The notes below the pieces were generated by a model. That model saw nothing but the letters and a program-made list of their open reading frames with translations, was not told the origin of the DNA and searched no databases. A DNA stretch of 31,698 nt, from positions 1 to 31,698 of IMG/VR virus record IMGVR_UViG_2565956729_000013, one strand, 5' to 3'. Shown here in pieces: positions 1 to 31,698 of this stretch. Both the position numbers and the translations under genes were made by a program. How positions within the stretch are numbered: position 1 is the first letter of the stretch; the number at the start of each line of letters is the position of its first letter. The stretch comes from a virus. Lineage: Duplodnaviria; Heunggongvirae; Uroviricota; Caudoviricetes.

Positions 1-612
1 TTTTTTTATCAGTGCTGCAACCTGATTTAGTGTGCCCGTATAAAAAAAACGCCACACCGGACACGTGTTTTTCTGAATTGCGGCCTGCTGGTCGGTGATT
101 TCCTGTAGTGCCTTATCTCTCGCGATTCTGAACTGATTCAGAGACGAGGATAATGTTTCCGGAGATACAGCGGTCGGGATCGCAGCCTGCGCAATAGTCG
201 CTGCCCGCGTCATGCTGCGGATGGTCTGTGTGGACAGCGTGACCTCTGCAGGAAGTGTGGTTACAGGTTTTGCAGGGAGCTGCATTTTACTCACGGCCAG
301 CGAAAGCTGGCTGGAGATCATGCGGGACATTCTTCCCACTTCCGGCAATGGAAGTGCACCTGAAAACTGTCTGGCCAGTGATAAAAACTCGCCTGCAGAC
401 GGGGCGCAAAATAACAGCGCCACAACGTCTTTTTCAGTGCTTTCTGTCAGATAAGGTAAAAGCGCGGATACAGCATTATCCGGGCTGAGATAACGCCCCG
501 ATGGTGTAATGTTTCCCGTATTTTCTGACCATGGATGGAGGCAAACCATTGAACAGGTGATGGCCATGGGGGCCGGGCGCAGAATGGCGTGCTCCCATAC
601 AGAATATTTCAT
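1..612 (-). CDS. hypothetical protein, 3' end outside window (at least 203 aa)
   Basis: ATG at 612..610 (MKYSVWEHAIL...) preceded by AGGA-type RBS; frame stays open to position 1 by manual translation. Absent from ORF track because no stop lies in the window. Directly downstream of second fibre gene. Confidence 0.5.
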   Translation of the reverse strand, partial: MKYSVWEHAILRPAPMAITCSMVCLHPWSENTGNITPSGRYLSPDNAVSALLPYLTESTEKDVVALLFCAPSAGEFLSLARQFSGALPLPEVGRMSRMISSQLSLAVSKMQLPAKPVTTLPAEVTLSTQTIRSMTRAATIAQAAIPTAVSPETLSSSLNQFRIARDKALQEITDQQAAIQKNTCPVWRFFYTGTLNQVAALIKK

Positions 613-636
613 CTCATTTTCCTGTACGTTCAAATG

Positions 637-3165
637 TTATCCCATTCCGTTCTGACGCAACGTTGTCCCTGCAAGTGTTTTTATAACCACAACACAGGGG
701 AGCAACCCATTATCTGCGCCGGCAATTTCTTCCAGTGTTGACATATCCAGTGCATAGTAAGGTTTATCAGGCATCACCACCTGTATTCCGATAGTGATTG
801 TTCGCGCATTTGCAGAGACAGAGCTGACAAAATACTGCGCTGGAATGTACTGTCGGTTCTGGTTCTGATAGAGATAACGCGGCTCAATCTGCGCTGAAAC
901 AGCGATTCCGATGCCGCCAACTGAGGATTGCCCGACGGGGTTTGATACATCCAGCTTCAGGGTATAAACACGCGAACCATCGGGCAGGCTTTTAAATGAA
1001 TCCAGACTGGAGTTCAGGGTGCTTACAAGCATTTTGGGGATGATCGGGTGAGCGCCATCAACAAACAGAGATTCTGATTGTTTTTTCAATAAATTTGTAG
1101 CAGCAGAAGAAACTGCAGGTACAAAGTTTCTGTGCCATGTTTGCGTTGTTGCATTGTACGTAAATGTAACGTTTTTCCCTGCAAATAACGCTTCCGGAGC
1201 ATCTGAAACCTGCGCATCCTGCGTAAGAAATGATGTTCTCGTCACGTCCCTTTTCGGTGTGATTGACAGGCGGCAACCATCAACCAGCCCCGGCGCTATT
1301 TTGAACTGGAGATATGAAAGTGCAGAGTCATTATCAATAAACAATACGGTGTCATTGTTGAGGTTATCCACAACCACCTGGGCGTTATTGACGGGGGTAA
1401 TGTGCCGGATTTCTCTTTCCGGAAAGACAATATCTTCATCTCCAACAACGGAGCGACCATTAATTCGTATAAAGTCGCGTGTACTCATGCAGGGGACTGA
1501 TCCCCATGCTGAAACTGACATTGCTGATGCAATATCTGAAATTGTTACGGCGGCAGTTTTTCTGATCTGCAGACGACGGAGAGCTGTTGTTGCGGCGGTC
1601 TGTGAGGCTGTAACTTTTGCCACGAATGCAAAAAAGTCGCTCATGGCGAAAGTATCAATGCCTGCGTAATCCGATGTAAATAAATCGGGATAATCTTTCT
1701 GGATGGCATCCAGAACGGATAGTCCATATTGTGCCTGTTCAGCAGGCGTATTCAGCACACCAAAGCGCCACGGAGCCACAGAGAATCGGTCTTTTTGCAC
1801 AAAACGCGCATCGCCCGGGGTATCGGGGTAATCAGCTTCATTGTAATACGTCTTGAATCTGTTCTGGCCCGGAACAAATAATGCCAGCAACCCTGTTTTA
1901 ATTGTTTTCATTGCGTTGGAATATTGCGAGGCAGCATCAGAGTCATTAACCAGTCCGGCCAGAAAGACCAGGGCCCGTAAACCGGCATACACTTCGGCAT
2001 TATCCTGACAAAAACATTGCGCGTAATGAGTATTACCGGGAGCAACGTTTCCCTGAAAGACGTTTACCAGATTTGCGTCAGTATTTAGCTGACGTAAAAT
2101 ATTATTTTCCGCTACCAGTCTGATAATTTCCCATCTGGAATGATTGCCGAGCCCTGAAGGGGTCTGTAACCACGAAGCGTCTGCAATTTCAGCAATACAG
2201 GCAAACCAGAGGGATGGGTAACTGTCTGTAGAATCAGGGGCAACCGGTGAATATAAATCAGCGGCCACATCGGTAAAGAACCATGACCATGATGACGGGA
2301 TCTCTTTACTGGTCTTCCCGAGACATTCAAGAACAGCGGAACCTGTATAAATAAACTCACCTTGTAAGATGCTACTGATATCAGGTGTGGTTTCTCCAGT
2401 AATGCCGGCGATATTTACAAAAAATAGCGTGCTGTTAATCATCACATGCTGTCCGGCTTCATAGCGGAAATTCGTCATGAATGGCGCTGTTATACCGAGA
2501 CGAAAGGCTTTTTCACAAATAACGAGTCTGTCCCTGAGAGAAAAGGCTTTACCTTCGCTTTCATACATTGCAAGAAACAAAAAATACCAGTTAATACCCC
2601 CGGTTGAATTAAGATAGCGCCAGATCCCTGAATAACGCCCGTGGGTTATCTGCATGGACAAAAACTGCTTATTAGCTTCGGTAACCGCATAACGGGTTGA
2701 TACTGCTATGTGATCGCTGATAAAACCCTGAATTGTTTTCAGCTCCTGCGAGATGTCTGTTTGCCAGCTTTCAGGAGGAACAGTAATGTGTGCAGCCTGA
2801 GCCAGTCCGCTATAAATAACAGCAAAATTGCGGATAAGTGTTTCGCCGGTCAGTTTGTGACGAACCGGGGTTTTAATTACGCCGCAGAGTGTGTTGCTGG
2901 GTTGATGGACCAGGCAAATCCAGTCGTAAGTGAATGTCTCGTTATCAGCAACAACGGCACTACAGACAATGCTGTTTGGATCCAGTTTTCCATAGCGCAG
3001 ATTATTTACCGTGTGTGTGATTTTTTCAGGAGGGACAACTTCATCATTTCTGGATGGTTCCCTTTCCATCAGTGCAAAAACAATGGAGTCAGGTCGCGCC
3101 GGTAAATTACTGGCGGCACATTCAGCAACCCATTTCTCAAATGCTTTCGTCAACAGCGCGCTCAT
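637..3165 (-). CDS. second tail fibre / tailspike-like protein (842 aa)
   Basis: N-terminal ~150 aa alignable by eye with the N-terminus of the H-like fibre at 3725..5593 (e.g. KWVAECAASNLPARPDSIVFA vs HWCANQLISGKPARPDTFVFA); C-terminal ~700 aa unrelated. Start ATG overlaps the Tfa stop (TAATG). Confidence 0.75.
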   Translation of the reverse strand: MSALLTKAFEKWVAECAASNLPARPDSIVFALMEREPSRNDEVVPPEKITHTVNNLRYGKLDPNSIVCSAVVADNETFTYDWICLVHQPSNTLCGVIKTPVRHKLTGETLIRNFAVIYSGLAQAAHITVPPESWQTDISQELKTIQGFISDHIAVSTRYAVTEANKQFLSMQITHGRYSGIWRYLNSTGGINWYFLFLAMYESEGKAFSLRDRLVICEKAFRLGITAPFMTNFRYEAGQHVMINSTLFFVNIAGITGETTPDISSILQGEFIYTGSAVLECLGKTSKEIPSSWSWFFTDVAADLYSPVAPDSTDSYPSLWFACIAEIADASWLQTPSGLGNHSRWEIIRLVAENNILRQLNTDANLVNVFQGNVAPGNTHYAQCFCQDNAEVYAGLRALVFLAGLVNDSDAASQYSNAMKTIKTGLLALFVPGQNRFKTYYNEADYPDTPGDARFVQKDRFSVAPWRFGVLNTPAEQAQYGLSVLDAIQKDYPDLFTSDYAGIDTFAMSDFFAFVAKVTASQTAATTALRRLQIRKTAAVTISDIASAMSVSAWGSVPCMSTRDFIRINGRSVVGDEDIVFPEREIRHITPVNNAQVVVDNLNNDTVLFIDNDSALSYLQFKIAPGLVDGCRLSITPKRDVTRTSFLTQDAQVSDAPEALFAGKNVTFTYNATTQTWHRNFVPAVSSAATNLLKKQSESLFVDGAHPIIPKMLVSTLNSSLDSFKSLPDGSRVYTLKLDVSNPVGQSSVGGIGIAVSAQIEPRYLYQNQNRQYIPAQYFVSSVSANARTITIGIQVVMPDKPYYALDMSTLEEIAGADNGLLPCVVVIKTLAGTTLRQNGMG

Positions 3166-3722
3166 TATTTTTTATTCTCGTTAATATCCTGCGGTAATTC
3201 CGGCCATACAATTGTGGCATACGATGCTTTATCTGTAACCTGGCTGAATGTCATCTCCCGTAACGTTTTTGTATAAATACGGCAGGCTTTCAGTTTTTCC
3301 CTGTCTTCGTCGCTGATTAATCCCAGCAGCAGGTCTTTTTCCCATTCGCTGGTCATGATACTGGCCTGTTTTAACAGTGCATCACGCTCATCTTCCGCTT
3401 TAAGTTTGTAGTCGAAGATAAAATTGCCATCGCGGTAAAACCAGTAACCAGGCGCGGTAATACGGCGATTAGCGGTAATATCCGGAACTTCAATAACACT
3501 GGCGTTACGGGGTTCAATGCCTGTCACATCCTTACCGACCCACACCACGCGCCCGTCCCCGGAGTAAACCATTTTTATTGTGTCACTGGCAAAGTTCTTC
3601 TGTTCTTCATACCAGTTTTTGCCGTCTTCCGAAAAAAGCCAGGTGACACCATATTGTTTTGTCAGCTGATATTGTTCCGCGGTTTTCGGATTACCCGCAG
3701 TAATATTTTTTAAATGTAACAT
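3165..3722 (-). CDS. tail fibre assembly chaperone (Tfa, P2 G-like)
   Basis: 185 aa ORF immediately downstream of the H-like fibre gene (2-nt gap); size and position typical of Tfa. Confidence 0.75.
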   Translation of the reverse strand: MLHLKNITAGNPKTAEQYQLTKQYGVTWLFSEDGKNWYEEQKNFASDTIKMVYSGDGRVVWVGKDVTGIEPRNASVIEVPDITANRRITAPGYWFYRDGNFIFDYKLKAEDERDALLKQASIMTSEWEKDLLLGLISDEDREKLKACRIYTKTLREMTFSQVTDKASYATIVWPELPQDINENKK

Positions 3723-3724
3723 TG

Positions 3725-5593
3725 TTAAACACTCGCCACGTTATACCAGGTGCCATTAATCAGTTTCTGAAGCGGACGGTAATACACGCCGCCGATGTTA
3801 TCTGCCGAATTACTTCCGGTTTCCTGCACATTAATACCGGATAACCCGTGGCCTGAAGGTGAGCGAAATGTCCAGGATACCTGGTTACCTCCCGGGTTGT
3901 AATACATTTCGGAACCATAACGCACATCCTGCACGCCGCCATTTCGCTGCTGATAACGGGCATCGAAATTTCCATAGTTTGATGGGGTCATCTGTCCGTT
4001 TACAGCGAATGTGATACTGCCATCGGTATTTCTCTGGCTGTAAAAATGCCAGCCGGAATCATCACCAAGCTCTGCAACTACAGGTCGGGATGAATTACCC
4101 CATAAATTAAACGTTGCGTTTTTCGTGGAGTTGTTGTCGCTGGATAACGTGAATTTTTTAGCATTTCCGGCCTGAATATTTTTTAACGCTATTGCCACAC
4201 CATTCTGGAAACGAAATACATGCTGTCCATTCGCATAAACATCCAGAATGCCGTCGCCGTTTTGTTTTATACCTGTATCGTTATCCCCGAAAGCAATTGA
4301 GTTTCCGCCCAGCGCGTTCTGAACGCCGATACCCAGCGCACCATTGACCTGAGAACCGCCGCCAACAGACACTTTATGCGACATGGATATTTCACCCGTC
4401 CGCAGATTAATAGTGAACGGTCGAAGTGGACCAATATCGCCATTCTCGCCCTGACCTTCACTGGTAGGGATAAGGTGCAGGCACTCTTCCGAACGACGAA
4501 AAATCAGACCAAAGGCTTCGTTGAAAATCCTCAGCGCATTAACACCACGGATTTTCAGTTCCCCGGTCATGGTGTCGCCGTCACGCTCAACAGCGCCTTT
4601 TGCCTTATCCATTGCGGCTTTTACTGCCTTTGATGTGGCGGCGCGGTCTTCTGCGTCGCTGTCGGTGGAGTTGCTGTACTGCGCAAAGCCTTTCTCCTTC
4701 AGTGTTGCGTCCGGATGACGGCGGGATTTTTCGTGCTCTGCCAGTGCATTGCTTTGTTCTTCATCGGGCGTCTGTGGACGTAAATCCTGTAAGCCTTCTG
4801 ATGTCAGTTTCGCAAGTGGCGCGACAAAGTGTCGGAAGCCGTTACCGTCTGTATAGGACGCATGTTCCTGGCGGGCGCAGAACGTAAAAACGGTATTCCA
4901 TTCGCCGGTAACAAATCCCTGCCAGCTTGCATCAATCCAAATGGTATCCCCGACCGCAGCCGGCAGGCTGTAAGGTTCGCGCAGACTGACGCGCAGACCT
5001 CCCACATAACCCACGCCGGCGGCAACAGTAGCGGTACCATCCTGATAGCTGACCTGAAAACCATCCCCCAGAAAAGCGGCTTCACCGTAGTGATCAAACG
5101 CCAGCAGCCGGCGGGCCTCATCCATTCCTGCAAGGCGTGCAGTGAAATCAATCTGCCAGACATCAGCACTGACATCGATATGCATTGCTGCGGCTGCGCC
5201 GTCAAACTCCATGGAAAATGTGCGGATCAGGTTGTTTCCCTGTACGCCGTTCGCTGTTTTAATTTTTTGCTGACGAGGTGTGTGTGCAATCATGCAGAGC
5301 ACGCCGCTTTCTTCGTTCAGCAGACCGATCCAGTTGTATTCGAAGTCGCCGACTGTCGTGTCCAGAATGATGGAAAACGCGGTCGCGTTCGGCGACAGGA
5401 GGCCGTACTGGGTGACCGGCGCACGATACTGAATCATGGATTCATCAGGGAGTATCTCATCGCGGGGGATCTCTGCGGATTCATCCTGTCCCGGAATATA
5501 TGCAAAAACAAATGTATCCGGGCGCGCAGGTTTTCCACTGATGAGCTGATTCGCACACCAGTGTTCGTACTGTTCAGTAATAATCGTGCTCAT
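3725..5593 (-). CDS. tail fibre protein (P2 H-like)
   Basis: 622 aa; conserved fibre N-terminal domain plus Gly-rich repetitive C-terminal region; start overlaps upstream stop (ATGA). Confidence 0.85.
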   Translation of the reverse strand: MSTIITEQYEHWCANQLISGKPARPDTFVFAYIPGQDESAEIPRDEILPDESMIQYRAPVTQYGLLSPNATAFSIILDTTVGDFEYNWIGLLNEESGVLCMIAHTPRQQKIKTANGVQGNNLIRTFSMEFDGAAAAMHIDVSADVWQIDFTARLAGMDEARRLLAFDHYGEAAFLGDGFQVSYQDGTATVAAGVGYVGGLRVSLREPYSLPAAVGDTIWIDASWQGFVTGEWNTVFTFCARQEHASYTDGNGFRHFVAPLAKLTSEGLQDLRPQTPDEEQSNALAEHEKSRRHPDATLKEKGFAQYSNSTDSDAEDRAATSKAVKAAMDKAKGAVERDGDTMTGELKIRGVNALRIFNEAFGLIFRRSEECLHLIPTSEGQGENGDIGPLRPFTINLRTGEISMSHKVSVGGGSQVNGALGIGVQNALGGNSIAFGDNDTGIKQNGDGILDVYANGQHVFRFQNGVAIALKNIQAGNAKKFTLSSDNNSTKNATFNLWGNSSRPVVAELGDDSGWHFYSQRNTDGSITFAVNGQMTPSNYGNFDARYQQRNGGVQDVRYGSEMYYNPGGNQVSWTFRSPSGHGLSGINVQETGSNSADNIGGVYYRPLQKLINGTWYNVASV

Positions 5594-6225
5594 GCTTCGT
5601 CTGCCTGTAATGTGTAATGCTCCACGGACAGGCCGTAATGTCCTGCCTGTAGCGAAGCGGTTAACCAGATGGTGTCCTTTCTCACCGTTGCTTCTGCTGT
5701 GTGATACCTGTAATGGCCATCAAATGTGCCGGCTGTCAGCCGGGCAGTGGTTGTATTGATTACCTGAAAGAAATAGCGCCTGCAGGTACGGCCATACTGG
5801 CGCACGAGCTGCATCATCAGGGCATTGTTTTCGCTTAACTGGGTGTCATTGATGCGCAGTAAAATAACGTCCCAGTCATGCTGCAACTGTCGTTCCAGGG
5901 TTTTTACCTCTCCCACGCCAAGACGCTTAAAGATGCGTTCGAAGCCGGCACGTTCGCCCGAGTCCTGAGCGTTGATAAACGCGTGTTTTACCCTTAAGCG
6001 AAATAATGAAACTGGCTCCCCACTGAAGCGGGTGATGTTGCGCTGATAGGCCAGCAGGTTAAGCAGAGGCTCTGCGCAGGTATCAACATCAATTTGCTGT
6101 AGTGGCCATGTCAGCCAGCTGTAGACCTTCTCCCAGTAACGATGTGAAGAATGTGCCAGTGTTAATGGCTCTCCCTTGTTCATCCAGGTTGGGAGAGGGA
6201 ATTCGGGCATCTCCGGAATATTCAT
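5590..6225 (-). CDS. tail/baseplate protein (P2 I-like or Mu gp48-like)
   Basis: True ATG at 6225 (MNIPEMPEF...) overlaps the upstream stop as ATGA; ~211 aa; sits between J-like and fibre genes. Confidence 0.7.
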   Translation of the reverse strand: MNIPEMPEFPLPTWMNKGEPLTLAHSSHRYWEKVYSWLTWPLQQIDVDTCAEPLLNLLAYQRNITRFSGEPVSLFRLRVKHAFINAQDSGERAGFERIFKRLGVGEVKTLERQLQHDWDVILLRINDTQLSENNALMMQLVRQYGRTCRRYFFQVINTTTARLTAGTFDGHYRYHTAEATVRKDTIWLTASLQAGHYGLSVEHYTLQADEA

Positions 6226-7406
6226 GACCCCACCTCCACGATAAGGGATTCCAGGCGAGGCACAGCCAGGTCGCTGAGAATATCCGGAAGGGAAAACGTG
6301 ACCGATTCCACCTGCGGAAATACCTGGTGGATCTCTTCGCCCAGTCGGGACATGCTGAAACGGCTGTACGGCCATGTTTTCTGAACGTCATAATCGCTGT
6401 TTTCGCGAAACGCACAGCGGACCAGATTCTCTACGTTGCGTAATAAAGCCTGTATCTCTTCAGCGTTGAGGTTCAGTGTTGCATACAGCCAGAGTGTCAC
6501 GGTCAGGGCATGGCGCGTTTCAGGCATGGAAAAACAGCGCAAATCATCGCCGTGTCCGTGATGACCTTCATCGTTAATAAATGCGTTTACTGCATCAACG
6601 AACGGTCCGGATGCGATGCCGGTATCCAGCAGAATGTAAGCGTTTGCTGTGCCGGGGCCGCGTGGTGCGTCATGCAAAAAATAGATGCGGTCGGCACTGA
6701 TGCCGGCAACACCGGCAATTAATCCCCGGTAAACAGCGTCGGTGTGATAAGCACCGGCAAGATTAAACTGATTGCGAACGCGATCACGCAGTTCGTCGTC
6801 GCTTTCTTCGTTGGCCCCCGGCGTGGTCAGCCAGTTTTCGTCGTTCTCAACGCCGGCGATACCATTAATCGCCACAGGAAGAATGCGGTAATACCCCGGC
6901 GCGAGGTTAAACCCGGCTCCGGCCTGTTCAGCAGAAACATCGATGTTCATGCTGAGTGTTCCTGCCGGAATAATGGTATCCCTGACAACGGTCAGCGTAT
7001 AAATCACGCCGTTAATGCGTTCTGTCTGAATCTGCGTACCAGCCGGTACGGTGACCGCGTGATCAATGTCGTCTTTTGTGAAACGAATCACGCCAGCTGC
7101 GTGCGTGGCAGCCTTGCGCTGCAGGTTTACCGCCCATGCGAAAACATCCACAAATACACCGCTGGCACTTACCAGAAACAGGTTTTTCATTACCACATTA
7201 ACCAGTGCATCTTTAAGCCACATCACGGGCTTTGTGGTAATGGCTGTAATCAACCGCCAGAACGGCGACATGCGGGATGTGTTAGTGATAAGCCCTTCGT
7301 CTTTTACGATGGCCTCAAATTCAGTGCGCGCCTGTTCTTCTGTTACCGGCATGCCGTTATCAGCCAGAATGCGCTCGTAATCTGCGGTTGGTTTGCCGTT
7401 AATCAT
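6222..7406 (-). CDS. baseplate J-like protein
   Basis: 394 aa; ATG at 7406 (track start at 7409 is TTG); position and size fit the baseplate wedge J/gp47 family. Confidence 0.7.
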   Translation of the reverse strand: MINGKPTADYERILADNGMPVTEEQARTEFEAIVKDEGLITNTSRMSPFWRLITAITTKPVMWLKDALVNVVMKNLFLVSASGVFVDVFAWAVNLQRKAATHAAGVIRFTKDDIDHAVTVPAGTQIQTERINGVIYTLTVVRDTIIPAGTLSMNIDVSAEQAGAGFNLAPGYYRILPVAINGIAGVENDENWLTTPGANEESDDELRDRVRNQFNLAGAYHTDAVYRGLIAGVAGISADRIYFLHDAPRGPGTANAYILLDTGIASGPFVDAVNAFINDEGHHGHGDDLRCFSMPETRHALTVTLWLYATLNLNAEEIQALLRNVENLVRCAFRENSDYDVQKTWPYSRFSMSRLGEEIHQVFPQVESVTFSLPDILSDLAVPRLESLIVEVGS

Positions 7407-7749
7407 CAAGAGATACCGTAAAAGTCAGGGGATCAAAAAAATCTTCGGTGTGGGCGCTAATCAGCAGGCGGCCGGAAAGAGGGGTTTCCTCTGTCACACT
7501 GACCGTGCCGGGTGTGATGCGCTCATCATCTTCAATCAGCAGTGTCATCTGCATCATAATGTCGGCGCGAAGCGTCGGGCTTTTTTCAGCCAGCAGGCGC
7601 GTTGCCAGTCCGCTTTCAATGATGGCGTGCTGGCAGTCCTGGGCAATGCTTTCCCTGTTGTTGCACAGCACCGGTTCGGCGGCGCTGTTCAGCGTGAAAT
7701 TGCGACCGGTGATAAGCAAATCAATGTAAAGCGGTTTATCAGTATGCAT
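7399..7749 (-). CDS. small baseplate protein (GpW/gp25-like or Mu gp46-like), tentative
   Basis: ATG at 7749 (MHTDKPLYIDLL...) overlaps the last codons of the tape measure gene; 116 aa; family assignment is positional. Confidence 0.5.
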   Translation of the reverse strand: MHTDKPLYIDLLITGRNFTLNSAAEPVLCNNRESIAQDCQHAIIESGLATRLLAEKSPTLRADIMMQMTLLIEDDERITPGTVSVTEETPLSGRLLISAHTEDFFDPLTFTVSLDD

Positions 7750-9835
7750 GCAGCTCCATCCATTCATTAAGGTGGGCCGGGGATGCATCCTGCACATTGA
7801 CATTGACCACGCGACGGGAGTTATCAATTGTGGTCTGGCTGTCGCTGTTATTTTGCATTTTTGCCGCAATGCCACCTGGCCCGGCGCTAATAACTTTTCC
7901 ACCGGTTAATACAGAACCCTCACTGTTATCTGTAATTTCTGGTACATCAATATTTATACCCGGGAGCATATTCAGCTTGTCAGCAATCCATCTGAATGCT
8001 GAGCTGAACATACCGATAATTGTGCGCCATAGTCCTGAAAATAATTTATTAATCAGACGGACATAATCCTGAAATATTTCCAGCGGTGAGCGGGTGGAAA
8101 AATAATTAATAACGGCATCCCAGCCGCTTTTAATGCCTTTCCAGGTATTGCCGAACCATACAGCTATATTTTTTATGACACTGGTTACCCACTGAAAAGC
8201 GGCTGTATCCATCAGTGCCGCTTTGATCTCATCCCAGCGGGTAATCAGAAAATAAATGCCCACGCCCAGCGCAGCCAGTGCCAGGATGATTAACGTTATC
8301 GGGCTGAAAAGTAGCTGAGTGGCAACGGCTGCGCCACCGGTAACAGCGGTATAAATTTTCATGGCCACAGCTGCAGCGCCCAGTGCGGCAGAATAAAGCC
8401 ACATACCGATGCGTTGCAGTTTCAGCAGTGCAATCTGAATTTTGGCCCTGACATTGTGCGCCCCCATGGCGATACTCATCGCCAGATATAATGCCCTGAC
8501 CATGCGGGCAGTAGCACAGAACGCCAGCATAACCACTTTCAGGGCACGATACAGAAAGATGATTAATTTCAGTGGTGCGATTGCGGCCATCCAGACCATG
8601 CGTAATCCCACCCAGATAAATTTCGCCACCCCCATTACGATATTGACCGTTGCGCCAACCGCCGCAACACCAATAAGTGCCGCGCTTAATAAGCCGATTG
8701 CACGTGTGATGTTTGGATACAGACGCAACCAGGCAACAAAGGATTTACCGCCTTCGTTGCTTTTCTGGATGAATGGATACAGAACGGGTAACAGTTGTGT
8801 GCCAATTTCAATGCGAATGCCGTTAATAATCGCAGCGGCCTGTTCCCACGGATCGGCCATGGCTTGTGCCATTTCGACAGCCTTATCCATACCTTTGATA
8901 TTGCCCAGCGTGGCGATGTTCTTTTCCAGTCCGCCAATGTCTGCATTGAGCAATTTAATCATGGCCACAGCCTCATCGGAGCCAAAAGCGCTTTTCAGCA
9001 AATCAGAGTCAGCCACTTTTGACAGATCACCAAATTTGCCCCTGATAAGTTTCATGATCTCGACAACACTTTTCATCGTGCCGTCTTTATTCACGAAATT
9101 AAGCCCCAGCTTTTTCTGTGCTTTACCAACGGATGCCAGGAAGGATTTATATTTTGTACCAGCCTCGCTGCCACTCATGGTTGCCTGCAGTTGCCCCAGT
9201 ACGGCGAACTGCTCGGCCGCATCAATACCGGCTGCTTTTGCGCTGGCACCCAGTGTGGTGAATGCCGCTGACATGTTATCGCCGGTTGTTTTAAACATTT
9301 GCACGGCAGTGGCGGTTTGTCCGGCGATCTGCTCCACCCATTTACTTTTTCCCATGGCATCAGCCTGGTCTTTAAATATGCCGTACATGGTGCCCATGTA
9401 GGCGGTAATGGTCTGGCTGCTGGATTTGGTTGCTGCTGCCACTGTTGCTGATGCGGTGGTGAAGCGGGACAGCTCATCGTCAGTTAACCCGGCAATGGCT
9501 GACTGGATGTCGTAAGAAGCACGCACAAAATCCTGCGCAGCTCCGCCGTATTCCATAGTGAAATCAACGGCGGCGCGGCTGAGTTTACGCAGTCCGGACT
9601 CTGCGACGCCCAGTGATTTCACCTCACCGAGCGCCCTGTCCATTTCAATGGCTGGCATCAGTGCGCCCTGAATGGCTGCACCCACTCCCCAGAGCGCAGC
9701 GCCTCCGGTAGCAATGTCCCGAAAAGCTCCCCGACTTGTTGCAGCAAATCCCTGAACCTGTCGCCCGGCTGCGCGTAACGGCCTTGTCAGGCGGTCTGTC
9801 AGTTCAAGAAGTAATTCAAGGCGCTGTTGTGACAT
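7739..9835 (-). CDS. tail tape measure protein
   Basis: 698 aa, Ala/Gly-rich with central hydrophobic segments; start ATG overlaps the stop of the chaperone frameshift frame (TAATG). Confidence 0.85.
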   Translation of the reverse strand: MSQQRLELLLELTDRLTRPLRAAGRQVQGFAATSRGAFRDIATGGAALWGVGAAIQGALMPAIEMDRALGEVKSLGVAESGLRKLSRAAVDFTMEYGGAAQDFVRASYDIQSAIAGLTDDELSRFTTASATVAAATKSSSQTITAYMGTMYGIFKDQADAMGKSKWVEQIAGQTATAVQMFKTTGDNMSAAFTTLGASAKAAGIDAAEQFAVLGQLQATMSGSEAGTKYKSFLASVGKAQKKLGLNFVNKDGTMKSVVEIMKLIRGKFGDLSKVADSDLLKSAFGSDEAVAMIKLLNADIGGLEKNIATLGNIKGMDKAVEMAQAMADPWEQAAAIINGIRIEIGTQLLPVLYPFIQKSNEGGKSFVAWLRLYPNITRAIGLLSAALIGVAAVGATVNIVMGVAKFIWVGLRMVWMAAIAPLKLIIFLYRALKVVMLAFCATARMVRALYLAMSIAMGAHNVRAKIQIALLKLQRIGMWLYSAALGAAAVAMKIYTAVTGGAAVATQLLFSPITLIILALAALGVGIYFLITRWDEIKAALMDTAAFQWVTSVIKNIAVWFGNTWKGIKSGWDAVINYFSTRSPLEIFQDYVRLINKLFSGLWRTIIGMFSSAFRWIADKLNMLPGINIDVPEITDNSEGSVLTGGKVISAGPGGIAAKMQNNSDSQTTIDNSRRVVNVNVQDASPAHLNEWMELHAY

Positions 9836-10316
9836 TACGTTCCCTTAAAGGCGCGGATAATGCCGTTATTGACGGCGATACCCATATTTTCCCAGTAGTG
9901 GTTATCCAGCCAGACGGCAGCAGCCAGTGACTGTGGTGAATCATCTTCACCGGGCAGCCAGTGGCGGCGCAGGATCAGCATCCTGGTAAGGTCATTGCGA
10001 TCAATGGCCCTCAGATGGCTTTTTATTTTTTTACGGTGATTTCCACTTCCGGCACAAACTCGTTATTCACGGCAGTTGCCAGACTGGCCGGCATTCCCGG
10101 TTTTTCCAGCAACTGGTTCAGCAGATCGCGGTGCTCTTTAATCACGATGCGGCGCAGGTAGTTTTTCAGCGGTGCAATTTTATTGTCCGGCATGAAGTCG
10201 TTCTGCAGGTCGTTGTAGTCTTTCACCGTCGGGATAAACGTCAGTTCATGCTCGCCGACCTGTAAAGTGATGGCGTTCTCTGCGGTGGTTTGGGTGTTTT
10301 TATCGTTCATCATCAT
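9835..10316 (-). CDS. tail assembly chaperone E+E' fusion via programmed -1 frameshift (predicted)
   Basis: The -1 frame from the A7 run (10032..10026) is open for 63 codons (IKSHLRAIDRNDLTRMLILRRHW...AFKGT) and stops at TAA 9837..9835, overlapping the tape measure ATG. Confidence 0.6.
10023..10316 (-). CDS. tail assembly chaperone (P2 E-like)
   Basis: 97 aa ORF directly upstream of the tape measure gene; ends GTA AAA AAA TAA, i.e. slippery heptamer A_AAA_AAA at the stop. Confidence 0.7.
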   Translation of the reverse strand: MMMNDKNTQTTAENAITLQVGEHELTFIPTVKDYNDLQNDFMPDNKIAPLKNYLRRIVIKEHRDLLNQLLEKPGMPASLATAVNNEFVPEVEITVKK

Positions 10317-10380
10317 GTCCTGTTAATGTCAAGAATAAGAGGGCTTAATAAGCCTGCAGGAAGGCTTATTAAGCGTAAAA

Positions 10381-10722
10381 TCAGCGCACACCGTCGTGCT
10401 CAAGGCTGAAATGATTGCCATCCGGGCGGTTTTTAAAACGACCGCCCCATGTGCCGCCGAGGGATTCCCAGTACTCGCCCAGTTCGCGGTAAGCCTCTGT
10501 GCGGGTCTGGTATTCACCGTTAATAAACAGATTAAAATCCACCGCCAGTCGCTGGCAGTGCAGACTGTTGGTGATGCCTGATCCCTTTTGTGCGTTGAGT
10601 TTTGCCTGCTCTGGCGTGCGGTACGCCTCACCGAACGTCAGGCCATAACCGCGCTGATGGGCAAACTGGATGAGTTTTCCGATCATGACGGTAAATTGTT
10701 GTTGCTTATCGGAGAGTTTCAT
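10381..10722 (-). CDS. endolysin, peptidase M15-type (L-alanyl-D-glutamate peptidase-like)
   Basis: 113 aa with His/Asp...His metal-ligand pattern (SLHCQRLAVDF ... GNHFSLEH); strong RBS AAGGAG. Confidence 0.75.
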   Translation of the reverse strand: MKLSDKQQQFTVMIGKLIQFAHQRGYGLTFGEAYRTPEQAKLNAQKGSGITNSLHCQRLAVDFNLFINGEYQTRTEAYRELGEYWESLGGTWGGRFKNRPDGNHFSLEHDGVR

Positions 10723-10831
10723 TTTTGCTCCTTACGGGGTTGTTGAGGTTTACGCAACCAGCGCCACAACGCCCGGATAATTTTCCAGACAATGGCAGCG
10801 GCTTTCTGATCCCTGCGGGACTGCATTGCGG

Positions 10832-11128
10832 TTACTCCTCTTTGTTCTCTTTTTCGTCCAGCTTCCGGCGCATGTGGCGCAGGAAGATTTCCACAATCTG
10901 GTAACCGGCAACGCCCATTGCGGTACCTGCGCCGGCAATGGCCAGTGGGTCAAGGTTCGGGTAGCGAACCAGCAGGGCGGCGGCAGAAACACCCAGCGCG
11001 CTCCCCAGCAGGGTTCGGCCCACAAACAACCGCAACGTAATCGGTTCTGCGCCAGCCAGCACCCGACTTGCGGCAGCGATTCCGCCCAGAATGCCCAGGG
11101 TGATGATGGTGCGTTCATGCTCCTGCAT
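10832..11128 (-). CDS. holin (putative)
   Basis: 98 aa with 2-3 hydrophobic helices and a highly charged C-terminus (RRKLDEKENKEE); adjacent to endolysin. Confidence 0.6.
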   Translation of the reverse strand: MQEHERTIITLGILGGIAAASRVLAGAEPITLRLFVGRTLLGSALGVSAAALLVRYPNLDPLAIAGAGTAMGVAGYQIVEIFLRHMRRKLDEKENKEE

Positions 11129-11131
11129 GGT

Positions 11132-11587
11132 TTACCCCATCAGCCCGCGCACGTCGTTCTCTGAGAGAACGGGCACGCCGTTGATACGCACAAAGTCAGG
11201 GCTTGCCACCACGTACTTGATTTTGTGCGTGGTCAGATCCGCGCTCTCGGTGTCAATGCTTAACAGGTTCGAAAGCATCAGCTCGCAACCGAAGGCTTCA
11301 ACGCGGATTTCTTCGGTGCCCGTGTTGGCGTAAAACACAAAATCCATTGGCGGCAGGTCACGCCACGATCCCGCCTGAGCCGCCACTTCCCCGAGCTGGT
11401 TAAAGCTGCGGGTACTCATTTCGATTTCACCTTCGGCACTGACAGGGCCGCGCAGTTTGCCGTCAGGGATGCCACGGGTTTTGGCCACGGCGCTTTCGTC
11501 GCTGATATCCAGCGAAATGTTTTTTACGCGGATATCCGTTCCGCCAACATAAACATCAAAGGCCATGCCGTTAATGCGGGTTGTCAT
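11132..11587 (-). CDS. tail tube protein (putative)
   Basis: 151 aa ORF immediately after the sheath-like gene (ATGA overlap); assignment positional. Confidence 0.55.
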   Translation of the reverse strand: MTTRINGMAFDVYVGGTDIRVKNISLDISDESAVAKTRGIPDGKLRGPVSAEGEIEMSTRSFNQLGEVAAQAGSWRDLPPMDFVFYANTGTEEIRVEAFGCELMLSNLLSIDTESADLTTHKIKYVVASPDFVRINGVPVLSENDVRGLMG

Positions 11588-12732
11588 GCGTTCTCCTCCA
11601 GAGATTTGTCCAGCTGAATGCCCACTTTGATGGTTTTGGGGCAGGCGTAAGGGCGGACAACAATGCTGATGCTGACCGTCTTTTCGTCCTGCCAGGTGAT
11701 GGCCACATCGCCTTTTTGTGGCGATTTCACTTCGCCCGGAAAGGTGACACCGTTAATCTGCGTGGATTTCGCCATGGTACGCAGCGGGCGGGCAAACAGC
11801 GTTTCATGTGCGGCAATGCTGCCCGGTGTGCTGTTCAGTGAGCGATCGGCAATTTTGGGGATGGCCATCAGCCGTACGCGGCGCGCCACCTTATCAGCAA
11901 TGCGGACATGTTCGATGACGTTGTAGTCCCCGCCTTCCACCTCAAGTGTCACGCCGTCGGCCCAGTAAAGGCCGTCATAGTCGGCATACCACATGGGCAC
12001 GCTGTAGCGGGCGGTTGCCAGCGCCTGCAGGGTGGCGAGATCAATTGCCTGTCCCGCGCTGTCCTTCGGGCGCTCTGTGGTTTTCAGTGCGGACAGCGCC
12101 CCGGTTGCCACACGTGCCGGACTGTCAGCAATGGTGACGGCGCTGTTACACAGGCGACCAGCAAGAACGCCCGGTTCAAATCCAAAAATCTCCGGAACCA
12201 GCATGACCTGCGGGGCTGCAATGCCTTTCTGTAGTGCGGTCAGTTCGGCAACGTATTCCGCCCAGGTTTTGCTGTGGTTGTTGGCGGCGATGGTCAGGAT
12301 GAACCAGATGCGGCGCTGATATTTATTGATGATGGTCTGACGTAACGCCTGTATGGCGTTGATATCATCCTTCGTGCTGACCGGCTCGGTGATCACCACG
12401 CCTTCAACTGAAACAGTTTCCTGAGCCGCCAGTACGGCGTTCTGCCATGCCTGGCAGGCTGGCGTCGCTTCTTTGCCCCTGCCTGCTTCCGGCAGAACGG
12501 CAACATAGAAAAAGGCATTCTGTCCGGCATTGGTCAGTGCTGACTGAAGGAAATTCTTCAGCGGGCTGGCGTTCGTTCCCAGCAATTCATCCAGATCACT
12601 GTTGGCATTGACCGGCAGAACCTTACCTTTGTTGTTTTGTGCATTGCCCACAAACAGCAGCGTATTTTCCACGCCGTCCGGCGAGCTACTGAACGTGTTG
12701 TACTGTTCAATCGTGACAGATGGCCAGGTCAT
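11584..12732 (-). CDS. tail sheath protein (putative)
   Basis: Likely ATG at 12732 (MTWPSVTIEQY...) with AGGAG RBS; 382 aa; track ORF extends to 12864 but overlaps the upstream gene. Assignment positional. Confidence 0.6.
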   Translation of the reverse strand: MTWPSVTIEQYNTFSSSPDGVENTLLFVGNAQNNKGKVLPVNANSDLDELLGTNASPLKNFLQSALTNAGQNAFFYVAVLPEAGRGKEATPACQAWQNAVLAAQETVSVEGVVITEPVSTKDDINAIQALRQTIINKYQRRIWFILTIAANNHSKTWAEYVAELTALQKGIAAPQVMLVPEIFGFEPGVLAGRLCNSAVTIADSPARVATGALSALKTTERPKDSAGQAIDLATLQALATARYSVPMWYADYDGLYWADGVTLEVEGGDYNVIEHVRIADKVARRVRLMAIPKIADRSLNSTPGSIAAHETLFARPLRTMAKSTQINGVTFPGEVKSPQKGDVAITWQDEKTVSISIVVRPYACPKTIKVGIQLDKSLEENA

Positions 12733-12751
12733 AATTTGTCTCCTGATTTTG

Positions 12752-13465
12752 TTATCTCGTGCCGCCGTAATGCAGGCTGCGCAACTGCGCTTCCAGAATG
12801 CGGGTAAATTCAGCATCGCTGGCGCCCAGAAATGCGCGGGAGGGGATTTTGATTTCCCATACACGCTTTTTCTGCTCGCCTTTCAGAATGCTGATCACCA
12901 GCCCGGCCTGCGCCATACTCATGTTTTCCATAATCCATTTCAGGGAGGGCTTTCTGCGTCCCCTGCGTCCGGTTTTTTTGCTGACCGCTCCGATGGGTGC
13001 CCGAAACCCCAGAGAAAGAAGCCGCTCCGCCTGCCGTCGTGTGGCGGGGCGGGTGCGCATGGCTTCGTTGTCCCGGCGCTTTGTGGCGCGGCCTTTGATG
13101 ATTGCGCCATGCTGTTGTACCCATGCGACCGCCCCACCATGAGAGCCGGTGTTGTAATTCCCTTTTTTAAAGAAAAGGCGGACACTTTTCCCGTTGCCGT
13201 CAATCCTGATGGCCAGCAGTTTCGGCAGTCCCAGCAGCATTTTGTTTTTATACCTGCCGCTGGCTTTATCCGGTCTTTTTCGTGGTGCCCAAGCTGCCCC
13301 CTCCGGTGTTCGCTGTGCTTTCACATTGCGTCGAGCAGCCGGTATCAGGCCGTATTTCGCAATGCGAACCAGCAGCTTTCTGGCCTTTGCCGGTGGAAGT
13401 TCTGCCTCTCTGATGGCGCGACGAACCTGCCGGAGTTGTGACTCGTTAATCACGGGGCGCGTCAT
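12752..13465 (-). CDS. virion morphogenesis / tail completion protein (P2 S-like or Mu G-like)
   Basis: 237 aa basic protein; start overlaps the upstream stop (ATGA); lies between head completion and sheath genes. Confidence 0.55.
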   Translation of the reverse strand: MTRPVINESQLRQVRRAIREAELPPAKARKLLVRIAKYGLIPAARRNVKAQRTPEGAAWAPRKRPDKASGRYKNKMLLGLPKLLAIRIDGNGKSVRLFFKKGNYNTGSHGGAVAWVQQHGAIIKGRATKRRDNEAMRTRPATRRQAERLLSLGFRAPIGAVSKKTGRRGRRKPSLKWIMENMSMAQAGLVISILKGEQKKRVWEIKIPSRAFLGASDAEFTRILEAQLRSLHYGGTR

Positions 13466-13935
13466 GGCATCACCTGACAGTGAAGCTGATGCGCCTGAGC
13501 CACCCAGATTTCAGGTTTTTCCAGCCGGTAACGTTTCCCGCCTCTGGGGATGGGGCCGTTTTCGTCCTCAACCAGCGTGATGGGATCAACCAGCGGCAGA
13601 CTGATTTCCAGCCATGCCACTTCATTTTCATCATCCGCTTCGACGTCAACGGCTGGCGCATCCGGTGCCAGGCGCTGGCGCAGGTCGCCGCCGTTATCTG
13701 CCAGCCAGGCTTCAACCAGAGAAAACACCAAATCCGGATTGAGCTGACGATAGGGCCATGCGTCCCATCGCAGAAAGGCCGTATATTTTCGGACCTGCGT
13801 ACATAACTGCCCGTGCCCCAGCGACTTCGTAAACGGAACGAGCGTGATATCATCCATGTCACTGGTGAACGGAATGCGTGCGCGTGCCGGCAGATTGTTT
13901 TCAATGAATGCCGTCAGGCTGGCGAGTTGCGTCAT
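13462..13935 (-). CDS. tail completion protein (P2 R-like), tentative
   Basis: 157 aa; weak by-eye resemblance to P2 gpR (SLVEAWLADNGGD-like segment); directly after L. Confidence 0.5.
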   Translation of the reverse strand: MTQLASLTAFIENNLPARARIPFTSDMDDITLVPFTKSLGHGQLCTQVRKYTAFLRWDAWPYRQLNPDLVFSLVEAWLADNGGDLRQRLAPDAPAVDVEADDENEVAWLEISLPLVDPITLVEDENGPIPRGGKRYRLEKPEIWVAQAHQLHCQVMP

Positions 13936-13944
13936 ACCATTTCC

Positions 13945-14502
13945 TTAATCAATCAGTGCAATGGAGGCGCGCGGTCGGCCCAGCAGCGCCCGCACCGCCA
14001 TGGCTGCTTCAGCCAGCAACGTCCGGCGGCTCTCGCTGGCTTCTGTTGATGACTGCGCCTCGCGCCGCCCCACGCTGGCAGATTCCGGCAAAAGATCGGC
14101 CTTTGCGCGTGCATACACAGCCTTGGTGTACAGTGCTGTAATGTGGTTCTGCATCCGTTGAGGTTGTGCATCCGTGTTGCGCGGCTCTGGTTGCAACACG
14201 GTGTAACCCGGAATATCAGTGGCCCGGATGTAGCCCTGTTCCTGCCAGTATTCACGGCGTGCAGCCAGTTCAGTGTTAATCTCTGTCACCGCGCAAAGCA
14301 GCGCCGTCAGCACCGTTTCGTGTGACGTGACGGCGGGGATACTGCGGCTCTTTTCAAAATCACCGGCATCAATATCCGGCCAGAATCCATCGTTCTGAAT
14401 AATGGCCTGCTGATAGTGAATGCTTTTCCCGTCAAACATGCTCACTCCGTGGAAAGGCGGACTGACCGGTTTCCGCAGTGTGCTGATGGCTTTTGCCGGC
14501 AC
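13945..14502 (-). CDS. head completion/stabilisation protein (P2 L-like)
   Basis: Contains FWPDIDA motif resembling P2 gpL FFFPDIDP; track start at 14502 is GTG, alternative ATG at 14439 has a GGAG RBS. Confidence 0.7.
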   Translation of the reverse strand: MPAKAISTLRKPVSPPFHGVSMFDGKSIHYQQAIIQNDGFWPDIDAGDFEKSRSIPAVTSHETVLTALLCAVTEINTELAARREYWQEQGYIRATDIPGYTVLQPEPRNTDAQPQRMQNHITALYTKAVYARAKADLLPESASVGRREAQSSTEASESRRTLLAEAAMAVRALLGRPRASIALID

Positions 14503-14537
14503 ACCTCCACCGCGCCCGCCCGGTTGTTGGGAGTCGT

Positions 14538-15248
14538 TTACGTGCCCTGCAACGCGCGCAGTCTTGCAGCAATGCGCTGGCGCAGGGTTTTCACCTGAAT
14601 TTTTGGATGCAGCCAGGCAGCCCGCTCCAGATACTGATCAGCCTGTTGCAGTATCCCCGTATCATTAATTGCACTGGCCAGTGGTTTGCCGTCATCGCCG
14701 CGCAGCAGCTGGACGCCTGCAAAGCGCCAGTAGCGGGCAGCAAGACGTTCATTCACACGCCATTTGTCGCGGATTTTTTCAAACACCTGCTGAAAATATG
14801 GCGCGATACTGTTCCCGCGTTCAGCTTCGGTTTCTGCCCATTCAAGAATGAAATGGGCCACAAACGTTGGCAGCTCGCTTTTGAAGTTCTCCGGCGTCTT
14901 CTGTCCCTGCTCAATGGCAATGTCAGTCCACCGCAGCGCCAGCTCAAACTGCCCGGTATCGAACAGCCAGATGATGCAGTACACCAGAATGGGATTCTGA
15001 TAGACGCGTTCCCCCTCCAGATAAGCCTGTGCGTGTGGCAGCCAGCGGGGCAGCAGCGTGTTCCGCTTGAATTCCAGCTTGTCAGACAGCAGCTCCATGT
15101 TGTGCAGTTGTCTGATGTCGTTATTCAGTGCCAGCAGCTTAATGTGCTGGCTCTCTGTACTGACAGCGCTCCCGTCCGTTCTGGTCATGAGTGCTGCACG
15201 GCGCTCATCCATCTGTCGGGCACGTTGTCGCTGCATTGGCGTTGGCAT
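14538..15248 (-). CDS. terminase endonuclease (small) subunit (P2 M-like)
   Basis: 236 aa between capsid N and L, matching P2 order O-N-M-L. Confidence 0.7.
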   Translation of the reverse strand: MPTPMQRQRARQMDERRAALMTRTDGSAVSTESQHIKLLALNNDIRQLHNMELLSDKLEFKRNTLLPRWLPHAQAYLEGERVYQNPILVYCIIWLFDTGQFELALRWTDIAIEQGQKTPENFKSELPTFVAHFILEWAETEAERGNSIAPYFQQVFEKIRDKWRVNERLAARYWRFAGVQLLRGDDGKPLASAINDTGILQQADQYLERAAWLHPKIQVKTLRQRIAARLRALQGT

Positions 15249-15265
15249 ACCGTGCGCTCCGTTTA

Positions 15266-16279
15266 TCAGGCGATGGTGACCGCAGACTCATCTACGGCAG
15301 CATATAAATCCGGATCGCCCAGGGCGTACCCCTCGTAACGCCAGTATGAGTTTTCGAACTGTTTGCGATCGCCCACATCTTCTGCTTTACGACGGCGGGA
15401 ACCCTTCAGCGTCAGGATCTGCAGATTTGGCAGCATGGTCACCACCATACGCTTGCCCGGCATAAACGGTGGAATGATGGCCTTGCGGCCCGCAATGTTC
15501 TTCGTCAGCAGCTGTGCGGCCACTTTTTCGGTAGGCTTGTCTTCTTTGTTGTAGAGGCGCAGCTCTTCGGCAGCCACAAGGTCAGCACCAACCAGCACGG
15601 TAAGTCGCGGGTCGTTGTGATACTGCGCCGGGATGTAAGTGCGGATCAAATCTGACGCCATGGCGTCAAGGCCGACATAATCACCGCCTTCACCCAGGGT
15701 AACGGCATCCGTCAGGATGCGGGAGGTATTGCCGGGCTGTTTTCCCCACTTTTTGGCGATTTCATGCCAGCCGATGTTGACGTCTTCGCCGTTCGGGTGA
15801 CTTTCCGGGTCAGAGTTTTCAGCAGCCTCTTTACCGTTAAAGCCAATGCGCAGCATGTCCAGCGCAAAGTTGGTGACGGCGGCGGAGTTCATCAGATTGA
15901 AAAATTCCTGCGGGCTGCCGGCATTCGCCCAGATGGCGAGTTGTTCCCAGGTGATCACACAGCAGGAATCAGTTTCAACGAGTTTGAATTCGTTGCCTTT
16001 GATGCCCGAACCTTTGGCGAAACGACCACTTTTCACGCGACCAGTGCGCAGCGTGGATTCGCCCACGGTGACGACCTGCCCCTGCGGGTGCGGAACATCC
16101 ATGCAGGTGGTGAAATTCAGAAACTCCGCGCTTTCCAGCAGGGCTTTACGCAGGGCAATGCTGCGCGGTTCGGTCAGGGAAAAAGTGCGATCACCTGATA
16201 CAGCGCAGTCACTGAATGTTTTTTGCAGTTCGCTGAGGTACTGGTTAACCAGCTTTTGTGCTTCTGGTGTCATGTTCAT
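15266..16279 (-). CDS. major capsid protein (P2 N-like)
   Basis: 337 aa; segment GEGGDYVGLDAM...NDPRLTVLVG resembles recalled P2 gpN GKGGDYASLDAL...EDPDLVVIVG. Confidence 0.85.
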   Translation of the reverse strand: MNMTPEAQKLVNQYLSELQKTFSDCAVSGDRTFSLTEPRSIALRKALLESAEFLNFTTCMDVPHPQGQVVTVGESTLRTGRVKSGRFAKGSGIKGNEFKLVETDSCCVITWEQLAIWANAGSPQEFFNLMNSAAVTNFALDMLRIGFNGKEAAENSDPESHPNGEDVNIGWHEIAKKWGKQPGNTSRILTDAVTLGEGGDYVGLDAMASDLIRTYIPAQYHNDPRLTVLVGADLVAAEELRLYNKEDKPTEKVAAQLLTKNIAGRKAIIPPFMPGKRMVVTMLPNLQILTLKGSRRRKAEDVGDRKQFENSYWRYEGYALGDPDLYAAVDESAVTIA

Positions 16280-16293
16280 TGCGTTCTCTCCGG

Positions 16294-17184
16294 TTACACC
16301 AGGTTAAAAGTTTCGCCACCGGCCGGATTGTTACCCGGCAGCTTCGTGGCATCCTTGCTGAGTTCAGCAAATGCGGTTTCCATACTGGTGACTTTCTCCG
16401 CGATGGCGTTCACCGTGGAGAACAGCTTTTCGCCCTGCTCAGTAGTCAGCATGAAGGTTTTCTCGTCCTTGTTGTTCTGTTCTGCGTTGTCCTGCCCCTG
16501 ATCGCCGGCGCTGCCTTCCGGTTTGTTATCACCGGTATCTTTCGTGGCATCCTTCGCGCTGAACTGCGCGACGTTTTCTTCCAGTTTGCCCAGACGTTCG
16601 CCGGTTTTGTTGATGGCGTCCATCAACTGACCGAACTGCTTTTCGTTCATATCGTTTTCCTGTTTGTCGCGTCCCATGGAGAAAAGACCGGAAAAGAAAC
16701 TGCGTTTGGCCTGCTCGTCGTCAGACTGCAGCGTGAAATTCAGTTCTTCCGCATTCCCCATGTGAATGGAATCTCCCTGCGAAAATTGCAGGCGGGTGGT
16801 GTTGATGCTGGCCGGTGTGTCAGTCACGGCGATGCCGGATACAAAGAATTTGCCTGTCCCCAGGTAGTTTTCCTTTACCTCTATGGAGGTGAAAAGTTTT
16901 TGTCCGGCCTCGTTGGCTTCGGTCAGAAAGCGGTTGGGTATCAGGCGGGCTTTCAGTTGCACTTTATCACCGGCTTTTTCTGCCTTCAGTGCATCAACAA
17001 GACCATAGTTATTGGTGAAAGCACGCCAGCCGGCGCTGGCATGAAACGGCCAGAGCATGGCAGTGTGTTCGTCCGGGTTATAAACCTCGGCGGCATCCGT
17101 CAGCCACTTTGGATCAATTTCCCGACCGTCGATAGTGGGGCCTGAAGTGGCTACGACCACCCAGTCTGTTTTCAGTTTCGACAT
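16294..17184 (-). CDS. capsid scaffolding protein (P2 O-like)
   Basis: 296 aa; VSGIAVTDTPASINT resembles P2 gpO VGLAVTDDPASLGT; acidic C-terminal half; divergent from terminase gene. Confidence 0.8.
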   Translation of the reverse strand: MSKLKTDWVVVATSGPTIDGREIDPKWLTDAAEVYNPDEHTAMLWPFHASAGWRAFTNNYGLVDALKAEKAGDKVQLKARLIPNRFLTEANEAGQKLFTSIEVKENYLGTGKFFVSGIAVTDTPASINTTRLQFSQGDSIHMGNAEELNFTLQSDDEQAKRSFFSGLFSMGRDKQENDMNEKQFGQLMDAINKTGERLGKLEENVAQFSAKDATKDTGDNKPEGSAGDQGQDNAEQNNKDEKTFMLTTEQGEKLFSTVNAIAEKVTSMETAFAELSKDATKLPGNNPAGGETFNLV

Positions 17185-17378
17185 CTGAATTAACCCGCTG
17201 ATAAAAATTAACTGAGCGTTATTTAAGTGGGAAATAAAAAAGCCGTCACCTGATTAATTTCCGGTGTTTTCGGATATACGCATATATCCGAAAAATACCG
17301 AAACGCGATATTCGTTTTTAAAAAGGCCTTTACTGAAAATGCATAAATTAAAATGGCATCAGCAGAGATTGATTATTT
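17185..17378. promoter_or_regulatory. divergent late-promoter region between scaffold and terminase genes, with 28-bp palindrome
   Basis: 194-bp AT-rich intergenic region; palindrome TTTTCGGATAT-ACGCAT-ATATCCGAAAA at 17267..17294. Confidence 0.45.
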
Positions 17379-19166
17379 ATGGCGTACTCTGATGAAGTGA
17401 TTGCTGCAGCAAAATCACTCTATCTGAAAAGGCACACCCCAAAAGAAATACAAAAGAAGCTCGGACTGAACAGCCCGCGAATTGTTTATTACTGGGCGAC
17501 AAAGTTTGAGTGGTACACACAGCTTAATACTGAGGGCGTGGAGGATGTCATCGCCCGGCGTCTCGCTGTACTGGCGGAGCGTGACCATAAAACCCAGGAA
17601 GAGCACGATGAACTCGATCGCCTGATTGGCCACCACGTCAAACTGATGTCGGTCAGGAACAAGCACACAGAACGAATGGCCGAGATAGAACGAATGGGGG
17701 CTGATATTCCCCGGTCTGGCCGTTATGCAAAAGAAGAGCGCGGAGAAAAAGACGCGGATAAGAAAGAGCGTCGTCGTAAAGCTAATGATGTGTCAGGGCT
17801 GACAGCAGAGAGTTTTGAGCCGTTTACCAAAAAACTGTTCGCTTATCAGTTGCACCTGCGTGAAAACAAATTCCGTCGTGTACGCAACCTGCTTAAATCG
17901 CGCCAGATTGGGGCGACATATTACTTCGCGTTTGAGGCATTTGAAGGTGCGGTATTAACCGGCGACACACAGATATTTTTATCGGCATCAAAACGTCAGG
18001 CCGAAGTGTTCCGCACCTATATCGTTAAGATTGCACAGACGGAATTTGGCATTCCCATTAAAGGCAACCCGGTTAAGTTAAGTAATCTGGCTGAACTGTA
18101 TTTTCTGGCGACCAACAGTAACACGGCGCAGTCAAACAGCGGCCACCTGTACATTGACGAATATCTGTGGATCCCCGGCTTTCGTCGCCTCAATGAAGTG
18201 GCGTCCGGTATGGCCACCCACTCGCACTGGCGCATTACCTACTTCTCCACGCCGTCAACCAAAACCCATCAGGGCTATCCGTTCTGGTCCGGCGATGAAT
18301 GGCGCAAAGGCGATCCGAAACGAAAAGGGGTTGAGTTTCCGTCCTTTAATGAACTGCGCGATGGCGGGCGTGAATGCCCGGATGGCCAGTGGCGCTATGT
18401 GGTTACGCTGGAAGATGCCATTGCCGGCGGCTTTAACCTTGCTGACATCAACGAGCTGCGCGAGCGGTACAACGAAACAGCGTTCAATATGCTGTTTATG
18501 TGTGTGTTTGTGGATGACAAAGAGAGCGTCTTTAAATTCGATGACCTCGTGCGCTGTGGCGTTGATGTCAGTACGTGGGAGGATTTTCACCCGGAAGATG
18601 CCATGCCATTTGGTAACCGTGAGGTGTGGGGTGGCTTTGACCCTGCGCGCTCCGGCGATAACGCCACGTTTGTGGTGCTGGCACCGCCGCTGGTTGCGGC
18701 AGAACGATTCCGCGTGCTGGAAAAACACCACTGGCGCAGTATGTCATTCCAGTTTATGGCAGAGCGTATCCGCAGCATTAAGGCGCGCTATAACATGACA
18801 TTTATCGGCATTGACGTCACCGGTCTTGGCTACGGTGTCTTTGAGCTGGTTCAGGGATTTGCCCGCCGTGAAACAGTGGCCATTCATTACAGCGTGGAAT
18901 CCAAAAACCGCCTGGTGATGAAGATGCTGGATCTGATTTACGCCAACCGTATTGAGTGGGATGAAGAAGCCACAGATATTCCGGCATCATTTCTGGCTAT
19001 CCGTCAGGAATCCACTAACAGTGGCAATAAAGTCACTTTTACCGCCGAACGTAGCGAAGAAACCGGGCACGCTGACATCTTCTTTGCCATAGCTCATGCC
19101 GCAAGTAATGAACCCCTGAACTATAAGCACAAGCGCAAATCAACATGGATCCTGTCAGATGAGTAA
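17379..19166 (+). CDS. terminase large (ATPase) subunit (P2 P-like)
   Basis: 595 aa, size and N-terminus typical of P2 gpP; followed by overlapping portal gene. Confidence 0.9.
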   Translation: MAYSDEVIAAAKSLYLKRHTPKEIQKKLGLNSPRIVYYWATKFEWYTQLNTEGVEDVIARRLAVLAERDHKTQEEHDELDRLIGHHVKLMSVRNKHTERMAEIERMGADIPRSGRYAKEERGEKDADKKERRRKANDVSGLTAESFEPFTKKLFAYQLHLRENKFRRVRNLLKSRQIGATYYFAFEAFEGAVLTGDTQIFLSASKRQAEVFRTYIVKIAQTEFGIPIKGNPVKLSNLAELYFLATNSNTAQSNSGHLYIDEYLWIPGFRRLNEVASGMATHSHWRITYFSTPSTKTHQGYPFWSGDEWRKGDPKRKGVEFPSFNELRDGGRECPDGQWRYVVTLEDAIAGGFNLADINELRERYNETAFNMLFMCVFVDDKESVFKFDDLVRCGVDVSTWEDFHPEDAMPFGNREVWGGFDPARSGDNATFVVLAPPLVAAERFRVLEKHHWRSMSFQFMAERIRSIKARYNMTFIGIDVTGLGYGVFELVQGFARRETVAIHYSVESKNRLVMKMLDLIYANRIEWDEEATDIPASFLAIRQESTNSGNKVTFTAERSEETGHADIFFAIAHAASNEPLNYKHKRKSTWILSDE

Positions 19167-20193
19167 AAAGAAAAAATACCCCGTGCTACACGATGGCGTG
19201 GCAAAAAAAACAGCCAGCAAAATGGCGTTTATTGAATTTGGTGACCCGGAACCAGTCGCTGCATGGGGCTGTTATTACGGCTCGCTCTGGGATGGCTATA
19301 ACGGCTGGTACACGCCGCCCATTGAGCGCATGGATCTCGCCATGTTGTCCAATATCGCACCGTATCACGGCGCGGTATTGCGTGCGCGCGTCAATATGAT
19401 CATGCAGGGTTTTCGGGGCGGTGGGGGTATGACACACGCAGCCATGGCGGCAGCGGTGACCAATCTGCTGATATTCGGGGATATGGGGCTGCTTAAAGTG
19501 CGTAACGGCTTCGGGCGGGTGGTGCGCCTGCATACGTTGCCGTCGCTGTACCTGCGGCGCAACAATGAGGGTGGCACGGTGATTGTGCAGGCGGCACTGG
19601 AAGATCTCGTTTATCCGCCAGGTGAAGTGGTGTTTGTGGCCATTTATGACCCGCAACAGCAGGTTTACGGTGTCCCGGATTATATCCACGGGATGGAATC
19701 AGCCATGCTGAATGTGGATGCCACTCGCTTTCGCCGCAAGTATTACAAGAACGGCGCACATCTTGGTTATATCCTGTATTCCACTGACCCGGACATGGAT
19801 CCCGAGCTCGAGGCGGAATTTCGTAAAAAGATAGAGGCGTCAAAAGGGGCGGGCAATTTTAAATCCATGTTTATCAATATACCAGGTGGAGACAAAGAAG
19901 GCGTTAAGGTGATCCCTATCGGGGATTCAGGCACAAAAGATGAATTCCTGAATATAAAAACCATCAGTGCCCAGGATCAGCTCGTGGCGCACCGTTTTCC
20001 ACCCGGACTTGCCGGCATCATTCCCGCAAATACGGCCGGGTTGGGTGATCCGCTGAAATCCCGTGAGGCCTATTACCGGGATGAGGTTATTCCGATGCGT
20101 CGCCTGATTATGGAGGGGATCAACAGCGACCCGGATATCCGGAGACTGGGGCAGGTGGAATTTATTCTTGAATTTAATGAAGCCACGGAGTGA
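19159..20193 (+). CDS. portal protein (P2 Q-like)
   Basis: 344 aa, same length as P2 gpQ; ATG overlaps the last codons of the terminase gene. Confidence 0.9.
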   Translation: MSKKKKYPVLHDGVAKKTASKMAFIEFGDPEPVAAWGCYYGSLWDGYNGWYTPPIERMDLAMLSNIAPYHGAVLRARVNMIMQGFRGGGGMTHAAMAAAVTNLLIFGDMGLLKVRNGFGRVVRLHTLPSLYLRRNNEGGTVIVQAALEDLVYPPGEVVFVAIYDPQQQVYGVPDYIHGMESAMLNVDATRFRRKYYKNGAHLGYILYSTDPDMDPELEAEFRKKIEASKGAGNFKSMFINIPGGDKEGVKVIPIGDSGTKDEFLNIKTISAQDQLVAHRFPPGLAGIIPANTAGLGDPLKSREAYYRDEVIPMRRLIMEGINSDPDIRRLGQVEFILEFNEATE

Positions 20194-20258
20194 TGTGCGA
20201 CATGGAGAAGGAGCGGGTAAAATCAGCAGCAGTAAAACGTTGTTCCGGGAGGTGGAAA

Positions 20259-20516
20259 ATGCGCAGACAGAAAGCGCGGTGTCATTGCTGTGGTGCTCGT
20301 GCAGTGATTGAGAAAACAGCCTGGAAAACCGATCGGTTTGCTGATGTGTATTACCGTTGCACGCGTCTTGAGTGTGGGCATACCTGGGTGATGAACCTGA
20401 CCTACTCGCACACACTGGTGCCCAGTGGACTGGAGAATGGCGTGTTAAAGCTGTTGATTGAACGGATGCGCCCGGAAGAAAAACAAATGGCTCTGGAGTT
20501 ATTGCAGGTCGGATAG
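20259..20516 (+). CDS. ogr: Ogr/Delta-family zinc-finger late transcription activator
   Basis: ATG at 20259 preceded by GGGAGGTGG RBS; 85 aa with CxxC...CxxxxC pattern (CHCCGARA ... RCTRLECGH). Confidence 0.7.
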   Translation: MRRQKARCHCCGARAVIEKTAWKTDRFADVYYRCTRLECGHTWVMNLTYSHTLVPSGLENGVLKLLIERMRPEEKQMALELLQVG

Positions 20517-20536
20517 CTGACGCGCTTCGCTTGTCC

Positions 20537-20591
20537 AACCCGGAACGGGCGCACAAAGAATTTGCGCACCCGTTCCGGGTTTTCTTATTTA
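20537..20591 (+). terminator. rho-independent terminator after ogr
   Basis: Near-perfect 16-18 bp GC-rich stem (AACCCGGAACGGGCGCAC / GCGCACCCGTTCCGGGTT) followed by TTTTCTTATTT. Confidence 0.7.
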
Positions 20592-20944
20592 ATGGCAGAC
20601 AACTGATAATTTGTGTCTTCCTGCAGGCTGGTTAAAGAAATATTATCCAGTGCAGCCAGAATAACGTGCTGTGTATATAATCCGGAACATTTCATTGCCC
20701 GGACAATATCACCAACACTGTAATTTTCTTTTGTCGGGATATATCCACCACCCGGGCCGCGTGTGGCTTTTACCAGGCTACTTTCCCGTAAATATCTGAA
20801 TATTTGCTCCAGATATGACAGTGACACGGTTTCTTTGCTTAATTGCCGGAGCGAGATTGGCTTTCCGGTGTACTGTTTCACAAATTTAATCATTACCATA
20901 ACTGCAACTGATGCACGCTGGCTTCCGGAATTATCTTTCATCAT
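20585..20944 (-). CDS. Rrf2-family transcriptional regulator
   Basis: Signature ISLSYLEQIFRYLRESSLVKATRGPGGGY; ~119 aa from the MMKDNSG start; lacks the IscR-type Cys cluster; AT-rich DNA. Confidence 0.8.
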   Translation of the reverse strand: MMKDNSGSQRASVAVMVMIKFVKQYTGKPISLRQLSKETVSLSYLEQIFRYLRESSLVKATRGPGGGYIPTKENYSVGDIVRAMKCSGLYTQHVILAALDNISLTSLQEDTNYQLSAIK

Positions 20945-20955
20945 GATTACTTCCA

Positions 20956-21243
20956 TTAATGGCATAAATTGATGGAGCGGGTCAGTGAATAAAGAGGCAA
21001 TACATTCCATCCCTTAGAGCGCCAGCTGTCTGCAACATCTTTACTTCTTGTTATCGCCGGTATTCCAATAGGATTATTTGCGTGCATCCATGCCACTGGC
21101 TCTGCTTCCAGTGATGCAAGTGCGATTTCCAGTGCGATTAACATATTGTGATCGTCTTCATCAAGACCGAACGGGATGTCTTCGCGCCACGATTTAAACT
21201 CTGTGATTTTACGTTGTAACCATTCTTTGGTAATGGTGGACAT
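20956..21243 (-). CDS. hypothetical protein (95 aa)
   Basis: ATG at 21243 (MSTITKEWLQ...) with AGGAG RBS; track start at 21261 is GTG; AT-rich accessory region. Confidence 0.5.
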   Translation of the reverse strand: MSTITKEWLQRKITEFKSWREDIPFGLDEDDHNMLIALEIALASLEAEPVAWMHANNPIGIPAITRSKDVADSWRSKGWNVLPLYSLTRSINLCH

Positions 21244-21257
21244 AGTTACTCCTGTTT

Positions 21258-21572
21258 TCACTTCGGGAAAAACGCCTGAATATTCTTTTTCACCTGCTGC
21301 ATATGGGGGGCGTTGTCTGCTGCTGGTTGCGCCGGTTTTTCAGGCTGTACTGGTAGCGGTGGCATCCGTATTTCGTCTTCTGACCATTCTGCCAGCGAAT
21401 ACGCCAACGCGGGGGTGCGTTTTATAAGAGCCAGTCCGGCCAGAAAAGCCGCGCGTTGTGCGCGGCTGCGTTCGGAGGCTGGCAGGCTGTCGAGGTAACT
21501 GCACGCCTCCCGTTCGCTCTTGACGACGGCGGGCTTCAGATAGAAACTTATTCGTCTGGTTGGTGTCGTCAT
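21258..21572 (-). CDS. parR: ParR-like centromere-binding protein
   Basis: 104 aa; DSLPASERSRAQRAAFLAGLAL resembles recalled R1 ParR DSIPQGERSRLNRAALTAGLAL; AAGGAG RBS; directly downstream of parM. Confidence 0.7.
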   Translation of the reverse strand: MTTPTRRISFYLKPAVVKSEREACSYLDSLPASERSRAQRAAFLAGLALIKRTPALAYSLAEWSEDEIRMPPLPVQPEKPAQPAADNAPHMQQVKKNIQAFFPK

Positions 21573-21576
21573 TGAT

Positions 21577-22536
21577 TTACTCCTTGTCCATTGCGTACAG
21601 CCCATTAACCAGAGCAAACTGTGGCACCCCGTCCGCGATGAAAGTCGCATTAACTCCGCAGGCTTCGCGGATAGCGGGTGCCACAATCTTCGCTCCTCCA
21701 CCTACAACCATCACCCGCCCGTAACCCGAAAAACCCGCCAGCGCGCGGATCACGCGTTGTTTCAGTGTTTCCTCCTTTTCACGAATAACTGCCATCAGGC
21801 TGGCGTAATGTGCGTTATTGTGGATGTGCTGGCGCAGCCAGGCTTCATCGTGGCGATGTTCGATAATGGTATTAGCGATGTGGTGACTGGTACGCATACC
21901 GTTGGTGGCCATCACCGACAGCACGGCATCGGCCATCAGAGAAACGCCTACGTGTGGATCGCAAAACACCTGGCTGATACCTGCCAGTTGCCCCTGAACC
22001 TTTGCCACATCCAGCGTGGTTCCGCCCAAATCCACAATCAGCAGGGATTCAAACGGACTCATGTCAGCCAGCGCTTTAAAGCCAGCCGGAATGGATTCAG
22101 GCATAACCCGCACGTTACGGATAGTGAATGCCTCACCGTTCTGGTACTCCACCGGGCGCATAACGTTCGCTTTTTTGCGGTTGATGTTGGCCATGTCCGG
22201 CTGTGCGTTTGTGTCGAAATACTCGCTCAGTGGCAGGGTGACAACCACATCCACCTCCTGAGGCGTGATGCCTGATTTGACCAGCGCGTGATGAATGGCA
22301 ATGACATTCACATCGCTGTACTGGTATTGCGTGTCGGTCGTCTGGACAAAGCGATCGCTGACCGGATCAAAACCATAGCGCACGCCATCAAGCATGTAGT
22401 TCGCGGGCTGCGTGCCACCGAACGGCGCAGACCATTCCGACTTGAAGCTGTTCGGGCTGATGGCGTTGCGGCGTTCGCCGTTCTCAGTCCATGCCAGTTT
22501 GATGTTGGTGGAGCCGTCGTCGATACAAATTTTCAT
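21577..22536 (-). CDS. parM: ParM/StbA actin-like segregation ATPase
   Basis: 319 aa; motifs IDDGSTNIKLAW, YSDVNVIAIHHAL, VMPESIPAGF, LIVDLGGTTLD, GYGRVMVVGGGA match recalled plasmid R1 ParM along its full length. Confidence 0.85.
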   Translation of the reverse strand: MKICIDDGSTNIKLAWTENGERRNAISPNSFKSEWSAPFGGTQPANYMLDGVRYGFDPVSDRFVQTTDTQYQYSDVNVIAIHHALVKSGITPQEVDVVVTLPLSEYFDTNAQPDMANINRKKANVMRPVEYQNGEAFTIRNVRVMPESIPAGFKALADMSPFESLLIVDLGGTTLDVAKVQGQLAGISQVFCDPHVGVSLMADAVLSVMATNGMRTSHHIANTIIEHRHDEAWLRQHIHNNAHYASLMAVIREKEETLKQRVIRALAGFSGYGRVMVVGGGAKIVAPAIREACGVNATFIADGVPQFALVNGLYAMDKE

Positions 22537-22564
22537 GTCGATTTTCCTTATGTTGATTAATTAA

Positions 22565-22679
22565 TCGTTTACGGGATTCTGAAATCCCGTTCTTGCCTGT
22601 TTTGTACGCGCCTCATATTTCGCCGCGTGTTTTTTGCTCATTTACGGGATTTGTGAATCCCGTTTTTGTCTGTTTTTTG
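22565..22679. repeat. parC-like centromere/promoter repeats upstream of parM
   Basis: Two ~40-bp direct repeats (22565..22604 and 22638..22679), each with a dyad ACGGGATT-N4-AATCCCGT (22570..22589; 22643..22662), then a T-rich CTGTTTTGT segment. Confidence 0.55.
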
Positions 22680-25435
22680 TTTCCACTGGTTAGTCCACCC
22701 CGCAGCAGCTCTGCTTTGCGGCGGACGCGTTCAGTGGTTTCACTGATTCTCTGTGCGTGCTCTGCGTCACGGATGGCACGCAGCATGTCAGAAAGCACGG
22801 TAACGGGTGTTTTCATGGTGTTCTGGTCCTGCTGAAGTGTGGATGCCAGGCGTGCGGCGGCTTCGGGGTCTGATGCCCTCAGCTGTGCCAGATAGCTGGC
22901 GACCGGGTTATGACGGATCTCCGTGCTGCTTACGCCGTGATTACGGCTCAGGCGCTGCCAGAGCTGCGTGATTCGGCTGTCCGGGCGGGTATCCGGTTTG
23001 CGTACAATTTCAAATCCCTGCGGTGCAATGATGCTGCCGTCAACGTACAGACTGCCGCCCCGTAACAGGTGCTGCATCTGCTGTTCACCGATATGCAGGC
23101 CAAGGGATTCAGCAGACTCCCGCCATTCTTTAGCGAGTAATTCGTGGTTATCAGGCAAAGGCCGCTGCTGTTTGCGGCTCTGTGTCCAGCTCTGCATTTC
23201 ATCACTGCTGTTTTTTGCCTGTTTGTCACGCAGCGAACGCATCAGCGCCCGGCGTTCGTGCCGTTTCAGTGAGCGCATCCATTCATTCACGTCAACGCTG
23301 TCAGGAAGCTGCGGCCACGGTGCTGGCCGTTCTTCCGGCTGTTCTGTCCCGTTGTTGTCCGTTTCCTGTACACGGGGACAGTTATTGCCACGAGTCCAAG
23401 GGGCGGCAGGGCCGCCCTGAAGGTCAAAACCATTTTCGTGGGCGTTGTCTTCCGGTTCTGGTTTACGTCTTACCAGCTTCCAGTTATCCGGATGCGTGCA
23501 CACACGGGAGGATTCCCCGATGAGTGGTGACCAGATCCCGTAAATCTGTACGCTCTGTTCGCCGTAATCATTCAGCTCATCTGCGAGGTCGTAGGCGGTG
23601 CGAATCAGGTAGTCTTTGCGTGGAACAAGTACGCCGCCCTGTTTCTCAATGTAGGTGGCAAAACACCCGGCATCAGCGGCAGCGAGTACCGCATCCATTG
23701 CATCATCCTTCAGCCGTTGTGGGCCTTCCGGGTTGCGTGCCATCTGGCTGGCAAGGCGGCGCAGTTCACGCCACACCTGACGGGAGGGGATGCCAAAGAA
23801 CTGGAACTGGCGGACCCGGTGAAGGCGCGCCCAGCCGATGGCGCGTTCCACACTCTCGGCCATTGATTTTCCGGTTTCGTGGTCAACGCGTGGCTTGCCC
23901 GTTTTCGGGTCGATGCCATCCACGGCGCGGCTGTCCAGGTTCTTTCCGATGTAGGTGGCGATGTAGCTGGTTGGCGTGCCTTTTGAGCCGTCGACGTACT
24001 CCGCCTTAAAACGCGGAGTTATGTCATCGCCCAGCTCGTGGCGGTCTTCCTGAATGGCAATATCGCAGACGTGGGACACGATGGTTTCAATCTCGTCAGG
24101 ATGAGCAAAAACCATCATGTGCCAGTGCACCGTGCCGTCATGATGAGGCTCCACCGTGCGGATGCCATACCAGCGCAGGCCGTCGCGGTTCAGTTTTTTG
24201 CGGACCGCCGCAAAAAACGTGTTAACCAGGTAATCGCTGGAGTCGCGCATAGTGGCCCCGTTCCATTTGGGATTCGGATGACCGTTCTCCGTTGTTGCGT
24301 GGTATTTTGACGGGCAGGTGACAGTCAGAAACACCGCTCTGTCGCCACGGGCTTCGGCCAGAAGTTCCAGCCCCTTCATGGTGGCCATCATTTCTGCCTT
24401 ACGGTGAACCGGGTTACTTACTCCCGCGTAATACACTGTATCGAGATCAATCGTGAACCCGTCTTCGTTTTCCAGCATGAAACTTTTCAGGAAATCGCGT
24501 GTTTTCTCGCGCTGTGCGCGAAACTCGCTTAACGCGTTCTGGCTCAGATAGGGTGATGTTTTTCTGGAAACCAGACAGGCGGCGCGGAGTTGTTCTTCTC
24601 TCCACTCGCAACGTAACAGCCACAGTTTGCGTTTCCACCAGTCCGCACAGGTCAGGCGAAGGATTGCGCCCGGCAGCAGCTCCGTGTCTGGTTCGTTCTT
24701 CCGGTCTTTGTCTGTTGTCAGTGCGTCATAATACGGCGGCACGGTGTGCAGATGTAACGCCATGCGGGCCAGCATCTGATACACCTTCAGCGTTATATCC
24801 ATAGTCAGCTCGCCATCGGTCGCGCCAAAGCCATCGCAGAGCTTTTCGAAGGTGCTGCTGAACATCGCCGCCGTCATGGTGGCCAGCGTCTGTATCTGGT
24901 GCTTGTTGAGCTGTGGCAGGTACAGCAAATCGTCCAGGCGTTCACGTCCGGCAAGGGAGCGATAACCCGGAGTCAGCCAGTGACGGTCGGTGCAGTCCAG
25001 ACGTTCGAATATTTTGCGCAGGGTTCCGTGCGCGTAACGTTCAGCCTGCCAGTTCTTTTTTCCTTTCCGGCGATCGGCTTCCTGTTTTTTGCGCAGGAAG
25101 GAGAGGTGGCGAATAAGCGGATCGCGCAGATAGGACGGCAGCAGGCGCAGCGAGGCCATGGCTTCATCCACCGCGCCGCGTGCCTGTCTTCTGGCGTCTC
25201 CTGCCAGCGTGATGGTTTTGTCCTGTTTTTCCTGTGCGTCCAGGCTTTTATTAATCAGGTTGCCCAGCGGCGTGGCGGAGAACGCCGCATCAGCCATTTC
25301 CTGGCGGCGCTCGTTCTCTGCCCGGTAGGCATCCAGCCAGGAGGAAAGCGCGGATTCAGGAGCGGGGATCCCCGTTCCTTCACGCCCCACTGCGTGGCGC
25401 GGTTGTTGCCAGTCCCTGATGTACTCTGCCGTCAT
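22613..25435 (-). CDS. replication initiation endonuclease (P2 A-like rolling-circle initiator)
   Basis: 940 aa; metal-binding motif HWHMMVF typical of the family; 3' end overlaps the second parC-like repeat. Confidence 0.8.
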   Translation of the reverse strand: MTAEYIRDWQQPRHAVGREGTGIPAPESALSSWLDAYRAENERRQEMADAAFSATPLGNLINKSLDAQEKQDKTITLAGDARRQARGAVDEAMASLRLLPSYLRDPLIRHLSFLRKKQEADRRKGKKNWQAERYAHGTLRKIFERLDCTDRHWLTPGYRSLAGRERLDDLLYLPQLNKHQIQTLATMTAAMFSSTFEKLCDGFGATDGELTMDITLKVYQMLARMALHLHTVPPYYDALTTDKDRKNEPDTELLPGAILRLTCADWWKRKLWLLRCEWREEQLRAACLVSRKTSPYLSQNALSEFRAQREKTRDFLKSFMLENEDGFTIDLDTVYYAGVSNPVHRKAEMMATMKGLELLAEARGDRAVFLTVTCPSKYHATTENGHPNPKWNGATMRDSSDYLVNTFFAAVRKKLNRDGLRWYGIRTVEPHHDGTVHWHMMVFAHPDEIETIVSHVCDIAIQEDRHELGDDITPRFKAEYVDGSKGTPTSYIATYIGKNLDSRAVDGIDPKTGKPRVDHETGKSMAESVERAIGWARLHRVRQFQFFGIPSRQVWRELRRLASQMARNPEGPQRLKDDAMDAVLAAADAGCFATYIEKQGGVLVPRKDYLIRTAYDLADELNDYGEQSVQIYGIWSPLIGESSRVCTHPDNWKLVRRKPEPEDNAHENGFDLQGGPAAPWTRGNNCPRVQETDNNGTEQPEERPAPWPQLPDSVDVNEWMRSLKRHERRALMRSLRDKQAKNSSDEMQSWTQSRKQQRPLPDNHELLAKEWRESAESLGLHIGEQQMQHLLRGGSLYVDGSIIAPQGFEIVRKPDTRPDSRITQLWQRLSRNHGVSSTEIRHNPVASYLAQLRASDPEAAARLASTLQQDQNTMKTPVTVLSDMLRAIRDAEHAQRISETTERVRRKAELLRGGLTSGNKKQTKTGFTNPVNEQKTRGEI

Positions 25436-25441
25436 AGTGAT

Positions 25442-25807
25442 TTACTTCGTCATGCCATTCAGGGTGTCGCGGCAGACTGTAGCCAGCCGCTGAATTTCCA
25501 GCACGGTGTCTTCTGTGTCGGCATGGCGATGTGTGATGCGGATGCTGTCGGCAATCACATCGACGATTGCAGAGGATGGGCGCTGGTAAATGCCAATAAC
25601 GGACGGGGTGCCACCTTCAATGCGGTAAAGCCTGTAATTTCCCTCGTGGCTGTCAATCATGTAGCGACCGTCAATAACAATCTTTCCGTCAGCGAGCTGC
25701 GGTACAGGCAGGGATTTCAGGTACATGTCATAACGTTCACGCACGCGAACGGCAAGATCACGCTCTGTGTTGAGCAGGTATTCAAGAAAGTCGTTGGCGA
25801 GAATCAT
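25442..25807 (-). CDS. hypothetical protein (121 aa)
   Basis: AGAGGA RBS; stop 7 nt before the A start. Confidence 0.55.
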   Translation of the reverse strand: MILANDFLEYLLNTERDLAVRVRERYDMYLKSLPVPQLADGKIVIDGRYMIDSHEGNYRLYRIEGGTPSVIGIYQRPSSAIVDVIADSIRITHRHADTEDTVLEIQRLATVCRDTLNGMTK

Positions 25808-25879
25808 TGCGGCAATCCTCTGGTTACTGATGTGCGAAGGCCTCCCGCCGCAAGGTGCAGGAAGGGCCCGGAACAGGAA

Positions 25880-26110
25880 TTAATGGAGTTTGTTTTGCTG
25901 CTGGATGAGATCCTGAAGAGACAGGAGGTCTTCCGCCAGATAGCTGAATACAGCGGCGCAGTAGTCGGCTGAAATAGTGCTGTTGAGTCTGTGCAATGTG
26001 TTGGATTGCATGATAAAGGCGATGTGTGCGGCGCGGGTGAGTCTGCGATCGATTTCAGTCTGGATGTGACGACGCTCCGCGATAGCGCGGTGCTGTTTGC
26101 GGTTTGCCAT
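25880..26110 (-). CDS. hypothetical protein (76 aa)
   Basis: AAGAGG RBS upstream of ATG at 26110; first gene after a 368-bp non-coding gap. Confidence 0.5.
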   Translation of the reverse strand: MANRKQHRAIAERRHIQTEIDRRLTRAAHIAFIMQSNTLHRLNSTISADYCAAVFSYLAEDLLSLQDLIQQQNKLH

Positions 26111-26447
26111 GGTGTGGCCTCTTTGGTTGTAAGTTTTGAAAACTCACCATCCAGAGGTGGAAAACTCGGGGTGGTGAGACGTACAGGGTTTCCACAACCG
26201 GCAACTACAGAACCCGGCCCGACCGAAGTCGGCCCCATACGCCCCACCATAATTCGTGTGCGAAAAAGACGTGGCGATACGGTACGCACAAAAAAACCGC
26301 TGGCGCGGTTGTGCGCTTTGGTTGTCAGCGGGGTGGAAATCCCGGCACCCGTTTTATGAGGTGCAGCGGAAATGTAACCTGACTGATTGCGGCATGGCAA
26401 GTGGTTTTTTTGTGAGAACGGCATACTAAAAAAATCCTGATACTGCT

Positions 26448-26472
26448 CCGGCCAGCGATTTTCACTGGCCGG
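26448..26472 (-). terminator. putative terminator hairpin after the SPFH gene
   Basis: 8-bp GC-rich stem CCGGCCAG / CTGGCCGG with 9-nt loop, 6 nt past the stop; the T-run on the transcribed strand is ~14 nt distal, so non-canonical. Confidence 0.4.
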
Positions 26473-26478
26473 GTTTAA

Positions 26479-27303
26479 TTACTTCACCGGAACAAACGGA
26501 ACAGCGGTGTTGCTGGTCATGTATTGCGGCAGCGTGCCGTTCCATTTGTTGATTGCTTCCAGCTCCATAACGCCGGGATTCTGGCGCAGAGCTTCACCGC
26601 GTAAACGAATGGCGTCGGCTTCAGCCTGGGCTTTTGTGCGAATGGCATCAGCCTGTCCGGCAGCTTCTGCGCGCAACATGTTGGCTTCTGCTTCACGTTG
26701 CTTGACTTCCTGTTCGCGTTGCAGGGTTTTCTGGTTTGCCGTGACTTTGGCATTAATGCTGTCGATAACGGTTGACGGGTACTCCGGCTTACCCACATAT
26801 GAGAGGCTCATTACCTGAATACCGATGGGTGTCATTTCCTCCTGAATGTCTTTAAGAGCTGCATCCAGTAGTTCAGATTTCCCTCCGTCGATAAATTTGT
26901 CGGTGGTCATTTTGCTGGCCAGTCGGTTGAGTGCATCGGCGATCTTCTGGCGCAGGTCAGTGTCGGTAATGTCATCCACGCCTTTGCGGTAGGTCTGAAA
27001 CACTGTAGTAACTTTGGATGGATCAACCTTGTAGGCCACACCGATGTGATAGCCGATGGTTGTGCCGTCACTCATCTGGAAGCTGAACGGCTCATCGTAG
27101 GCCTTCATTTGTTTGAAGGTCGGGAAGATGTAAACCTCGGTATTCCAGCCAGTCCAGTAGCGGCCAACGCCAACCACTTCGCCGACGCCTTTGTCGTCGC
27201 CCAGTTTGTTGACTTTGATGCCCACATTACCTGGCTCAACGCGATCGCAACCAACCAGGAAGATGGCGGCAAAAAGCGGGATAACCGGAAAGAGTTTTTT
27301 CAT
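26479..27303 (-). CDS. SPFH/band-7 (stomatin/prohibitin-like) lipoprotein
   Basis: 274 aa; signal peptide with lipobox LVGC; SPFH-like core then Ala/Glu/Arg-rich coiled-coil tail; start overlaps upstream stop (ATGA). Confidence 0.8.
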   Translation of the reverse strand: MKKLFPVIPLFAAIFLVGCDRVEPGNVGIKVNKLGDDKGVGEVVGVGRYWTGWNTEVYIFPTFKQMKAYDEPFSFQMSDGTTIGYHIGVAYKVDPSKVTTVFQTYRKGVDDITDTDLRQKIADALNRLASKMTTDKFIDGGKSELLDAALKDIQEEMTPIGIQVMSLSYVGKPEYPSTVIDSINAKVTANQKTLQREQEVKQREAEANMLRAEAAGQADAIRTKAQAEADAIRLRGEALRQNPGVMELEAINKWNGTLPQYMTSNTAVPFVPVK

Positions 27304-27503
27304 GGTTTGATTTCCTCAATGTATTTACTGAAAAAGCGAACAACGCCTGCCGGGTACAGCATGGCAATGAAAATGCCCAGCAATACCAGGAAGGAGCTGT
27401 CTGATGAAATCATTCGGGGGAGTAGTCCTGCATACAGAATGAGAGAAACGAGGACGCATACCAGCGCCCACATGTATGCGCGAAACCAGGTCTTTTTGTT
27501 CAT
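27300..27503 (-). CDS. small two-helix membrane protein, coupled to the SPFH gene
   Basis: 67 aa with two hydrophobic segments; translationally coupled to downstream SPFH gene. Confidence 0.6.
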   Translation of the reverse strand: MNKKTWFRAYMWALVCVLVSLILYAGLLPRMISSDSSFLVLLGIFIAMLYPAGVVRFFSKYIEEIKP

Positions 27504-27514
27504 GCTGCGATCCC

Positions 27515-27814
27515 TTACTGGTTAAGGAAAAAATCAAAAACGTTATTGATGCGTTGTAATAACTCGCGCTGTATTGCTTCCGGTGTTTCCGGTTCGCCAG
27601 GTGAACCCAGCGTTGCGCAGAAATCAGCGATTTCATGATGGAGCGTCAGGCGAATGGCTGGAGCCATGGTTCTGGCGTGCTCCAGCTCATCCAGCAGTGC
27701 CAGCACAGCAGACGGCGAGAGCATTGCGCGAAACGCCAGTAATTTTTGATGCGTTGCCATTCGTTGCAGGCCAGTCGCCAGTTCGCGTAGCTTCTGGTGG
27801 TTGATGGTGCTCAT
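27515..27814 (-). CDS. hypothetical protein (99 aa)
   Basis: Start overlaps upstream stop (ATGA); part of the coupled early cassette. Confidence 0.55.
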   Translation of the reverse strand: MSTINHQKLRELATGLQRMATHQKLLAFRAMLSPSAVLALLDELEHARTMAPAIRLTLHHEIADFCATLGSPGEPETPEAIQRELLQRINNVFDFFLNQ

Positions 27815-28056
27815 GCTCTGGCTTCCTTCAGTAGCTGGTTAAACATGCGGGTGAGTGGGTTGCTGCACCCGAACGGCATCGGGTTTACCTGGTAAGAGAA
27901 CCGACCGCCTGTTTTGCGTTCTTCTCTGATGACTAAGCCGTCGCGCCAGAGTCGGCGTAACTCCGCATTAATGGTTGTGGTTGGGGTATTCAGTGCTGCG
28001 GCGATTTCTCCACCGCTACAACCCGGATTGGCGGCGATGTAGTCCAGAATGGTCAT
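27811..28056 (-). CDS. winged-helix DNA-binding protein (putative regulator)
   Basis: 81 aa; wHTH-like segment GEIAAALNTPTTTINAELRRLWRDGLV; ATGA coupling to the upstream gene. Confidence 0.55.
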   Translation of the reverse strand: MTILDYIAANPGCSGGEIAAALNTPTTTINAELRRLWRDGLVIREERKTGGRFSYQVNPMPFGCSNPLTRMFNQLLKEARA

Positions 28057-28256
28057 CTGCGTGACTCCTGTACCTGTCGGATAAGGTTCACCCGCGCCAC
28101 ATTCGTGGCGCAGAAGTAAGTGCCGTCAGTGAGATAGATGTGATGTGCATCTTTTTCTGAACGGTGTTTGTCGATAGTGGTAATCAGGCGTTCGTCGACC
28201 TCGTATTCGCGCCCTCTGGAGGTAAAGCGAACGACGGGAAAATGCTTAATTGCCAT
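28053..28256 (-). CDS. hypothetical protein (67 aa)
   Basis: ATG at 28256 (MAIKHFPVV...) with AAGAGAG RBS; track start at 28274 is TTG. Confidence 0.45.
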   Translation of the reverse strand: MAIKHFPVVRFTSRGREYEVDERLITTIDKHRSEKDAHHIYLTDGTYFCATNVARVNLIRQVQESRR

Positions 28257-28279
28257 TACGCTCTCTTTGTCCAATAGCC

Positions 28280-28690
28280 CTATGCGTTAAATACGGCACG
28301 TTGCGTGCCATCAATGAATACGGCCTGAGTGCGTTCTATCAGGCGGAGATTTGTCAGAACTTCTGACTCTCTTACGGGGTAAGGGGTAATCAGGTATTTG
28401 TCCTGCAATTCGGCGATAATGATGTATTGCTGTAGCTCCGAGCCAATAATATGAATAAGGTGTCCAATGTCAGATAAATTCAGTCTGGTGGTTGGTTGTG
28501 TTTTGAGAACCGTTAGTTCAGCATCCTGTTTTTCGATGATTTCGGCTGCTTCGGCGGTTATTCTTGTTATCATCATGGCCGTGGTGGCAGGCCCAATCAT
28601 TCCTGCATTTGTTGCATCCTGAATGGCTCTGTTTGCGGTCTCCGATATATTTTTTAGCGCAGTTACAATGCCTTTTTCTTTTGCGTTCAT
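28280..28690 (-). CDS. hypothetical protein (136 aa)
   Basis: GGAG RBS; preceded by ~95-bp AT-rich gap that may hold an internal promoter. Confidence 0.5.
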   Translation of the reverse strand: MNAKEKGIVTALKNISETANRAIQDATNAGMIGPATTAMMITRITAEAAEIIEKQDAELTVLKTQPTTRLNLSDIGHLIHIIGSELQQYIIIAELQDKYLITPYPVRESEVLTNLRLIERTQAVFIDGTQRAVFNA

Positions 28691-28783
28691 TTTTGTATCT
28701 CCGTTATTTACGTGTGCGAATACCTCCGCTAATGCGGATGGTTTTCACGTTTTCTTATTTAATCTGGTGTTTTGTTTGTGCTG

Positions 28784-28897
28784 TTATTCGTCAGAGAAAA
28801 AACGTTCAATCTTTTTCACTGAATGAATAATTCGCATAATCCCAATGGCGCAGGCCACCGAAATAATCAGAACAATCCATGACATAAATATACTCAT
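28784..28897 (-). CDS. small hydrophobic peptide (37 aa), putative
   Basis: Manually translated: MSIFMSWIVLIISVACAIGIMRIIHSVKKIERFFSDE; ATG overlaps upstream stop (ATGA); below track size cut-off. Confidence 0.35.
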   Translation of the reverse strand: MSIFMSWIVLIISVACAIGIMRIIHSVKKIERFFSDE

Positions 28898-29136
28898 GCG
28901 ATATTCCCCAGCTTATACGGTTCAATATGTTCTCCGCATTCTGCGGCGCAGACGAGTTCGGAAAGTTCGTTAAGTGCATCCAGATCATCAGCGTAAAAAG
29001 CCACGTCATACAGACTCCGGATTGCCCTGGTCAATGAGTCACGGGCTGCACGTTCAGCATGAGCGCCTGATGCACTTAAGCGAAAATAAAAACGCTCAAG
29101 TGCTTTGTTAATGAGAGTTTTATATTCTTTGCCCAT
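28894..29136 (-). CDS. hypothetical protein (80 aa)
   Basis: ORF in the early operon; 13-bp palindrome TTTTCCCGGAAAA just upstream. Confidence 0.5.
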   Translation of the reverse strand: MGKEYKTLINKALERFYFRLSASGAHAERAARDSLTRAIRSLYDVAFYADDLDALNELSELVCAAECGEHIEPYKLGNIA

Positions 29137-29156
29137 TGCATTTTCCCGGAAAACAA

Positions 29157-29411
29157 TTAAACAAAATCTCTTAATGGTTTACCTGATTCAATGCGCTCAA
29201 TTGCATCGTTAATGGCCATGTATGCGGCGTGATCACCTGCATAGCGTGCGCATTCCTGTAGTGACTTTAATCCGCTGATAGTATCGCTTTTTGCTTCCGA
29301 TAAAGGTTTCACCGTATTTAATGCATCACGGGCATTATTATCTATGAGTCGGTGTATGATAAGAGTGTAGGCCGAGGCTATCTCTACCATGTTTTTTGTC
29401 GTTGTTGCCAT
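29157..29411 (-). CDS. hypothetical protein (84 aa)
   Basis: Tightly packed early-operon ORF (3-nt gap to upstream gene). Confidence 0.5.
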   Translation of the reverse strand: MATTTKNMVEIASAYTLIIHRLIDNNARDALNTVKPLSEAKSDTISGLKSLQECARYAGDHAAYMAINDAIERIESGKPLRDFV

Positions 29412-29414
29412 TGG

Positions 29415-29765
29415 TTAATTCCCCCGTGGATGCTGAAAACTACGTCCTGCAATTAAGCGGTCAACCGTGCGTAGCGCTTCGTACAATGTAAAATCCTGTC
29501 CGAACTGATTGTCGCCGTTGCTCAGTGCAAAAATGCGGTTTCCGGTAAACGGATTGCGTGGGCATTTGTGGACCGCGATTCCAGCTTTCTCAATCAGCCA
29601 GGTGTGCTCGCCGATTTGTTTTACGGGGTAGCCATCCGGCGTTGCGTGTGTTTCGCTCAGGCTGTAGCGAGAGTTGCTGCGTGATGCACTGGTAGCGAAA
29701 CGGTTAGCATGGCGTTCTGCACCGTTGCGGAAGCGCTGCTGTGGAGAATTACGCCGCTCCTTCAT
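29415..29765 (-). CDS. hypothetical protein (116 aa)
   Basis: First ORF downstream of cox in the early operon. Confidence 0.5.
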   Translation of the reverse strand: MKERRNSPQQRFRNGAERHANRFATSASRSNSRYSLSETHATPDGYPVKQIGEHTWLIEKAGIAVHKCPRNPFTGNRIFALSNGDNQFGQDFTLYEALRTVDRLIAGRSFQHPRGN

Positions 29766-29802
29766 ATCAAAATACTCCGTCTAAAATGAATTATGGTTTG
29801 GG

Positions 29803-30228
29803 TTATGCTGCTTTACCGCTGATGTTTCTGTTTCGTCTGCCACTTGTTGGCTTAAACAAAAACAGACGGTTTTCCCAGTCGTGCCATTCCTGAGGTGCGT
29901 TTTCGATGAGGCGATCGCATGCTTCATCCCACGCTTTTCTGTTGATGTAGAGTTCAGCGTTTCCGCCTGGCTTGAGAGGGTCCGCCATATACACCGCAGG
30001 TAGCTTTCCTGCTTTTGCCATGCTTACGATGGCATCAACGGTCTTTCCGATATACATCGCAAATCCTTCTTTTGACAGGAGATGCGAGGGATTTTCTGAA
30101 AGTCGAATTTCTTCACGTTCACGTGCTTTGCGTCCTGTTTTTTGATGCTCACCTTCTGGCATTTCTGACAGGTGATCGCATCGTGTTCCGCAAAGTGACT
30201 CAGGCGCGTTTTGAGTGCTTTCTTGCAT
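29803..30228 (-). CDS. cox: Cox-like excisionase / early-promoter repressor
   Basis: GFAMYIGKTVDAIVSMAKAGKLPAVYMADP resembles recalled P2 Cox EFAKLIGKSTGAVRRMIDKGKLPVIDMTDP; ATG at 30228 has GGAGG RBS (alternative ATG at 30162); divergent from C. Confidence 0.7.
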   Translation of the reverse strand: MQESTQNAPESLCGTRCDHLSEMPEGEHQKTGRKAREREEIRLSENPSHLLSKEGFAMYIGKTVDAIVSMAKAGKLPAVYMADPLKPGGNAELYINRKAWDEACDRLIENAPQEWHDWENRLFLFKPTSGRRNRNISGKAA

Positions 30229-30342
30229 CTGATATCCTCCGCTATTGGTGCTTTTTCTAATTGGCACTAGTTGGAACCACTTAGAACATTTGTTTGCTGT
30301 TCATATGTGGTGTTAATCTACACATATGTAGGAGTTTGTCAA
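30229..30342. promoter_or_regulatory. immunity switch region (divergent early and repressor promoters, operator repeats)
   Basis: Three direct repeats at 10-bp phasing (TTGGCAC 30261, TTGGAAC 30271, TTAGAAC 30281) and inverted repeat CATATGTG-N11-CACATATG at 30302..30328; promoter hexamers not assigned. Confidence 0.55.
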
Positions 30343-30636
30343 ATGGACATTCCTCAAAAAATTCGCGTCATGCGTAAATCTGAAGATCTCACTCAGCGGG
30401 AATTCGCTGATATGATTGGGATTTCTTATTCTGCTCTGACCAGTTATGAGTATGGTCGTAACCTTCCTGGCCTTGAGATCACTATCAAGCTTTTCAAGCA
30501 CCCAAGATTTTCTAAATATCGCGACTGGTTTTTGTTTGATGAAGTTGAACCTAAGGCCGGGCAGGTTGTACCGGCTCTCGCACACATTGGGCAAAACGAA
30601 GCGGAATTATCCCGCTCCGGCAAGAAAACTGGTTAA
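30343..30636 (+). CDS. immunity repressor (P2 C-like)
   Basis: 97 aa; RVMRKSEDLTQREFADMIGISYSALTSYEYGR and C-terminal PALAHIGQNEAELSRSGKKTG resemble recalled P2 C; GGAG RBS. Confidence 0.8.
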   Translation: MDIPQKIRVMRKSEDLTQREFADMIGISYSALTSYEYGRNLPGLEITIKLFKHPRFSKYRDWFLFDEVEPKAGQVVPALAHIGQNEAELSRSGKKTG

Positions 30637-30702
30637 CGGTTCACCAGGCATTTATTTCCCAGAGCTGTGATCAAGATGATGTTTTCATTGGAGGGCTTCC
30701 TT

Positions 30703-31698
30703 ATGTCGATTAAGAAGCTCGCTAATGGCAAATTTTGTGTGGACGTGCGGCCAGCTGGATCAGAAGGAAAGAGATTCAGGCGGCGATTTGATACTCGTGG
30801 TGAGGCTGTTTTGTATGAGCGTCATGTATTGCAGCATTACCACGACAAAGGCTGGGTTGATAAGCCAACAGAACGGCGCTCGCTGAGGGAGTTGCTGGAT
30901 TGTTGGTGGTTGTATCACGGTAAAAATCATCCTTACGGTGCGATGGAGCGAGTGCGTATTGCTGCGGTCATTAGTGATCTTGAAAGTATTAATGTTACAC
31001 GCAGTGATCAACTTACTCGTAAAAACATAATTAATTATCGGTTATTGTTGCTTAACCGCGGAATAAAACAATCCACGGTTAATCGTTATTGCGCAATGAT
31101 GAGTGGTTTTTTCACAAAACTAATTGACGCAGAGGAATATTCTGGGGCTAATCCGTTTCATGATGTGAAAAAACTTAATATCAAACAGCCTGAAATGGCT
31201 TATTTGTATCATGAAGATATTCCACGATTACTGGAGTTGTTATTTGGTGATGAATTAAAAGCCGTCTTGTTGTGTCTGGCAACAGGTGGAAGATGGAGTG
31301 AAGTTGCAAATATCAAGGGGGAGCATGTTATTAGCGGCAAAGTCATTTTTATGGAAACCAAAAATGGGAAGCGTCGCGTTATACCTATATCGTCAGAACT
31401 GGAGTGTATGATTAAAACAAAGGCCACTGGTCGTTTAATTTATCCAAGTTATTCTGCTGTCAGAACGGCTATCAGAAAGGTGAGGCCCGATCTTCCTGAA
31501 GGGCAGTCGATACATGTTTTACGGCATACCTTTGCCACTCACTTCATGATTAATGGTGGGAATATCATCACTTTGCAGAGAATACTTGGACATAGCACTA
31601 TTCAGCAGACGATGACCTATGCCCATTTTGCACCGGATTATCTGCAGGATGCTGTGCGTTTTAATCCTGTGGCTGAGTTGTCCAGATATTGCCCATAA
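30703..31698 (+). CDS. int: tyrosine integrase (P2 Int-like)
   Basis: ATG at 30703 (MSIKKLANGKF...) with GGAGGG RBS; C-terminal HVLRHTFATHFMINGGNIITLQRILGHSTIQQTMTYAHFAPDYLQDA nearly matches recalled P2 Int; stop is the last 3 nt of the window. Confidence 0.9.
   Translation: MSIKKLANGKFCVDVRPAGSEGKRFRRRFDTRGEAVLYERHVLQHYHDKGWVDKPTERRSLRELLDCWWLYHGKNHPYGAMERVRIAAVISDLESINVTRSDQLTRKNIINYRLLLLNRGIKQSTVNRYCAMMSGFFTKLIDAEEYSGANPFHDVKKLNIKQPEMAYLYHEDIPRLLELLFGDELKAVLLCLATGGRWSEVANIKGEHVISGKVIFMETKNGKRRVIPISSELECMIKTKATGRLIYPSYSAVRTAIRKVRPDLPEGQSIHVLRHTFATHFMINGGNIITLQRILGHSTIQQTMTYAHFAPDYLQDAVRFNPVAELSRYCP

Follow-up and report, generated by a model that had tools for sequence, protein, structure and literature searches.

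The window analysed here is a stretch of 31,698 nucleotides from a virus record of IMG/VR (IMGVR_UViG_2565956729_000013). Between cox and an SPFH gene cassette, where the original prediction had counted at least eight ORFs of 37-136 aa, there are exactly eight, all on the minus strand, and they fill 27515-29765 exactly. We number them o1 to o8 from cox towards the SPFH cassette. These genes and the features around them are as follows.

30343-30636, C repressor gene (HTH_3)
30315..30342, minus strand, Pe-like early promoter (TTGACA-16-TAGATT; 10 of 12 matches), abutting the start of the C repressor gene
29803..30228, minus strand, cox, Cox-family excisionase/repressor, 141 aa from its ATG (Pfam Phage_Cox, 96.8 bits)
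29415..29765, minus strand, o1, DUF4761 protein of the backbone, 116 aa (Pfam DUF4761, 213.2 bits against a threshold of 27, full-length alignment)
29157..29411, minus strand, o2, 84-aa orphan, a rare substitute for the 92-95-aa gene of phage P88 (gp05) and most relatives
28894..29136, minus strand, o3, DUF4754 protein, 80 aa (Pfam DUF4754, 181.8 bits against a threshold of 27, full-length alignment)
28784..28897, minus strand, o4, 37-aa single-pass membrane peptide, its start overlapping the o3 stop (ATGA)
28691..28783, minus strand, conserved intercistronic spacer, 93 nt, GC 38.7%, ending at the cassette insertion point (after ...GGTATTCGCACACG)
28716..28748, minus strand, predicted mRNA stem-loop within the spacer, with the inner stem UCCGC-AUUA-GCGGA (28725-28738) and, in the window, two outer helices
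28280..28690, minus strand, o5, 136-aa cargo gene of a variable slot (phrog_9338), with its own RBS
28053..28256, minus strand, o6, 67-aa backbone protein (phrog_3459, 153.7 bits), its stop overlapping the o7 start
27811..28056, minus strand, o7, 81-aa stand-alone winged-helix protein of the MarR-type wHTH (Pfam MarR_2 and HTH_24; phrog_1687 'MarR family')
27515..27814, minus strand, o8, 99-aa Ead/Ea22-like protein (phrog_4144, 201.7 bits), last of the eight

Eight small genes in the early operon of a P88-like prophage

The eight ORFs are closely packed or overlapping and have Shine-Dalgarno sites. The intergenic distances from cox on are 37, 3, 20, -4, 93, 23, -4 and -4 nt, and 11 nt separate o8 from the 67-aa membrane gene of the SPFH cassette. 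Homologues of each ORF were found in related prophages, and the dN/dS values against orthologues range from 0.07 to 0.46 across all eight, which shows that these are real genes and not chance ORFs. Six of the eight match a PHROG, and three of these also reach the Pfam gathering score; o2 and o4 match neither Pfam nor PHROG. The region is partly AT-rich, as had been noted, with a GC content of 0.38-0.44 across roughly 28600-29350 against 0.50-0.56 on both flanks.

The genes belong to the Pe early operon of a P88-like prophage (Xuanwuvirus, Peduoviridae), and 27515-29765 is the usual small accessory-gene block of that operon in this P2-family prophage type of E. coli. The identities of Cox, C (HTH_3), GPA and the integrase were all verified in the window. 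Cox, the product of the first gene of the early operon, is 100% identical to Cox of P88, and PGAP annotates a 426-nt Cox gene in relatives. The small genes share one strand in the interval from cox to the replication gene A, and C and int are divergent from them. Ahead of them stands the Pe-type promoter, the sole strong sense-strand promoter match upstream of the block; this layout mirrors the annotated Pe/C arrangement of P2. P2-type cox boxes (TTAAAKNCA) form no cluster at Pe/Pc or in the spacer, and the scan for terminator-like sites returned none on the sense strand within 27515-29765. At the DNA level the region is 93.6% identical to P88 over 74% of its length, and regions of this type were found in 1402 of 5426 complete E. 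coli genomes, about a quarter.

Gene order and orientation are the same in P88 (Xuanwuvirus P88, NC_026014, gp03-gp12) as in the window: int, C, cox, DUF4761, a variable gene, DUF4754, the 37-aa membrane protein, the spacer, the 67-aa protein, the winged helix, the Ead/Ea22-like protein, the 67-aa membrane protein, the SPFH lipoprotein, the derepression protein, a 121-aa protein and the replication endonuclease. The proteins of shared genes are 85-100% identical, and o1, o3, o4, o6, o7 and o8 are 85-99% identical to their orthologues among gp04-gp10. The two phages differ in that P88 carries the 92-aa gp05 in place of the unrelated 84-aa o2, that the slot filled in the window by the 136-aa o5 is empty in P88, and that its C repressor is just 71% identical to that of the window. 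Both o2 and o5, absent from P88, occur in the same slots in other members.

The general plan is also that of P2 (cox-orf78-B, terminator, orf80-83-A) and 186 (apl-cII-fil-dhr, tR1, CP81-84-A), with a divergent repressor and integrase, Cox or Apl first, a run of small genes split by one non-coding gap, and then the rolling-circle initiator A. The small genes themselves are different. In tblastn searches (E <= 0.01) none of the eight ORFs matched an early protein of P2 or 186 (orf78, B, orf80-83; cII, fil, dhr, CP81-84), and int, C, cox and A alone were matched.

Six backbone genes and two exchangeable positions

We compared presence and absence across related prophages in 112 distinct regions, with genome counts of 1402, 452 and 8 of 5426. 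This showed a backbone of six P88-type genes (DUF4761, DUF4754, the 37-aa membrane peptide, the 67-aa protein, the winged helix and the Ead/Ea22-like gene) and two exchangeable positions, occupied in the window by o2 and o5.

Among the backbone genes, o3 is under the strongest constraint of the eight (dN/dS 0.07) and is found in 112 of 112 regions. In a species-level genome scan, DUF4754 gave one locus, 96% identical, that was labelled Vagococcus and is probably contamination. In the predicted structure of o1, a conserved basic N-terminus (residues 1-32, low confidence) is followed by a small domain of beta-sheet and helix. No mention of DUF4761 or DUF4754 was found in the literature searched, and the papers on P88 and on the P2-like hotspots are silent on these genes. 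The o4 peptide, labelled 'membrane protein' in P88, has a Kyte-Doolittle maximum of 2.58 at residues 3-21 (19-residue window), is carried by 107 of the 112 regions and has a dN/dS of 0.35.

The o6 gene almost certainly starts at the ATG at 28256 (67 aa) and not at the TTG of the listed ORF (28053-28274, 73 aa), since the ATG has an RBS and the shorter product fits P88 gp08 and phrog_3459. It is highly constrained (dN/dS 0.09), and an exhaustive search of 1.84 billion proteins gave 16 representatives only. A single long match of 1016 aa had no family above threshold and looks spurious. One further profile, phrog_19053, spans o6 and o7 together in 246 positions.

A full MarR protein runs to about 140-150 aa and has dimerisation helices on the N- and C-terminal sides of the wHTH. 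The o7 product has 81 aa, and its alignments (MarR_2, 35.0 bits, gathering score 27; HTH_24, 32.6 bits, gathering score 21.9) are limited to the wHTH part, at profile positions 9-60 of 61 and at positions 69-149 of the 162 of phrog_1687. It is a stand-alone winged helix and not a full MarR protein. Its weak PDB matches are small wHTH proteins such as YhgG/FeoC, the only kind of match that PDB sequence searches with o1, o3, o7 and o8 returned. It is present in 89 of the 112 regions.

The last gene, o8 (dN/dS 0.19), has a P88 homologue that PGAP names 'ead/Ea22-like'. Its sole Pfam match is to Ead_Ea22 (PF13935), the family of lambda Ea22 and P22 Ead, and this covers 28 residues (21-48) at 23.2 bits, below the gathering score of 27; the part in common would be the short N-terminal motif of the family.

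The position after DUF4761 holds o2, which has no match in Pfam, PHROG or NCBIfam and is rare: it occurs in 8 of 5426 complete E. coli genomes and in just 17 clusters among 5.8 billion proteins, with all source-named ones from E. coli. It occupies the same slot in a second P2-like lineage, is cut to 47 aa in RM8082 and two viral contigs, and has a dN/dS of 0.45. Profile comparison by hhalign aligned it with DUF4754 (probability 71%, E 3.6e-5), which suggests that o2 is probably a distant paralogue of that family. The corresponding idea that o6 is a paralogue of the common 92-aa protein at this position was not supported.

About four in ten relatives have nothing at the second exchangeable position, directly after the spacer. 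Comparison of related regions gave at least six cargo types besides the empty state, among them the o5 family, an unrelated 87-105-aa protein, proteins of 94 and 105 aa, and a 111-aa protein in locus L105; at one locus a 162-aa protein, a DnaQ-like-looking protein of 193 aa and a protein of roughly 330 aa stand together. The predicted structure of o5 has an N-terminal antiparallel helical hairpin, a linker and a small C-terminal beta domain. Its alleles are mosaic and the hairpin tip is hypervariable. We found no positive selection on the tip: pN/pS was 0.64 with a high pS and never exceeded 1, which points to old, shuffled alleles and not to ongoing positive selection. Co-variation of o5 alleles with immunity type was rejected, as near-identical o5 genes stand alongside different int, C and cox types. 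Lambda Ea22 is an early, non-essential and pro-lysogenic protein of modular build, in which a short N-domain and a coiled coil are joined by a C-terminal domain that can be swapped (PMC7093339, PMC10834534). The layout of o5 is analogous, with a helical coiled region, a small C-terminal domain (beta in o5, alpha/beta or beta in this comparison) and mosaic evolution, but o5 has no sequence match to the family.

The spacer and its stem-loop

A gap of about 95 bp between o4 and o5 had been described as AT-rich and as suggesting an internal promoter. The gap is real, at 93 nt, but its composition is not exceptional, as it is not AT-richer than o4 (35.1% GC) and only slightly AT-richer than o2 (42.0% GC). 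In relatives with the 136-aa gene and in those lacking it, the 37-aa gene is followed by the same spacer of roughly 75 nt. A search of Rfam gave no match to it.

Within the spacer, RNAfold predicts a stem-loop of -19 kcal/mol (z = -4.4), which we followed through 32 distinct sequences from 177 loci. At the five inner pairs, 2 of 160 cases are unpaired and about 99% of sequences keep standard pairing; two stem positions show C-G to U-A double changes, and the G.U wobbles in the stem are valid in the sense strand alone. None of 500 shuffles reached the covariation score, although the loci are closely related (88% mean column identity), the covariation counts rest on few lineages, and relatedness by itself can lift a score above those of shuffles even where no structure exists. 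The outer helices are looser, with per-pair pairing in about 44-97% of sequences and one of eight pairs invariant. The core of the stem-loop is kept in a distant lineage whose flanking proteins are only 65-79% identical. These comparisons point to a stem-loop in the early mRNA as the selected feature of the spacer. A repeated operator was rejected, as the palindrome TCCGC-N4-GCGGA occurs once in the window.

On the sense strand the hairpin is followed by GGUAUUCGCAC, with no U-tract, and the terminator scan reports it for the opposite strand only. The corresponding gaps of P2 and 186 hold a putative terminator after B and tR1 after dhr, respectively, both with true U-tracts. The stem-loop of the window is thus not a canonical intrinsic terminator like those of P2 and 186. 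By analogy with them, it most likely would serve as a processing, stability or attenuation boundary between the cox-to-o4 module and the module that runs from the slot to gene A.

Two other readings of the gap were weighed against this one. An internal promoter that would make o5 and the downstream genes a separate transcription unit is suggested by the position of the gap, which is the only long non-coding interval of the block, is 61% A+T and directly precedes a gene with its own RBS. However, a scan for sigma-70 consensus sites (-35/-10 hexamers with 16-18 nt spacing) gave no sense-strand site in 28691-28783 at its threshold, and the six promoter-like sites of the whole 4.4-kb region equal the expectation from shuffles (5.1). 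Reading the gap by eye, as distinct from the computed scan, likewise gave no usably spaced hexamer that had both A as its second and T as its sixth base. The spacer is moreover kept regardless of the cassette, and its conserved nucleotides belong to an RNA stem whose wobble pairs hold on the sense strand only, so that we consider an internal promoter improbable. Still less credible is an antisense arrangement, in which o4 would be a type-I-toxin-like membrane peptide under an antisense RNA, and the hairpin with the T-rich tract of the plus strand would terminate that RNA. The hydrophobic single-pass character of the 37-aa peptide, the plus-strand T-rich run after the hairpin that the terminator scan caught and a weak plus-strand promoter-like site within o4 (28813-28840) would fit such a system, but the hairpin lies upstream, not downstream, of that site on the plus strand, and sites of this kind occur at chance frequency. 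An antisense RNA would also mismatch at the wobble variants, which comprise G.U and U.G in the inner stem and U.G at an outer pair in 20 of 32 sequences. Rfam has no antisense family at the locus, and o4 is coupled translationally to o3, as an ordinary operon gene would be. What we retain is a conserved intercistronic spacer and gene-insertion site that, as far as the sequence can tell, shows no sign of a promoter at the sigma-70 consensus.

Possible roles of the early accessory genes

That no ORF of the block was recognisable as a helicase loader or other replication accessory had been noted and was borne out in Pfam, PHROGs, NCBIfam, PADLOC and PDB sequence searches and in tblastn against the P2 and 186 early regions; the outcome that would have refuted the original prediction, a match of all ORFs to conserved replication accessory proteins of this phage group, did not arise. 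A replication role of the backbone genes (DUF4761, DUF4754, the 67-aa protein and the winged helix), replacing P2 B or aiding gene A at the origin, nevertheless has some appeal. Their place in the operon, ahead of gene A, is the one that B and orf80-83 take in P2, and no B homologue exists anywhere in the early region of the window. DUF4754 and the 67-aa protein are both universal and under high constraint, and the winged helix could bind the origin. Against this, searches of Pfam, NCBIfam, PHROGs and PDB showed no sequence or profile resemblance to B, to DnaC-type loaders, primases or SSB, or to any other replication family, tblastn against P2 and 186 gave nothing, and 23 of the 112 related regions lack the winged helix. 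To our knowledge, phage 186 likewise has no B homologue and relies on host functions, and a helicase loader is thus not obligatory. We consider such a role unlikely for the set, while an essential role of o3 and o6, for example in replication, is possible given their constraint and universality.

Host takeover or anti-defence had been suggested as what small early genes of temperate phages often do. For this block, the two variable positions and the hypervariable tip of one cargo protein favour such a reading, the lack of matches to known defence or anti-defence families and a pN/pS never above 1 tell against it, and the balance tips neither way. For the exchangeable genes (o5 and possibly o2), a tentative proposal is that they are counter-defence or inter-phage competition factors, which would make the slot after the spacer a small diversity hotspot of the early operon. 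The variety of its cargo, the mosaic alleles of o5 with their hypervariable tip and the immediate-early expression that cargo would have speak for this. It is made doubtful by the pN/pS of the variable tip, which is not above 1 and comes with a high pS, by structure searches that gave no match, and by the relatives that cope with an empty slot. Furthermore, neither the anti-defence families of Pfam nor the PADLOC defence models were matched. PADLOC returned only marginal wHTH-type matches for o7 and one match for o3 (E 0.0075), with no known defence family, and known anti-defence proteins (Ocr, Ard, Acr, Tad, Gad, Acb and others) gave no Pfam match and nothing specific in structure searches, both made with general libraries and not dedicated anti-defence profiles.

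The hotspots described in P2-like phages are old/tin between gpA and the portal gene, Z/fun, and tail-to-CI (PMC9122126; bioRxiv 10.1101/2024.10.15.618418). Like these, the slot has a defined position between conserved anchors, with presence or absence and alternative cargo. It differs in lying within the early operon, between the 37-aa and 67-aa genes, in usually holding one small gene where the described hotspots hold a defence system of 1-5 kb, and in having no cargo with a PADLOC match; it is not among the hotspots of either study, which are located elsewhere. The cargo of the proposed hotspot would include the o5 family with its hypervariable tips, while other members would contribute small proteins unrelated to it or a pair consisting of a putative exonuclease and a methyltransferase. 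One may speculate that the spacer and the position after it form an undescribed fourth P2-like hotspot, in the immediate-early operon, whose cargo would be counter-defence or inter-phage competition factors supplied as soon as infection or induction begins, at a level that the stem-loop would set relative to the cox-proximal genes; we regard this as rather unlikely.

The reading that we favour, with moderate confidence, is that the block is the accessory part of the Pe operon, co-transcribed and mosaic, with a stem-loop spacer and small host-tuning proteins. On loss of the C repressor, transcription from Pe would read through cox and all eight small genes and then reach the SPFH cassette, the C4/isrK RNA and derepression module, and replication gene A. 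The small genes would be translated through close or overlapping coupling. The position after DUF4761 would contribute the common 92-95-aa protein or, here, the rare DUF4754-like paralogue, and the slot right after the spacer would contribute nothing in many relatives and a helical-hairpin protein here. We infer that the eight products are small binding modules and not enzymes, comprising a membrane peptide, a DNA-binding winged helix and coiled-coil or hairpin adaptors. By analogy with lambda Ea22 and with 186 fil and dhr, which are annotated in the 186 record as small early host-modulating proteins and offer a precedent, they most likely would tune host physiology or the lysis-lysogeny/replication decision. 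This view of them as host-modulating binding modules draws on size, fold class and analogy, because no ORF has an experimentally characterised homologue.

Taken alone, the block is a set of catalogued hypothetical genes and matters little. Its early accessory set has no detectable homology to those of P2 and 186, however, so that what is known of B, fil, dhr and cII is not transferable to phages of the P88 type. If an essential function is sought among the eight, DUF4754 and the 67-aa protein come first, because of their very high constraint. The two exchange points in the early operon, one of them beside a conserved mRNA stem-loop, mark a place to seek factors of early phage-host and phage-phage interaction.

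The early-control end of the prophage and its eight small genes

Lysogeny and early control of a P2-family prophage are encoded at the right-hand end of the window, with the following genes around the small-gene block:

30667 to the window end, plus strand: integrase
30343-30636, plus strand: C repressor, HTH_3
29803-30228, minus strand: Cox gene, divergent
22613-25435, minus strand: replication initiator Phage_GPA, 940 aa

The Cox gene (29803-30267) encodes 141 aa, or 154 aa from an upstream GTG; P2 Cox has 91 aa. Pfam Phage_Cox matches residues 53-133 only of the 154-aa form, which leaves an N-terminal extension of ~40-50 aa.

The run of small ORFs predicted between cox and the SPFH cassette was recovered as exactly eight minus-strand ORFs that fill 27515-29765 (dN/dS against orthologues in related prophages):

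29415-29765, minus strand: o1, DUF4761, 116 aa, dN/dS 0.23
29157-29411, minus strand: o2, 84 aa, dN/dS 0.45
28894-29136, minus strand: o3, DUF4754 (182 bits), 80 aa, dN/dS 0.07
28784-28897, minus strand: o4, single-pass membrane peptide, 37 aa, dN/dS 0.35
28280-28690, minus strand: o5, 136 aa, dN/dS 0.46
28053-28274, minus strand: o6, called as 73 aa, dN/dS 0.09
27811-28056, minus strand: o7, stand-alone winged helix of just 81 aa (MarR_2 35 bits, HTH_24 33 bits), dN/dS 0.23
27515-27814, minus strand: o8, 99 aa, dN/dS 0.19

Since their dN/dS is below 1, all eight code for real proteins rather than being chance ORFs. The o6 gene almost certainly starts at ATG 28256, which has a ribosome-binding site, agrees with P88 gp08 and phrog_3459, and gives 67 aa. 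From cox onward the intergenic spacing is 37, 3, 20, -4, 93, 23, -4 and -4 nt, with 11 nt to the next gene, and ATGA overlaps occur at three junctions of the block.

Escherichia phage P88 (Xuanwuvirus, Peduoviridae) matched the 3-kb stretch around o1-o8 with 93.6% identity over 74% of its length. The stretch was also matched in 1402 of 5426 complete E. coli genomes, strain RM8082 giving the best full-length match (94.7%), and gene order in the window is that of the P88 and RM8082 annotations. The block is a mosaic member of the already catalogued P88-type early operon.

Backbone genes and two cassette slots

About 180 related loci were fetched, and 112 distinct regions were compared from DUF4761 to gene A. 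The consensus order was DUF4761 - slot A - DUF4754 - 37-aa transmembrane gene - spacer - slot B - 67-aa gene, followed by (winged helix) - (Ead-like) - (SPFH cassette or other cargo) - derepression gene - 121-aa gene - A. The exact gene combination of the window recurred among these regions in one other contig only (L083).

In nearly all relatives slot A holds a 92-95-aa protein of the P88 gp05 type, which is replaced in the window by the unrelated 84-aa o2. This gene was intact in 8 and truncated in 2 distinct regions, and present in only 8 of the 5426 complete genomes; RM8082 and two viral contigs have a version shortened to 47 aa, which PGAP leaves unannotated. No family could be assigned to o2, which fell in 17 protein clusters in all, with E. 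coli as the source of each cluster that carried a source name. A homologue 68% identical occupies the same slot in a second P2-like lineage, integrated beside prpC. Profile comparison of o2 with DUF4754 by hhalign (probability 71%, E 3.6e-5, 49 columns) suggests that o2 (29157-29411) and its neighbour o3 (28894-29136) are distant paralogues.

Slot B was vacant in about four in ten distinct regions and carried the o5 family in 52 of 112 (452 of 5426 genomes); its other contents were unrelated small proteins and, in one case, a multi-gene insert. The o5 protein belongs to phrog_9338, with 72 clusters, all Enterobacteriaceae 'hypothetical' proteins. In its AF2 model (pLDDT 86), residues 3-28 and 32-64 form an antiparallel helical hairpin that is followed by a linker and a small beta domain, and the alignment places the variable residues 14-45 at the hairpin tip of this model. 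The o5 alleles are mosaics, and the tip ratio of 0.64 (pN 0.24, pS 0.38) points to old alleles reshuffled by recombination rather than to measurable positive selection. Three Escherichia albertii homologues (P0059-P0061, alignment A1) carry 1-3 additional tandem 7-residue units (LNLSDTG / LNLPDTR) in the hairpin-beta linker.

Other lineages carried further cargo between the spacer and the derepression gene (L100, 6234-6473; L106, 1562-2143 and onward, in region coordinates counted from the DUF4761 start; L105, 2483-3502, in region coordinates). Examples were a ParE-like toxin-family protein, a ~330-aa protein tentatively labelled methyltransferase, and a 193-aa protein with a DnaQ-like look, as judged from N-terminal sequence alone. 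A P88-type early region was also found on a 226-kb contig labelled Vagococcus sp. WN89Y (L103, NZ_JBQPOM010000071.1), from a Gram-positive assembly, and its DUF4754 protein shares 96% identity with that of the window; the likeliest source is Enterobacteriaceae DNA contaminating the assembly.

Elsewhere in the window, the 368 nt that separate the SPFH gene from the 76-aa derepression (antirepressor-like) gene contain two strong Rfam matches:

26167-26254, minus strand: C4 antisense RNA, RF01695 (79.3 bits, gathering score 45)
26290-26364, minus strand: isrK, RF01394 (64.3 bits, gathering score 50)

Together these point to a candidate small-RNA module, P1 immI-like or Gifsy-1 isrK-like, directly upstream of the derepression gene, and the overlapping 206-aa ORF at 25804-26424 is probably spurious. 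The gpA-to-portal hotspot, which lies downstream of gene A (20585-22536, minus strand), encodes a 319-aa ParM/StbA actin-like segregation protein together with a Plasmid_stab_B protein and a regulator of the Rrf2 type; plasmid-partition cargo of this type has been reported in some P2-like phages (PMC9122126).

The spacer and its stem-loop

The predicted AT-richness was borne out, with a GC content of 0.38-0.44 across ~28600-29350, the 93-nt gap between o4 and o5 (28691-28783; 38.7%) being not below the adjoining 37-aa gene (35.1%). An internal promoter had been proposed for this gap. A sigma-70 scan found no sense-strand site there; it returned six sites in 4.4 kb against a shuffle expectation of 5.1, and the single strong site was Pe, the early promoter upstream of cox (TTGACA-16-TAGATT, 30342-30315). 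No terminator-like site was found on the sense strand across 27515-29765.

The spacer follows the 37-aa gene in every relative, whether slot B is filled or empty, and the slot B cassette, which carries its own ribosome-binding site, is inserted directly after ...GGTATTCGCACACG. Its conserved feature is an mRNA stem-loop (28716-28748, minus strand), ~25 nt upstream of the insertion point. The sense RNA of the window folds at -19 kcal/mol (z = -4.4), equalled by no shuffle. Among 32 distinct sequences from 177 loci, the five pairs of the inner stem showed standard pairing in ~99% (2 unpaired of 160). C-G to U-A double changes occurred at two stem pairs (2 and 6 distinct sequences), and single G.U and U.G variants, as well as a U.G at an outer pair in 20 of the 32 sequences, pair on the sense strand only. 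No shuffle reached the observed covariation score. The prpC-linked lineage, which is more distant, also keeps the stem core. Because the sequences are closely related, these findings are moderate evidence and not proof.

Because the hairpin lacks a sense-strand U-tract, it is not a canonical terminator; the terminator scan picked it up on the opposite strand only, where the wobble pairs would be mismatches. The P88-type spacer corresponds in position to the sole non-coding gap that splits the early operon in P2, with an annotated putative intrinsic terminator after B, and in 186, with the annotated intrinsic terminator tR1 after dhr. We infer that the early mRNA has a processing, stability or attenuation boundary at this stem-loop. 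The GUAUU right after the stem agrees with the preference of RNase E, which serves as a lead only.

Taken together, we favour, with some reserve, a backbone with two cassettes in a Pe-driven operon, in which the spacer is a stem-loop plus an insertion point that lacks a promoter signal. Upon loss of C repression, transcription from Pe would pass through cox and then all eight genes, which would be translationally coupled.

Possible roles of the gene products

As originally noted, no helicase loader or replication accessory could be recognised: none of the eight ORFs matched a replication accessory family. On a less likely reading, DUF4754 and the 67-aa protein, both universal and highly constrained, would be essential and serve replication. 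No mention of DUF4761 or DUF4754 was found in the literature searched. The eight ORFs also gave no match to PADLOC defence models or to solved structures of known function. Any function of the slot B cargo is putative, and the slot is unlikely to be an early-operon counter-defence hotspot regulated via the stem-loop; it is absent from the published hotspots of P2-like phages, which are old/tin, Z/fun and tail-to-CI (PMC9122126; bioRxiv 10.1101/2024.10.15.618418).

Among the remaining products, the o6 family phrog_3459 is tiny (16 representatives in 1.84 billion proteins). Within phrog_19053 (246 positions), positions 82-135 match o6 and 162-243 match o7 (window 27811-28256), which suggests fused o6-o7 proteins in some phages and, with the overlap of the two genes, faintly hints at joint action. 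The likeness of o8 (phrog_4144) to Ead/Ea22 is limited to a short motif (23.2 bits, below the gathering score of 27).

None of the eight ORFs resembled an early protein of P2 or 186, and P88-type phages therefore possess a separate accessory set. Its products would be small binding modules rather than enzymes. By analogy with Ea22 of lambda (PMC7093339, PMC10834534) and with fil and dhr of 186, as annotated in its record, they would most likely tune the physiology of the host or the phage's lysis-lysogeny and replication decision.

Follow-up and report, generated by a model that had tools for sequence, protein, structure and literature searches.

The gap between the divergently transcribed cox and C genes of a P2-like phage raises the question of which of its repeated sequences is read by which of the two proteins. 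We address this question for the gap at positions 30229-30342 of a 31,698-nucleotide stretch of DNA from a Caudoviricetes virus (IMG/VR record IMGVR_UViG_2565956729_000013), the whole of which is referred to below as the window. An initial annotation, made from the sequence, described an immunity switch with three phased 7-bp direct repeats, which it gave to the repressor C, and a separate 8-bp inverted repeat, which it considered to be either a Cox site or an RNA hairpin in the C leader. The analysis presented here suggests that the assignment of these two repeat sets to C and Cox was probably swapped.

Results

The gap belongs to a P2-type switch

Positions 30229-30342 comprise the entire 114-bp gap between the ATG of cox (30228, minus strand) and that of C (30343, plus strand). 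The flanking genes, and their ribosome-binding sites as read from the sequence, are the following.

29803..30228, minus strand: cox, encoding a Cox-family winged-helix protein of 141 aa (long form), which leads the early operon
30236..30240, minus strand: GGAGG, ribosome-binding site of cox, with the ATG 7 nt on
30330..30334, plus strand: AGGAG, ribosome-binding site of C
30343..30636, plus strand: C, encoding a P2-type immunity repressor of 97 aa, recognised by structures 2XCJ/2L49 and Pfam HTH_3
30703..31698, plus strand: int, encoding a tyrosine integrase, 3' of C, recognised by Pfam Int_N and Phage_integrase

The first early gene is, as in P2-type switches, a divergent gene for a Cox-family winged-helix protein: its product matches the Pfam family Phage_Cox (PF10743) over aa 40-120 (E 5.4e-28; 97 bits, with a cutoff of 27.5) and the structure of P2 Cox (4LHF) over aa 53-118 (E 3.6e-6). 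The repressor has the size (about 100 aa) and the N-terminal helix-turn-helix expected for such a switch, aligns with the P2 C structures 2XCJ/2L49 over its full length (residues 3-97, E 2.6e-25), and is 44% identical to P2 C and 70.5% identical to P88 C. The nearest sequenced phage is Escherichia phage P88 (Peduoviridae, Xuanwuvirus, NC_026014), which has the same gene order and is 93% identical to the window at the DNA level over 29700-31698; its Cox is 100% identical to that of the window and its int is nearly identical, the int counterpart being annotated as integrase in both P88 and UPEC132. The homologies of C and Cox, the presence of int and the relationship with P88 identify the locus as a P2-like lysis-lysogeny switch, and by these relationships 30229-30342 is an ordinary lysis-lysogeny control region of a P2-like (P88-like, Xuanwuvirus) prophage. 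The immunity switch proposed initially is therefore retained, in the sense of a P2-type phage whose gap between C and cox carries sites of the C and Cox kind. As the last base of the window is that of the int stop codon, the attachment site should lie just beyond the window.

The Cox protein is longer than that of P2 (141 versus 91 aa). Its Pfam domain (aa 40-120) is preceded by about 39 aa of acidic or polar character, an N-terminal extension also present in 47-51% identical homologues (vB_YpM_117, pro147), and is followed by about 20 aa that make up a basic tail. Used as a query against the genome-contig collection, Cox returned no relatives. Cox proteins of this long type ('group 2') have been described previously, as have additional tentative immunity classes among P2-like prophages (PMC3448106).

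Two sets of repeats in the gap

The first set lies in the cox-proximal half of the gap and consists of three phased boxes and an inverted fourth copy.

30254..30260, minus strand: TTAGAAA, inverted box, a fourth copy that adjoins box 1 and is the left arm of inverted repeat I2
30261..30267, plus strand: TTGGCAC, phased box 1, proposed Cox box, with an equivalent retained in classes B and C (defined below)
30271..30277, plus strand: TTGGAAC, phased box 2, proposed Cox box, from the repeat and the class comparison
30281..30287, plus strand: TTAGAAC, phased box 3, proposed Cox box, from the repeat and the class comparison

The starts of boxes 1-3 are exactly 10 bp apart, and the boxes are imperfect copies of each other (pairwise matches 6/7, 6/7 and 5/7). 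When the 114 bp were dinucleotide-shuffled 5000 times, an equally good period-10 triple was obtained in 0.18% of the shuffles; the count was 0/5000 for random 114-bp segments taken from the window, and triples were found in 0.4-0.6% of the controls when periods of 9-12 were permitted. The three direct repeats at 10-bp spacing were thus correctly noticed at 30261, 30271 and 30281, albeit as imperfect copies, and the probability that they arose by chance is about 0.002-0.006.

The second set lies near C. The sequences CATATGTG (30302-09) and CACATATG (30321-28) form an inverted repeat of 8 bp that is 100% complementary, with 11 nt between the arms, and the right arm ends two bases 5' of the AGGAG at 30330-34. 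The inverted repeat reported just upstream of the C ribosome-binding site is therefore perfect; repeats of at least 8 bp with a loop of 3-20 nt occur in 2-4.5% of controls (chance about 0.02-0.045). The same DNA contains CATATGT at 30302-08 and at 30323-29, which is a perfect 7-bp direct repeat with the copies 21 bp apart. Because the CATATG core is palindromic, the same two words constitute an inverted and a direct repeat at once. No further copy of CATATGT is present on the plus strand across the 31.7-kb window.

The CATATG pair flanks the -10 of the predicted early promoter

The position of the CATATG pair with respect to the early promoter Pe, which is directed toward cox, is given by the following features.

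30302..30308, minus strand: ACATATG on the Pe strand, proposed C half-site O2, 3' of the Pe -10 and at the position of P2 O2
30315..30320, minus strand: TAGATT, predicted Pe -10 (promoter scan, 10/12 matching)
30323..30329, minus strand: ACATATG on the Pe strand, proposed C half-site O1, between the Pe -35 and -10 and at the position of O1 in P2 and WPhi
30337..30342, minus strand: TTGACA, predicted Pe -35, adjoining the C start codon (promoter scan; the P2 -35 is in the same place)

TTGACA-16-TAGATT is the sole sigma-70-like site predicted in 30100-30450, and, as a control, the same scan returned only the mapped Pe in P2 and in WPhi. Sequence prediction hence provides what is expected of a P2-type switch, namely a strong Pe toward cox with its -35 at the C start. 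The GenBank entry of P2 places O1 and O2 (GTTTAGAT, 22 bp apart) on either side of the Pe -10 (TAGTAT), and has the start codon of C overlapped by the -35 (TTGACA). In the window, O2 is the left arm of the 8-bp inverted repeat and O1 overlaps its right arm (30321-28). A routine that searches for the longest direct repeat found the mapped operators of P2 (ATCTAAAC, 22 bp) and WPhi (GTCACCAATA, 34 bp), and returned CATATGT (21 bp) for the window. It should be noted that a 7-bp direct repeat anywhere is commonplace (about 15% of controls); a direct repeat of at least 7 bp that straddles the Pe -10 hexamer is found in about 1.8% of controls.

C repressors of the P2 family bind two direct half-sites at Pe that are 22-34 bp apart (PMC1904268): 8-bp sites 22 bp apart flanking the -10 in P2, 10-bp sites 34 bp apart flanking the -10 in WPhi, and 8-bp sites 26 bp apart flanking the -35 in P2 Hy dis (PMC1904268; PMC2995052). 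We scored the two predicted CATATGT half-sites, at 21 bp, as an arrangement of this kind. Based on the geometry of the mapped O1 and O2 of P2 around the Pe -10, C most likely has its operator in the CATATG pair at Pe. The comparison with the operators of P2 and related phages, which had been suggested as a check, is in keeping with a C operator of the direct-repeat type, but it is the CATATG pair and not the phased triple that fits. Likewise, the inverted repeat that was offered as a Cox site is better explained as a C operator, being a 21-bp direct repeat that flanks the Pe -10 like O1 and O2 of P2.

Natural exchanges separate the two sets of repeats

Relatives were taken from E. coli genomes, IMG/VR contigs and metagenomes; they are few and phylogenetically related, and fall into three classes that have the Cox DNA-binding domain in common (Cox 84-100% identical).

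Class A (window, UPEC132): Pe-flanking repeat CATATGT, 21 bp apart; boxes 1/2/3 TTGGCAC / TTGGAAC / TTAGAAC
Class B (P88): Pe-flanking repeat GTTAAyT, 25 bp apart; boxes 1/2/3 CTAGCAC / TTAGAAC / TTAGCGC
Class C (L023, L037): Pe-flanking repeat AAAAATTAT, 19 bp apart; boxes 1/2/3 TAGGGAC / GTAGAAC / TTGCGAC

The Pe-flanking repeats of the three classes are unrelated in sequence, and the C proteins differ in the region of helix 3 (ISYSALTSYEYG, LTLAALRQYEQG and INYYTYHGYESG) and are identical in their C-terminal half. The three boxes are kept at exact 10-bp phase in 3/3 classes, with nTTrGmACyA as the consensus of conserved positions, and the inverted box has an unvarying TTCTAA throughout classes A and B, with TTCGAA in its place in class C. 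The GGAGG ribosome-binding site of cox is without variation in all relatives compared, and the Pe -35 (TGTCAA) is constant in all classes although its flanks are just 40% identical. Between these classes with the same Cox, the cox-proximal part of the gap is 66-77% identical and the Pe part 48-57%. The reciprocal situation is provided by L037 (class C) and phage pro483. Between the two, C is 78% identical over the N-terminal 50 aa, with an identical helix 3, and the DNA next to Pe is 72% identical; identity is only 53% for Cox and 47% for the cox-proximal box DNA, and the boxes of pro483 (CTGGAGC, CTAGAGC, TTTGAGC) differ from those of L037. Together, the swaps in the same-Cox classes and the pair L037/pro483 indicate that the Pe-flanking pair tracks C and that the phased boxes track Cox.

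The alignment with P88 delimits the exchanged segment. Window and P88 are 100% identical through cox up to 30252, 40-63% identical across 30269-30358 and 57-77% identical up to about 30510, beyond which the C-terminal part of C and int are again 97-100% identical. The resulting island of divergence, of about 270 bp (30253-30520) and with sharp edges, contains the operators and the N-terminal two-thirds of C. Judged by this profile, it looks like an immunity-cassette exchange with the right crossover in the conserved C-terminal coding part of C, and the window phage and P88 are probably heteroimmune. The phased boxes fall within this island, where they are about 67% identical between the window and P88, and their retention could in part reflect linkage to cox. 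Among 5426 complete E. coli genomes, 7 contain the class-A cassette and about 23 that of the P88 type. The second half-site is degenerate in L035, a class-B variant, which makes the two-half-site operator less uniformly clear in this lineage.

Two further observations concern the architecture of these regions. The inverted box and boxes 1-3 together (30255-30286) form a 32-bp imperfect dyad (TTCTAATTGG / CCACTTAGAA) that is 90% complementary; its class B counterpart (TTCTAACTAG / CTAGTTAGCG) has one change, which is made on both sides. This dyad may simply reflect boxes in opposite orientation. In addition, two IMG/VR relatives (L023:700-1500 and L022:700-1520; Cox 84% identical) contain two switch-plus-C cassettes in tandem, in the order cox, switch (class C or A'), a C gene truncated at ...GQSEAE, and TTCATCTGATACCCTCC, a remnant of the cox start and its ribosome-binding site, followed by a complete second switch (TTGACA-17-TAGTTT, with phased boxes), a full-length C (MSTNVGEK...) and int. 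As predicted from this arrangement, a prophage of this type would have two repressors and two early promoters in series.

Other readings of the inverted repeat

At Pe, C might read a dyad and not a direct repeat, binding as a symmetric dimer or tetramer to the inverted repeat 30302-09 / 30321-28, or to the near-palindrome CTACACATATGTAG (30318-31). The P2 C dimer is symmetric and resembles palindrome-binding proteins (PMC2995052), the inverted repeat is perfect across 8 bp, and between the -35 and -10 lies a near-palindrome, of 14 bp in class A (6/7 pairs) and of 16 bp in P88 (7/8 pairs; AGTGAGTTAACTTACT). Against this, the direct repeat of class C (two 9-bp copies of AAAAATTAT) is unambiguous and has no matching dyad, 3/3 mapped members of the family use direct repeats, and the alternating pyrimidine-purine run CACATATGT yields palindromes cheaply. 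Moreover, a 1-nt deletion in the class-A variant L036 breaks the 14-bp palindrome, whereas both copies of CATATGT remain; the idea of the extended O1 palindrome as a real operator is weakened accordingly. Since the CATATG words are equally direct and inverted, their sequence has no power to tell which symmetry C reads. Taking these points together, we regard the dyad as an unlikely target, and the chance that the class-A C is a P2-family repressor that uses inverted repeats with true dyad symmetry as somewhat slimmer still. If true, the dyad reading would offer a natural handle on how the symmetric dimer of P2 C reads direct repeats.

The inverted repeat might also act at the RNA level, as a hairpin beside the ribosome-binding site in the leader of the C mRNA that modulates translation or transcript stability. 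The leader would include it if Pc is near cox, as in P2, and a fold of -12 kcal/mol that reaches the AGGAG region is predicted, with 8/200 shuffles folding as well. Yet this corresponds to a z of only -1.87, the z of the equivalent P88 leader is 0.05, class C has no comparable stem, and an Rfam search of 29700-30800 gave no match. A stable, conserved fold with covariation, as would be expected of a structured RNA leader, is thus not what we found, and the hairpin that had been suggested as an option is highly improbable. On the opposite strand, a search for a conserved fold of the cox leader (30229-30310, minus strand) in six switch variants yielded just a small hairpin, in which GGUGC pairs with GCACC and UUCY pairs with the GGAG of the cox ribosome-binding site. 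With a consensus energy of -7.2 kcal/mol and one covarying pair, this hairpin is too weak to compete with the reading of the region as DNA boxes.

The phased boxes and a second cluster at the attachment site

The cox-boxes of P2 have the consensus TTAAA(G/C)NC(A/C), are present in at least 6 copies that are 10-11 bp apart from start to start (PMC3936717), occur in either orientation, cover the -35 and -10 of Pc, and recur in attP (PMC3936717). In the window, the phased boxes sit 28-59 bp downstream of the Pe -10. To look for further boxes, a weight matrix was built on the switch boxes of the three classes. None of the other 63,038 positions of the window gave a phased triple scoring above 7.7. 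For the DNA directly 3' of the int stop, which lies outside the window, the score was 15.4 with P88 and 18.4 with the UPEC132 prophage (class A). This cluster has the units AATAGGACTA-AATAAGCCCA-yTTAAGACTA, of which the middle box is weak (0.9 bits), and a further AATGTAACTA follows 18 bp on. According to the GenBank entry of P2, its Cox footprint (24399-24472) has the attP core on one side and the int stop on the other, and the P' arm for Int lies inside the 3' end of int; the layout of the cluster in P88 and UPEC132 matches the position of this footprint. Binding both at the switch and at an arm of the attachment site is what defines Cox and Apl, and the second cluster therefore counts in favour of the boxes being Cox sites.

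The phased triple tracks Cox and not C, and a similar cluster follows the int stop at the position of Cox in P2. On the basis of these sequence comparisons, the 10-bp-phased boxes are most likely Cox boxes. Multiple boxes phased at 10-11 bp are found in the expected Pc region and at the attachment site, as for P2, although the switch of the window has only three strong ones compared with the at least 6 reported for P2. We propose from the match with the P2 layout that Cox would also bind the attachment-site cluster and direct excision. Arm sites for Int were considered for the attachment-site boxes and set aside as the main reading, given that another 16-bp repeat, TTGTCCA(G/C)ATATTGCC, sits in both arms; its complement contains TGGACA and matches the P2-type arm consensus tgTGGaCa (PMC3448106). 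In the deduced attP of P88 (L001:3470-3606 and L025; the attL of UPEC132 is L024), one copy of the arm-type repeat lies within the 3' end of int, and a GC-rich hairpin (GGGAGGCC...GGCCTCC) is situated between the boxes and the phage-host junction. The UPEC132 prophage adjoins licT.

The original scheme, with C on the three phased repeats and Cox on the inverted repeat, can be weighed on this basis. Direct repeats are indeed what C-family repressors bind, and of the two repeats in the gap the phased triple has the stronger statistics. It is also part of the cox leader, which is transcribed, so that a protein bound there could form a roadblock. Nevertheless, a C operator of the P2 family is expected to be specific to the class of C and to have a pair of half-sites that overlap core elements of Pe (-10 or -35) and are separated by two to three helical turns (22-34 bp in those mapped), whereas the boxes are 10 bp apart, begin at least 28 bp downstream of the Pe -10, survive in three classes with different C recognition helices, and alter when Cox alters. 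Their 10-11-bp phasing is itself a published property of cox-boxes (PMC3936717), and a like cluster is present in the attachment site. As to the inverted repeat, the sites of the Cox family are phased multi-copy repeats and not a single dyad. We therefore judge the original scheme to be very unlikely.

The repressor promoter

In P2-type switches, Pe and Pc converge (PMC1904263). The scan of 30100-30450 gave no consensus match for Pc; as it also missed the mapped Pc of P2 and of WPhi, this absence is uninformative. One element can be named by its position relative to P2.

30245..30250, plus strand: TTGGTG, weak candidate for the Pc -35

This sequence is 20-25 nt from the cox start, within one base of the annotated Pc -35 of P2, and does not vary between classes A and B; it lacks an acceptable -10 downstream. 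The candidates found by eye, TTGGTG-17-TAGTTG (the best, with a poor -10), TTAGAA-17-TATGTG and TGtTAATCT, were rejected as poor and not conserved between classes.

Discussion

What this analysis chiefly adds is a correction of which repeat set goes with which protein, and the region is otherwise an ordinary P2-type switch. We consider it likely that it functions as a P2-type bistable switch in which C acts on the CATATG pair at Pe and Cox on the phased boxes and the attachment site. In the lysogenic state, C dimers would occupy the ACATATG half-sites at 30323-29 and 30302-08, on either side of the Pe -10, and bound C would block the transcription of cox and the early operon from Pe. In the lytic state, a drop in C would allow Pe to fire and Cox to be made. 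Cox would then oligomerise on the boxes at 30261, 30271 and 30281 and on the inverted box at 30254-60 and, with a weak Pc placed in the cox-proximal half by analogy with P2, shut off C and int; at the phased cluster beside the int stop, it would direct excision. These binding events, the position of Pc and the role of Cox in excision are what we infer from the genes, the repeats, the predicted Pe and the co-variation described above.

The resemblance with P2 extends to the order of cox, gap, C and int, the length of the gap (114 bp in both), the Pe -35 TTGACA at the C start codon, the short direct-repeat pair about two helical turns apart around the Pe -10 (21 bp in the window, 22 bp in P2), the boxes with about 10-bp phasing in the cox-proximal half, and the second cluster between the int stop and the att core. 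The proteins and the sites themselves are different: C is 44% identical, Cox is about 30% identical over the winged-helix part and has 141 instead of 91 aa, the half-site is ACATATG with a palindromic core instead of GTTTAGAT, and the box consensus is TTrGmAC(y)A instead of TTAAA(G/C)NC(A/C). In addition, P2 has a Pc -10 (TATAAT) whereas the window has no recognisable one. With P88, the window shares an identical Cox, the box phasing and the Pe -35. It differs from P88 by the replaced immunity cassette of about 270 bp, by a C protein whose identity is 70% along its whole length but 51% in the first 50 aa, and by the Pe-flanking repeat, which is GTTAAyT with the copies 25 bp apart in P88. The publication on P88 deals with its tail fibres.

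WPhi and P2 Hy dis likewise have paired direct half-sites at Pe, and WPhi resembles the window in having one of the two between the -35 and -10. The half-sites of these phages are unrelated in sequence to those of the window and differ in dimensions, being 10 bp long and 34 bp apart in WPhi, and 8 bp long, 26 bp apart and around the -35 in P2 Hy dis. For the phased boxes, a parallel is provided by Apl of phage 186, an excision directionality factor that doubles as a switch repressor. Its targets, at the attachment site as well as between the promoters of the switch, are direct repeats spaced by one helical turn (PMC7498355). The other components of the 186 switch are different, because this phage uses the CI repressor and the CII protein, neither of which is related to C.

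The practical value of these results is a corrected annotation for P88-like prophages, in which C probably has the CATATG pair at Pe as its operator and the phased boxes are probably Cox sites that are also present at the attachment site. The natural cassette swaps, which combine one Cox with three sets of C and operator and include one reciprocal case, could be used for direct tests of the specificity of C and Cox.
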